Shown here piece after piece: positions 1 through 64,000 of a stretch of DNA of 64,000 nt (positions are counted from its first letter, which is position 1; the number at the start of each line of letters is the position of its first letter). The notes under the pieces are model-generated. The model was not told where the DNA came from. It worked only from the letters and a program-made list of their open reading frames with translations, and ran no database searches. This DNA is from Mytilus trossulus (Eukaryota): contig NC_086375.1 of NCBI RefSeq assembly GCF_036588685.1, positions 5,022,001 to 5,086,000 of the forward strand. The letters are read 5' to 3'. A program made the position numbers and the translations under genes.

Positions 1-40
1 GTACAATAATTGGGCACTGACAATATACATGTAGTCAACT

Positions 41-180
41 GAAGGCCAGCTGAAGGACGCCTCCGGGTCCGGGAATTTCTCGCTACATTGAAGACCTGTT
101 AGTGACCTTCTTCTGTTGTCTGCTTTATGGTCGGGTTGTTGTCTCTTTGACACATCTCCCATTTCCATTCTCAATTTTAT
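41..180 (+). mobile_element. Short dispersed repeat = 3' tail of the Penelope-like (Naiad-type) family (family A)
   Basis: Reverse complement matches 17742-17880, which is contiguous with the RT-bearing copy; TAGTCAA at both 32-38 and 180-186 may be a target duplication. Confidence 0.75.
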
Positions 181-462
181 AGTCAAAGTAAAACATGAAA
201 TAACAAGTGACACTGACAATATATTGTCACAGTAAAAGACTAAGTAATAAGTGAGACACGAACATTATAGTTGCAAATTAACACCTGACAATAATTATAT
301 ATAGGGCACTGATTATATAGTTGTAGTAAAACGACGAACTTTAATGTCTATACAGACTATTTAGTCGCAAAAACATTGCATAGTTATTATAGTAGTCACA
401 ATTTGGGACACACGCTGACTTAAATGACCTAGGCTGAGGATCACTATAAAGCATACAACAGT

Positions 463-567
463 ACGGGATTCCATTGCATTGAAGACCTGTTGGTGACCTC
501 CTGCTGTTGTCTGCTCTATGGTCGGGTTGTTGTCTCTTTGGCACATTCCCCATTTTCATTCTCAAAA
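463..567 (+). mobile_element. Family A 3' tail fragment
   Basis: Near-identical to ~75-176 (cattgaagacctgtt...ttctcaa). Confidence 0.75.
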
Positions 568-2168
568 TAGAACAACACGGACCAAGCAAAATAAGAAATC
601 GATCTCATTTTCGATAATTTCCCAATTTTGGAAAAGAGAACATGATTTTGGTTACTATAAATAAACAATTTCCATGCTCTATACGACACGGAAATTCCAT
701 ATCAGTTTAATTGAATGTTAAATGGAAACATTGTTTTGTAATTGAAATCAGTTTCTGCATGGCACAGCCTTGCAACTGAAATTCTTACTTAAAACAATTG
801 AAAAACTCTCCAATAAAAATAATGTTATAAAAAACAAACACTATAACAAATTAGCTAGTACTTAAAATGAACTGTATAATTCAAGTTACTTCCAGGTGAA
901 ATACTATTAAATGAAACTATTCTGTCACTTCAAATTGTTTTATGTAAAAAAAAAATATAATAACACAAAAAGGTCACTTCAAATTGTTCCCGGTTAAGTA
1001 CATTTTATAGACACAAAATTGTAATCTCAATGGTTTCTACTCAAGTTCAATAGTTTATACAAAACAACGTAACACGGGAAACGACGAATACGCAAACGTG
1101 ATTTAATCGGGTCCTTGAGAAAAGGATAATAACCGAAATATCATTTCCGTACATATCGAAAAACGGCAACTTCCCACTTCCGGTTTTTACATTTTTACAA
1201 CATTTAAAATTAGAAAATTTTTATTACATGGAAATGGAACATATGGGATACTTGACCTGTATATAAATATATTTTTTTTATTTATTGTAAGTTTGATAAA
1301 TGTAAACACTTCATAGTAAGTATAGATAATTCAGTTTTATTATGAAAGTATGTTCTATATGTTTGTGTTGGTTTTTATCCAGTCAGATTTGTTTACTTTC
1401 TATCCTGATCCTGCATATGTTTGAAAGATTTTTGATGGTCAAATTGAGAATGATTAAAATTGATCGTCAAACGTTCTTGCATATATCTGTTTTATTCATA
1501 AATAAAAAATAAATAAAAAAAATAATGAAATGGTAGAAAAACTCGTTCAGAATAATAAAAAATGCATTTTTGTTTTTTTCTATTTCATTTAAAGTTCCAA
1601 TAAGCCGTGTTTAAATCCATTCATAAAATTCTAGAATACTTGTAATTTAATATAACCATCAAACAAAAAAACCTTTCTAAAACTATAGTTTTATTGACAA
1701 TTTTTACGACTAACTTGAATCTAATGTGATTTATGAAAACAATATTTGTAGTTTAAATTCCCGGGGAAATGTCATATAGCACTTTATTTTCCATCAACTA
1801 TACTCCTATCTCTATAGTCCATTTACAATCCTTATATGGACATTTAAAGTGCATTTAAAACTAATGGCTTTGGAAACATGTCTTTTAACGTTTTATATTT
1901 CTGACTGTTAATAAAACAAACAATGTACTGATGGGAATAAAATTGAGACAGTTATTTATTCAGAGCGAAAATAATAACTTCTATTTTTCTCTTTTTTTTC
2001 ATCCTATATTTACATTTTTGCTTTTTCATTTGTTATCTGTTCAAATATCTGATTCAAAATTATTTGTAAAATCTCGACGATGAAAATGAATAAAAAAATG
2101 TATCATAACCGTGTTTTTTTTTTGTTACTCTTTTTCTAAGGACAGTTTTAACTTAAATCGGGGAATAC

Positions 2169-2459
2169 TACGGAAGCGTATTAGCGCCACACATTTTTTT
2201 CCCCCTATGTTTGTGTATAAGGCAAACCTTTGCGTTGTAACGCAAACCTTTGCGTTTAACGCAAACATTTGCGTTCTAACGCAAACATTTTGCGTTATAA
2301 AAGGTTTGCGTTATAACGCGAAGGTTTGCGTTATAACGCAAAATGTTTGCGTTATAACGCAAAGGTTTGCGTTAAACGCAAAGGTTTGCGTTGTTTGCGT
2401 TATAACGCAAACATAGGAAAAAAAAAAAAAAAAATGTGTGGCGCTAATACGCTTCCGTA
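2169..2459. mobile_element. MITE with TAC...GTA termini and 6-bp TSD (IS3EU-like non-autonomous DNA transposon)
   Basis: TIR tacggaagcgtattagcgccacacattttt / aaaaatgtgtggcgctaatacgcttccgta; GAATAC at 2163-2168 and 2460-2465; interior built of aacgcaaacctttgcgtt palindromic units. Confidence 0.8.
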
Positions 2460-2509
2460 GAATACACCATGTATCTGCCTAAATAAGTTACATGAAGAAT
2501 GTTGTGTTC

Positions 2510-3095
2510 CAACCAAGTCAGGAATAAGTATTGTCAATTTCCTGTTTAAACCAAGTCAGGAATATTATTTTGTCAATTTACCTGTTTTAACTCATTATGG
2601 TCTTAGTATTTATCAATTTACCCGTTTTATCTGAGTCAGGAATAAGTATTGCCAATTTACCGGTTTTAACAAAGTCAGGAATAAGTATTGGAAATCTACC
2701 TGTTTTAACCAAGTCAGGAATAAGTGTTGTCAATCTACTTGTTTTCACCAAGTCGGACATAAGTGTTGTCAATTTACTTGTTTGACCAAGTCAGGAATAA
2801 GTATTGACAATTTACTTGTTTTAACCAAGTCGGGAATAAGAATTGTCAATTGACCTGTGTTAACAAAATCATTTTTTTCTAACCAAGTCAGACATGGTCG
2901 ATATGTTTTCTTCACTAAGTCAAAATTTGTCAATATGATTGTTGCTACCAAGTCAAAAATGATGAAGTTGCTTGCTATAACCAAGTCAAAAATTGACAAG
3001 CAATTCAAGAATTGTCAATATGTTTGTATTATACAAAGTCAGGTATTGGTCAATTTGTTTGTCTTTACTAAGCCAGGAGTTTTCAAGGTCAAGTA
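2510..3095. repeat. Degenerate tandem array, ~39-bp unit
   Basis: Recurrent aaccaagtcaggaataagtattgtcaatttacctgtttt, decaying to the right. Confidence 0.85.
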
Positions 3096-3475
3096 AATTA
3101 GTTTTTAACAATAAATCAGAATATGTCTGATAATATTTTCCTAATTGTATAACTTGAATATCCATTTCGTTTGGACATGTGCACGCCGTAGAAACTTAAC
3201 CGGAACACGTGGACGTACCATGTCTGTATTAAAATATTAATGAATAAGAGTTTCTGTAACAAGTCGTAATATCATGTTTGTTATCCAACACATGGGATCA
3301 TGTTTACTTTGTCGCAAAGTGATCGATGCTTTGATGTTACAGGTGTTGACTGCCAGGTAGCAGCTTGTAACACAGAAAAAAACGTAATCCAATAATATAT
3401 TGACCCAATAGTTACATTGTAATAGCACAGTTTTCTCAATGGTCGCTTTACGCAATTCTTTTTTTTTTCAGCGTT

Positions 3476-4106
3476 AATTTGAATACATATTTTTGGGACT
3501 GTTTTGACATTTTCAATTCTATGGTCTGCAAGATTTTACCTGATAAGCAGCAGAAAATCAACTTTTAAGTTTTTGTAAGTAACAGTTAACTTTTATTTAA
3601 CTTAGTATAAAGGTAAACGTATATTTGGCCATGCTTGTTTTGATTTACGTATTGAATAAATTCGTTCATGCTTGTTTTATTTTATGTATTGGATACATTC
3701 GTCCATGCTTGTTTTGTTTTACGTATTTGATACTTTCGTTCATGCTTGTTTGTTTTACGTATTGGCTACATTCGTTATGGTATAACTTATTGAATATGAA
3801 TTTGAATACATATTTTTGGGACTGTTTTGACATTTTCAATTCTATGGTCTGCAAGATTTTACCTGATAAGCAGCAGAAAATCAACTTTTAAGTTTTTGTA
3901 AGTAACAGTTAACTTTTATTTAACTTAGTATAAAGGTAAACGTATATTTGGCCATGCTTGTTTTGATTTACGTATTGAATAAATTCGTTCATGCTTGTTT
4001 TATTTTATGTATTGGATACATTCGTCCATGCTTGTTTTGTTTTACGTATTTGATACTTTCGTTCATGCTTGTTTGTTTTACGTATTGGCTACATTCGTTA
4101 TGGTAT
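3476..4106. repeat. Recent tandem duplication, period 323 bp
   Basis: 3476-3783 is essentially identical to 3799-4106. Confidence 0.9.
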
Positions 4107-7100
4107 TATGTAATAAAGTTGGAAGATATTGTCAAAATTAATTAGAAATTGCCTCAATTTAACGATTTCTTTAAAATTACGGCCATTTAAGATCATTTAA
4201 ATGGACTGAACCTAGAACACACGCAGAAAGAATTTTTGAAAAGAAAAGACACGTGCTGTCATTTTGATATAAATCTTGCCTCGTTCTGAATATCCATAGA
4301 GCCTCTTCTGGAGGTGAACTCGTTTATGTCTACTATCTTTGCCCAATATTAAAAATGGAATGAATAGGGTCTTAAAGTAGACGCCCAAGTTTTAAGTCTT
4401 GGATTTGCCACTCCGCGTCAAGCATACAATAATCATCTTTTTTTTTAAATTTGGTGTTGTTATGACATTTTATTTCAAAACAAAGAAGAAGTTCAGTAGT
4501 AAATAACAACTGAATTGTTAAGTCGTTAAAAACACGTTTTTTCGCACCAAATTGATAAAGTGTGATTTTCGTAATTTTCTCTTTTTCACACATTTTTGTA
4601 CCTGTTATATATATACACCGAAGTGTTATCCTATATTTACATGTCATATTGATATACAAAATAAAGCTCTAATAATGATAGCTGCTTAAAAGTATCACAA
4701 AACGTGAGATAGAAAAATTATCGCGAAAAAATATTAATAAAAAATAGGTTAAGCTCGCCATAACAGATAATTAAGCGTTGCTTCAAGGACAATAGCGGTA
4801 TAGTTGTTATATAATTGGCAACTGTTGCCAAAAAGATATCTTTAATAGCTATTGTAAATGATGTTTCTATTTTCGTATCTGTAATTATATAATATGGTAG
4901 CGTGATACAGTAGTTTTTTGCCTTAAATCTCCTGTAATATGGTACAATTTATCAGTTTTGTGTCCTATCTTGGACAGAAGTTTTTTTTATATAATCAGAC
5001 CAGATATGTTTTTCAAAATCCTCATCCCCTCTCAGGTAATCAAATGGCAAGATCTGCTCTACAAAAGAAACAATGTTTGCACCAAAATCAGATTAACAAC
5101 TTTTCCAAGTACTAACGTTTCCACAGACTAACAAACACAAAAGTAATTGGAGAACATAAAGATACCATCTTACACGTAAGAATGATTAGAAAATACAACA
5201 GTGGCATGAGCGGTTCTCGATTACTTTGAGTGTCGTGTATAACTTTGGACAATCAAAAATACTGTTGTACCCAACCATAGATGAATGAAGTAAATGTATG
5301 CTTTAAAAATGGGTGATTTTTCGAAATTATAAAGTTACGGCTCTTGAAATAACCTTTAAGTTCAGTTCATAATTCCTAATATTTACCGTTGAAAACATTG
5401 TGAAGATGAGAAGAGAGACACAAACAGTCTTTTATCCTTACTGTTTCGTTAAACTTGATTTAAATAGGATTATAACAATGATTTCAGGGCCATTTGCCTA
5501 TTCATATTGTATTCATAAAACCATATTTTGACAACGTGTGCGAGAACACCAGTTAATTCAATCTTTTATAAAGCGATCTTCAGAATTTTAAGTATCTGTT
5601 AAACGATTTTTCCGTCTTAAGTGTTCTCTAAGAAAGTGTGTCTATCCTATAATATATTTTCAATCTGTCTTATTACAAAACCTACGATAATGTATTGATG
5701 TCATTATAATTCTTCCTTTCTAGTTTCCGCTGACGTAATTACACAATTTATTTTGTTGTTTGTCAAGACGAAAATAATATACTAATTTCATTGGTAGGTC
5801 TTGTGCATACAAACATTCTCTCTTTCATGTTGAGAAGTATTTTCTATTTGTAATGACTAATATTTATTTCATTGCTGTATAAACTATTTCACAAGTTGTT
5901 TTTCATTATCTAATCAGAAACATAACGATAAAAAAGCCTGCTTTTTACATTTTCTTCTCGTGTGTTGTAAAAATATCAGTAACAAGCCAAAGAAGATGAA
6001 TTCTCCCACGCAAGGTTCAGATGAAGTTCAAGAAAATCGGTCAACCAATCAAACCTACATAATATGTATGTATACATATATTTTTTAAAACGAAATCTAC
6101 CTGTAAATTATACGTTTAACACTGAAATTTATTAGACCTTTTTCAAGGTTGTGTCACTAGCGTTTCGTCCCAATGGTTTTGTAATTAAGCGATGTATATT
6201 TCTGTGTAGAACCCGTCAATCAATAAAACCTAATCAGATCATCCCATAGATGCGTCTGTACTTGCTGATGTAGCCTTGACTTCTTACACAATACCAAGCA
6301 CAATACAGTACTCATCAATGGAGGACATAGACAAACAAGTTCATTCCCGAAGGTTACAACACGCGGAAATAGTACTGCTCATTTGCATTTTTGAAACGGA
6401 AAAGGGTTTCGAAAGAATTGCGTATGAAATGTCAAAGTACAGTGAAATATTTTGAGATGGTTTTTTACTCCCCCCCTCCCTCTCCCAATAAAATAAAATA
6501 TATGATAGTTTATGAAACTGAAAAATATACCTGAATCTCTGATTGTGATTTTGACCTGTGCTAGAAATAAATCTGGATAATAAAAACCTCAGCTTTTTCT
6601 GGGAGTCTTTTTTCAAACTAAAACTGGATTTTGTATTACATGTATAGTTCACCAATCCACATTGATATACTTCTAAGGAACATATGAAATGCACCTTTTT
6701 CACAATGTTTAGCTGACATGGCTCCAACGGTCATATGAACTTTATATGTCCATCTTTAGCCGTAACAATTTTCAAACGGCTTCTGCTCTAAATAAACTTG
6801 GCAATGCTAATGTATTAACCTTCTGCACATGATCTTCATTTTGTAAAAATCGGACGAATAGAAAAAAACATGACCGCCAAGAGTACATAAAGGAAACAAG
6901 TTTGAAATAAACAATAGAATAAATTTCACAATTCTTAATTCATTTTAACGATATGGATCATATCCTTTCTCTCTATGACCCCTTTTTCATCATTCAGAAC
7001 TTGTATCTCGTATATCCCCATAAACTTGAATTAACAAAGACTATTCAGACAGTCTGTGCAAAAAAATATCTTCCAAAACTTAACGCGGAGGAACACCACA

Positions 7101-7164
7101 TTATTCATTGAAGTACATGTTGTTGGTTTGGGGATGCTATCTGCATTTTGTTGTTGTATTTTGG

Positions 7165-8120
7165 TGCACAGTGATATATTTATTTCCCGTAATTTTTCTA
7201 CAGTGATATACTAATTTCCCATGGCTGTTATACGGTGTTATATTTATTTACCGTGGTTGTTATACGGTGATATATTTATCTCCCGTGGTTGTTAAACGAT
7301 GATATATTTATTTACCGTGGTTGTTTTTACGGTGTTATATTTATATCCTATGGTTATAATACGGTGATATATTCATTTCCCGTGGTTGTTATACGTTGTT
7401 ATTTCCCGTGGCTTTTATACAGTGTTATATTTATTTTCCGTGTTTGTTATACGGTGATATATTTATTTCCCGTGGTTGTTATACGGTGGTATAGTTATTT
7501 CCCGTGGTTGTAATACGGTGATATATTTATTTCCCGTGATTGTTATACGGTGATATATTTATTTCCCGTGGTTGTTATACGGTGTTATATTTATTTCCCG
7601 TGGTTGTTATGCGGTGATATATGTATTTCCCGTGGTTGTTTACACGGTGCTATATTTATTTCCCGTGGTTGTTATACGGTGTTATATTTATTTTCCGTGG
7701 TTGTTATACGGTGATATATTTATTTCCCGTGGTTGTTATACAGTGCTATATTTATTTCCCGTGGTGATTATACGGTGCTATATTTATTTCCCGTGGTTGT
7801 TATACGGTGATATATTTATTTCCCGTGGTTGTTATACAGTGCTATATTTATTTCCCGTGGTGATTATACGGTGTTATATTTATTTTCCGTGGTTGTTATA
7901 CGGTGATATATTTATTTCCCGTGGTTGTTATACAGTGCTATATTTATTTCCCGTGGTGATTATACGGTGCTATATTTATTTCCCGTGGTTGTTATATGGT
8001 GATATAATTATTTCCCGTGGTTTTTATACAGTGATATACTTATTTCTCTTGGTTGTTATATGGTAATATATAATTTCCCGTGCTTGTTATACGATTTTTT
8101 TATATCCCGAGGTTGTTATA
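7165..8120. repeat. Minisatellite, 32-bp unit
   Basis: Unit ccgtggttgttatacggtgatatatttatttc, ~30 copies. Confidence 0.95.
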
Positions 8121-9129
8121 TGATGGTAACTATTCTTATATTCAATGGTTGTTTTAGGGCGTATATGTGTTAATTATAATAACCACGGTTGCTCCGCGTT
8201 ATGAAACGTATCTTTTTAATATTTATTTTTTTCTAAGGGTTACATCACAGCTTATGTGGCAGGTCATATGTGGTGTTAATTTTATTGACCGTTGTTGACA
8301 TGTGATGTTTTATAAATCCCCAAGGTGTTACTTCCCAATTCCGTGTTATTTGACGTTTATTTCATATCATGTGCATCTTGATATTTAACTTCATATCCTG
8401 CTTTTATTATATCATCCATTTGCGGATCCAGGGGGGGGGGGGGGGTCGGGTTGGATTTTAGTGTTTCTGTATATTCAGATGCATATAAATATATGTAGCC
8501 TAGGTATTCTTGGTTGTATACATTTTTTGACGCTGATTTCAAAACTGAATTATAAAATTACCTCCATTCTAAAGTTTATTCTTCTCATTTTTTTCTCTCT
8601 TAACTATTGTAGCTATCACTGAAGAACACTTAGAATTCAGTTGAAAATTCTCATTTTGTTTCTCAGATTCACCGGCATGTTTGATATTATTTCATCTAAT
8701 AAAAATAATGTATTTTAGATAAAAACTTTGATTAAAATAGGATAATCCTCTGTCAAAATTATCCATATAAGCTAATAGATTTTTGCTCCAATTTTTCTAA
8801 GAATTATATCAAAGGATAGTCTAGAAATAAAAGTCATAAGTTTTTCTAGGAAAACAAATGATAAACGAAAATTACTCTGGATGAAGTGAAAAGTAATTAC
8901 GTAAATGTAAAATAATCTTACCAAAATATTGTTTTTGAAGTATAAAGGTTGTTTTGAAATGGTTCGCGTTAAACTTCGATAAAACCACAAGACAAAAACA
9001 CAAGCAATTTAAAATAATAATACATCTGTCACTGGTGGAGCAAAAACAAGTAATCCCGCAAACAACCGAGTCCAACTATGTCTTTCGATTGAGTTCGTCA
9101 CGTTCGTCAGTCGTTTTTGTTGAAGTTTG

Positions 9130-10310
9130 GGTTTTCAGTCATGGTGGTGCCGTTGATCTTTTGTTTGAGTCATGGTGTTGCCGTTGTTCTTTTGTTTGAG
9201 TCATTGCAGTGCCCTTGTTCTTTGTATTAATTCAAATTGTTGTCGTTCTTTTGTTTTAAGTGCTACAGCTGTTCTTGTCTTTTGATTCATGATGTTGTTG
9301 CTGTTGATATTTTTTTTTTATTCATGGTGTTGTCATTGCTCTTTTGTTTTGAGTCAGAGTTACCGTTGTTCTTATATTTTTAGTTCTTGTTCTGCCAAAG
9401 TTCTGTTGTATTGAGTCACGATATTGCCGTTAGTCTTTTGTTTTTAGTTATGATGTTGTCATTGTTTTTGTGTTTTAAGTCATAGTGTTGTCGTTGTTTT
9501 TGTGTTTTAAGTCATAGTGTTGTCGTTGTTTTTGTGTTTTAAGTCATAGTGTTGTCGTTGTTTTTGTGTTTTAAGTCATGGTGTTGACTTTGTTCTTTTG
9601 TTTTGGGTCATAGTGGTGTCTTTGTTCTTGTCTTTTAATCATTGTTTTGCCGTTGTTCTTTTATTTTGGGTCATAGTGGTGTCGTTGTTCTTGTGGGTTT
9701 AGTCTAGTATTATCGTTGTTCTTGTATTTTGAGTCATGGTGTTGCCGTTGTTCTTATGTTTTGAGTCCTTGTGTTGTCGAATTTCTGTTGTATTGAGTCA
9801 CGATATTGCCGTTAGTGTTTTGTTTTTAGTCATGGTGTTATCGTTTTTTTTGTGATTTGAGTCATGATGTTGTCATTGTTTTTGTGTTTTTAGTCATGGT
9901 GTTGCCGTTGCTATTTTTTGTATTGTCAAGGTGTTGTCGTTGATCTTTTTGTTTTGTCACAGTGTTACCGCTGTTATTGTGTTTTTAGTTATAAAGTTGC
10001 TGTTGTTCTTGTGTTTTAAGTCATGCAGTATTGGTTGTTCCTTTGTTTTTAGTTATGAAGTTGCCATTGTTCATTTGTGTTGAGATGCAGGATGTTGACG
10101 TTGTTCTGGTGTCAAGTTGTAATAAATTTTATTGCAGTTTTTCCTTTTTTTTTTAAACATGGTGTTGCCGTTGTTCTTTTGTTTTTAAATCATTTAGTTA
10201 TCGTTGTTCTTGCGTTTTGAGGCATGGTGTTGTCGTTGTTCTTTTGTTTTGACTCATAATGGAACCGTTGTTCTTGTGTTTTAAGTCATGGTGCTGCCGT
10301 TGTTCTTTAA
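9130..10310. repeat. Degenerate minisatellite, ~32-bp unit
   Basis: Unit like gtcatagtgttgtcgttgtttttgtgttttaa; exact copies near 9470-9580. Confidence 0.85.
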
Positions 10311-11559
10311 CTTGCGGGTTTGGATTGCATCTTCTTCCGGTTTTTAAATGTAATCGTTCATAGTTTATATTAATCAGATATGCTGGTCTATTTTGTATAC
10401 TTTATAATAAATATACAATTAAACTAAATCAAAGATACCTACTGGGTACATACTATTGGAAATTTATATTATTATATTTATCAAAAGAAACTCAGCAGGA
10501 AGAAAAATTACACTAAATTTGATTTCACAACGTATAAATCTCAGAAATTACTATTACATATAATTTATTACTCTCCGGAAATGATAAAACCAAAACCTTA
10601 TGTTTATTTACATTAAAAGTGCTGGTAAATTAAACGAGTAATTAGCGACTGTGTTTCTTTTCAAAGTGTGATCTTATGTCTTGTGCATGAAAAGGGTTTA
10701 TGTTATTTGAGAAAAAAGATAAATTCTATAAAATCATTATATTTTAACATACATGATATGTGAGTGATTACAACCGAATAACAACAGTTTAAGCCATGTT
10801 AGTAGTGATACTAAAAATAGCTGAATTAATCTTACAGTCTAAAAGAGAAAAGGGGGAATGGTTGAGGTAGAAAAGGGGAAGTTAACGCTGGCATGGTATT
10901 CGTGAGTGAAAGAAAAGCTTTCTTCGAAAGAACAAGTTTTTGAAAAAGTTTACATCTAAAGAATAGTTTTACCGTGTTTTTTATGCGTCTTTCGTGTAGC
11001 ATTAAATTAAAACGAATAAATTGAACGACAAAAATGTAGATACTTTTCCGCGTTGCCTGGGTAAGTTTCATTTATTTCTTTTTGTTTACAATGATCTACA
11101 ATAAATGACTGTACTTGAAAAGACAAGGTTCGCCATAAAAATTGTTTTGTCAAATGTTGCATTTAAATGAATTCAGGTGTTTTAATAATAAGTAAATATA
11201 CATAGAGATACTATGATAAAATGTTCAGTACCGTTTACGTTATTTAATTGGATAATCTAATTACAACATACGCCATATAACAAGTACATATGTGTGTAAC
11301 ATCTGGTTTAAGAGATAATATATCACTGTGTATTACCTGTCAGGCTAAAAATAACCATGTGACCTGACCTTTCTAAGTGACCAAATAACTAACACATGGC
11401 CAAAATAATTTACTGTTCAAATGCAGTTCGTTTTGTGTATTGAGAAAACCATTTAAATTTCTAATCTCAAATATTGATTTTTACAACAGAAATATAATAG
11501 AATTTAGATAATTGATTTATACACGTAATGATATTTGTATGAATTAGATATTACCACAA

Positions 11560-11935
11560 GAGTAAATGTTTGCGTAGGTTCACGATTACAGCATTTCTCA
11601 CTTGAAAACGAGGCTTAAGATTTTGACATGTAACTGTTTTTCACCTTACGCAACATGAGTTAGAAACTGACCAATAGGGGCGTATTTTATATGTGTTTAA
11701 GGCTTGAATGAAGGCATGGACATGCCCATAATCCAGTTGGAAAGCGCGATTGGTTAGTTAATATTGGATTACGTGAATTATCGAATAGTTTAGAATAAGT
11801 TACCAGCGTCAAGTGAGGTCAGGGTCTAAAGCCAATTGGAATATGTTAGGCAATTGATAAATATACGTAATAATTTTTCCAAGGACATGTACGACAATAC
11901 ACAATTCCATATTGATAAATTTTCGTAACAGTTGG
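11560..11935 (+). promoter_or_regulatory. Probable promoter of the giant-like gene
   Basis: CCAAT/ATTGG at 11671, 11749, 11763, 11832; PAR/C-EBP-like TTACGCAA 11646, ATTACGTGAA 11768, TATACGTAAT 11862; just upstream of a splice donor. Confidence 0.55.
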
Positions 11936-11974
11936 TTTTAATTTTCGAAGGATAGTTTTACTAATGTGAAAAAG

Positions 11975-12125
11975 GTAAGAGAGTTTATATTATTAAGATA
12001 TTTTTATATCAGTATCGACCTGTTAAATCTTGTGTATTCGGTATAAATAATTCAGTTATGTCGTGTTGTGTATTTAAAATAAATGTCCACGTTATATAAA
12101 ACTTCCCGTTCTTTTGTTCTTGCAG
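11975..12125 (+). other. Predicted 5'UTR intron of the giant-like gene
   Basis: Donor AAG|GTAAGA at 11975; pyrimidine tract and TTGCAG| acceptor ending 12125, 48 nt before the ATG. Confidence 0.65.
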
Positions 12126-12173
12126 GTTTATTAATCCGGAAGGGTTTGATAAATAGTTATTAATGTGAAGGCT

Positions 12174-13274
12174 ATGGCGGAGGATGGTTCGCCTAACAAT
12201 AACGGAGAAATGCACTACACAACCTCAAGAGCTAATCACAATGAACATTATCGATCAATAAATAATACTAATAACGAGAATGGTTATTCATCAGAGGAAA
12301 GAAGTAACTCGCCTTTGGATTTTTCGTTTAAGAGAAAAAATGGGGACAATGAAATCTCAGGATCAGACTCTGTTCCATCGCCAGCATCAACTAACGATAC
12401 TGGATTAAGTCAGGATCATGATGATAGAAAAATATCAGAAAGTGAGGAAAAAATTCTAATGAATGGACTGGTTAATAAAATCAAGTCCGAACCTGACAGT
12501 AACTGGTCATTGAATCACAATGTAGCAAGTATGTTGACAGCTTTTCAAGCTGGACTTATCCCTAACCCTATGCTTGGACCACTTCCGTCTGTTGCCGCAC
12601 TCATGGCGCCTAAATATCCGCAAAACAAATCTTCATCAACCCGTCCATTCAAATCTTACCCTAAAGACCCATTAGGTATGGGTGGGTATATACCTGGACT
12701 TGTGCCGTCAGATTCTCATGGTTTTCAGAATCTCAACTTAAACAGCGAAGAATTCTTTCATTTGTATCGACATCATATGATGCTAGCGGGCGAGAAAATG
12801 CACGAATCATCTCAATCACCACTATTGCAATCAAAAGCATCGTCCAATGTTACTACGACAAGTTCACCCAGCTCAAGCTCTACTATAAGTCCTAACGGGG
12901 TTAAAAGTGAACACAGTCAGAACGGGTTTAGAAATGGACCCAGTCCTAACGGGTTCAGAAATATACCTAGTCCTAATGGCATCAGACCTGCTCAGCTAAT
13001 GGGTATATCATCTTCAACCGAACACAGAAATTATACATCATCCCGCAAACGTGCAAGAATTTTACCGGAAGAACAAAAAGATGGAGCGTATTGGGAACGG
13101 AGGCGAAAAAATAATGAAGCTGCTAAACGATCGAGGGATATGAGAAGAGCTAAAGAAGATGAGATTGCCATCCGAGCGGCTCTGCTCGAGCAGGAGAATT
13201 TAAAACTACGGGTAGAAGTGGCATCACTGAAAACGGAAACGGCCAAGTTACGTTGTATGTTGTATAACAGTTAA
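12174..13274 (+). CDS. gt: PAR-family bZIP transcription factor, protein Giant-like (366 aa, single coding exon)
   Basis: C-terminal b[44 protein letters not shown]; Giant-type [10 protein letters not shown] motif; CtBP-type PLDFS motif; first ATG at 12174 (ORF-track start 12165 is GTG). Confidence 0.9.
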
Positions 13275-14459
13275 TTTTGTTGTTTTGTGATTTCTCAGGA
13301 ACTTTTTCAATGGTTAGATAATTTATGATGACTCATGCGGGTATATTTTTTATTTTCACATATTTTGTACTGTTATCAGAAAAGCAGCGATATTACAAAG
13401 GCAGCCTTATCGTGAACCATGACTCGTTACTTGAGAGTTAAATGGTAATTTGAACACATTTTCCATGCCACTGAACTGGCATTTTCTGACAACATTGTTT
13501 AAACAAGTTTATATTCATGTCACCAGTCCAGATATTCTATTTTTGGGTGGTCCATATTTACAGTAAATACCAAAAAATCAATAATTAAAGTATTAAATTA
13601 TTTTGAATTCCTCCATTTGTTAAGACATTTATGTAAGATAATAGAGAATTATTATCATGATTATTGTTCTCAATTTGGCATGTGCGAGGTTGATTTTTAA
13701 TGCTAAATGTTTTAATTGGTAAATCATCCAAATGTTTAAAAATAGTGTGAAAATTGAATGTGTATTTAAGTAAATTTTGAATGCTACGAGATGCCATGTA
13801 ATTTTTGTATGTACATATTATCTTTGCATGCTTTTCATATTTGTTTATTGATAACAAAACTCAGGGAGATTATTATATCATTTTTTTAATGTATAAATGT
13901 GTTTGTTAAATTTTCATAGTTTTGATCTATATATAACATTGTTGAGCCTATAATCCAGCGTTCTCAGGTAGAGGAAAGAAATTCTTGATCGAATTTGCCC
14001 GATAATCCATAATATGCAAATGAGTCGATTGTCAATCGTAACATGCTACATATCCAATTTTGTAGAAAAACAATTTTATATTTCATTAAGAGCGATGTAA
14101 TCGAATTTAGAAATGAAATCACAATCCTATAGCTGGTTATATTGATTTATATGCATTTTTGTTTCATTACTATACTATTGCTCAAAAGGATTGGAAAATG
14201 ATTTCATCGTTTTCTACTCTGACGCCATCTTTCAAGAATTGGTTCTTAAGTATTTTATACATGCTCACTTCAATGTAAAATCCTTCTATTATTCATATCT
14301 TATTATCTTGATGTTATTCACCAAAGTACCTCTATATTAAGAGTCTACCTCATGTGTTTGTTGGACGTATTATTATTGTTTTATTGATTTGAAATCAAAT
14401 GCATGCTTTGTGTATATATATTAATATTATAGAATAATTTTACAATCAACTTGGACAAT

Positions 14460-14585
14460 CTTGTGCTGTTAAATTTATCTCTAAGAAACTCTTGTGCTGT
14501 TAAATTTACCTCTTAGAAACTCTTGTGCTGTTAAATTTACCTCTAAGAAACTCTTGTGCTGTTAAATTTACCTCTAAGAAACTAG
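14460..14585. repeat. 31-bp tandem repeat x4 within probable 3'UTR
   Basis: cttgtgctgttaaatttacctctaagaaact repeated. Confidence 0.9.
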
Positions 14586-15669
14586 TGCTCTACTTCACAA
14601 CAGATTTACTAAAAATTCAATCCATTTTGGGATGTTACTTTGCTTTTTGTTTTCTTCAGATTTACATTCAAATATATATGTTTAAATTTCTTTTAACTTT
14701 TGATTTCCATCAACTGTAAATTAACTGAAAATATTAGTTATATGTACCATGCATACGTGTACTAATGTGTACACATGATTTGAGTCTAAACTGGTTTTTT
14801 TTTGTACAATGTTTTAAATTTTTACTTGTTATCATTTTATCCTCTTTTTAACCCCTTAATTTACATACGAATATATTGTGACCCCTAAATTTACATACCA
14901 ATATATTGTGATATCTTTTATTTACTGCAGCAGCTGACTTGGATGGAGTTCTGTTCATTCATCATCCAGTCCACAATCTCAGTTATAAACAAAACGTTTG
15001 AAATAGGCCAGTATTCATTCAGATTTATTTTTACTAATATTATAATTCCATAAATTCAGATATATTGTAAAAAAATATTTTTTGTCTTTCTTTGTTTTCG
15101 TTCGGAAATGAATTTAATAGTCAGATATCATGAGTAACATGAACTTTGAAATTTAAAAATCGATTCAAAATATTTAAAACATCAGATTTTGACAAACATT
15201 CGAATATTTATAAGAATGTAAAATTACTTTTTAACAATAGTACTACCTCAATAGTGGTATCAGGTAATTCAAATCATTTTTTTTTTTTCAAAACTGAGGA
15301 GGTTAATGATTCTTTTGTTATGACAGGGAGGATGCGAAAAGAGTACCCCCACTTTTCTTGATACAAGAAATTATGATATTTCTTTCAATGTAAATTTGAA
15401 TCATATGTTACAACTCAGATGAGAGAAAACTCTAAACAAAAACGTTCTATCACTCCTACTTTTACGAAGATAAGAAAATGGTTTAGTGTCTGATTTCAAT
15501 GTATAAATGTATGAAGATAGTGCTATATATATTATATTTTACAATGCGTGCGTGTTGGTCAACTGTCTATACTTTCTACCTCGATATCATTTTAATCATT
15601 TTAATGTGTCTTCATTTATTGGTGCATTACCATATATCCAACTGTTGGACGAATATTTTGGTAAATTTT

Positions 15670-15675
15670 AATAAA
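15670..15675 (+). terminator. Candidate polyadenylation signal of the giant-like gene (implies ~2.4 kb 3'UTR)
   Basis: AATAAA at the end of a long AU-rich, transposon-poor stretch. Confidence 0.4.
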
Positions 15676-15978
15676 AATGTTTTACAAAAATGAAAACCAT
15701 GACTCATTGATCAGTATCTGGTTTATACAGTTTGTCCGGAGTTCATGACCTTGTGCAGTCAATATGGCCGCCTGAGGTCATTCAGTTGTGTGCTTTATGA
15801 GATTTTCCAGTGCTGTTTCAGTAAACATCGTATCAGATAAAGAATCGAGGCATTACTTACAAAGGTGATTAGCGGACTGCAACCATCAATAAAATTGATT
15901 AGTCACGTGATTTGGAGAACATGTGTCCACCATTGATTATTTAGAAAACCACTTTATCCCCGCCACGTCTAACAAGGC

Positions 15979-15993
15979 AGGTCAAAATGACCT
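15979..15993. promoter_or_regulatory. Perfect IR3 palindrome (consensus estrogen response element)
   Basis: AGGTCA-AAA-TGACCT, near GTCACGTGA (15902) and other AGGTCA half-sites. Confidence 0.4.
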
Positions 15994-16925
15994 AGCGTCA
16001 ATATAATTACACTTTTTACACATTTTAGTCTCGAAATAGCTCAATAATTGATAAAACAGGATTTTTTTAGTTAATAATATTTTCACGACGTTAATTACAT
16101 GGTTTATGTTAGGAAATGGAGAGATGAATGTTTAGATTTAAAATATATGTTCATTATTTTATTAAGTTTAAGAAGGTGATTTTTGTATGGACAACTTTTA
16201 AAACTAACTAATTTTGAATTTTGTGACATTAAGCTGGGGAATAATTTAGAAATTGAAGGACCGAACATTTTAAAACTCTACTGTCCCTTCCCAAAACCAC
16301 AGAATATCGAATGGTTGTCCCCTTAGCAATAAAAAATAGAATCATTACATTTGGTATGTACGTACCTAATATTGTATAAGTACATATCGTATAACAATTT
16401 AAATTCATGTAAATCAGTCAGATTGTTGAGCATGCACCATAAATTGATTATCTAATACTGAAAAGAACAATGACGAAGTGGAAAAACGATTATTTTTAGA
16501 ATAAGAATAGTTTTAAAAAGATCATTGAATCATAATTACTAAATAAGGAACGGTTGTGTATACGTGTGAATGAACTTAGGGTCAGTTTAAACGTGCTAAC
16601 TTTAATTAGCAAAAAAATCACAAGTCTATTTACACTTGAGTAAAAGAACCATTAATGTTAGAGAAAATAAAAATGATAACAAAAACTTGTTGAGACATTT
16701 CAAATATTGTTTTGCTAATAAATCAATGGACAATAACAAGGATAGTATTTAATAATGAAAAATTGATTTCAAGTACAAACCTCAAATAAAATATCTATAG
16801 CGATTATAGTTACATAGGAAGAAAAAATTGAAATTCAACAAACAATTTTATTCACAATAAGTTTCGTATAAAAAAAAAGATGAAGGTATACAGGATCGGT
16901 CATTCGGGAGGGGTGTTGGTGCCAA

Positions 16926-16960
16926 CAAGGATTTGTATAGTTAGACTATACAAATCCTTG
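16926..16960. mobile_element. 35-bp palindromic mini-MITE with P-element-like CAAGG...CCTTG ends
   Basis: 16-bp perfect arms caaggatttgtatagt / actatacaaatccttg around TAG; flanks GTGCCAA / GTGTCAA. Confidence 0.55.
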
Positions 16961-17488
16961 GTGTCAACGTATATTTGTTCCACCTAACATACCTTGCAGA
17001 AGTTCCAGTGGAAACTTTGTTATAAACAATGTCATAATACCTGTACCAGTTGGAACAAATATTCTATACTATTTATTCTGTTAGGAACATTTACTGTAAT
17101 ATTTATTCCCCTGGAAATAATATTCCAGAATATTTTTTCCTTCGTGACATTGGATAGGGTACAATAAAGAGTTTCCCCGAAAGGATACATTTCGTGTTAT
17201 TTATTTAGAAGAGGAGCAACCGTTGTTGCCCTTTGCTTAAAACAAATCATTGAAAAACAAAACGTGTATTAGGAGGGAAAAGGAAAAGCACAGAACCTCT
17301 CCCTACACACACTAAAGCATGATTCGAGTTCGAGTTTACTGGAATCGAATGTTAATTTAGCTGATTCTTACAATGTACTCTAGAGAACAACAGAGCGAAA
17401 TCTAAATGTTTTGGAATTGTATGTGACCGTCTATTTTCACTGAAAAGATAACATTTTAGTTTAGGAGCCAATGGGCTTATTAACAATC

Positions 17489-17606
17489 CGGGGTGCGGGA
17501 TTTCCCGCGGCTGTGTAGTAGACCCATTTGTGGCCTTCGGCTGTTTTCTGGTTTTGGTCGGGTTGTTGTCTGTTTGACAACTTCGCCAGCTTATTATCTT
17601 AATTTT
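17489..17606 (+). mobile_element. Family A 3' tail, diverged, tail-to-tail with the copy at 17742
   Basis: Similar to 64-180. Confidence 0.65.
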
Positions 17607-17741
17607 GCTATGATATTTATAAATTGCAAGGAAAAACAGGTCTAAATGAAATTTAGATACTTTAATAGAGTCGAGGTAACATGGAGATTTGTATTCGTAA
17701 GTTGCATGATTTTTATCCGCCGTTACGGATTCAGAGTTATA

Positions 17742-18813
17742 ATAAAATTGAGAAAGGAAATGGTGAATATGTCAAAGCGACAACCACCCGACCATAGAGC
17801 AAACAACAACCGAAGGCAACCAATGGGTCTCCAATGTAGCGAGAATTCCCGCACCCGTAGGTGTCCTTCAGCTGGCCCCTAAAATTATGCATAATAGTAC
17901 AGTGATAATGGACGTCATACTAAACTCCGAATTATTCACAGGAAACTAAAATTGAAAATCATACAAGACTAACAAAGGCCAGAGGCTCCTGACTTGGGAC
18001 AGGCGCAAAATTGTTTATGAGATCTCAACCCTCCCCCTATACCTCTAGCCAATGTAGAAAAGTAAAAGAATAACAATACGCACATTAAAATTCAATTCAA
18101 GAGAAGTCCGAGTCCGATGTCAAAAGATGTAACAAAAGAAAATAAATAAGATGACAATAATACATAAATAACAACAGACTACTAGCAGTTAACTGACATG
18201 CCAGCTCCAGACCTCAATTAAACTGATTGAAAGATTATGTCTTCATCATATGAATATCAGGTACAATCCCTCCCGTTAGGGGTTTAGTATCATACTATCA
18301 TAAAATATATGAGAAAAAAACATAACCCGTGTCATGCCAACAACTGTTTTTTTTTTTGTTTTTTTTTTTTTTTAGAAATAAATGTGTAGGTCCGATGCAA
18401 AGACCCTATCAGTGAATCAATGTTAAAGCCAAAATATGCAATCTTTAATGACCTGACAACAGTATCGTAACTATATCCCCTTTTATTAAGTCTATTTAAA
18501 GGTTTTGTTAGTTTCTGATGAGAATACTGACATTTTTGTGCTTTATAAAGAATATTTCCATAAAAAATTGGATGTGAAATACCTGAACGTATAAGATGTC
18601 TGCATGTTGAATTATATTTACGAATTATTTCCTTATACCGGTGATAAAATTTAGTAAATGTTTTAACCAGTTTGTGATATCGAAAACCCTGGTGTAATAA
18701 TTTTTCAGTAATACATAAATTTCTCTCGCTAAAATCTAATACGTTGTTACATACACGAGCGAATCGTACAAGTTGAGATATATAAACACCATAAGATGGT
18801 GACAAGGGAACGT
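17742..18813 (-). mobile_element. 5'-truncated Penelope-like retroelement (Naiad-type): RT thumb/C-terminus plus long 3' region
   Basis: Translation VPLSPSYGVYISQLVRFARVC...LLHQGFRYHKLVKTFTKF; no GIY-YIG after the RT; colinear with 42035-42900. Confidence 0.8.
18243..18314 (-). promoter_or_regulatory. Type II SECIS-like hairpin in the retroelement 3'UTR
   Basis: Minus strand: tcatat-atttt-ATGAT-agtatgatact-AAA-cccctaacggga-gggattgtacc-TGAT-attc-atatga; helix I, GA quartet, 11-bp helix II, AAA, mini-stem. Confidence 0.7.
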
Positions 18814-19731
18814 TATAAGCATAATTGTTATTGACAATCTTTATTGCAAAATTAATAGTATTTAGCACTGAGCGCAACTAGTCTAATTTGTGGAAGATTT
18901 TATGCAAAAAAGAGGATATTTTTCCGACTAAGGGGAGATTCGGCCTCTATGTTATGACTCTTAATTCTGTTACTGTATTATAAAATTCATACTGAACACA
19001 CTTGTCAAGTATGTTCAATATATTAATGCACACGCTATGCTGGTTGAGAAACGGAATTCCAACGATACAAAGAAAAACGAGTTTGGACGGAATTTGAGCA
19101 GAATAAAATATCATTCGTTTGCATCTATTATCACATTTACAACAATAGTAATATGTTATTGTAATCACACTACCATCTGTTCCGTGATCTTTGTGATGTT
19201 TTAAGTAAGGACAGGTTTTCATACCCCATTAAAGCTTGAAGTTAACCGAGTTCAATGTTATATACACCCACCGAGGTAACAAGTGTTATGATTTGTATTG
19301 AATCATTTTATTGCACCACATAACTATAAAGTATGATAAATCATCCGTGATCTAAATACGGAAAATACACACAATATCGATAAGGGCATTAAATCATGTT
19401 ATCCATGGAGGTTTAAATCGGTCAGATCAATGAAATAGTTCGTTATTACGTTGATATGTACTGGTATGGTAAAGAAATCCATGTCGTATCTGTAGTCGTT
19501 TTTAAATGAAAAAAACCGGTTGTAATTTTGGTGCGTTCGACGAGCTGTTTTATAGATTCCTTGGTGGAGAAAGCCCAAATCTTGAAAATTGAAATCAAAG
19601 GATGTATAAGAATTTGAAAACGTGACGAGCTATATGACAAATAAGGCGCAGACATATAAACGTGGTGGGGTAAACCGTAACCATGTTACTGTTTGTGATG
19701 AATCCTCCTCCCCTGATCTGCAACAGTTGTG

Positions 19732-19805
19732 CAACATTACAACATTACAACATTACAACATTACAACATTACAACATTACAACATTACAACATTACAACA
19801 TTACA
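19732..19805. repeat. (CAACATTA)n microsatellite, ~9 units
   Basis: Direct observation. Confidence 0.95.
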
Positions 19806-22621
19806 GTATTAACAACATTACCACAAACGAAAAACAAATATGATATAAAGTAAAAACGACAACCTCTGAATATAAGGCTCGTGGCTTGGGACAGGCACAT
19901 ACCAAATGTGGTATATTTACTTCGTTTGTTAGTTTCTTGTTTGAACTTGTTATACATTTTGATGTCGGGGTCTTTTATAGCTTGCTACTCGGTATGAGTT
20001 TCACGCATTGTTGAAGGTCGTAAGGCTACCTATATTTGCTTATACATGCATCTATCAACTTTTAGTTGTTTTTCTAATTTTGTAACGTTACACAAGTGTT
20101 ACAGATCATGGAATGATTGAATTCTCACAAACTTGTTTTTGATTAACCCCACCACATTATTTATATTTCAGGCAGGAAACATGTGTTGTCAATGGTTGAC
20201 ATACATGTATCTGTTGTTTGATTTTTATCAGCTTAGTTTTCTCTTGTAATGTTTTGACCCTTGTTAAACTTTAATTAGAAATCGTTTATATACAGATTAC
20301 CGCACGATACATGGGCCATTTGTAGCCACACACCGGTCCTCTGTTATTCAATATTATCCAATACGACCTGTCACATATTTTGTTCTATCCGCAATGAGTC
20401 ACACGATAGGTGCAAATCTGAGTGGAGCAGGAACGGCTTAACTTTCCAGAATAAACGAGATTATTCTTGGTTTTGTAAGTGGCAATAAGTCTTTTGTTTT
20501 TGACAAGTGTTTTGTAGACTGTTGCCTGTTTGGTATTTTTCTTTTGGTCGTATTTTTGTCTGTTTTTGTTTTAATTTGATTTATGGTCTTTGATTGTACA
20601 CTGGTTTTCTTCACCCTCTTTTAAATTTGCAAAAAAATCGTTACGCCAGAATTACCAATACCCCACTGAAAGGTTGATTTGTTTCAAAAGTACAACGAAT
20701 ATATACTGCAAAATTACAAAATTTTACTGTGTTTCTTTTTTTAAGTTCTATAGCTCCTTGACTGTGTTTCTTTTTTTAAGTTCCATAGCTCCTTGAAAGA
20801 ATTTAAGATATCAAAGTCTAAATTCAATCCATGCGTGTTATGTTATTGCTGTGTACTGGTCATGTTTATAATTTTATCGGTAATACCACTGATAAGAATT
20901 TCTCTGAACTTTTATCATAATTCAAAACTGATGGAAACAATGAGTTTCGATGCAACAGGTTTTTTTCTTCTTCAAATATTGAACTGATATCTTCAAACGA
21001 CATAAACATGTAACCAGTGCTGTTTTGACAACGATTTGGTACGAGTTATCTCTCCTTTTTTGCGTGAAAATTTCACTCGGTTTCATTGTTTAAAGATATT
21101 CGTAGGTTATTTACTCCCCTAAATTTTGTTAGTTACTTTTTTAGGAAAGAAAATAGAACAATTATATCAAATTTTAACAACAATTAAAAGTTATCAAATT
21201 ACTTAACAGAAGAAAATGAAAATCTTAAATTTCCGTGTTACATGACCCGTGTTCGGTACTAAATTTAATTCTAATTGTGTTTGACATTGAAAATAGGGTT
21301 CGAGGTTCACTTTTGTAATTTTTTTACATCACAAATATTGTCCCGCAGAGTGGAAAATTAAAATGGTTACAAAACACTTAATTTCCTTGTCATTTTATTT
21401 CAATGTCAATCGCCACACATCAATGAATATATTAAAGTCGTTATATTCCCCTCAGAACGAGAAGATTATAGCCCACTGTATACGATTATAATATTACCAA
21501 CTAATAGAAACATTTTAAAGTTATTTTTATCAAATATGGGAAGTGTCATCTTCTCATAAAATTTCATATGCTAGTTTACATTAATTAACTGCTGTGTCCA
21601 TTAAAACATTTTTGAATTTCATTCATGTAATTCGCCGAAAGCTTAATACTTGAATATTCATTTAAAATTTAGTCTAAATATTTCCAGTATAAATTTATTT
21701 CTTTTCTAAAAGCCCTCTATGATTTGAAAAAAGAAATCCGAACTCCAGTCTCTGGACCAGGCAGATTAGAATGGAAAAGTATGATTCTTAGTTATGTCCA
21801 ATATTTTTGTTATCAATTACATTTTTAAAAATAAATTTTGACATAAAAAGGGTTTTAGGTGCACAATTTATAGAAAACAAATTGCCTTAAAAGTCAACCT
21901 AACAATGTAAGAGTTGATCTGATTCATTGCTTACTTCCTGATTGGAGTTGGAACTTTTACATATATAATTCGTCTAAATAACAGCCCAACAAAGGTAGAT
22001 CTGTAAATTTGTGTAAGCAAATTATTGTTCTTCCTTGGCGCAATTCGAAATACATGCTACTGAGATATCGTGACACCGAAGCGCCTTGCACTATGCCCAG
22101 AGCGGGCCGGGTGATAGTTTTACGCAATACATTTTCCCCCCGTCACCCGGCATATGAAATATGGTTTATATATATAAGTCTGAATATTACAACCAATTCA
22201 ACTCTAAGAAGTAATAAAGTTTTACACAATTCTAAATAATTACGATTTTAAATATTTACACAAGAAAACCATTTTAAATGTTTTTATCAATTCTCATTAA
22301 ATATTTATAAAGTATATTGTGGTCATTGAACATATCTTACATATAACATGTAATTTTCCGTTTCCTTAATGTAAATTATTTGTTATCAATTAGTAACGAA
22401 TAATAGAGTAGAGGTTTCCTTGTTTTTTCATGTTTTTAATGAAGCTAGTTTCTATGATCTTTAAAATCCTTTCCAACAAACATGCATAACTGTTTAATAT
22501 TGAAAGCAGACAATCTAGCTAGCTTAGACCAGAACACGTTAGCTATAACCAATTATGAAGGAAAACATCTGTACAGAGGCAAATTTGCTTATTTTTATGT
22601 TTATTGATTGCAAACCCAAAT

Positions 22622-22830
22622 ATTGATTGATTGATTGATCGATTGGTGGTGTTTGGCGCCACTTTAAGCGCTATTGGAACAGTTAGATCAGTTTTTTTTT
22701 ATTGGTGATTGAAGCCGGAGTGCCCGGAATGCATCGATTTTCGAAAAAGAAAATCAGCAATCCTAGTCTATTATAAGATTGAAGTACAATGCACCTTGCG
22801 CATGCGTTATTGAAACTCACAACCTCCGTC
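22622..22830 (-). mobile_element. Decayed SINE-like element with (ATCA)n tail
   Basis: (attg)n followed by ttttattggtg...gaagccggagtgcccgga, resembling bivalve SINE cores. Confidence 0.4.
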
Positions 22831-24221
22831 AGCTTTGACAGGCTAATTTTGCAGTAGATGAATTGTATATGGTCCGCTCGACCAACAAAACCCTGAATTT
22901 CCGAGGAAAGAACAATTTATAAAAAAAAATCGCATACAGTTTAATTTTAACTCTCTCGAATTCTTCTTGCAATTTAGCTGGTTCCGATCACTTTTATAAA
23001 CTTTTGACAAAGCACTCATTGATGAAATTATCATGTGGCATTTCCCGCCAAAATAGGAATATATCTTACACTTGAATTTTCTCGTTTTTTAGGACATTTC
23101 ATTTAATCATTCAAGAATATATACTACAACTTTAATCCAATTAATGTTATTTACCAACTGTCGATAGCTATATTCATCGCCTATAGTAGACGAAGGGGTT
23201 CTATATAACCATGTATCATATAAGTCAGAAGTTATCGTTTTTTAATGCGACACCTTTTTGTTTTTCGTGCGTTGTTTCAATTTCTGTATCATTTTGTCTC
23301 TTGCTGAGAGTTGTCTCGTTGTCAATAATACCACATCTTCTTTTTTATATATATTTAAAACAATCAAAATGAAGATTCTTCTATGAAGAACTATTAAATA
23401 TTCTGTCATTTTTTATTCTAAACGATTAATACAGCAGATACATATGTTTTAACTTCGTGTTTTTATAAAAAAGAAGAATGAGATGTTAATTAGATCGACA
23501 GCTGCTTTCTATAAATGTTTTAATAAATTTGTCACTTCTCATTAAATTTCATATTTTAATTACACTTCCAAGCATTCCTTTCTGTGAAGAAAGTATGAAA
23601 GAAAAACCACAACTACTTGATAACATCATTTTAAATGAATATTAAACCATTGATTGATGCGTTATCAAAACATCACAATTATATTTTTGTATAGTGACAC
23701 ACGCTGGACGCCCTACACGTGCCCCGAGTCTGACCACATATTTACACATCACCTGTCCGTTCCTATTAAAAAAACGCAGGTGCGATAAGCAGAAAAGAGG
23801 CAGTGTGGTCTTTTGGGGACAAAATGACCTGAGGTTACTCCAATCTAGAATTTTAAAGCATATTTAACTACTTTTTATTGACTATGATATATTACAATCT
23901 TTTTGAATCTAAAAATATAGATGCGCGGTCTCATTTGATGTACAGCAAAGCACATGGTGTTCAGTATGACAAAGGACTGGTCATTTTTTTTTATTAAGAA
24001 GGGAGACGAAGGAAATATTTTATTTTTTTTTATTGCAAAGTACCCACCTTCAAAAAAAGGAATCCCCTTCGAAAGACATAAACAAAATTACACCCCCTTT
24101 TAACCCTATCTTTCAATACCTTTATACAGCAGTTTGTGTGAGACATGGAAGTTATCCATATAAAAAGTTATGCCTGCTAGGGTCACACTTACATATTCTT
24201 CAACATGATTAACAATTAATA

Positions 24222-24370
24222 CGATAGACGTGAGTTTCATCTGCAAAAGACTCATCAGTGACGCTGGAATAAAAAAAGCTTAAAAGGCGAAGAAAAGTAA
24301 GAAGTTAAAGAGCTCTCCCGACAACAATTCCAAAAGGCTTTGCTAAATACAACTGCAACATCTTTTCCTG
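24222..24370 (-). ncRNA. Degenerate retrozyme fragment with hammerhead motif (24222-24264)
   Basis: Minus strand gcgtca-CTGATGA-gtcttttgcagat-GAAA-ctcacg-TC; flank similar to 63060-63180; stem I disrupted. Confidence 0.6.
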
Positions 24371-24454
24371 GGACTCTGAACATTATTTTCTAGTGGCAAT
24401 AAAACAAAGTTGCATATTAGTAGGAATCTAATAAAAAAAATAACGATAATTTTT

Positions 24455-26320
24455 CTTCACGGAAGATTAAAGATTGCGACCTCACCAACGGTGAAAGATA
24501 TAATACTACCTCCCAAATTAGTTAGAATGATACATCACGAAAGATTAAAGAATGCATTCTAACTCAGCAACGTTAAAAGATTGCTGCCACACAAAGATTA
24601 AAGATTGCTACCTCACGATCGTTGTAAATTGCTACCTCACGATCGTTATAAATTGCTATCTCACGATCGTTGAAATTTTGCTACCCACGAACATTGAAAA
24701 TTGCTGCCACAGGAACACTAAACGATTGCTGCCTCACGAACATTGAAAGATTGCTGCATCACGACTATTTAAAGATTGCTGCCTCACGAAACATTAAAAA
24801 TGGATACATCTCGAACCTTGAAAATTGTAACTTTACGATCTTTTACAGATTGCTACCTCAGGAACGTTTAAAAATTTCTGCCTCACGAACACTGAAAGAT
24901 TGCTGCCTCACGAACATTGAAAGATTGCTGCCTCACGACCATTGAAAGATTGCTGCCTCACGACCATTGAAAGATTGTTGCCTCACGAACGATGAAAGAT
25001 TGCTGCCTCACGAACGTTGAAAGATTGCTGCCTCACGAACGTTGAAAGATTGCTACCTTAAGAACATTGAAAAACTGCTACCTCACGAACATTGAAAAAT
25101 TTCTGCCTCACGAACGTTGAAAGATTGCTGCCTCACCAAAATTGAAAGATTGCTGCCACACGAACATTGAAAGATTGCTGACTCAGGAACATTAAAAATT
25201 GCTGCATCACGACCATTGAAAGATTGATGCCTCACGAACATTGAAAGATTGCTGCCTAACGAACGTTCAAAGATTGCTGCCTCACAAACATTGAAAGATT
25301 ACTGCCTCTCGACCATTGAAAGATCGCTGCCTCACGAAAATTGAAAGATTGCTGCCTCACGAACATTGAAAGATTGCTGCCTCACGAACATTGGAAGATT
25401 GCTACCTCACGAACATTGAAAGATTGCTGCCTCACGAACATTGAAAGATTGCTGCCTCACGAACAATGAAAGATTGCTGCCTCACGAACAATAAAAGATT
25501 GCTGCCTCACGAACATTGAACGATTGCTGCCTCACGAAAAATGAAAGATTGCTACCTCAGGAACATTGAATGATTACTGCCGCACGAACAATGAAAGATT
25601 GCTGCCTCACGAACAATGTAAGATTGCTGCCTCAAGAACATTGAAAGATTGCTGCCTCAAGAAGATTGAACGATTGCTGCTTCACGAACAATGAAAGATT
25701 GCTGCCTCACGAACAATGAAAGATTGCTGCCTCACGAACGTTGAACGATTGCTGCCTCACGAACAATGAAAGATTTCTACCTCAGGAACATTGAACGATT
25801 ACTGCCTCACGAAAAATGAAAGATTGCTACCTCAGGAACATTGAACAATTGCTGCCTCACGAAAGATGAAAGATTGCTACATCTCGAACTTTGAAAATTG
25901 CAACCTGACAAGCGTTTAAAGATTGCTACCTCACGAAAGATATTAATTGCTCATACAAACTTTGAAAGATTGCTGCCTCACGAAAGATGAAATATTATTA
26001 CCTCACAAACAATGAAAGATTGTAACCTCACAAGCGATGAAAAATTGCTGCCTCACGAAAGATGAAATATTATTACCTCACAAACGATGAAAGATTGTTA
26101 CCTCACAAGCGATGAAAGATTGCTGCCTCACGAAAGATGAAATATTATTACCTCACAAACGATGAAAGATTGTTACCTCACAAGCGATGAAAGATTGCTG
26201 CCTCACGAAACATGAAATATTATTACCTCACAAACGATGAAAGATTGTTGCCTCACATACAATGACATATTTAATACTATATAACAAAGGACGAAAAATT
26301 GCTACCTCACAAACGATTGA
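24455..26320. repeat. Satellite array, 25-bp unit
   Basis: gaaagattgctgcctcacgaacatt; degenerate edges; 75-bp trimer at 25965-26260. Confidence 0.95.
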
Positions 26321-26780
26321 TGGGTCCATGATATCATACTTTCGCAAGAAAGTAAAATGTAAATAAAATGCACTTTCTGTAGAACGTTTTTGTCAAAGTG
26401 AACCTTTTTAGTACAAAATGTACATAATTTGAGAGCATGTCAAGGTAATGTGTATTACGACAAATATATATTGACCGGAGGCCTATGGTCAGTTACATGG
26501 TCATTTAGTTGATAAGTTTTATTGTGGTCACTTAGTTATGACAATGTTTCAACTGGCCATTATCTCTATTTATCATCACCTCATGTTTTATGTAAAAGTC
26601 ATAAAGATATGGTCCGCTCATGTAATTTACCTTAAAATGACACGAAAATAGTTACACGCTAAAATAGCGAACGAATAATTAGATAACTTGTCAGCAAGTA
26701 TTTGTTCCTCTTCATAAATGTTCCCCTTACTGTTTAAAATCTTATTTTTTATACATATATATTGATTGTTTGATTGCATA

Positions 26781-26996
26781 CCGTATAGCGGGTTATTTTC
26801 GCGGGGTGTAAATTTTCGCTTATTTTCGCGGATAAAACAAAATCGACAAGATAAATTCCGCCAATTTAAAAGTGTACATGCAAAGGTATGTTAAAAATGT
26901 TGAATCCGCCAAAATAATAACCGCCAAAATTTTTCGTATACCTTATTCAATGAAAATCGCGAAATTTTACACCCGCGAAAATAACCCGCTATACGG
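26781..26996. mobile_element. Tc1/mariner-type MITE (CCGTA termini, TA TSD)
   Basis: TIR ccgtatagcgggttattttcgcggg / cccgcgaaaataacccgctatacgg flanked by TA. Confidence 0.85.
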
Positions 26997-27094
26997 TATG
27001 CAAAAAAAAGATATGAAGCAGTTATAATGAAGTACCGGTATATCATTTGAGCCGACGAGGGTTTGTTTTAGTCGAGGGTAGGAGGATAGGGTTA

Positions 27095-29060
27095 TTTTAA
27101 TGTGAAGTCTGAGCGCACGGGAGAGTCATATTTTGTATCACTGTGAGGTTTGAGCGCTTGGACATGTACAGTCATGTATGGTCTTATTGTGATGTTTAAG
27201 CGCTTGGGGGTCATATTAGATCTTACTGTGAGGGTTGAGCGCTTGGAGGATCATGTTTGGTCTCATTGTGATGTTTAAGCGCTTGGTGGGTCATATTTGA
27301 TCTGACTGTGATGTTTGAGCGACTGGGAGAGTCGTGTTTGATCGTGTTTGATCTTACTGTGAGGTTTGTGCGCTTTGGATGGTCGTGTGTAATCTTACTG
27401 TGATGTTTAAGCGCTTGGAGGGGTCATGTTTGATCTTACTGTGAGGTTTGAGCGCTTGGGAGGGTCGTGTTTGATATTACTGTGAGGTTTGAGCGCTTGG
27501 ACGGTCATGTTGGTCTTATTGTGATGTTGGAGCGATTGGGAGGGTCATGTCTGATCTTACTGGGAGGTTTGAGCGACTGGGAGGGTCATGTTTGATCTTA
27601 TTGTGAGGTTTGAGCGCTTGTGAGGATCGTGTTTTATCTTACTGTGAGGTTTGAGCGCTTGGAGGGTCATGCTTAATCTCATTGTGATGTTGGAGCGATT
27701 GGGAGGGTCATAGATATAGGAAGATGTGGTGTGAGTGCCAACTCTCCATCCATGTTTGATCTTACTGTGAGGTTTGAGCGCTTGGGAGGGTCATGCTTGA
27801 TCTTATGGTGATATTGGAGCGATTGGGAGGGTCATGTCTGATCTTACTGTGAGGTTTGAGCGCTTGGGAGGGTCATGCTTGATCTTACTGTGAGGTTTGA
27901 GCGCTTGGGAGGGTCATGCTTGATCTTATTGTGATATTGGAGCGATTGGGAGGGTCATGTCTGATCTTACTGTGAGGTTTGAGCGCTTGGGAGGGTCATG
28001 TCTGATCTTATTGTGATATTGGAGCAATTGGGAGGGTCATGTTTGATCTCATTGTGATATTGAAGAGATTGGGAGGGTCATGATTGATCTTATTGTGATA
28101 GTGGAGCGATTGGGAGGGTCATGTTTGATCTTATTGTGATATTGGAGCGATTGGGAGGGTCATGATTGATCTTATTGTGATATTGAAGAGATTGGGAGGG
28201 TCATGATTGATCTTATTGTGATATTGGAGCGATTGGGAGGGTCATGTTTGATCTTATTGTGATATTGAAGAGATTGGGAGGGTCATGTCTGATCTGACTG
28301 TGATGTTTGAGCGCTTGGGAGGGTCATGTTTGATCTTATTGTGATATTGGAGCGATTGGGAGGGTCATGATTGATCTTATTGTGATATTGAAGAGATTGG
28401 GAGGGTCATGATTGATCTTATTGTGATATTGGAGCGATTGGGAGGGTCATGTTTGATCTTATTGTGATATTGAAGAGATTGGGAGGGTCATGTTTGATCT
28501 TATTGTGATATTGGAGCGATTGGGAGGGTCATGTTTGATCTTATTGTGATATTGAAGAGATTGGGAGGGTCATGATTGATCTTATTGTGATATTGGAGCG
28601 ATTGGGAGGGTCATGTTTGATCTTATTGTGATATTGGAGCGATTGGGAGGGTCATGTTTGATCTTATTGTGATATTGAAGAGATTGGGAGGGTCATGATT
28701 GATCTTATTGTGATAGTGGAGCGATTGTGAGGGTCATGTTTGATCTGACTGTGAGGTTTGAGCGATTGGGAGGGTCATGCTTGATCTTATTGTGAGGTAT
28801 ATATGAGCGCTTGGAAAGTCATATTTGGTCTCACTGTGAGGTTTGAGCGTTTGGAGAGTCATGTTTAGTCTTACTGTGAAGTATGAGCGCCTGCAGGGTC
28901 ATTTTCTATAACAGTGAGGTTGTGCGCTTGAACCCACCTGTTTGATCTTACTGTAACGTTTGTGCATATGGAGAAACAGTCATAATTTTTCTGAAGGGTA
29001 TGAGCTCTCTAGGAATTAGTTTGATATTACTGTGAGGTATGTGCATTTAGTGTGATTGGT
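27095..29060. repeat. Satellite array, 41-bp unit
   Basis: tgtgaggtttgagcgcttgggagggtcatgtttgatcttac and variant tgtgatattggagcgattgggagggtcatgtttgatcttat. Confidence 0.95.
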
Positions 29061-30303
29061 TTGGCTTATTATGAGTTACTAGTATGGTTTTATTGGAGGG
29101 GTGATTGTGATATCACTGTATACGGTATGCTCGCCTGGCGGGATCAGTTGGATATTTCTGTGACGCATGCATCTTGAAGAGACCATTTAGATCTTATTTT
29201 GAGGTATTTCTGCTTGAGCTTTTTTTTCTTTTTTTTTTATCTTGCTATGATGTATGTGTGCTTTGATGGGATATTTCTATCTTACTTGAAGGTACGTGCG
29301 TTTGGAGTGGTCAGTTCGATATTCGATGAGTTATGCGTGCTGATCCGTGTTATTGTGAATTATATTTACTTGGATAGTTCAGTTTTTGCTTACTGTTAAG
29401 TATATGTGTACATGGATAGATGATTTTGATCTTACTGTAATATGAGGAGATTTAGAGAACATTGCGCATGTGCATAATAATATTAATTTTGTCATTTTGA
29501 ATTGCAAGTATGACATGTACTATATATGACACATATACCATACTTTTGAATTTGATGATAAGTTACATGTTTCCCTAAAATGACTGATTGCTAGTTGCTT
29601 GCTATTAACGTCTATACGAAACATTCTAGTTATTAAAATAGAAAAGCTATTGAGAGCCGATATGATGTTTCTGCTGAATATGAAGTATAGTATTTTTTGT
29701 AAATCGGTCACAAATGATACAAAGAAAAACTCGAAAAGTGCGTATTCCCCCAACCGTTAAAGATACTTGAAAAAACATTACAACAAAAACCGCAGAGTTG
29801 AGGTTTTCACATTAGCTTTCTTTTTTTATAAGAAAATCGATATCAAATGTTTATTTTAAAGGTCAACTAAGGACGAATATTGAATTATGCTTTGAGTAGG
29901 AGATTTAATGGTGTAGTTTTGCTAAAAGTAAAATGATTCGTTCTTCTCATAATGTTTAATGGTGAATGTTACATCTAAATACCAGACAAACAAACGTCCT
30001 TTATTACTCTATAAGTCAATACATAATTAATACATTTCATTACAAATTGCATCGGACTGTGTTATTACTCATTATAATTAGAATTATTCAACACTAAAAG
30101 GGATAGGTACACAAAGATCTCCTGCAATAAGTGAAAACAATATATAACAATGCAGAAACTTAGTTACACAGAAACATAATATTCAGTTCACGGAACAAAA
30201 CTACCAGAACGAAATTGTGTGTTATGAAAATATAAGGCATTGATTATTCATCTTGTATGGCGGGAATTGTTTTCCCCCTTTTTCTGACTTCGATCAAAAA
30301 GAT

Positions 30304-30630
30304 ATTGAAGGCCGTACATTGACCTATAATGGTTTACTTTTTTTTAAATTGTTATTTGAATGGAGAGTTGTCTCATTGGCACTCACACCACATCTTCCTA
30401 TATCTATTTTAAATAACGTACAGGAACCCATTATTTTAAAACCCAATCTTAAAATCTTTACAAAAATATCAGAAAATGTGGTATGAGTGACAATAAGAAA
30501 ACTCTCCATCTAAGTCACAATTTGTAAAAGTATACCAGTATAGGTAAAAGCACAGTGTTCAACACGGAGCCTTGGCTTACACCGAACATCAGGCTACAAA
30601 GGGCCCAACAAATTAGTAGTGTAAAACTAG
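30304..30630. mobile_element. Two opposed fragments of dispersed repeat family B (30304-30407 and 30472-30630)
   Basis: Match 52332-52496 in opposite orientations. Confidence 0.75.
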
Positions 30631-31230
30631 TTGACAAGTCAGATCAAGATGCAATTGAATAATTGTTTTCAAAAGTTCAAGAAGCCACCATAAAATGCTT
30701 GCACAAAGACCACCAGCTGTAACTTACAAAGAACACCATAAAAATCACATAAAATATTCAAAATAAAAAATGAGCATAAAAATACCTGCTCACACAATTT
30801 AGCCTTTATTTCACGGTTATATCAAAGTCATAGATGACAGATTATGAAGTTTAATCATGTATGGATAGTCTGGACAAAATATAATGATATTTAAAAGACA
30901 CTAATTTGCATAATTCTCTTTATTACTGTGTCACTTTAGTAAAAGGCGCGTGTCTTTTATTATGTTGTATTTAGTAGACCACGAGCCGTGAAATAAAATC
31001 AGATAAGAAATGAATCCTTGTAAAATTTGTCGATTATTTTGAAAACATTTGATATTTTTCTTGTTACAAATATAAACGGTCAATTGAGTAAATAATCGAT
31101 GTTTATTTTAAAAGGTGGCATTAATAATTAATTTTCGTTTATTTCAAGATATTTATAAAAAAAACCACCCGAGAATACTCTTATTGACTGAAACTATATA
31201 TCCACTCCTTATGAAATAGTTACCTTGGTT

Positions 31231-31615
31231 TTATTTCACACGAAGTTCATCATTATTAAAACTCAATGAATCTTCACCATCAGACACAATATTGTATGTT
31301 CATTCTTGTGTTCTGGTGTTATAATAACTGTGAGTGATATTTCTGAACCTTTAAAAAACATTATAAGGCACCGACCATACATTATCTGTTCTTTGGATAA
31401 GGGGGAGGTGCATGTGTTTTCTTATTTCACACGAAAGTAATTTTAAAACTTAATAAATCGTCACCAGCAGATTCATGATTGTGTGTTCATTCTTGTGTTC
31501 TGGGGTTATAATAACTGTGAGTGATATTTCTGAACCTTTAAAAAACATTATAAAGCACCGACCATACATTATCTGTTCTTTGGAAAAGGGGGGGGGGGGT
31601 ATGTGTTTCTTATTT
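31231..31615. repeat. Tandem duplication, ~190-bp unit x2
   Basis: ttatttcacacgaa...ccgaccatacattatctgttctttgga repeated. Confidence 0.85.
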
Positions 31616-31659
31616 AATGAATTTTGAATTCAAGTTTGCGGCTACAAATACATTACGGT

Positions 31660-31859
31660 AAAATTGAGAAAGGAAATGGTAAATTTGTCAAAGCGACAAC
31701 CACCCCACCATAGAGCAGAAAACAGCCGAAGGCAACCAATGGGTCTTCAGTGTAGCGAGAATTCCCGCACCCGTAGGTGTCCTTCAGCTGGCCCCTAAAA
31801 ATATGCATAATATAGTACAGTGATAATGGACGTCATACTAAACTCCGAATTATACACAG
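31660..31859 (-). mobile_element. Family A 3' tail
   Basis: Near-identical to 17743-17942. Confidence 0.8.
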
Positions 31860-31964
31860 GTATCTGAAAGCGAGTGAAACATTATATGTTTTTGTTTTAT
31901 TTTATCTGTTTTTTATAAAGTTCTTGTTCGTGTATGTTATAAAAAATGTTGTTCATTAAAGTTG

Positions 31965-32250
31965 AAACAAGAATGTGTCTCCCAGTACACGGATGCCCCT
32001 ATCGCACTATCATTTTCTATATTCAGTGGACCGTATAATTGGGATAAAAACTCTAATTTGCCATTAAAATTAGAAAAAATCATATTAGAGGAACATGTGT
32101 ACTTAGTTTCAAGTTGTTTGAACTTCAACTTCATCAAAAACTTCCTTGACCAAAAACTTTTACACGAAGCGGAACAGACGGACGGACTGGCGAACGGACG
32201 CACAGGTCAGAAAACATGATGACCCATAACTGTCGTTGGTTGGGCATAAA
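31965..32250 (-). mobile_element. Helentron-associated non-autonomous element (HINE/DINE-1/pearl-like)
   Basis: Reverse complement of 53034-53334 family. Confidence 0.7.
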
Positions 32251-32719
32251 CATGTTTGTGTAGATGAAAGATTAACCCATATCCCCCCAAAAAAAATGAA
32301 TGGTTGGCGTCTGAATGCATGTTACAAATGTACGAAAGCTTCAAGTTTTATATGAAAAATATATTTTTGGTTTTGAAATTCAATAAAAAGTATTCTTATG
32401 TATCTTCGTTCCAAAAAAACAAATGTTCCTTTTTTATTCCGGCTGTCCTTCAATTTAAATCTACTGAAGCAAGAAAAAAGCAAGAAAAAAGTTGTAATAC
32501 TTATATTTTGACACATGTAGTGATATTGACAGCTTGCCCTTCCGAAATAGCTGAGTCCACTCCAGCTATTGATGTGTTCGAAGTGGTTCAATCATTTGTT
32601 TTCTGTAATTTTATTTGATGAACTGCTGTTTGTCTGGTCATCTTTTTTTGGCTTTGATGTTGCTTGTCTGTTTCATTTTGGCCCTGGTAACTGCTGGTGT
32701 TACTCAACTTTTTCATTTT

Positions 32720-35700
32720 CGCGTTGGTGTTGCTCGTCTTTTTCTTTTGGCCTCGGTGTTGCACGTCTGTTTCTTTTGGCCTCGGTGTTGCTCGTCTGTT
32801 TCTTTTGGCCCCGGTGTTGCACGTCTGTTTCTTTTGGCCTCGGTGTTGCACGTCTGTTTCTTTTGGCCTTGGTGTTACACGTCTGTTTCTTTTGGCCTCG
32901 GTGTTACACGTCTGTTTCTTTTGGCCTTGGTGTTACACGTCTGTTTCTTTTGGCCTCGGTGTTGCACGTCTGTTTCTTTTGGCCTCGGTGTTACACGTCT
33001 GTTTCTTTTGGCCTCGGTGTTGCACGTCTGTTTCTTTTGGCCTTGGTGTTACACGTCTGTTTCTTTTGGCCTCGGTGTTACACGTCTGTTTCTTTTGGCC
33101 TTGGTGTTACACGTCTGTTTCTTTTGGCCTCGGAATTGCACGTCTGTTTCTTTTGGCCTCGGTGTTACACGTCTGTTTCTTTTGGCCTCGGTGTTGCACG
33201 TCTGTTTCTTTTGGCCTTGGTGTTACACGTCTGTTTCTTTTGGCCTCGGTGTTACACGTCTGTTTCTTTTGGCCTCGGTGTTGCACGTCTGTTTCTTTTG
33301 GCCTCGGTGTTGCACGTCTGTTTCTTTTGGCCTTGGTGATGCACGTCTGTTTCTTTTGACCTCGGTGTTGCACGTCTGTTTCTTTTGGCCTTGGTGTTGC
33401 ACGTCTGTTTCTTTTGGCCTCGGTGTTGCACGTCTGTTTCTTTTGGCCTTGGTGATGCACGTCTGTTTCTTTTGGCCTCGGTGTTGCACGTCTGTTTCTT
33501 TTGGCCTCGGTGTTGCTCGTCTTTTTCTTTTGGCCTCGGTGTTGCACGTCTTTTTCTTCTGGCATTGGTGTTGCACGTCTGTTTCTTTTGGCTTTGGTGT
33601 TGCACGTTTGTTTCTTTTTGCCTCGGTGTTGCACGTCTGTTTCTTTTGGCCTTGGTGTTACACGTCTGTTTCTTTTGGCCTCGGTGTTACACGTCTGTTT
33701 CTTTTGGCCTCGGTGTTGCACGTCTGTTTCTTTTGGCCTCGGTGATGCACGTCTGTTTCTTTTGGCCTCGGTGTTGCACGTCTGTTTCTTTTGGCCTCGG
33801 TGTTGCACGTCTGTTTCTTTTGGCCTCGGTGTTGCACGTCTGTTTCTTGTGGCCTCGGTGTTGCACGTCTGTTTCTTTTGGCCTTGGTGATGCACGTCTG
33901 TTTCTTTTGGCCTCGGTGTTGCACGTCTGTTTCTTTTGGCCTCGGCGTTGCTCGTCTTTTTCTTCTGGCATTGGTGTTGCACGTCTGTTTCTTTTGGCTT
34001 TGGTGTTGCACGTTTGTTTCTTTTTGCCTCGGTGTTGCTCGTCTGTTTCTTTTGGCCTCGGTGTTGCACGTCTGTTTCTTTTGGCCTCGGTGATGCTCGT
34101 CTGTTTCTTTTGGCCTCGGTGTTGCACGTCTGTTTCTTTTGGCCTCGGTGTTGCACGTCTGTTTCTTTTTGCCTCGGTGTTGCTCGTCTGTTTCTTTTGG
34201 CCTCGGTGTTGCACGTCTGTTTCTTTTGGCCTCGGTGTTGCACGTCTGTTTCTTTTGGCCTCGGTGTTGCTCGTCTTTTTCTTCTGGCATTGGTGTTGCA
34301 CGTCTGTTTCTTTTGGCTTTGGTGTTGCACGTCTTTTTCTTCTGGCATTGGTGTTGTACGTCTGTTTCTTTTGGCCTTGGTGTTGCTCGTCTTTTTCTTC
34401 TGGCATTGGTGTTGCACGTCTGTTTCTTTTGGCCTTGGTGTTACACGTCTGTTTCTTTTGGCCTTGGTGTTGCACGTCTGTTTCTTTTGACCTTGGTGTT
34501 GCACGTCTGTTTCTTTTGGCCTCGGTGTTGCACGTCTGTTTCTTTTAGTCTAGGTGTTGCACGTCTGTTTCTTTAGGCCTCGGTGTTGCACGTCTGTTTC
34601 TTTTGGCCTTGGTGATGCACGTCTGTTTCTTTTGGACTCGGTGTTACACGTCTTTTTCTTTTGGCCTCGGTGTTGCACGTCTCTTTCTTTTGACCTTGGT
34701 GTTGCACGTCTGTTTCTTTTGGCCTCGGTGTTGCACGTCTGTTTCTTTTGGCCTCGGTGATGCACGTCTGTTTCTTTTGGCCTCGGTGATGCACGTCTAT
34801 TTCTTTTGGCCTCGGTGATGCACGTATGTTCCTTTTGGCCTCGGTGTTACACGTCTGTTTCTTTTGGCCTCGGTGATGCACGTCTATTTCTTTTGGCCTC
34901 GGTGATGCACGTCTGTTTCTTTTGGCCTCGGTGTTACACGTCTGTTTCTTTTGGCCTCGGTGTTACACGTCTGTTTCTTTTGGCCTCGGTGATGCACGTC
35001 TGTTTCTTTTGGCCTCGGTAATGCACGTCTATTTCTTTTGGCCTCGGTGATGCACGTCTGTTTCTTTTGGCCTCGGTGTTACACGTCTGTTTCTTTTGGC
35101 CTTGGTGTTACACGTCTGTTTCTTTTGGCCTCGGTGATGCACGTCTGTTTCTTTTGGCCTCGGTGTTACACGTCTGTTTCTTTTGGCCTCGGTGTTACAC
35201 GTCTGTTTCTTTTGGCCTTGGTGTTACACGTCTGTTTCTTTTGGCCTCGGTGTTGCACGTCTGTTTCTTTTGGCCTTGGTGTTGCACGTCTGTTTCTTTT
35301 GGCCTCGGTGATGCACGTCTATTTCTTTTGGCCTCGGTGTTACACGTCTGTTTCTTTAGGCCTCGGTGTTGCACGTCTGTTTCTTTTGGCCTTGGTGTTG
35401 CACGTCTGTTTCTTTTGGCCTCGGTGTTACACGTCTGTTTCTTTTGGCCTCTGTGTTGCACGTCTGTTTCTTTTGGCCTCGGTGTTACACGTCTGTTTCT
35501 TTTGGCCTCGGTGTTACACGTCTGTTTCTTTTGGCCTCTGTGTTGCACGTCTGTTTCTTTTGGCCTCGGTGTTACACGTCTGTTTCTTTTGGCCTCGGTG
35601 TTACACGTCTGTTTCTTTTGGCCTCGGTGATGCACGTCTGTTTCTTTTGGCCTTGGTGTTACACGTCTATTTCTTTTGACCTCGGTGTTGCACGTCTGTT

Positions 35701-38700
35701 TCTTTTGGCCTCGGTGATGCACGTCTGTTTCTTTTTGCCTTGGTGTTGCACGTCTGTTTCTTTTGGCCTCGGTGTTGCACGTCTGTTTCTTTTGGCCTTG
35801 GTGTTACACGTCTGTTTCTTTTGGCCTCGGTGATGCACGTCTGTTTCTTTTGGCCTTGGTGTTGCTCGTCTTTTTCTTTTGGCCTCGTTGTTGCACGTCT
35901 GTTTCTTTTGGCCTTGGTGTTGCACGTCTGTTTCTTTTAGTCTAGGTGTTGCACGTCTGTTTCTTTAGGCCTCGGTGTTACACGTCTGTTTCTTTTGGCC
36001 TCGGTGTTACACGTCTGTTTCTTTTGGCCTTGGTGTTGCTCGTCTTTTTCTTTTGGCCTCGGTGTTGCACGTCTGTTTCTTTTGGCCTTGGTGTTACACG
36101 TCTGTTTCTTTTGGCCTCGGTGATGCACGTCTGTTTCTTTTGGCCTCGGTGTTGCACGTCTGTTTCTTTTGGCCTCGGTGTTGCACGTCTGTTTCTTTTG
36201 GCCTCGGTGATGCACGTCTGTTTCTTTTGGCCTCGGTGTTACACGTCTGTTTCTTTTGGCCTCGGTGTTACACGTCTGTTTCTTTTGGCCTCTGTGTTGC
36301 ACGTCTGTTTCTTTTGGCCTCGGTGTTACACGTCTGTTTCTTTTGGCCTCGGTGTTACACGTCTGTTTCTTTTGGCCTCGGTGATGCACGTCTGTTTCTT
36401 TTGGCCTTGGTGTTACACGTCTATTTCTTTTGGCCTCGGTGTTGCACGTCTGTTTCTTTTGGCCTCGGTGATGCACGTCTGTTTCTTTTTGCCTTGGTGT
36501 TGCACGTCTGTTTCTTTTGGCCTCGGTGTTGCACGTCTGTTTCTTTTGGCCTTGGTGTTACACGTCTGTTTCTTTTGGCCTCGGTGATGCACGTCTGTTT
36601 CTTTTGGCCTTGGTGTTGCTCGTCTTTTTCTTTTGGCCTCGGTGTTGCACGTCTGTTTCTTTTGGCCTTGGTGTTGCACGTCTGTTTCTTTTAGTCTAGG
36701 TGTTGCACGTCTGTTTCTTTAGGCCTCGGTGTTACACGTCTGTTTCTTTTGGCCTCGGTGTTACACGTCTGTTTCTTTTGGCCTTGGTGTTGCTCGTCTT
36801 TTTCTTTTGGCCTCGGTGTTGCACGTCTGTTTCTTTTGGCCTTGGTGTTACACGTCTGTTTCTTTTGGCCTCGGTGATGCACGTCTGTTTCTTTTGGCCT
36901 CGGTGTTGCACGTCTGTTTCTTTTGGCCTCGGTGATGCACGTCTGTTTCTTTTGGCCTCGGTGTTGCACGTCTGTTTCTTTTGGCCTCGGTGTTACACGT
37001 CTGTTTCTTTTGGCCTCGGTGTTGCACGTCTGTTTCTTTTGGCCTCGGTGTTACACGTCTGTTTCTTTTGGCCTCGGTGATGCACGTCTGTTTCTTTTGG
37101 CCTCGGTGATGCACGTCTGTTTCTTTTGGCCTAGGTGATGCACGTCTGTTTCTTTTGGCCTCGGTGATGCACGTCTGTTTCTTTTGGCCTCGGTGTTGCA
37201 CGTCTGTTTCTTTTGGCCTCGGTGTTGCTCGTCTGTTTCTTTTGGCTTTGGTGTTGCACGTTTGTTTCTTTTGGCCTTGGTGATGCACGTCTGTTTCTTT
37301 TGGCCTCGGTGTTGCACGTCTGTTTCTTTTGGCCTCGATGTTGCACGTCTGTTTCTTTTGGCCTCGAGGTTACACGTCTGTTTCTTTTGGCCTCGGTGTT
37401 GCACGTCTGTTTCTTTTGGCCTCGGTGTTACACGTCTGTTTCTTTTGGCCTCGGTGATGCACGTCTGTTTCTTTTGGCCTCGGTGTTACACGTCTGTTTC
37501 TTTTGGCCTCGGTGATGCACGTCTGTTTCTTTTGGCCTCGGTGATGCACGTCTGTTTCTTTTGGCCTCGGTGATGCACGTCTGTTTCTTTTGGCCTCGGT
37601 GATGCACGTCTGTTTCTTTTGGCCTCGGTGATGCACGTCTGTTTCTTTTGGCCTCGGTGATGCACGTCTGTTTCTTTTGGCCTCGGTGATGCACGTCTGT
37701 TTCTTTTGGCCTCGGTGATGCACGTCTGTTTCTTTTGGCCTCGGTGATGCACGTCTGTTTCTTTTGGCCTAGGTGATGCACGTCTGTTTCTTTTGGCCTC
37801 GGTGTTGAACGTTTATTTCTTTTGGTCTAGGTGATGAACGTTTATTTCTTTTGGTCTAGGTGATGAACGTTTATTTCTTTTGGTCTAGGTGATGAACGTT
37901 TATTTCTTTTGGTCTAGGTGATGAACGTTTATTTCTTTTGGTCTAGGTGATGAACGTCTATTTCTTTTGGCCTTGGTGTTGCACGTCTTTTTCTTTTGGT
38001 CTAGGTGATGAACGTTTATTTCTTTTGGTCTAGGTGATGAACGTTTATTTCTTTTGGTCTAGGTGATGAACGTTTATTTCTTTTGGTCTAGGTGATGAAC
38101 GTCTATTTCTTTTGGCCTTGGTGTTGCACGTCTTTTTCTTTTGGCCTTGGTGTTGCACGTCTGTTTCTTTTGGCCCCGGTGTTACACGTCTGTTTCTTTT
38201 GGTCTAGGTGATGAACGTTTATTTCTTTTGGTCTAGGTGATGAACGTCTATTTCTTTTGGCCTTGGTGTTGCACGTCTTTTTCTTTTGGCCTTGGTGTTG
38301 CACGTCTGTTTCTTTTGGCCCCGGTGTTACACGTCTGTTTCTTTTGGTCTAGGTGATGAACGTTTATTTCTTTTGGTCTAGGTGATGAGCGTCTATTTCT
38401 TTTGGCCTTGGTGTTGCACGTCTTTTTCTTTTGGCCTTGGTGTTGCACGACTGTTTCTTTTGGCCCCTGTGATGCATGTCTGTTTCTTTTGGTCTTGGTA
38501 ATGAACGCCTGTTTCTTTTGGCCCCTGTGATGCATGTCTGTTTCTTTTGGTCTTGGTAATGAACGCCTGTTCCTTTTGGCCCCTGTGATGCATGTCTGTT
38601 TCTTTTGGTCTAGGTCATGAACGCCTGTTTCTTTTGGCCCCTGTGATGCATGTCTGTTTCTTTTGGTCTTGGTAATGAACGCCTGTTTCTTTTGGCCCCT

Positions 38701-39080
38701 GTGTTGCACGTCTGTTTCTTTTGGTCTTGGTAATGAACGCCTGTTTCTTTTGGCCCCTGTGTTGCACGTCTGTTTCTTTTGGTCTTGGTAATGAACGCCT
38801 GTTTCTTTTGGCCCCTGTGTTGCACGTCTGTTTCTTTTGGTCTAGGTCATGAACGTCTATTTATTTTTGCCTTGGTGTTGCATATCTTTGTCTTTGGCCT
38901 AAGTGTTGCTCGTCTGGGTTTTTTTTGTCTTGGTTTTGCTCGTCTTTTTCATTTGGCCTTGGTGTTGCTCGTCTGTGTTGTTTTTGGCCTTTGTGTTGCA
39001 CGTCTGTTTCTTTGAACCTTGGTTATTAACGCATTCTCTTTTTGCCTTGGTGTCGTCGTCTGTTTCTTTTGATCTTGGCG
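32720..39080. repeat. Large satellite array, 29-bp unit, ~220 copies
   Basis: cacgtctgtttcttttggcctcggtgttg with regional variants and degenerate edges. Confidence 0.97.
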
Positions 39081-40039
39081 TTGTAACGTCTTTGTTTTAC
39101 TTATGGTGTTGATTATCCCCTTAGAAGTTTATTGCATTTCACTCTATGCGTACTCGGCGATACCTCTTTACTGTTCAAGGGGAGACAAGTCAAGTCATAT
39201 CCTTTAAGTCGTCATAAATTAAAAAAAAAAAGAAACGTACTTGAAATATTTTTTTTTAATTTGCCATAGTATTTTCGTTTTTTAATTACTTATGGTTTTT
39301 CTTTACCTTTATCGAGATCAAATGAAGTCAGGACAGTTTCCTAAAAGGGAATTAGTCCTCTAATGATCTAGAAAGTTTTTTTACGAATGTTTTTTTAAAA
39401 AATTTAAATACTTGGTATCTGCCATTTCCCTAAACAAGACAATAAGAAAAATGATATTAAGTTATAATTTTTATTATAAAAGATGAAGGTTGTAGAATTG
39501 ATTATGAAAATAGTATAGCGATTAAAGGAAAACATGATATTCAAAGGAGACGAATCTATTTTCTGCAAAGGTCGTCTGGTTCATCAAACTTTGCAACGGA
39601 AAAGAAATTATCTGAAATCTATGAATGAACAAACAATTAAAAGGTTACAAAAGTGGTGTTTGATTAGAAAGAACATTTAAATGGTAAACATTTCAGGGCA
39701 AACAACTATTGGTATAGTTCAAGTATAATGCTCTTGAACTGTTAAATAGGATATTCAAACAATACATAACAATGAAACATTGAGGTAACTTGAGAAAACT
39801 TATACACGGTACCAGTTTTTTTATAATAATTCAACATAAGACCAAATTGTTATGTCATATTTGGGTGATTGACTATGCTGTAGTATGAATCACTATAGGT
39901 ATTAGTTTGAGCACTGTGGAAGAGCTGAGTTAAAGACTTGTAGACGGGTGTCATTGTCAAAAGTTCATTGCATGGTTGTCAGAATAAGCCAATTTGCTTA
40001 ATTGCCTAACATTTTAATTAATTTAATCTAAACATATTT

Positions 40040-40282
40040 ATCTATTAATAGTGGATTGGGAATCAATTTTTGCAATTTAAAGGGTATCTTTAACGTGCAA
40101 GATATATGGCTCTCTCTTAACACGGGTTATCTATTATCGTCCCCTTCCGACGGACTATCATCGTTTCCTTAAGACCATACTCGCAAATGGTGTCAAAGGA
40201 TAGCCAAAAATGAGTTCCTAAAATTTTCATCCCAAACGGGATCGAACCAGGAACCTTTGTGTTAATAGTCACACTTAACACC
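40040..40282 (-). mobile_element. tRNA-derived SINE with Meta-like central domain
   Basis: Minus strand B-box GGTTCGATCCC, then ccgtcggaaggggacgataa...cttgcacgttaaaga; related fragment 62135-62330. Confidence 0.6.
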
Positions 40283-40470
40283 GATTGCCTTGCAAAAACT
40301 TTAGTGTTTTAAAAGAAATTTTTGAAAGGAGTGTTGACCTATGGTCAGTAAATTATTGTTTCGAATTAATCACTTGATTGCATATACGGTCAAGTAAGAA
40401 AGTAATACATGAAAACATATGATGCAACTTTCTTACTAAAAGGAAAATGTTGAATAACAAATGATATATA

Positions 40471-41000
40471 AAAAAGAAGATGTGGTATGATTGCAAATAA
40501 GACAACAGTCCACAAGAAACCAAAAATGACACAGACAATAAAAACTATAGGTGGCCGTACGGCCTTCAAAAATGAGCAAAGCCCATACCGCATAGTCAGC
40601 AATAAAAGGCCTCGATAAGACAACGTAAAACAATTCAAACGAGAAAACTAACGAATGAACAAAAAACAAAATTGTAACACATAAACTAACGACAACCTCT
40701 GAATTACAGGCTCCTGATTTGGGGCAGGAACATACATAAATAATGTGGCGGGGTTAAACATGTTAGCGGTATCCCAACCCTTCCCCTAATCTGGGACAGT
40801 GGTATAACAGTACAACATAAGAACGAATTATAAAAATCAGTTGAAAAAGCCTTAAATCATCAGATGGACAAAAATAAGTAGACGTGGCCGGGTACATCCC
40901 GACACAAAAAGACACAATGAACAGATCTGAGAGTACTCGCAGTTATCTGACAGTCAGTTCAAAGCCACTAACAACTAATAAAAAATAATGCATCTAAGAC
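40471..41000. mobile_element. Longer family B-related dispersed repeat
   Basis: Begins aaaaagaagatgtggtatgattgcaaataagacaac; shares ggctcctga(c/t)ttggg(a/g)cagg block with the Naiad 3' region. Confidence 0.6.
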
Positions 41001-42034
41001 TATATACATGGGTGGATGCAAATAATTTTAATCAAATGAGGAACAACTACTAGTAACACATCTGAAGAAAAATATGGATCTTAAGGTTTTCATCTCTGGT
41101 CTGCGGGCAATATTATATATACGAGAGGGTGGTTACAGTCCCGAAAAAATGCATTCTTTCCTTGATCATTGCTTCACGATTCCCAATAAGTTAACTCCAG
41201 AATTACTTCGAAAATAAAGGCCAAATCCCGAATATATAAAAAAAACCCCTCTTTATTTCGGTTTAGATCCAATCATTTGATATTCAAAGTCTAGTACTAT
41301 TGATAACAGAAATTGCTAGGGAAGCAAAGATATAACAGCAATCCAACAACCTAACATAAAACTTTAAAAAAAAAATAAAAAAATTTGGCATCCAACACAA
41401 GGAATATCATAAAATGGGGTTCAATAAATAGATAAGGGGATAATTATCTATATCAATTGATCAGCTTCTTGGTAAAATGTATGTTGAAAATTGTCTAGTG
41501 TAGTAAATCGTGTAAAAGTATTAAACCTTTTCCAACGACATTATTGTTGTAACCACCTGTTGGGTATTTGATTTTAAAAGTCAACCGCTGAATTATCGGT
41601 ACAGTCTATGGGAGGTAACTCTGGTATTTCTATTTTTTTTTATCCCAAGTTCATCCTTTATTCTCTCATTGTCAAACAAATCAACAAAACAGTGGTAAAA
41701 TTTTGATACAAATAATAATTTTATGTCATAAAGAGCTTAAATTACAAAATATGCATATCATAAAATTCCCCTGATAGTGTTTATTAGTGTTTATTCGGAA
41801 AAACAAAAATCTGTTAAATCTTATCACAGAAATTAAAAAAAATGTCATTTCTTTTCCACAACTTAATCAAGAGCCCGTAATTCAGTGGTTGTCGTTTGTT
41901 GCAATGTTACGTATTTATTTTCGTTATTTTACTTTTTGTACACAAATTAGACCGTTAGTTTTTTGCTTTGAATTGATTTACCGTGATTTGTAATGTCGTT
42001 GACTTTTATAGCTTACAATGCGGTGTGGGCTTTG

Positions 42035-44660
42035 AAACAAGAAAATAAAAATAAAAATTATACAAGACTTACAAAGGCCAGAGGCTCCAGACTTGGAACA
42101 GGCGCAAGAATGCGGCGGGGTTTAACACGTTTATGAGATCTAAACCCTCCCCTATAACTCAAGCCAATGTAGAAAAGTAAACGCATCACAATATGCACAT
42201 TAAAATTCAGTTCAAGAGACGTCCGAGTCTGTTGTCAGAATATGTAACCAAAGAAAATAAATAAAATGACAATACTTCATAAATAACAACAGACTACTAG
42301 CAGTTAACTGACATGCCCGCTCCAGACTTCAACTAAACTGATTGAAAGATTATGTCTTTATCATATGAACAATAGGCACAATCCTTTCCGTTAGGGGTTT
42401 AGTATCATACTATCATAACAAATATGAGAAGAACATAACCCGTGTCATGCCAATATCTGGTTTGTAAATAAATGTGTGAAAAGACCCTATAAGTGAATCA
42501 ATATTAACACCAACATATGCAATCTTTAATGACCTGACAACAGTATCGTAACAATATCCATTCTTAATAAGTCTATTAAAAGGTTTTGTTAGCTTCTGAG
42601 GTGAATACTCACATGTTTGTGCTTTATAAAGAATATTTCCAAAAAAATTGGATGTGAAATACCTGAACGTATAAGAAGTCTGCATGTTAAGCTATATTTA
42701 CGAATGATCTTCTTATAGTGATGATAAAATTTAGTAAATGTTTGGCCTAGTTTGTGATATCGAAAACCCTGGTGTAATAATTTTTCAGTATTAAATACAT
42801 AAATTTCTCTCGTTAAAATCTCCAATATTGTTACATATACGAGCGAATCGTACAAGTTGAGATATATAAACACCGTAAAGATGGTGACAAGGGAACGCCA
42901 CCATCTAAAAATGGATCATTAACGATAGTAAATGAAAAATCATCTCTTTTATCCTAAATTTTAGTATTAAGCTTTCCGTTAATGATATAGATATCAAGAT
43001 CGAGGAAAAGGCAGTGGTCAATGTTAGTATTAGTTTTATTCAAAGTAAGTTCAACATGATAAAGTTCTTTAGTATACATACTGAAGTCGTCATTATTGAG
43101 AGACAACATATCATTCAAATAACTAAAAGTATTATTAAATGTGAATCAGATGTTGTTTCGATGGGTCTTTGCTGTTTTTTGTCATAAATTGTAACTCATA
43201 GCAATACAAAAACAGGTCCGCAATAAATGGTGCACAGTTAGTCCCCATTAGAATCCCGATAACCTGAAAATATACGGAATCTCCAAAGCGAACGAAAATG
43301 TTATCTAGTAAAAATTCAAGGGCAGATATAGTAACAAAGCATGTCCAATTGACAAAGTTTTTTAGTTGATTGCTACTAGAAAATGACCTAAACGAGTTTG
43401 AACATGTATATTCACACTCTGACTTTATAAATGCCAATTTAATTAGGTATGTGGCTTTTTTTCTTAATGGAAATGTGAGGCAATGTGGTATATTGGGTAG
43501 AAAAATCAAAAGGTTGAATAGATTCAAAATCACCAATATAATCATGCAGTTTATCAAGTACTTACAACGAGTTTTTGACACTCCAAAAGTAATTAATTCC
43601 ACTATTTTCGAGGGGCCATTTTCGAAGGCCTTATTTGAACAATTTATTATCAGTTTTTTTATTTTACCAAGTGTACTGGTAAGAACAATAGACAATTTAG
43701 CAGAGGAACAATGGCTTGAAGACGAAATAAATCTATATTTGTAGGGTGTTTTGTGGAGCTTCGGAAGCCAATACATCGTATTTGGTTCTGCTTGTAAAGC
43801 GGTAGATGTTTTTTTACAGATGCCGTTTGCTGAAAATGGAGTCAGTTGGAATGTTGGTGAATTGGTGATTTCTTTTTGCAGATCCTTAATGTAAAATTTA
43901 CGGGGCGCCGAATGGGACTTGCGTTTTGTAATCAAAATCAATTTTGTGTACACAAAATTCAATTATGACATAGCAAAATCATTTTTGTCATTTGTTTTAA
44001 TTTCCATATTAGGTACCAAAATTCAATTTTGTATGCAAATAGGTATGCAAATATAAACTTATTTGCATACAAAATTGACTTTTGTTACCTAATATGGAAA
44101 TTAAAACACAAAAGTCAATTTTGTGGGACAAAATTGAATTTGTACACAATTAACAAGTTGATCAAATTAGCATCATGTGATTTTGTAATGAATTTTGTGT
44201 TTATTTTTGTGTAGACAAAATTGACTTTTGTGACACAAAATTGACTTTTGTGACACAAAATTGACTTTTGTGGCACAAAGTTGACTTTTGTGTTAAATTT
44301 TCCCTTCTGTTTAACAAAACTCATTTTTTTTCTACACAAAATCTCAGTTTTGTATGCAAATTAGTTCACTGAATTCAAACTAAACTAATTAGCATACAAA
44401 ATTGACTTTTGTCGCCCAATTTTCAATTAGGTAACAAAAGTAAAGTCTGTGTTACAAAAATGAATTTTGTTATGACAACAGTAACTTTTGTCCACTGAAA
44501 GATAATTAAATTTGTAGTATGCTACAAATTTTGTTAAACTGAAATCATTTTTGTTGAACAAAACTCACTTTTGTCCGTACAAAATTGAATTTCGAGTACA
44601 AAACTACAAGAGTCCCATTCGGCGCCACGTAAAATTTACGTCAAACAATAATAATAGCAG
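42035..44660 (-). mobile_element. Decayed Penelope-like (Naiad-type) RT retroelement, interrupted by a MITE
   Basis: MYWLPKLHKTPYKYRFI, FDFSTQYTTLPH (motif A, frameshifted), GILMGTNCAP (B), FSYLND (mutated YLDD), FLDLDI, YISQL-type thumb; stops and frameshifts. Confidence 0.85.
43899..44631. mobile_element. MITE with TACG...CGTA ends inserted in the RT ORF
   Basis: TIR tacggggcgccgaatgggact / agtcccattcggcgccacgta; duplicated gtaaaatttacg makes TSD length ambiguous (5-11 bp); internal acaaaattgacttttgt repeats. Confidence 0.85.
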
Positions 44661-44796
44661 AACCGGCGGGAATAATTACCGTTTTTGGACGAGTTTTAGT
44701 ATGGGCCACTCTTCTGTTGAGAATTCGCGAAGGGCCGCCAGAAGGAATTGCTTCCACGATAAAAGAAATATTTAGAGTTGTCCCTCTTTAAGTATT

Positions 44797-45225
44797 AAAA
44801 GTAAAATCACAAAAATACTTACCACCGAGAAGGACCCTAATCAAATGGCAAAATGAAAAGCTCAAACACACCAAACGAAGGAATAAAAAGTTACAACTGT
44901 CATATTCCTGACTTGGTCGGGTACATGCATTTTCTTGTAGAAAATGGTGGAATAAACCTGGTTATATAGCTAGCTAAACATTTCACTTGTATGACAGTCG
45001 CATCAAATTCCTTTATATTGACAACAAACAGTCATAATAGATAAAATGACACAAATAGGGTTACAGTAGGCAACTTTGTGTTATAATCTTAATCACTATA
45101 AAAAATCAAACAGATATGTTGTAAAGAAGCACACGGGGCATAAAGACAAAACACATAAGCAAAAATATGAAAAACAATAAAATTCAAATATTTACAATAG
45201 GACAATAACACAATGACGGGATGCA
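44797..45225. mobile_element. Dispersed repeat family C
   Basis: Homologous to 54118-54560, 55108-55280 (inverted) and 60943-61020. Confidence 0.7.
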
Positions 45226-46407
45226 TAATCAAATGATAAGATTATTTCTATTTCGAATTGCATACAAATGTGATGAGATATTTTGATTAAGTCACAATGT
45301 TAACAGATTTCCGTATTATTCGCTGAAAACCTCTACATTTTTCATTCAATGTTATGACTTCTTTTTTTATAAATCTTAAACTCGGGTTGTTGGCTTTAAA
45401 TACCTTACGTTTCAATTTTTACAAATCTCCGCCTATATTTGAGGGTGGAGCTATATGTATTTAAGTAGTATACACTTTAATATTCTTGAAGTCTTCGTCA
45501 ACTCGTTGCATTCGAAGCTAGGTAAGACTATTTTCATTATTAAATTAAAAAAACCCATCTCTTTCCCTTAAAAACTTTCTAGATTTTATAAGAAGGAAAA
45601 TTGTCACTCGAATATACATAAGTATTGAATGTCGTTTATTATTTTGTACATATTATTTATCATGGTTTTATGTAAAACTCGCCCCTAACATTTTGCATTG
45701 ATATCAGGGTCGGGACTTACGAGGTCAGGAATTGAAGTTGAAAAGAATAAATCCCTAAAATTATTTTTTTGTATATATAACTTGTTTTTTGAGGTATGTA
45801 TTTACTAAACATTTGTTTTTATTGATATGAGTGACGAACCGAAATCTTCATACATTTTCGAATTATAATACAAATACGACATTCCTCTTTATTGCTATGA
45901 TCTTGAGTTTTAAGGCCCGCCCGGCCTTGACTTCTATTAGAAACCAATTTTTTTTAAATACTTTAATAAGATCACCTTGCATTGAAATTAATTACAAAGT
46001 GTGTCGTCAGCCAGAAATAAATAATTCTATAGTCGCCAGTTGTCTTCCTACGATAGTTCTCTTGTGGTACTTCGGTTTCTCTGCAATGAAAATTTGGCCT
46101 TCATGATATGCCATTAGACTGCTGCAGTTACGTTAAACATAAATCAATCAATCAATCAATTTTCAAATAGCTTTCAAAGACCGGAAATAATCCAATCACA
46201 TGGGCCACAGGATCAAATTACAATTATTAGAATAACATGAATAAAGAGTACTGGTATTGCTTGGTTTTTGTTTCGTATAACGTCCAGTGGGAAATATAAC
46301 ATGCATATTCAGGACAAAAACACTGATAGATATGTAAATAGTTATCGTAATTTCTTCAATTATTTTTAGATATTGAGATTATGTTGCAGTTGACATGCCC
46401 AAACTAT

Positions 46408-46852
46408 TAGAATCATATTCAAAACAGTGTGGTCCTGGCCATTGATTGACGATCTAAATTATCCCATTGACTTGGACAGATTAGGTGAACGTTTGTCTGT
46501 AACGACCATTGCTCACTTCTTACTTATTATAGAATTTAAACTGTGGGGTCACCAAAGGTTCTTAACGCCTCTAATGATAAAAGAATTCGAAAAATTATTC
46601 AGGAATAACGTTTATGTTTTGATTTATATTATTGATATAAATCAACACATTGTATTATTCAGGATTCGTTTTTCGAATTGCTTTATTTAGGGGTTGAGAA
46701 CCTTTGGTGACCCCACAGATTCAGTGTCTTTAACAAGTACATAGTGAGCAGTGGTTGTTACCGACAAACGTTCACCTAATCTGTCCCAGTCAATGGGATA
46801 ATTTAGGTCGTCAATCAATGGCCAGGACCACACTATTTTGAATATGATTCTA
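46408..46852. mobile_element. MITE with ~165-bp TIRs, TAG...CTA ends, TAT TSD (Academ-like)
   Basis: tagaatcatattcaaaa...ggtcaccaaaggttct mirrored at 46690-46852; TAT at 46405-46407 and 46853-46855. Confidence 0.8.
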
Positions 46853-47209
46853 TATGAAAAATCAGAAAAGCGGTGGCGGGTCAAAAAGGCTTTATCTTAA
46901 ATTTAGGTGGCTCTCTTAATTAAGACTTTCATTCTAGTACCGTTTTTGCATTTAAGTGCGCATTTATGTCTTGTTAAACTTTTGTTGAATTTTATTGTAT
47001 ATTCTTCAAAATCGACCTTCACCCATGAACAAAAATGTAGACAAGCTTTATGCGAGATTTTATTGAACCAAATTGGTGCTGGAGAGTTGTTGCATTGGCA
47101 TCGGCATTCTAATTGGTTGTCTGGTTGTGTAAGAGGACCTTCATAATGAGGTTTAACGCAAAGTGAACAAATTCGGTTGAATCTACACGCGAACATTTTA
47201 AGTCGCATC

Positions 47210-47320
47210 AACGTGAAATCGATGGTATAAACGTCATTTCTGCGTATTTTCTAGATTTGACTGGTGTTGGGAGAAGACACTATAACTACTCCAGTGTGAA
47301 ACGACTTTCGGTTGGTAAGT
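47210..47320 (+). promoter_or_regulatory. Candidate promoter and non-coding first exon of the GIMAP cluster
   Basis: TATAAA at 47226, IRF-like GAAA/ACTTTCGGTT motifs, strong donor G|GTAAGT at 47315. Confidence 0.45.
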
Positions 47321-47659
47321 TTATAACTTTAGTGAGTATAAATATTTGTATCTAAGATAGTTTAAGACAAGATCTACAAATTAGTCAACATAGCTGAAAT
47401 ACAGTGGAATGGAGATGTTGTCATAACAGGACGCAAATTTTATCAATATTTTTCGATTTTGGTAAAAAAAGAAAAAAACCCAACATTCACAACTTAAACA
47501 ATCAGACAAGATCTATAGTTACTAATTAACATTGTCAAGTCGTATCTCCACTTCTATACAGAGTTATTTTTCTTAAATTGCATTTTTTCAAACATTATTT
47601 GTTTCGTTCAAATCAAAACGATTGTAGATAGGGAGAAACTAGATGTTAGACACAATCAT

Positions 47660-48252
47660 TGTGGCCGGATGCGGCCGTTTCACCTATTCTTATTTTCGCG
47701 TTTTTCCGTTCACTTTGCAAACGCGAAATCGGGGAAGCGAGAAAGCGAAAACGCGAAATAGATTATTGAGAAATCGGTAAAGCCAGAAATCGAACATGCA
47801 AACTCGAGAAAACGAAATCGAGAAATCGCAAAAAGCGAAAAAGCGAAATCGGTTCATTGAGAAATCGAGAAATCAGGACATCGAAAACGCGAAAACGGGA
47901 AAATGGGAAATCTGGAAAGAGAAAACGTGAAATCAGAAACCGGGATATCGCGAAATCGCGAAATCAAGAAACCAAGAAAGCAAAGGCGCACAACGCGAAA
48001 ACAGGAAATTAAACAGATTTATCGATTTTCCTGAACCGGTCACCATATGTTATAGTTGCCGGATGCGGTCATTTCGCATTTTCGTTTTCGCTTTTTTTAT
48101 TTTCCAATTTCCCGATTTCTCAATTTCTCGATATCACTTTCTCGATTTCTTGATTTCTGATTTCCCTATTTTTCGATTTCGCGATTTCGCAGTTGCAAAG
48201 TGAGAGGCGAAAACGCGAAATGGTGAAATGGTCGAAATTTGACCTAGCTATA
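47660..48252. mobile_element. Two degenerate MITE-like units rich in gcgaaa/tttcgc repeats
   Basis: gccggatgcgg starts at ~47665 and ~48058; internal strand-symmetric repeats. Confidence 0.45.
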
Positions 48253-48413
48253 ATATCTTACTTTTTACATATTGTAACGTGGATGGAGAGTTGTCTAACT
48301 TGCTCTCAGACCAAATCTTCTTTTAGTACTATATATATTACCTTCTAAAACGAATGTGTGCGCAAGATGAATTATGATGAAGCTTATTTGCTCATTTCAG
48401 GGACACGTATAAA

Positions 48414-49208
48414 ATGGACAACCCTGACGAACTCCGAATCATATTATTAGGAAAAACAGGTGCTGGAAAAAGTAAGACAGGAAATTCGATACTCGGAAGG
48501 GATGCATTCAAGTACGGTGATTATGGTTCTTCCGTTACATCAATCTGTCAAAAGGAGACTTCCGGTAGATTTGGGAAGAAAATTGACGTGGTTGATACTC
48601 CCGGGGTTTTTGATACTGATCAAGACAATGAGACGATTCAACGAGAAGTAAAACGGAGCATTATCTTATCTTCTCCTGGTCCGCATGCTATCCTACTTTG
48701 TATTCGAGTGGCTCGATTTACAAGGGAAGATGTCAAAACACTTGAACACTTCGTGAGATATTTCGGGAAGGAGATGCTTAAATACGTAGTTGTTATCTTC
48801 ACACACTTAGATCAACTTTTAGACGACTACATTGATCAAAATGAAAATCAAACTAAAACAAATTTTATAAGTTCTCTACCAAAAGATGCTCAACAATTTC
48901 TGAGAATGTGCGGCAACCGGTATTTGTTTTTTAATAACAGAAGAAGAGGGAGCGAAAACGATAATCAAATAAAAGATCTTCTAATGACTGTTTCGTCAGT
49001 TCGGCAGCAAAACGGAAATACTTGCTACACTAATTCAGATTACAAGAAGGTTGAACTGATGCTTCAAGAACGTATGAAGGAAGAAAATGAAGACAGAGAT
49101 ACTGTTATAAATAACGACGAGTTTTACTTAAAAGTTATGGAAGTAATTGGTGTTGTTAGTAAAATTGCCTTAAAATTTGTTGAGATCATGTTAGAATTAG
49201 ACGGCTGA
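48414..49208 (+). CDS. GTPase IMAP family (GIMAP/AIG1) protein 1, 264 aa
   Basis: LLGKTGAGKS (G1), SVT (G2), DTPG (G3), SPGPHA..RFT conserved box, FTHLD (G4), FNN (G5); acceptor TTTCAG ends 48400; AATAAA 49452. Confidence 0.95.
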   Translation: MDNPDELRIILLGKTGAGKSKTGNSILGRDAFKYGDYGSSVTSICQKETSGRFGKKIDVVDTPGVFDTDQDNETIQREVKRSIILSSPGPHAILLCIRVARFTREDVKTLEHFVRYFGKEMLKYVVVIFTHLDQLLDDYIDQNENQTKTNFISSLPKDAQQFLRMCGNRYLFFNNRRRGSENDNQIKDLLMTVSSVRQQNGNTCYTNSDYKKVELMLQERMKEENEDRDTVINNDEFYLKVMEVIGVVSKIALKFVEIMLELDG

Positions 49209-49671
49209 TGTTATTGTTATATTTGTTTTACCAATTTGTCGTTAAAATTTTTCACTACACAACATTGGCAGAGTGTTTCTTTCTCTCAAAGGCAATCTGT
49301 GGTAGATTCTCATGGATGTTATACATATAATAGCCTGTATGATTTAATATCAATAGCTAAGGTTTAATATATGAATGTAAGATAACATACTGTATGTTGT
49401 AACAATTATATATGTTATGTGTATATGCCTCCTATGAGACCTTATTTGGAAAATAAAATGACTTATCTTATCTTTTCTTATAATTTTTTTTTCTCAGTGT
49501 CAAAATATAACCTCACTTTCAAACAGCATACACAACGTTTGTCCCACTTTAGTAAGGACGCTACTAATTACAAATGCACAAGAAAATGGTAAATAGTAAC
49601 AAAAAACTAAATTCGTATTGTTAAGATGCAAACAGACTGTGGGTATACCCTTATATTTTACAGTTTTATTT

Positions 49672-49850
49672 TTATGTTCCATGTATGGGCATTATGATTT
49701 TTGGTCTGTGGGTCTGTCCGTTCGTTTGTCCGTCTGTCTGTCCCGCTTCAGGTTAAAACTTTTAGTCAAGTAAGATTTTGATGAAGTTGAAGACCTATCA
49801 ACTTGAAATTTAGTCAACATATTCCCTGTGCTATGATTTATAATCCATAT
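49672..49850 (+). mobile_element. Partial HINE-like element
   Basis: Matches 5' half of 53034-53334. Confidence 0.6.
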
Positions 49851-49897
49851 TCAAAATGTCAAATTACGGTCTTGGCTCAAACCGAACAGCAGCTATA

Positions 49898-50097
49898 AAA
49901 GAGGGACGAAAGATACCAAAGGGACAGTCAAACTCATAAATCTAAAAAAAAAACTGACAACGCCATGGCTAAAAAAGAAAAAGACAAACAGAAAAACAAT
50001 AGTACACATGACACAACATAGAAAACTAAAGAATCAACAACACGAACCCCACCAAAAACTAGGGGGGATCTCAGATTATCCGGAAGGGTAAGCAGAT
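49898..50097. mobile_element. Dispersed repeat family D, nested in a family B fragment
   Basis: aaagagggacgaaagatacca(a/g)agggacagtcaa also at 60604-60760 and inverted at 57112-57271, 62519-62553. Confidence 0.7.
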
Positions 50098-50493
50098 ATA
50101 AAGGGTTCCGAAAATGACTAGTGGAAAACTATTTAAACGGGAAAACCAACGATCAAATCTATGTAAAAAACGAGACACCAATGAACCACAACAACAAACG
50201 ATAACTACTGAACATCAGATTCCTGACCTAAGACAGGTTAAAATAAATACAGCGGGTTAAAACGTTTTAAAACATTCACCTTTGTTGTCGTTTAAGCTAT
50301 TAATTATTTTATGATACATTACATATGAAAGTTGTTAATGTTTGTGTCATGTTGGTCTTTTGTGGATAGTTGTCTCATTGGCAATCATACCACACCTTCT
50401 TTTTTTATATTTAATTGAAAAAGAAATAATTTTTCAGATAACATTTCCGTAACTTTTTAATTATTTGATGATCCCGTTTAATTTCAGCCATCA

Positions 50494-51246
50494 ATGGCTT
50501 CTTATGAGATTGAAGACTGGGTGAAACCTGTTAACACTTTCGTGCTTTTAGGCAGACCTGGATCCGGTAAAAGTCGAACAGGAAATACAATAACAGGATG
50601 TAATAAAGCGTTTGAGTTTGGTTTTCATTCCAAAACAACGTCTAAAAAGTGTGAATCTAAGTTAACGGAAATATGTGAAGCTGAAGTTTGTGTAATCGAC
50701 ACTCCTGGGGTTTCCGTGTTTGAAAAACAGGATTTTGAGGACATTCAATCAGCTTTGCCCGAAGAAGGACCAAGTAAAATCATATTTCTCCTTTGTGTAT
50801 CTATAGGGAGACTGACCCATGATGAAATCTCGCTTATAAATCAGTACTTTGCAGTTTTTGGTGATGAGTTTGCGGATAATACTATCATTATATTTACTCA
50901 CTTGGATGAATGGGAGTCCGACATGAACGACCGCAATGTCGAGAACCCAAAGTTTGACAGTTATCTCCACGAATTACCAGAACAAACCAAGACAATTTTC
51001 CGACGTTTCCATAACAGATATCTACCATTAAACAACAAACAGAAAAAGAGAGAAGAAACGCAATGGAACTTGAAACTAATGACAATTGCCAATTCTATGC
51101 AAGGGTTTAACATATCATACAACTTTCCTACCGTTAGCTACTCGAGCTATTTAAGAGAAATGGCTTTAAACTACTCAATCTATCTCAGAGAAATGGCTTT
51201 TAGATGTCTACGAAACATTCAAGGAAAAGTATTCGGCAATGATTGA
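50494..51246 (+). CDS. GIMAP/AIG1 protein 2, 250 aa
   Basis: LLGRPGSGKS, DTPG, IGRLT, FTHLD, LNN; acceptor TTTCAG ends 50487; AATAAA 51305. Confidence 0.92.
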   Translation: MASYEIEDWVKPVNTFVLLGRPGSGKSRTGNTITGCNKAFEFGFHSKTTSKKCESKLTEICEAEVCVIDTPGVSVFEKQDFEDIQSALPEEGPSKIIFLLCVSIGRLTHDEISLINQYFAVFGDEFADNTIIIFTHLDEWESDMNDRNVENPKFDSYLHELPEQTKTIFRRFHNRYLPLNNKQKKREETQWNLKLMTIANSMQGFNISYNFPTVSYSSYLREMALNYSIYLREMAFRCLRNIQGKVFGND

Positions 51247-51378
51247 ACTTAAAGCTTAAATGTTAGTTGATTTGGTATTCTTAGTGAGAATACACAATAA
51301 GACAAATAAAAGAAATGCTGACTTCAGCTTCTAGTATGTGATACAAAGACTTTTGGTTTAATTCTTTGAATTGTGTAA

Positions 51379-51644
51379 GGGAGCTACCATTTCATTTTTA
51401 TGGGGGGGGGGGGGGGGGGGTGCTATGATGAAATTTGAAAAAAATTAGGCAGGACAGGAGTTTTGAGTAAAAAAAAAAGCAGGATGAGACACTAGCAAAA
51501 AAAATTCAGGACGACAATTTAGGTAAAAAGAAATGGCAGGACCGATAAGAGTTAAAAATAAAAAAGGCAGGACAGAGATTACAACTAAAAAAAATGCAGG
51601 ACAAAATTTTTCATCCTAGCCATAAAAATCAAATGGTAGCTCCC
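51379..51644. mobile_element. PIF/Harbinger-type MITE
   Basis: TIR gggagctaccattt / aaatggtagctccc flanked by TAA TSD; internal aaaaaggcaggac repeats. Confidence 0.85.
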
Positions 51645-52331
51645 TAACTTAATATACCCATCAGCGTAAATTGAATGATGACACAGTGGTTATTAATAAA
51701 AGATTAAAAGAATGTAGAAATATTTGGTTCATTATTCAAATAAGTTAATGGGAATTTTTGCTATCCCAATAATGAATATGGCCAAGTTTGGTGTTACAAA
51801 TCAAGAAGTTGCATTCTAATGTATAATTATGGCGGATATTCCCTTCCATAGTATTCCGATCAGTGTCATTTTAAGTTACAACAACAAATATGTCCCAATT
51901 CACGTTCAAAATACATTTGACGTTGTAATGGTACTGCAACTCACGCACACATGTTCCAGGTAGTGTTCCGGAAGTTAACATCCACTTTTTCTATCGATTT
52001 TAACTATTTTTTAATCATGTGAACGTTTCATGGTGTTCCGGGGGTTGAACACACCCCCTTTTCAAAATTAACGGATATGTGCCTTCGCAAGTGCATCCCT
52101 TGATTTATTGGAGACATTGTTTTGTCAGATGTCTCATTTTCTTCCCTCTAAACTTGATCATTTTTATTTTTGATCTGACATAATGATTAGGGAGATCAAC
52201 TTACATGTAACATGGTATATGTTGTTGTAGATATTCACTGTTAACGGCCATCTTGGATTGTACAATATCAGTACACAGTCGGTCTACTTATTCTTCTAAA
52301 TCTTGAGACAGATTTGCATTTTATGTGTAAA

Positions 52332-52496
52332 TAGATATAGGAAGATGTGGTGTGAGTGCCAATGAGACAACTCTCCATCCAAATAACAATTTAAAAATTA
52401 AACCATTATAGGTTAAAGTACGGCCTTCAACACGGAGCCTTGGCTCACACCGAACAACAAGCTATAAAGGGCCCCAAAATTACTAGTGTAAAACCA
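52332..52496. mobile_element. Dispersed repeat family B, young copy
   Basis: Nearly identical, inverted, to 62665-62830. Confidence 0.8.
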
Positions 52497-53033
52497 AGAC
52501 TGCATTTTTGAATGAAGACAAATACGTAGTTCATTGCATTTTGCAAAAGGTTTAAAACAAAACCGAATATTAATGTTTTTGTTTTTAGAAATAATTTTTC
52601 AACTTGGCAATTTTAAAGAAGATAACTCTTATAGAAGACTTTTTGTACTGGTATACTGGTGTAATTTTCATTTCTTTCTTGTAGCAATAAAACAAGTTCA
52701 ATGACACCATTTTTTTCTTTTAATTTTCTAAAAGCATATATTAAAACATATGCTCTCTTATTTTTATTTCGAAATTTAATGTGATAAATTTCTTTTTGCT
52801 CGCAAAAATATTTGTTTTCATGAACAATTTATACAAATTTTTACAATTTTGCACGATGTGTAGCTTGAAAAATAGCATGGTGTACCAATTATATTTATCA
52901 TATTTTTGTAAAAAGGCATTGAAGAATCATTATTTGGCAAAGTATAAACACATTACATATGAGGATATATATATCGATGATCCACCTTTATACATATCTG
53001 AGTGCGACAATCAGTAAATCTGTAAGTTTAATA

Positions 53034-53334
53034 TTTATGCCCCACCTACGATAGTAGAGGGGCATTATGTTTTCTGGTCTGTGCGTCCGTTCGTCTGTTC
53101 GTCCGTCCGTCCGTTCGTCCGTCTGTCCCGCTTCAGGTTAAAGTTTTTGGTCAAGGTAGTTTTTGATGAAGTTGAAGTCCAATCGACTTCAAACTTGGTA
53201 AACATGTTCCTTATGATATGATCTTTCTTATTTTAATGCCAAATTAGAGATGTTACCCCAATTTCACGGTCCACTGAACATAGAAAATGATAGTGCGAGT
53301 GGGGCATTTGTTTACTGAGGACACATTCTTGTTT
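53034..53334 (+). mobile_element. Helentron-associated non-autonomous element (HINE/DINE-1/pearl-like)
   Basis: 5' atgcccc with nearby inverted ggggcat, (TCCG)n microsatellite, 3' subterminal ggggcat, T-rich ends without TSD. Confidence 0.75.
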
Positions 53335-53404
53335 ATTCACTGGTTTGCTTTAGCAATCGAATTATTGAAATGGCTGTGCACGTTTTATTTGTTTTCAGTA
53401 CAAC

Positions 53405-54085
53405 ATGGCTGCTGAAACCAACGTTTCAGACCAGACCATTAATTTAGTTCTGCTTGGGAGAAAAGGATCTGGAAAAAGCAGAACTGGCAATACTATTCTC
53501 GGATCTAATGAGGCATTTAAATTTGGATATCAAATCGAAACTAACTCATGCGCAGTAGAAAGGGCATCTCGGTTTGACAGACACCTGCGTGTGATCGATA
53601 CCCCAGGAACAGATACTTTCTCACCAGAGGAAAGTGTAAAATTACGAAAACATATTTCGGAAAAGTCTAAGGGAAATATCATATATCTTTTATGCATTAA
53701 GATTGGACGTTTCACCGAAGAGGAAAACACATTAATTAATCAATACATCAGGTATGTAGGTCAAGATTTTGAAAAGGCGACCATTGTAATTTTTACTCAT
53801 TTAGACGAGTGGATATCAGATTGTCAGGATCAAGGAATATTGGAGCCAAAATTTGAAGACTTCATCACAACTCTCGATAAAAACTCTATTCAACTGCTTA
53901 ACAAATTCGATATGAGATATAAACCTTTGAACAATAGACAAAGTGGGAATGATGAACTTGTTAAACAAATAATATGCATGGCGGAACAAATAACTCGTCA
54001 GCCATCTTTTTCAAGAGCAGTTACTCAACGTCAATGTGAACCGGAAGTCGAAAGTCAATCAATTTTATGTTGTAATTTTATGTAA
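53405..54085 (+). CDS. GIMAP/AIG1 protein 3, 226 aa, C-terminal CCNFM
   Basis: LLGRKGSGKS, DTPG, IGRFT, FTHLD, LNN; acceptor TTTCAG ends 53398. Confidence 0.92.
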   Translation: MAAETNVSDQTINLVLLGRKGSGKSRTGNTILGSNEAFKFGYQIETNSCAVERASRFDRHLRVIDTPGTDTFSPEESVKLRKHISEKSKGNIIYLLCIKIGRFTEEENTLINQYIRYVGQDFEKATIVIFTHLDEWISDCQDQGILEPKFEDFITTLDKNSIQLLNKFDMRYKPLNNRQSGNDELVKQIICMAEQITRQPSFSRAVTQRQCEPEVESQSILCCNFM

Positions 54086-54117
54086 AGATTCTATAAAGAT
54101 AAAAGTGTATAATTGAA

Positions 54118-54560
54118 AAAAAAGTAAAATTATCAAAGTTTTGAACTTTGAGGAAAATTCAAAACGGAAAGTTCATAATCAAATGGCTAAATCAAAATCT
54201 CAAACACAGCAACCGAATGAATAACTGACATATTCCTGACTTGGTACAGATATTTTCATATGTAGAAAATGGTAAATAGAACCTGGTTTTATAGCTAGCT
54301 AAACTTCTCACTTGAATGACAGTCGCATAAATTCCATAATATTGACAACGATGTGTGAACAAACCAAACAGTCATAATAGTTCAAAAATGTAAAAAGTAG
54401 GGGTACAGCAGTCAACATTGTATTAATCTTAATCACTATAAAAATAAACAATATGTAAAAAAAAGAAACTCATAAAGGTTAAAAGCCAAAGAACATAAGC
54501 CAACATGAAAGACAAAAATACAAAAAAAGACCATATCATAATAATACAATTACAAAATGA
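54118..54560. mobile_element. Dispersed repeat family C immediately after GIMAP3 stop
   Basis: Colinear with 44797-45225. Confidence 0.7.
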
Positions 54561-56220
54561 ATAATAAAAATAAAGGGCTGAAAATGAAAGAAAACAATAC
54601 GAACAGCAGTATTAGCATTTGAATCTGAAGTACTATTCAAAAGATAGTATTGTAAACGAAATATTTGATTGCGATTCTTCATATGTGCCTGCAAAAATCA
54701 ACATAAGGTTCGCTTTTCTCGTTTTGTTTTAAAAAAGACTGAATTCCTTTTTTGTTTAATTTCAATGGCTGGTTTAACAAACATAGATCAAACCCTTTTC
54801 TCCTGTTAGAATGTTTGCTACATTTTGCACAGGCAGTTTAAGAGAGGAGTAGATTGCATAGTTGATAATTATTTAGATAACTTCATTTTGATTTGTGGTA
54901 AATCAACTGGTATTTAACTAGTTTTTTGATGAATACTTTCAGATGTCTTTGTCAAGAGCTCGGTGTATAAATTGCTTAAGCAAAATCATCAGGACTGTCT
55001 ACTCTAATTATTGATACAAGGCTAATTTTCTGAAGAAAAATTTAGGAACCACACATTCACTCAAGCTATAAACCTTTACTGCATACAAAAGTGTTGTTGA
55101 GAGAGCTTGAACCAGGTTTAATCCACCATTTTCTACATTTGAAAATGCCTGTACCAAGACAGGAATATGACAGCTGTTGTCCATTTGTTTGATGTGTCTT
55201 GTCATTTGATTTTGCCATATGATTAGGGTCTTTCCGATTGAATTTTCCTCGGAGTTCAGTATTTCTGTATTTTACTTTTTTTTTGGACAATGTGCAGTTT
55301 GGTTTTAGAGTTTGTGATACCGTCTCCTGCATACCAAGAGTGACAGGTTAAGTCAAAGTGATATTGGATAAGATCTATAGAAAGAGTTTTGTTGGTTTCA
55401 GTTGAAAAACAGCTTGATTAACGATACATACATTTTAACCAATAGTTTACCCTTTTGATCTATGTATAATCCAAAATAGTTAAGTTTTGCTTGTAATTTA
55501 CATCACATTGTACTTGGAAATGTTATTTTCTTCATTCACGTTTCGGACAATGGATAATGTATTTTGTTGTGGCCAGGTGCAAAAGATATCTTTGTCAACG
55601 AACAAAGACTTTAATAAATTTCTTTATTATCTCAAGATAATTTCTAGGTCCTTATGAGAAAAAAAATTAAACAATATATGCAAAACCCCCCCTGCTATAT
55701 ATGGAATGTTGCGTTTTGGGGACCCTCTTCTTGGCTCTTGTTGGAATATCTTTCGTGGTAAATGGGTTCGGGTTAGATGAAATAAAAATTGGACACAATC
55801 CACAATATTGAGGAATTTGGCATTGTGATAGTCGATACCTATAACTCATGCCTTGTGTTTTTGGGGAGATGAGATAAATAAACAATATCTCCTCAATATA
55901 GGCAACTGTAATCTTGTCAGCAATGTCAACAGAAGGAACGTACGAAACCGAATACATTTGAAATTTTCCTTTTCTCATAATTTATAACGCTCAGTTTCTA
56001 TTGTGCACTTCCACAGTTCCGAAAAATGAAATTGCATATCCCATTTATAAGTTTTAGATTGGGTGTTCTCCAATGCTTGGCACTATCAACAGATATTTCT
56101 CAGTATCACTGGCTTGTTTTAATGTAACGCAAATACAGAATTAAATCCTGATATCGATGAGTTTATCTACAGGTAAAATGTAGATAAACTCGTCGATATC
56201 AGGATTGTATTTTGTATTTG

Positions 56221-56262
56221 CGCCAGATGTGCGTTTCGCGTAAAAAAATCTCATCAGTGAGG
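56221..56262 (-). ncRNA. Degenerate hammerhead ribozyme motif
   Basis: tca-CTGATGA-gatttttttacgc-GAAA-cgcaca-TC-tggcg; stem II broken. Confidence 0.5.
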
Positions 56263-56581
56263 CTTAAATAAACAAAAAAATAAAAGGACCTGACACATTA
56301 CAGATACTAATAGACAACTTTCTTATTGTTATGAACTTATCAGACCCATTTATTGTGTGTTTTGTAGAGTATTCTCGCTCACTTGTTTCTAAATAATTCA
56401 TCTCATTCGACCATAAATTGCTTTATTTTTATAGTAATATACACAGTTATTAGGATATGTCTCTACCATCTGTGGTGATGAACTTTTAGAATGACTTAAG
56501 CGCTTAAGGCCAAAAGAAAATATTTGCGTTTACATTGCGATGTTGAAAAATGAAAACAGCACGTTACAAATTTCATGCGAT

Positions 56582-56616
56582 CGAGGCGTTTTCTGGATTA
56601 CCCTTCATCAGAACCG
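56582..56616 (-). ncRNA. Degenerate hammerhead-like motif of a second family
   Basis: tt-CTGATGA-agg-gtaat-cca-GAAA-acgcctcg. Confidence 0.4.
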
Positions 56617-56768
56617 TTCATAGCCGATTTTTTTTAAAGCCAAGGATGTTTGAAGCCAAAACTGTTGAAGAGCTTTAAACAAAATCTTATATATGATAAG
56701 ATGGAATTTTGGATCCTCAATGCTCTTCAACTTTGTATTTGTTTGGTTTATAACTATTTTGATATGAG

Positions 56769-56810
56769 CGTCACTGATGAGTCTTATGTAGACGAAACGC
56801 GCGTCTGGCT
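56769..56810 (+). ncRNA. Minimal type I hammerhead ribozyme within a retrozyme fragment (56703-56845)
   Basis: cgtca-CTGATGA-gtct tatgt agac-GAAA-cgcgcg-TC-tggc; palindromic stem III ACGCGCGT. Confidence 0.85.
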
Positions 56811-59079
56811 TACTAAATTATGATCCTGGTACCTTTGATAACTTTTTATTTAAAATAAAAAGCCAAATCGATCTAAGGTCAACTTTGTCTGAGGAAGTTG
56901 AAACGAGGAAATTAATCTTTGTTTCATTATCTTGCAGTTTTTAGTCTCTTTACGAAGGTTTCCTTCGGTTTTAGTTTTTAGACTGGATTTGTTTTCTCTC
57001 AATCTATTTTTGATTTTCGAACCGCGGTATACTTGTGTTGACTTTATGTAGGAACCAAGTTTTTGACTTGCATTTCCATAGCTTACTAAATCATAAGTTG
57101 ATGATAACAAACATTGCGTTTTTTTTCCTTTCGGAGCACCTAAGATCACCCCCTGTTTTTGATGGGGTTCGTGTTGCTTAGTCGTTATTTTTTTATGTTG
57201 TGTCTTCAGTACTTTTATTTTTCTGTATTATTTGACTGTCCCTCTGGTACGTGTATCTTTCGTCACTCTTTCTTTATGTAGTTCTCTTAGGGTTCATTTA
57301 TTCTTCAAAAACAGGCTTAATTGGATAATGCTCATATGTTTTAGAATCGTGAATTGAAACGGGGAATGTGTTCGAAGAGACAATAACTCGACAAAAGAGC
57401 AAAAACAGTTCATTCATAGTTAGATTCGTCAGTTTGTCCTGTTTAATTGTTTGATTCAGTTTTCGACTAATTCTTATCATTCAAACTTATTAAACTTGAA
57501 AACGAGTTCATGAACCCCTCTTTTTGAAAATGCGATTGTGTTCGATTACATAAGAAGATTTTGTTTGCCAATTTTCATGAAAACGACAATAGTGCAATTT
57601 TTTTTAAATTTAATAAATACACAGCAAAAATAATGTGTTTTCTACACATGAACATTTGGTGAGTATGAGTTAATTGAAAAACCAAAATGCACAAAAAAGG
57701 ACAAACAGAATTTACAAATGATTTAACAAAAAACAGCTTGTGTTTATCTTTTAGCAAAAAATCTATGAACTCTTTAGAAGAAGTAAAATAGATTTTGATA
57801 TTAAATTGCAACATCTGGTATTTGGATATAAAATCACAGATAGTAATTATTATTTTCTGAATTATATACTAACAGTATTAAGTTTTTCTATATATAAGTC
57901 ATACTACGTATCCGAGCAGAGGACAAAAACTGTTGATGTCTTTAGCATTTTTGAAAATGAATTTAATAAAAGAATAGATGCATATAAATCAAGATGTCCA
58001 ATATTATTGTCAATTAGAAAGAATTTTTAGCATTGATAAATCTTTGCATAAGACAACTATACAACTTTATATTATTTTTTATAACTTAATAAGTTGGATC
58101 AGCTGTTTATTTCCCTGGATAATTTGTGGAGTGTAACAGGGTAAATCAAGAGAAGCTTGGACTCTTGGTGAAACTTGTAACAAGCAAGATTAGATGAATA
58201 AATATTATTATGTTGTTAAAAAAAACAAAAAAAACACAAAAGTTATGTATTTCTGTCGAAAGAAAAAATACGCCCACAAATCCGAATTTTGAGCAAATAT
58301 ATAAAATTTCGACCTCGTTTTACTCAAAAAGTAGCTAGTGAAAGTATATTTTTTAATACATATTTGATTTAATCATGCAAAAAAAGCCTATATGCAAATT
58401 GTCAGAATAATTTCAATATGGGATCAAAACTGTATCGTATTCCCTTAAGTTAAGACTCCCAATTTTGGGGCCACACTTTTGTCATTTTGATGGTAGACTT
58501 TTGTTGGTGTTTAGCCTATTGAAATTCAGAAGCTAGTTCGTTGGAAAAAGCAAGAGTTCCAAAACACTATATGATGTGATCTCGTTTAAAATGGTGAGAC
58601 TTAGGTCATGGACGCTATGCCCTTATTTGATCAACAATTCTGTATTGCAGTTTTGTGGTTTGCTCTGGTAGTTATCATATCATATACCCCGATATTTCAA
58701 TTGGACTCAATAAATTTTTTATCTGATAGAGTTCACACCTGACGCCCCTTTGTTATGATATATTTTAGACATTACGCAATGGAATATTGTCTTTTTTAAT
58801 GATGATGGTGGTTTGTCTTTTCCTTTTTAGTTACTCTCATGAAATTCAATTGGATATGTTTTTTAACACTGTAGCTATCTGTTGTTAATGAAGATGTGTA
58901 CATATGTTGTACGAAAACAGTTTGTTAATTTACATTGGTTCAACACTGGGCAGCGAACAATCTTCCCATGTCATGACGGTTGACAAAGCCTCTTTGAATA
59001 TGGGAGCACCTGTGTATCCCACGAAAAATCTACTACTATTTATCTATATTGATAATCTACAAGATTACCATACTATATA

Positions 59080-60145
59080 AAGGCAATAGTAGTATGCCGC
59101 TGTTCAAAAGTCATAAATCGATTGAGAGAAAACAAATCTGTAGTATAAACTTACATCGAGGGAAACACATCAACTTTAAGAGGAAAACAACGAAACAACA
59201 GAAACACCGAAGTGCAACAAAAAACAAACTACTATGCAATATACATAGAAACGAACTATTAGATTACAACTGCCATATTTCTGACTTGGTATAGGACATT
59301 TTAAGAACAAAATGGTAGGTTGAACCAGGTTTTGTGGCTAGCAAAATCTCACACTTTATGGCAATGGTAAATATACCGCTAAGATGACAACATTACATGA
59401 CCAGAATACAGCACAAATAAATATAAGAACTCTCAGGACGAACAAAATAAATTAATAAATAATATGATAGTGCATTTTGACATGTTAACCAAAAAATAAA
59501 AACGTGTCACACGAATGTATTAACGCCTCAAAAGGTGACGTCACAGGTGTGATTAGGTTGGTACTTATGTTATTTGATACGTCTTATAGCAATGCGAATT
59601 CACACTCAGTTAAACAGTTATATTCTGGAAAAGTTTACGCTCGGTACTTTAAAGACCAGAAGACGTAAATGGTAAACCACAATCTAAGACGTGATAAAAA
59701 AATGTCTTTAGTTAGTTAAAACGCAGACACATCGTATGTAACACACTCATGTATATGAAGTCCGTATAGTGTGCACCTGCACGAGTATAACGTATCAATT
59801 GAGATATGTAAACACCATACGATAAGGCAGAGGGTATGTTACTGCTGAGAAATGGGAAATTGATAATTGGGACGATTTCAACGTTTGTTATAGATTTTAG
59901 TGTTAAGTGTTAACCGCACATCTATTCACATTCAGCAAAACCGTCATATTCGGGAAAAGGTCACGTTTGGTACTTCTCAATAACTTTGTTCGAGCAGGTT
60001 CTTCGTTGGAGCAACCCCGTATATGAAGTCCGTATAGTGTAAACATACACGAGTTTAACCTGGGAAATTGATAATTCGGTCGTTGAAATCGTTCCGTTTG
60101 TCATAGATTTTAGTGTTAAGCGGTAACCGCACATCTATGCACATA
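59080..60145 (-). mobile_element. Decayed 3' part of a second Penelope-like RT family, with internal rearrangement
   Basis: 59740-59910 minus translates LNTKIYNKR..PIINFPFLSSNIPSALSYGVYISQLIRYTRA; part repeated at 60015-60145; 3' boundary approximate. Confidence 0.65.
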
Positions 60146-61662
60146 TAAGATATATATATATATTGTGTGAATTACTGTATAATTTTTACGGAATCACTGA
60201 ATCTATAAATGCTTCTTGTATCTGCAATATAACAAGAGAACAACAGTAAAAGTTTTGAAATAGTGGATATGTTTTGTTATTAAGGCTTCATGTTAAATCA
60301 CAAAAATGCTTAAAAAATTTTGCTTAGAACTAAATGAAAATATCAATGTAGTTACTTCTTTCTTTGATCAGACACTTTTATCTAATTGTGCATACTTTCT
60401 TGTAGCCTTTTTTTGTTGATAATTATCTACTTTGGTAAACATACGAACGGTACTTTTCTCCTATCGATTAAATCGGTCCATTTCTTCGACAGAATAATTT
60501 GTGAAATAAAAGCATGCAATCAAATCGATTTATTGCTATTTCGCAAGTATACTAGTATTGAACGGTCTAATTATTTCTTAACTGTAATTTAATGAAGGAC
60601 AATAAAAGAGGGCCGAAAGATACCAGAGGGACAGTCAAACTCATAGATCGAAATAAACTGACAACACCATGGCTAAAAATTAAAAAGACAAACAGAGAAA
60701 ACTAAAGACTAAGCAACACAAACCCATACAAAAACTGGGATGATCTCAGGTGCTCCAGAATGATATTAAAAACAAAACATATCACTTTGTTAATCAAATT
60801 AATTTTTTTCCCTTATTTTTACATGCAATAATATTCTATATTTATTATATACATAAAATTGAATGTATGTTTCATAAGAATCCGTAATTTTTATTTGCGG
60901 ACAATAAACGGAACACACATATATGTCATATTTTATCTCCGTAAAAAGAAAATAACAAAAAATACCGAACTTCAAGGAAACGGAAGGTCCGTAATAAAAT
61001 GGCAAAATCAAAATTACCAAAAAATAAAGAAATCAGTTCTGATTCAAGGTTATCATAATGAAATTAATTTTATCCTTTATTAATGCTTGAATGTCTGTAT
61101 CGGTGTTTCAAAGGAGTTCTGCTCTAAACCTGAACGGCAAAGGACCGATTTCTTCGGAGTTCGGTATTTTTTTCTTTTACAAGGTTATAAAAAAGATGAT
61201 CGGGAACATATTTTAGTAGTTTTTAATTCTAAGCTTCCGTACCTCATGCAAAACGTTCTTCGTTCAACGCTCTATACACAAATAAAAATTAAAAATAGAA
61301 TCATTTACACAAAATATAAGATTCAACTCAAATAATTCAAACCCTCTCTATAAGCCAGCTCTCTTAATGTACTAGTAGTTCTTGTTAATAACATGCAAAT
61401 AAAAAAGTATTTGTATTGAACAACACTTGAATAAACGTAGTCTTTTCATGTACTGGCTGTGACAAAGTGTACCAAAGAATTGTTATTGTATTAGACCTAG
61501 TCAAACAATGTCTCTATGGTTAGTTTACACAAACACTGGGTTCTACTGTTGATTCAAGTGTTCAACTATACAATTTTTAAAACTGTTCAAAATTTTGAAA
61601 GATAGATTGTTTGATGTACCATATGATTTTTTAATGACATATGTAATTTTAGATGTATAAAT

Positions 61663-62115
61663 TATAAACTGCCTATAAAACAAGGTCGTCTTTTGGTTAT
61701 CAAACGTGATTGCATGCTTTCTTAAATTACTAAATTAAACAAAAACTTATCTTTATTATCAAACAACACAACTGTTAAACGTCCAACAAATTAGAAAATT
61801 AGATTTAATTGGGGAACATATTTTTCATTCCTATAAGATATTTACAAAGTTTAAAACATATATTGTTGAACTACTATATTATCTTTGCAGGACATATTGT
61901 AACTTAAGACATATAGATCATAAACTGCCAATAAAACAAAGTCGTCTTTGGGGTATTGAATGTGATTTATGGGTTTTTATAAGTACTTAATTAAACAACA
62001 CAATTTTTAAAGGTCATACAAATAAGACCCTAAGAATTAATTGAACCTATTTGATATTTCTATAAGATACGTATTTACAAATTTGAAAATAATATATTGT
62101 TAGCTTAAACATATT
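61663..62115. repeat. Old tandem duplication, ~255-bp period
   Basis: aactgcc(t/a)ataaaacaa(g/a)gtcgtcttt at 61667 and 61923, with further colinear blocks. Confidence 0.55.
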
Positions 62116-62611
62116 TAGTTATTGTGGATGGGGTAACAATTTATTGCAACTTATATTAACTAACCCTTTTATACTTTGCAGGTGCGAGTACTGCCTTTTA
62201 TCGGCATTAGCCTGCTCTTTTTTGAAATCTACAAATGTGTCATTTACGTGCAAGAGATATGGTTCTCTCTTAGCACGGGTCAGCCATTTATACTTTTCCA
62301 AAGGACTATCATCGTTTTTCAAGATTATAACCCACAATATATTGTTGATCTACCATATGATCTTCAAAAGACATTGTGGATGGCAATTAAGGAATTAGTT
62401 TTTCAATGTTCCATCTTTAATAGGTTTAACAAAAAACGTCGTTGTCGTCACTTTCGAAACAAACAAAGTTAAGTTTTTTGTTTATTTATCGCTACAATTA
62501 AGGGACATCATCATACATGTTGACTGTCCCTTTGGTATCTTTCGTCCCTCTTTTATTCAATGTAAAAATATTCACTACGCTTTTTAAAACAATCAAGATT
62601 TAAAACATTGT

Positions 62612-62830
62612 TTCTCGTTTCTCGTTTTGTTTATATAGATTAGACCGTTGGTTTTCCCGTTTGAATGGTTTTACACTAGTAATTTTGGGGCCCTTTATAG
62701 CTTGTTGATCGGTGTGAGCCAAGGCTCCGTGTTGAAGGCCGTTCTTTAACCTATAATGGTTAACTTTTTAAATTGTTATTTGGATGGAGAGTTGTCTCAT
62801 TGGCACTCAACCCACATCTTCCTATATCTA
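62612..62830. mobile_element. Dispersed repeat family B
   Basis: Inverted match to 52332-52496. Confidence 0.8.
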
Positions 62831-62968
62831 TGGTAAGATTTTTAAAACATCCTATTGATTATACCGAATAGGAAACCATACTGTAAACTACATGTATTTT
62901 TATTCTTTTTGTTGTGTTACATGTACATGTATCAAAATTTCGTGCTCTCTTCGTGTTAGTTCGATTCA

Positions 62969-63317
62969 GTGTATAAATAGTTATCAAAGGTACCATATCA
63001 TTATTATAATTAAGTACGCCAGACGTGCGTTTCGTCTTCATAAGACTCATCAGTGACGCTCAGTATAAAACAAAATGTTTTTTATAAAGCGAAACAAATA
63101 CAAAGTTGAAGAGCATCGAACACCCAAAATTCCCAAAAGTTGTGCCAAATACGGCAAATGTGATCTATTCCTTGGATAAGAAAATACTTAATTTTTTTCC
63201 CATAAAACTCAAAGTTTTGTAACATGAAATGTGTAAAAATGCTGACTACTGGGCTGGTGATACCCTCAGGGACAAAACGTCAACCAGCAGGGGCATTGAC
63301 CCAGCGGTGTAAACAGT
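62969..63317 (-). mobile_element. Non-LTR retrozyme-like monomer (~340 nt)
   Basis: Contains intact hammerhead; homologous to 56703-56845 and 24222-24370; short terminal redundancy gtgtataaatagt / gtgtaaacagt. Confidence 0.7.
63017..63058 (-). ncRNA. Minimal type I hammerhead ribozyme
   Basis: cgtca-CTGATGA-gtctt atg aagac-GAAA-cgcacg-TC-tggcg; predicted cleavage between 63022 and 63021. Confidence 0.85.
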
Positions 63318-64000
63318 ATATTGCTTAGACTTGAACTGTTATGACTTAATGTTTCTATAGTAAATTTAAGACATATGTTCATTTTCCCTTAAGAAAAGCA
63401 AGCAAGGCAGGCTGTATGTTTCTTCTTGAAACAATTGAAATAAAGATGTTCAATTTTTCTTTTACAAATATATATTTTGGGTGTACATCAACAACGGTTA
63501 AGATCGATTTACATTTAAAATTCATGTTTACACTTTTTCAATTGTTGAGAAGCTTTTGCAAGGTGTTATCCTGCTTCATAGTCAAAATATGCGGTTTTTT
63601 TTCAGGAGGCTGATAACTAACATTGGTTTCATTCTAAAAAAAATATCTTTTCATAACTGTTATCTAGTACGCGAGATTTGCAGTCTGTTTTATTTTTGAA
63701 GTTTGCACATGTTTACCTCGCATACATTTTATGACAAGAAAATAAAGCTGGAAAATTTGAAATATACGTCTTAAAAAGACAGCAGATATCTAGAACATAA
63801 AGAACAAAAAGATAGATGATGTTCCGCAAAAGTTTGATAAACAAAATTGAGTTACATGAGGCAAACCTCTGAAGCCCATGGGTTTCAAGCTGTTCCACCT
63901 TCTTCACATGTGCATCACTCGATCAGTTTTATTAGTGGAAACTGTATGTCTTTTTGTCAAATCTTCATTGTGTCTTTTTGTTCTGTCACACATTATTGTC

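What the first reader, a model, noticed from the sequence alone, without database searches (positions are those of the whole stretch)
18243..18314. SECIS-like element inside a retrotransposon: candidate selenoprotein-encoding Penelope-like (Naiad) family
Seen: about 70 nt after the apparent RT C-terminus (IGSLHR) on the minus strand lies a hairpin with helix I (tcatat/atatga), AUGA-U/UGAU quartet, 11-bp helix II (9/11 paired incl. GU), unpaired AAA and a ccc/ggg mini-stem, i.e. type II eukaryotic SECIS architecture. The second copy (~42360-42428) keeps the 5' arm and AAA but has lost the 3' UGAU. Known: Naiad PLEs have a C-terminal RT, and some spider and clam Naiads encode selenoproteins. Inference: this family uses host Sec recoding, tying transposition to selenium supply, and truncated copies scatter SECIS modules through the genome. 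I cannot tell whether it has been reported for this lineage.
Basis: partly seen in the sequence, partly recalled or inferred. Interest (0 to 1): 0.85.

Follow-up and report, generated by a model that had tools for sequence, protein, structure and literature searches.

The report
Relic SECIS of a selenoprotein-coding retrotransposon
The hairpin is a real selenocysteine-insertion signal left in a dead, truncated copy of a Naiad-type jumping gene; intact copies elsewhere in this mussel-like genome need four UGA codons read as selenocysteine, which extends a kind of element first described in 2021 to a new host.

Summary

- **The hairpin.** Window 18247-18311 (-) matches Rfam SECIS_1 over the full model at 30.9 bits. 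That is below the gathering score of 35. About 0.2 such hits are expected by chance in the whole genome.
- **Its setting.** It lies in the 3'UTR of a 5'-truncated copy (18813-17741, -) of a ~4.0 kb Naiad Penelope-like element. This copy is dead and holds no UGA site itself.
- **Intact copies elsewhere.** All 15 full-length copies I read from a young subfamily (98.7% alike) keep a 1002-codon frame ending in TAA. They carry in-frame TGA at codons 55, 86, 97 and 522. Non-Sec relatives have Cys at all four positions.
- **Selection.** dN/dS between subfamilies is about 0.16 in every segment between the TGAs.
- **Second family.** Another family in this genome shows five TGAs.
- **Outside the genome.** In 76 marine-metagenome relatives, recurrent in-frame stops occur only at these sites plus the CxC cysteine, and all are TGA. 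A SECIS follows the stop in 16 of 21 TGA-bearing contigs and in 0 of 11 Cys-only contigs.
- **Novelty.** The kind is known (Craig et al. 2021, clams and spiders). I found no paper reporting it for mussels.
- **Earlier work.** The scan had already reached the same reading on other DNA of this genome.
- **Still missing.** Selenocysteine incorporation itself has not been shown.

The parts
18247..18311 (-). SECIS hairpin (form 2, with apical mini-stem). AUGA 18301-18298; helix II 18296-18287 with 18269-18260; AAA 18285-18283; CCC/GGG 18282-18280 with 18274-18272; UGAU 18259-18256; helix I 18311-18307 with 18251-18247.
   Evidence: Rfam SECIS_1 30.9 bits over the full model. The same hairpin scores 27.7-31.4 bits in 17 of 19 other copies. 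RNAalifold recovers helix I, helix II and the mini-stem.
17741..18813 (-). Copy 1: a 5'-truncated, dead copy of the ~4.0 kb Naiad element (element positions 2904-3974, subfamily A). It holds the last ~141 codons of the RT plus the whole 3'UTR.
   Evidence: Alignment to full-length copies at 93-95% identity to subfamily A copies. The 3' end ...CTCAATTTTATT is shared by all copies.
18392..18814 (-). Remnant of the RT C-terminus (thumb region), ending ...IGSLHR. The family stop codon is lost through a 2-nt deletion. None of the UGA sites lies in this remnant.
   Evidence: Translation. 81.5% identity to residues 847-1001 of the intact ORF. 5457 database relatives at E<=0.001.
18345..18375 (-). A-rich run in the 3'UTR, expanded in this copy (7-8 A in most copies).
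   Evidence: Family alignments.
42037..43902 (-). Copy 2: an older, 5'- and 3'-truncated copy (element positions 1889-3772; codons 523-1002 plus most of the 3'UTR).
   Evidence: blastn at 87.8% over 1905 nt and tblastn hits.
42362..42426 (-). Decayed SECIS of copy 2. The 3' UGAU is mutated to UAUU and the mini-stem GGG to GGA.
   Evidence: Alignments.
44629..44656 (-). 28-nt fragment identical to the element around the DKA+8 codon (ATT ATT ATT GTT TGA CGT...). It is the only in-frame Sec-site TGA of the family present in the window. It lies ~730 nt upstream of copy 2.
   Evidence: Exact 28-nt match, E=6e-9.
31659..31869 (-). Fragment of the element's 3' terminal ~210 nt (an extremely 5'-truncated copy).
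44..180 (+). Fragment of the element's 3' terminal ~140 nt. A further fragment lies at 477-565 (+).

Best explanation
**What it is.** The hairpin is the SECIS element of a selenoprotein-encoding Naiad, a Penelope-like retrotransposon with an N-terminal GIY-YIG endonuclease and a C-terminal RT.

**How the active element works.**
- The element is about 3974 nt: a 322-nt 5'UTR, a 1002-codon ORF ending in UAA, and a 643-nt 3'UTR.
- The mRNA carries UGA at four conserved cysteine positions. These are the second Cys of the CX2-5CxxC finger, the Cys before GIY-YIG, the first Cys of the CCHH finger, and the Cys 8 residues after DKA.
- The SECIS lies about 75-90 nt after the stop codon.
- Inferred: the SECIS recruits the host SBP2/eEFSec/Sec-tRNA machinery, so that these UGAs are read as selenocysteine and the full EN-RT protein is made.
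- The protein then copies the RNA into new sites by target-primed reverse transcription. This step often truncates the 5' end.

**What the window holds.** It holds two such truncated, dead products. Copy 1 keeps a SECIS identical to the commonest form in its subfamily but has no UGA codon and a broken ORF end, so here the SECIS is a relic.

**Shown.** The family identity, the TGA codons at Cys sites, intact frames, purifying selection across the TGAs, the SECIS scores, and the association and covariation of the SECIS in distant relatives.

**Inferred.** That Sec, rather than another residue, is inserted, and that the SECIS is what drives it.
For: 1. **SECIS_1 scores.** The window hairpin scores 30.9 bits. 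The subfamily with intact ORFs scores 32.8 bits. Nine copies score above the gathering score, up to 42.9 bits.
2. **Intact frames.** All 15 full-length subfamily-B copies were picked by DNA similarity to a 601-nt query, not by ORF state. All have a 1002-codon frame with no TAA, TAG or frameshift, and 14 of 15 carry all four TGAs. They are 98.7% alike and have unrelated flanks.
   - In a wider scan, 51 of 63 scored copies keep an open frame of at least 1004 codons with 4 TGAs. A second family has 5 TGAs, and 6 of its 10 scored copies are open for at least 1003 codons.
3. **TGA is ancestral to both subfamilies.** Subfamily A shows TGA in 12/16, 16/16, 16/16 and 24/24 copies at the four sites.
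4. **Purifying selection.** dN/dS between A and B is about 0.16 at dS of about 0.29. By segment it is 0.17, 0.06, 0.16 and 0.15 before, between and after the TGAs.
5. **Cys in relatives.** Non-Sec relatives have Cys at each site. Relatives that are 75-80% identical have Cys at 522.
6. **Metagenome relatives.** In 76 contigs, recurrent stops occur only at positions 55, 86, 97, 385 and 522. They are seen in 4, 18, 20, 23-25 and 28 contigs and all are TGA. Every other stop occurs in only one or two contigs.
7. **SECIS association.** A SECIS follows the stop in 16 of 21 TGA-bearing contigs and 0 of 11 Cys-only contigs, Fisher p=7e-5.
8. **Covariation of helix II.** Its arms are only 39% alike between 13 families, yet pair at 9.15 of 10 positions within an element against 5.72 of 10 across elements.
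9. **A versus B differences in the hairpin.** All six lie in unpaired positions or keep or create a pair. Only 2.1% of random sets of six changes do so.
10. **Host machinery.** The host has tRNA-Sec genes at 79.6 and 77 bits.
11. **Agreement with the literature.** The pattern matches the clam and spider Sec-Naiads of Craig et al. 2021, PMC8557442.
Against: - The window hairpin and both main subfamilies score below Rfam's gathering score (30.9 and 32.8 against 35). Helix II has one or two mismatches, one of them next to the core quartet in subfamily A.
- Within this genome there are no double-sided compensatory changes.
- The whole 3'UTR is conserved between subfamilies (about 7% divergence against dS 0.29). 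The SECIS is no better conserved than its surroundings, so conservation alone does not single it out.
- The cis/trans pairing test used hairpins that were found by a pairing pattern, so it is biased upward.
- Five TGA-bearing metagenome contigs gave no SECIS call. One Cys-only contig (L145) has a 30-bit hit upstream of its ORF.
- There is no RNA, ribosome or protein evidence.
- SECISearch3 was not available.
- Pfam finds no domain on the ORF pieces.
Confidence: 0.88

Rival explanations
1. The UGA codons are read through, but not as selenocysteine (near-cognate Trp, Cys or Arg suppression, or another recoding signal). The 3'UTR hairpin would then serve another purpose, such as recognition of the RNA 3' region by the element's own RT.
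For: The whole 3'UTR, not just the hairpin, is conserved well below the synonymous rate. That fits a cis role in reverse transcription. The SECIS scores are below Rfam's cut-off. No protein evidence exists.
Against: The recoded positions are always Cys in relatives, which is the signature of Sec/Cys exchange. The hairpin has the SECIS-specific AUGA, GA and AAA at the right spacing in 13 families whose helices share only 39% identity. It is found after the stop only where in-frame TGAs exist. Its place relative to the stop moves between families (7 nt against 90-140 nt), yet it stays in the 3'UTR.
Confidence: 0.07
2. The TGAs are true stops. On this view the family is non-autonomous or dead, is copied in trans by a Cys-encoding Naiad, and the hairpin resembles a SECIS by chance.
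For: Related families with Cys at site 522 exist (P0204 and P0205) and could in principle supply protein in trans. The sampled subfamily-A long copies are all frameshifted.
Against: Under this view nothing would keep 1002 codons free of TAA, TAG and frameshifts in 15 of 15 copies. Nothing would hold dN/dS at 0.16 downstream of the first stop. Nothing would place stops only at Cys codons in dozens of lineages at 30-66% identity. A chance hairpin of this score is expected 0.06-0.2 times per genome.
Confidence: 0.02
3. The window copy itself is still functional. On this view its SECIS lies in the 3'UTR of a host transcript and serves a host selenoprotein gene.
For: The hairpin of copy 1 is intact and identical to the commonest form in its subfamily. 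Craig et al. proposed that truncated Sec-Naiads could donate SECIS elements to genes.
Against: No long ORF or gene-like feature lies upstream on the minus strand. The neighbourhood is AT-rich repeat sequence. Thousands of equivalent copies exist. I have no annotation or expression data.
Confidence: 0.02

Closest known systems
Clam selenoprotein Naiads Naiad_Scon and Naiad_Mmer (Craig, Yushenova, Rodriguez, Arkhipova 2021, PMC8557442)
   Same: An N-terminal GIY-YIG Naiad with UGA at the Cys before GIY-YIG, at the first Cys of the CCHH finger and at the Cys 8 residues after DKA. The true stop is UAA or UAG. The SECIS is in the 3'UTR. The host is a bivalve, and copy number is high with 5' truncation and pLTRs.
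   Different: The host looks like a mussel (Mytilus-like), not a heterodont clam. There is a fourth UGA at the second Cys of CX2-5CxxC, a site so far reported only in a spider family. A sister family in the same genome has five TGAs. The SECIS core lies about 87 nt after the stop rather than 1-21 nt. The SECIS has an apical mini-stem (form 2), whereas the paper reports type I. I could not compare sequences directly because the paper's supplements are not held.
Spider selenoprotein Naiads Naiad_Sdum and Naiad_Smim (same paper)
   Same: Multi-Sec Naiads. UGA at the Cys before GIY-YIG and at DKA+8, and in the CX2-5CxxC finger.
   Different: The spider families lack the UGA in the CCHH finger. The paper infers that they arose independently of the clam families.
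Rfam RF00031 SECIS_1 (eukaryotic SECIS)
   Same: Full-length alignment with AUGA, AAA, UGAU, helix I, helix II and the mini-stem in register.
   Different: The window copy scores 30.9 bits and the active subfamily 32.8 bits, both under the gathering score of 35. Single-base variants among the copies reach 35-43 bits.
Canonical Penelope/Poseidon/Neptune PLEs
   Same: GIY-YIG plus a TERT-like RT, pLTRs, 5' truncation and tails at the junctions.
   Different: Those families have the EN C-terminal to the RT, carry hammerhead ribozymes in the pLTRs, and none codes for Sec.
Selenoprotein P
   Same: One of the few proteins with several Sec residues decoded from one mRNA. It is especially Sec-rich in bivalves (cited in PMC8557442).
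   Different: It is a host gene that usually has two SECIS elements, with Sec used for selenium transport. Here Sec replaces metal-binding or structural Cys in a transposon enzyme, and only one SECIS is seen.

Membership tests
Naiad clade of Penelope-like elements | GIY-YIG endonuclease N-terminal to the RT in one ORF | tested here: met
   In full-length copies...IIYLLT[TGA]NKPGCGIQYVGETGRYLSKRTQEH... lies at codons ~90-120, and the RT motifs (FDFSTLY, GIPMGTNCAP, RYLDDILAL) at codons ~660-790. The homologue P0202 carries Pfam PF01541 and P0213 carries PF00078. Pfam itself finds nothing on the mussel pieces.
Naiad clade of Penelope-like elements | Diagnostic CxC motif between EN and RT, and DKA in place of DKG | tested here: met
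   ...TPTSCNCSNSEY... at codons 381-392 and ...VPADKAANN... at 510-518.
Naiad clade of Penelope-like elements | CCHH and CX2-5CxxC zinc-finger-like motifs in the EN (the latter lengthened in mussels) | tested here: met
   C-HAKK-[TGA]-LT-C and [TGA]-NKPG-C, aligned with C..C in Cys-type relatives. Two of the Cys positions are TGA.
Naiad clade of Penelope-like elements | pLTR (partial tandem copy upstream), variable 5' truncation, body of 3.4-4.4 kb | tested here: met
   A partial 3' copy (element 2941-3995) lies ~43 nt upstream of full-length copies in many loci. More than 20 different truncation points were seen. The body is 3974 nt.
Naiad clade of Penelope-like elements | No canonical hammerhead ribozyme | tested here: met
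   Permissive Rfam scans of 30 loci that include pLTRs list no hammerhead family.
Naiad clade of Penelope-like elements | Insertion bias for (TA)n microsatellites | tested here: inconclusive
   The 3' flanks of subfamily A copies are AT-rich. The 15 subfamily B flanks show no clear (TA)n.
Eukaryotic SECIS element | AUGA on the 5' side and GA on the 3' side of a non-Watson-Crick quartet at the base of helix II | tested here: met
   AUGA at 18301-18298 and UGAU at 18259-18256. The same holds in 13 divergent families.
Eukaryotic SECIS element | Unpaired AA(R) 9-13 nt after the core, in the apical loop or bulge | tested here: met
   AAA lies 12 nt after AUGA. AAA or AA lies at 11-12 nt in 13 families.
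Eukaryotic SECIS element | Score at or above the Rfam SECIS_1 gathering threshold | tested here: not met
   30.9 bits in the window and 32.8 bits in the active subfamily, against 35. Nine individual copies pass at 35.4-42.9 bits. The gathering score is a curation cut-off, not a functional criterion.
Eukaryotic SECIS element | Located in the 3'UTR of an mRNA with in-frame UGA | tested here: met
   In full-length copies the SECIS follows the TAA stop, and the four TGAs lie 1.5-2.9 kb upstream. In the window copy no UGA site remains.
Eukaryotic SECIS element | Structure supported by covariation | tested here: met
   Within the genome only one-sided changes are seen. Across 13 families, helix II and the mini-stem covary, with the caveat of ascertainment bias.
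Eukaryotic SECIS element | Binds SBP2 and supports UGA recoding | not testable with these tools
   Needs a reporter or binding assay.
Selenoprotein | In-frame UGA aligned with Cys in homologues | tested here: met
Selenoprotein | Coding conservation continues downstream of the UGA | tested here: met
   dN/dS is 0.06-0.17 in all four segments. Frames are intact.
Selenoprotein | Host has Sec machinery | tested here: met
   tRNA-Sec hits at 79.6 and 77 bits, against a gathering score of 47. I did not search for the protein factors.
Selenoprotein | Selenium demonstrably incorporated | not testable with these tools
   Needs 75Se labelling or mass spectrometry.

The most novel reading that the evidence does not exclude
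Sec-coding Naiads may be a large, old clade of marine-invertebrate retrotransposons rather than a few oddities. In this clade Cys-to-Sec conversion has spread stepwise over up to five sites, including the CxC cysteine, which has not been reported before. The thousands of relic SECIS hairpins they leave in a mussel genome may matter to the host, either by seeding new selenoprotein genes or by competing for SBP2. That would couple transposon load to the selenoproteome.
Probability: 0.12. Interest if true: 0.85.

Novelty: new member of a known kind. Interest (0 to 1): 0.55.

Why it matters
- **Rarity.** Selenoprotein-coding transposons are known from a single 2021 paper and four families.
- **A better study system.** This genome holds a young family that looks recently active. 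It has more than 100 copies with intact coding segments, four Sec codons (five in a sister family) and its own SECIS. That makes the phenomenon open to experiment in a farmed, well-studied animal group.
- **A natural series for Sec gain.** The mosaic of TGA and Cys at five fixed positions across dozens of lineages shows how Cys sites become Sec once a SECIS is in place.
- **A practical warning.** In this genome the best-scoring SECIS_1 hits that were scored are all transposon copies. SECIS-based selenoprotein discovery, and gene callers that stop at TGA, will therefore be misled.
- **A testable idea.** The same copies are a ready source of SECIS modules for host genes, as Craig et al. suggested. 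This can now be tested.

Tried and rejected
- **Wrong first reading of the 5' boundary.** All 40 genome hits started at query position 68. I first took this for a fixed 5' end of a short non-autonomous element. It only reflected truncation of the window copy itself. All-against-all comparison shows variable truncation and a 4 kb parent.
- **Pfam.** It finds nothing on the window ORF or on the pieces of the intact ORF.
- **The search of protein representatives.** With the 141-aa remnant it gave only short fragments. That shows the domain is widespread but not what it belongs to.
- **Tree of the top SECIS hits.** I built a tree of 465-nt regions around the top-scoring SECIS hits, to see whether the improved hairpins mark subfamilies. 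It was uninformative because many of those copies are partial. Those hits were also chosen by score, so they cannot be used as evidence of selection.
- **P0160.** I tested whether this protein, which ends just before the CxC Cys, is the five-TGA family of this genome. It is not: identity is only 71%.
I therefore could not read the five-TGA family at nucleotide level, and its fifth site and its SECIS are unknown.
  - The paper's supplementary sequences are not held, so there was no direct comparison with Naiad_Scon or Naiad_Mmer.
- **Consensus sequences.** I built no full-length consensus and repaired no frame. All statements about ORFs come from individual genomic copies.
Full report
**1. The observation**

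On the minus strand of 18314-18246 the sequence reads UCAUAU-AUUUU-AUGA-U-AGUAUGAUAC-U-AAA-CCCC-UAAC-GGGA-G-GGAUUGUACC-UGAU-AUU-CAUAUGA. Rfam's SECIS_1 model aligns end to end (model positions 1-64) to 18247-18311 (-) at 30.9 bits, with two non-canonical pairs in helix II. This is below the gathering score of 35, so the whole-window scan at gathering threshold was blank. A scan of the whole 1.3 Gb assembly gives an E-value of about 0.2 for this score, so the match is not what chance gives. It has lost the 3' UGAU and one G of the mini-stem.

**2. What the hairpin sits in**

The 181-codon ORF upstream is a remnant. Local BLAST and a search of the window's own genome show that 18813-17741 (-) is one copy of a repeat with thousands of members. 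The first look found 3887 candidates, and the best 40 are 88-96% identical.

At first all copies seemed to start at the same base. That was an artefact of the window copy being truncated there. All-against-all comparison shows more than 20 different 5' truncation points, and some copies run on further. Longer stretches give a unit of about 4.0 kb. It is often preceded, after about 43 nt, by a partial tandem copy of its own 3' part, which is a pLTR.

In the family the ORF ends ...IGSLHRN followed by TAA. The window copy has a 2-nt deletion there and an expanded A-run.

**3. The parent element**

Translation of the long copies shows the following:
- an N-terminal GIY-YIG endonuclease (…GIQYVGETGRYLSKRTQEH…)
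- a CxC motif
- VPADKAANN (the DKA motif)
- RT motifs, including RYLDD

This is the Naiad architecture of Craig et al. 2021 (PMC8557442). Permissive Rfam scans of 30 loci list no hammerhead ribozyme, which also fits Naiads.

Two subfamilies stand out:
- **Subfamily A.** The window copy belongs here. The sampled long copies are all frameshifted.
- **Subfamily B.** It is about 89% identical to A.

I read fifteen B copies in full. They were chosen by DNA similarity to a 601-nt query, not by coding state. All 15 have a 1002-codon frame from ATG to TAA with no TAA, TAG or frameshift. They carry in-frame TGA at codons 55, 86, 97 and 522, and 14 of the 15 have all four. They are 98.7% identical on average and have unrelated flanks.

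A six-frame protein search of the genome widens this picture:
- 51 of 63 scored copies have open frames of at least 1004 codons with four TGAs.
- A second family has five TGAs, and 6 of its 10 scored copies are open for at least 1003 codons.

More than 100 copies keep the 424-codon piece between TGA97 and TGA522 intact.

**4. Are the TGAs decoded?**

- *The sites are cysteine positions.* In relatives without TGA, the aligned residues are Cys at the second position of the CX2-5CxxC finger, before GIY-YIG, at the first Cys of the CCHH finger, and 8 residues after DKA. The last three are exactly the positions Craig et al. give for clam Sec-Naiads. The first is one they give for a spider family.
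- *TGA is older than the subfamily split.* Subfamily A copies have TGA in 12/16, 16/16, 16/16 and 24/24 cases at the four sites.
- *Selection continues across the TGAs.* Pairwise dN/dS between A copies and a B copy is 0.16 overall, at dS of about 0.29. In the segments before, between and after the TGAs it is 0.17, 0.06, 0.16 and 0.15.
- *The host has the machinery.* Two tRNA-Sec loci score 79.6 and 77 bits.

True stops would not leave this pattern.

**5. Is the hairpin the SECIS?**

Within the genome:
- The hairpin scores 27.7-31.4 bits in 17 of 19 A copies.
- It scores 32.8 bits in all five B pLTR copies scanned. There a G-C pair replaces the A·C mismatch at the base of helix II.
- The six differences between the A and B hairpins all lie in unpaired positions, or they keep or create a pair. 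Only 2.1% of random sets of six substitutions do so.
- RNAalifold recovers helix I, helix II and the mini-stem, but finds only one-sided changes.
- The 3'UTR as a whole is conserved (about 7% divergence), so conservation alone does not single out the hairpin.

**6. Evidence from outside the genome**

A word-indexed protein search with the 424-residue piece returned 66 relatives:
- About 40 of them (40-61% identity) end exactly at ...DKAANNxxxx.
- Seven end just before the first Cys of the CxC motif.
- Four have W at the TGA positions, which suggests they were called with a TGA=Trp genetic code.

A scan of metagenome contigs then gave 76 marine contigs at 28-66% identity. In these contigs:
- Recurrent in-frame stops occur only at positions 55, 86, 97, 385 and 522, in 4, 18, 20, 23-25 and 28 contigs. 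All of them are TGA.
- Where there is no TGA, the codon is nearly always TGT or TGC.
- Every other stop is seen in only one or two contigs.
- The combinations are mosaic, from all five TGA, to only position 522, to none.

A SECIS_1 hit (27-32 bits) or a simple SECIS pattern lies after the stop codon in 16 of 21 TGA-bearing contigs that have enough 3' sequence. It lies there in 0 of 11 Cys-only contigs (Fisher p=7e-5). Counting distinct families, the figures are 11 of 16 against 0 of 7, p=0.005.

In most contigs the AUGA lies 7 nt after the stop, as in the published families. In the two closest relatives of the mussel family it lies 91-144 nt downstream, much as in the mussel.

Across 13 distinct SECIS elements, the helix II arms share 39% identity between families. 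Yet they pair at 9.15 of 10 positions within an element, against 5.72 of 10 across elements. The AAA keeps its distance from the core, and the apical mini-stems covary: CCC/GGG, CCG/CGG, UCCA/UGGA. These hairpins were partly found by a pairing pattern, so the size of that contrast is inflated. The location-specific association is the cleaner test.

**7. The spread of SECIS copies**

The genome-wide SECIS_1 scan had about 42,000 rough first-look candidates, of which 130 were scored. I fetched the top 20, which score 33.6-42.9 bits, nine of them above the gathering score. All 20 are copies of this Naiad family. The best carry a single change that repairs the A·G mismatch in helix II. I could not decide whether these mark subfamilies or are chance variants.

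**8. Verdict on the window**

- Copy 1 (18813-17741) and copy 2 (43902-42037) are dead, truncated insertions.
- Copy 1 keeps an intact SECIS but no UGA site.
- Copy 2 begins at codon 523 and has a decayed SECIS.
- A 28-nt exact fragment holding the DKA+8 TGA lies at 44656-44629.

**9. Novelty and prior work**

The kind is known from Craig et al. 2021, in two clams and two spiders. That paper counts Mytilus Naiads but does not flag them as Sec. The held literature has no report for mussels. The host identity is an inference, based on:
- a 1.30 Gb assembly
- an 84%-identical fragment inside a Mytilus edulis gene model

New here:
- the host group
- the combination of four sites, and a five-TGA sister family
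- TGA at the CxC cysteine in many metagenome lineages
- a form-2 SECIS set well downstream of the stop

Earlier entries of this scan on other DNA of the same genome reached the same reading. I arrived at mine before reading them.

**10. Limits**

- There is no expression or protein evidence.
- SECISearch3 was not available.

Noticed in passing
window 32571-38900: A long array of a 29-nt tandem repeat (215 or more registers, 91-96% alike). It is GC-richer than its surroundings (0.44-0.48 against ~0.32) and has a very strong AT skew (-0.5 to -0.77).
   Followed up: no
window 44629-44656 (-): A 28-nt fragment 100% identical to the Naiad element around its DKA+8 TGA. It lies ~730 nt upstream of the 5' end of copy 2 and overlaps that end by 12 nt of element sequence. 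It may be a junction 'tail' or a rearranged piece of the same insertion.
   Followed up: partly
window 59691-59870 (-): A weak protein match (43% over 68 residues) to the RT thumb region of the Naiad ORF. It is probably a remnant of another Penelope-like family.
   Followed up: no
window 52331-52496 and 62666-62831: Inverted repeat arms of 166 nt, 96% complementary and 10.2 kb apart. Related arms lie at 30341-30409 and 48264-48325. They look like copies of another interspersed repeat.
   Followed up: no
G000 C10:63843916-63855579 and C10:64461689-64492367: Tandem arrays of a tRNA-like sequence spaced every ~891-900 nt. All units score 45.9 bits with the tRNA-Sec model, just under its cut-off. 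They are probably a long-variable-arm tRNA gene cluster. The true tRNA-Sec loci are on C9:67288420 and C1:41171809.
   Followed up: no
L145:477-540 (+) (metagenome contig ERZ1740060 NODE-6062): A Naiad relative with Cys at all five sites and no in-frame TGA in the aligned part has a 30-bit SECIS_1 hit upstream of its ORF and none after its stop. This is unexplained. It could belong to a neighbouring or pLTR copy, or be chance.
   Followed up: partly
G000, e.g. C6:19978356-19979900, C3:48571215-48572759, C7:22658073-22659617: A second Naiad family in the same genome has five in-frame TGAs within the first ~580 codons and open frames of 1003 codons. I could not fetch it, so the fifth site is unknown.
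   Followed up: partly
L103:4345-4440 (metagenome contig): The SECIS position right after the stop holds AUGA and a 3' GA. About 25 extra nt appear to be inserted in helix II, and neither Rfam nor the pattern scan calls it. It may be a disrupted SECIS in a TGA-bearing copy.
   Followed up: no
P0214 (NCBI: sulfotransferase 1A1-like, Mytilus edulis): A public gene model contains a 55-residue stretch 84% identical to the Naiad ORF (residues 148-202). A transposon fragment has been annotated as part of a host protein.
   Followed up: no

Follow-up and report, generated by a model that had tools for sequence, protein, structure and literature searches.

Selenoproteins have already been described among the Naiads, a group of Penelope-like retroelements. 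Four families, from two clams and two spiders, have been described with UGA in place of the Cys codon eight residues past the DKA motif (‘DKA+8’), and of a Cys codon ahead of the GIY-YIG motif (Craig et al. 2021, PMC8557442). In the accessible text of that paper, these selenocysteine (Sec)-type Naiads are predictions, all four of their SECIS elements are of type I and, in three families, the SECIS lies 1–21 nt past the stop codon. The mussel family described here is represented by a decayed copy in 64,000 nucleotides of Mytilus trossulus DNA (‘the window’), and by intact loci from metagenomes, of which L001 is our reference.

As far as the accessible text allows comparison, the clam elements Naiad_Mmer (Mercenaria mercenaria) and Naiad_Scon (Sinonovacula constricta) have, like the mussel family, UGA before GIY-YIG, at the first Cys of the CCHH motif and at DKA+8, together with a 3′ SECIS (PMC8557442). 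Judged by eye, they also have the same longer spacing of the CCHH cysteines as L001. Unlike the clam elements, the mussel family has a fourth UGA, in the CX2-5CxxC finger, where it replaces the second Cys; both clam proteins keep Cys there. The mussel SECIS carries a type II-like apical mini-stem and lies 51 nt past the stop, in contrast to type I in all four published families and 1–21 nt in three of them. The spider (Stegodyphus) elements Naiad_Sdum and Naiad_Smim, compared by their published descriptions, agree with the mussel family in two UGA sites, DKA+8 and the Cys ahead of GIY-YIG, and Naiad_Sdum also in a third, the second Cys of CX2-5CxxC. In both, UGA replaces the first Cys of this finger, which is Cys in the mussel family, but not the CCHH Cys, and the IFD is reduced. 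Naiad_Mgal, Naiad_Mcor and Naiad_Bpla, from mytilids, have the same host group and domain order as the mussel Sec family, but are listed without UGA or SECIS, and their endonuclease motif differs. Naiad_Mgal and Naiad_Mcor have an open ORF without UGA and a short CxxC spacing in the CCHH finger (PMC8557442); the L001 family matches neither trait.

Three 11-nt motifs from the 3′ UTR of the L001 family are absent from the supplement of the same paper, in which line breaks could mask a match. No further relevant paper was found among the results listed for the literature searched, most subscription journals, Repbase and Dfam lying outside the search. Sec at DKA+8 in Naiad RTs is already published for clam and spider (PMC8557442), which limits the surprise of our core claim; the mussel case was not found in the searchable literature. 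New, on the sequences compared, are a predicted Sec-type Mytilus family, its SECIS of likely type II, and SECIS-bearing sister families with Cys at DKA+8, two of which have TGA elsewhere.

The interrupted copy in the window

An in-frame TGA occupies window positions 44643–44641 on the minus strand (44641..44643). The original prediction uncovered it by removing a MITE and one copy of the duplicated target, and alignment to L001 bears this out: 28 of 28 bases from 44656 to 44629 are identical to L001:2052–2079, and beyond the MITE the element resumes at 43902, the equivalent of L001:2068. By alignment, homologue column and read data, the TGA is codon 522 of the family ORF, eight residues past DKA, and is likely a Sec codon in intact copies. 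Homology to the family begins at 44656, and the copy is therefore 5′-truncated just upstream of the codon; the stub that remains (44629..44656, minus strand) lacks DKA. The placing of the TGA ‘after the DK motif’ thus stands for intact relatives, in which the site is DKA+8, but not for the window copy itself. Of the restored reading AIIIV*, the IIIV*RKFY register matches L001, and the ‘A’ is mostly flanking sequence.

The MITE splits the copy 3 bp downstream of the TGA codon. The minus strand reads IIIV*RKFY until 44629, enters a 729-bp insertion with inverted ends, and continues with RKFYIKDLQKEI from 43902. By repeat analysis, the MITE (43901..44629, approximately 729 bp, ends accurate to within a few bases) has inverted repeats at its ends and, internally, tandem units of 20 bp; it also contains long palindromes. 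Up to 12 bp are present on either side of it—the left copy at 44629..44640, with a 9-bp core at 44638–44630, and the right copy at 43891..43902, both on the minus strand by alignment to L001—and the empty site reads IIIV*RKFY. Because the junction matches intact L001 on both sides, the target was duplicated when the MITE inserted. This target is an AT-rich near-palindrome, and in the single copy available duplications of 9 and 11 bp fit best, and equally well. Every duplication length tested, including that of the original prediction, yields the identical empty site. With a duplication of 9–11 bp, the MITE is probably Mutator-like. There is no second copy of it in the 64 kb of the window, and its end motif matches three viral contigs that have nothing else in common with the window. 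Rfam found no SECIS in the window region; the MITE gave hairpin look-alikes (miRNA models), all below their gathering scores.

The remainder of the decayed copy (42037..43902, minus strand; L001:2068–3951 by alignment) retains a decayed RT and some of the 3′ region. It contains frameshifts and two more stops, the ORF's own stop is deleted, and the RT catalytic motif, YLDD, has become YLND (43110..43121, minus strand, by alignment). Identity to L001 is 91.6% (1703 of 1860 bases), with 12 indels, in keeping with the decay that had been claimed for it. Among 470 codons compared with L001, 69 differ non-synonymously and 33 synonymously, a pattern that reads as neutral decay; all 13 downstream Cys codons are still TGT or TGC. 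A SECIS remnant at 42362..42426 (minus strand, by alignment) has its 5′ core and AAA loop intact and its 3′ core changed from UGAU to UAUU. The Rfam SECIS models do not match it at E≤5, and it is likely non-functional. The ‘two separate signals’ that had been proposed, TGA and SECIS, apply to the family; in the window copy, the second is mutated in its core. Truncated at the 5′ end, split by the MITE, and decayed down to the SECIS core, the window copy is a dead relic, unable to make a protein.

The family ORF and its SECIS

Eight metagenome loci (L001–L008) were taken as family and sister sequences. In L001–L003, one ORF of 1002 codons has four internal stops, all of them TGA (codons 55, 86, 97 and 522) and none TAA or TAG. 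L002 and L003 are near-identical, so these loci, which are probably collapsed assemblies, represent two independent variants (L001 and L002 are 93% identical in DNA). Codon 522 is TGA in all three. The original prediction held that this TGA fills a conserved Cys slot, and suggested that further TGA/Cys sites might be found in the missing N-terminal part. Both ideas proved sound. Among 150 cluster representatives, Cys is present in 119 of the 133 homologues that span codon 522, and in 36/51, 43/56 and 45/60 of those that span codons 55, 86 and 97, respectively, the three sites in the endonuclease region; the non-Cys rows in these columns are nearly all gaps. Counted from the motif instead, Cys is found at DKA+8 in 87 of 92. 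Elsewhere in the ORF, Cys is encoded by TGT or TGC (25 times) and Trp by TGG (seven times), TGA being used solely at the four conserved Cys sites. Between L001 and L002, dS is 0.275 and dN/dS is 0.10 overall, with values of 0.04, 0, 0.10 and 0.11 in four segments around the TGAs. Since dN/dS is low in all four, selection acts on the ORF as a single protein.

The closest database protein (P0004, 91% identity, in a cluster of 133) begins at the first Met past the TGA. Among the cluster members listed, none exceeds 435 residues, and the starts shown are all past codon 522. Relatives at 62–64% identity run across the codon-522 site with Cys. N-termini of homologues fall at columns 524–531 in 41 of 120 cases and at columns 510–523 in none, which is a hint only, as the stretch is Met-poor and the search was length-limited. 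A search with P0040 as query found no loci in genome contigs or viral contigs, and one with profile A2 found none in viral contigs.

The state of the codon was also followed in read data, by mapping the 56 bases of L001:2038–2093 at a likeness cut of 86% and listing variants from 1%. Three DNA runs (229, 363 and 548 contigs; 1,140 in total) and one RNA run (135 reads) were used. At the TGA codon (L001:2065–2067), no variant of at least 1% was listed in any of the four, where shares are depth-weighted, contigs lose rare variants, and the 86% cut leaves out Cys-type sister families. TGA, not TGT or TGC, is thus the state of the copies checked, in the three intact loci as in the four read sets. 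Around the codon, five differences were listed, of which four are synonymous changes at third positions and the fifth, in codon 523, is a CpG change. All 135 RNA reads span the codon unchanged, and none is only partly aligned. Strand counts at the codon are 104 sense versus 31 antisense in one RNA run, if the library was stranded in the usual way; the other run has no clear excess. Read depth climbs steeply toward the 3′ end of the element.

By its layout, the family is a Naiad Penelope-like retroelement. The ORF codes for an N-terminal GIY-YIG endonuclease, a CxC linker, the DKA motif and a C-terminal RT, in this order. In L001, whose four UGA residues are written U, we recognize a CX2-5CxxC finger (C50/U55/C58), a CCHH motif (U97/C102), a basic block at approximately 218–235, the CxC motif (C385/C387), KGPKY as the GxKF/Y motif, and YLDD at codon 787. 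The DKA motif is PADKAANN in L001–L003, and so is DKA rather than DKG. L001 is 4.1 kb in length (Naiads, 3.4–4.4 kb), and its 3′ end recurs upstream of its ORF, as a pseudo-LTR or partial tandem. No hammerhead ribozyme was matched in L001–L008 by the Rfam models at E≤10. Pfam returned neither a GIY-YIG nor an RT match for the L001 ORF, the family going unrecognised. The profile of alignment A3 matches the GIY-YIG domain of I-TevI at its N-terminus (profile positions 65–153, E 0.001), a family-level result for a region that the window copy lacks. The read-through protein, modelled with Cys at the TGAs, has a predicted fold with a mean pLDDT of 87 and a pTM of 0.72, and the best 16 Foldseek matches to the model are telomerase RTs. 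Residue 522 closes a β-strand ahead of a helix in this predicted structure.

The SECIS of L001 was detected as a full-length match to Rfam SECIS_1, 51 nt past the TAA stop. Scores are 32.3 bits for L001 and L006, 30.9 for L002 and L003, and 28 for L004, all below the gathering score of 35; E values are 0.007–0.017 for the 31–32-bit matches. Core, helix II and AAA loop are kept across divergent families. Eight to 10 of the 10 helix II pairs persist in L001, L002, L004, L005, L007 and L008 despite differing sequences (e.g. 9/10 in L001, and 10/10 in L004 with a different sequence), the hairpins of L005, L007 and L008 coming from a hand-made motif scan with no Rfam match. In its strict form (at least nine pairs), the motif has a single occurrence when the window is scanned on both strands. 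The folding z-scores of L001 (–1.85) and of a second window copy at 18 kb with an intact core (–0.18) are modest. The apical mini-stem of the L001 hairpin suggests that the family SECIS is likely of type II.

Sister families and the reading of the UGA codons

At the codon-522 site, the sister families L004, L007, L008, P0002 and P0003 have Cys. Two of these have TGA elsewhere, together with Cys at DKA+8 and a SECIS-like hairpin: L004 at the first Cys of CxC (L004:2–4, at the extreme edge of the contig), and L007, a single frameshifted sequence, at approximately 41–43, which is column 434 and is Cys in only eight of 124 homologues. A distant Sec-type Naiad family (L009–L012, 45% identity) has TGA at the codon-522 site. 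Its member L009:1249–4632, which occurs as tandem copies, has five internal TGAs (codon 522, CxC and three others). Its SECIS scores 42 bits, and the UGA of the SECIS core is the TGA that follows next in this frame. L009 lies inside a bacterial MAG, and is likely host contamination. When 15 further loci were scanned with Rfam, SECIS matches were found on L009 and L011 (42 bits), L015 (39 bits) and L013 (29 bits). There was no match in the eight Cys-type loci, of which two are short, possibly without the 3′ UTR, or in the three whose codon-522 state is not known. L013 (1271–1334) and L015 (1060–1123), both Naiad fragments with a SECIS, come from assemblies that carry bacterial labels, and are probably animal contamination. 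L014 has an open frame of 1019 residues, Cys at the codon-522 site, no SECIS match and 38% identity to L001. It is near-identical by eye to Naiad_Bpla.

In a quick tree (SH-aLRT support only, the careful search being unfinished and the clam and spider proteins not included), a single clade of 33 rows, support 98, takes in every one of the nine loci that bear a SECIS or SECIS-like hairpin, and excludes L014. Among the 14 rows of the subclade that contains L001, L001 and L002 have TGA at codon 522, seven have Cys, and the state of five is not known. The comparison suggests that Sec and Cys may switch between sites within one SECIS-bearing clade. Five database proteins (P0144, P0153, P0324, P0327 and P0332) have W at Naiad Cys columns, probably because a gene caller read TGA as Trp; P0144 and P0153 resemble the Cys-type P0151 around the motif, and could be another Cys/Sec switch. 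Whether the selenoprotein Naiads form one large SECIS-bearing clade with family-to-family Sec/Cys swaps among cysteine sites, and not four isolated cases, we judge to be evenly balanced. If they do, they would offer a natural series for studies of Cys/Sec exchange, and the many 5′-truncated copies would scatter ready-made SECIS elements in mussel genomes, which could seed host selenoproteins. Mixed Sec/Cys states among sisters would make the origin of Cys-to-Sec changes testable.

We consider it very probable that the TGA is an inherited codon of the Mytilus Naiad family and is read as Sec in intact copies; Sec insertion at the family's UGAs we infer from sequence. The original prediction cautioned that one TGA could be a random TGY-to-TGA change in a decayed copy. 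Such decay is evident in the window copy, with its two other new stops and 12 indels, but the same TGA is present in three of three intact loci, the four runs list no variant, and none of the 13 other Cys codons of the copy has turned into TGA. A chance TGA in the window copy is ruled out by the intact loci and the read data, and we accord the caution virtually no probability. We give as little credence to a host nuclear code in which UGA would stand for Cys or Trp everywhere. We found no point in favour of this; Mytilus, as an animal, is expected to use the standard nuclear code, and the ORF confines TGA to four conserved Cys sites while using TGT/TGC and TGG everywhere else. Loss of the UGA at the RNA level, through splicing or through editing to UGG, would accord with the W found at TGA positions in three database proteins of the L009 family. 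This W matches every L009 TGA checked, however, and so points to a gene caller that reads TGA as Trp; homologues have Cys at the site, not Trp; and every RNA read over the codon is fully aligned, without a listed change there. We regard such loss as extremely improbable.

More weight, though still little, attaches to the UGAs being true stops. They could be leaky, with read-through as Cys, Trp or Arg, or the family could be non-autonomous and moved by a Cys-type sister. Such sisters exist, as the five named above testify; TGA followed by C is a leaky stop context, and C follows two of the four TGAs in the family ORF. Four leaky stops in series, on the other hand, would yield almost no complete protein, and a passenger element would not show purifying selection of the strength seen here, dN/dS of 0.10 across the whole ORF. 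The stops are, moreover, confined to Cys columns, and the SECIS-like hairpin is conserved. We consider this explanation very unlikely.

Sec decoding in eukaryotes involves the SECIS, SBP2, eEFSec and tRNA-Sec. In the mussel family, SBP2 and eEFSec on the SECIS would bring Sec-tRNA to each UGA, and the host machinery would insert Sec at all four. Three of the Sec residues would lie in or beside zinc-finger-like motifs of the endonuclease, and the fourth, Sec522, where the RT region begins. Our best guess is that Sec522 acts as a thiol-like ligand or in redox, a putative role. A stop at any of the four UGAs, and so termination at codon 522 or earlier, would leave no RT. Transposition would therefore require Sec to be inserted, and probably a supply of selenium as well; if Sec insertion holds, transposition would be tied to the selenium supply of the host. 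Sec-coding retrotransposons would then extend to a very abundant Mytilus family, which gene callers cut at the UGA.

Other features of the window

Another 5′-truncated copy of the L001 family, the second in the window, lies at 17741–18813 on the minus strand and has 94.6% identity to the L002/L003 variant. It lacks the TGA region, and its SECIS core is intact at approximately 18247–18311. Short 3′-end fragments of this or related Naiads occur at 44–180, 477–565, 17491–17606, 31659–31869, 40708–40845 and 57342–57407. There are no tRNA genes in the 64-kb window. An uninterrupted bZIP ORF at 12174–13274 (plus strand) falls in a 90% cluster with proteins of Mytilus edulis and M. galloprovincialis, and clusters with Mytilus proteins resembling giant or hepatic leukemia factor, which marks the window as Mytilus DNA. 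Three ORFs on the plus strand, at 48381–49208, 50482–51246 and 53369–54085, contain a P-loop and are presumably GIMAP/AIG1-like GTPases. A long tandem-repeat array occupies approximately 32500–39000; its AT skew is extreme, reaching –0.77, and each strand contains long open frames. Inverted-repeat elements are present at 46408–46852 and 47700–48230, one with 126-bp arms that are 91% identical, and one made up of short GCGAAA-type units.
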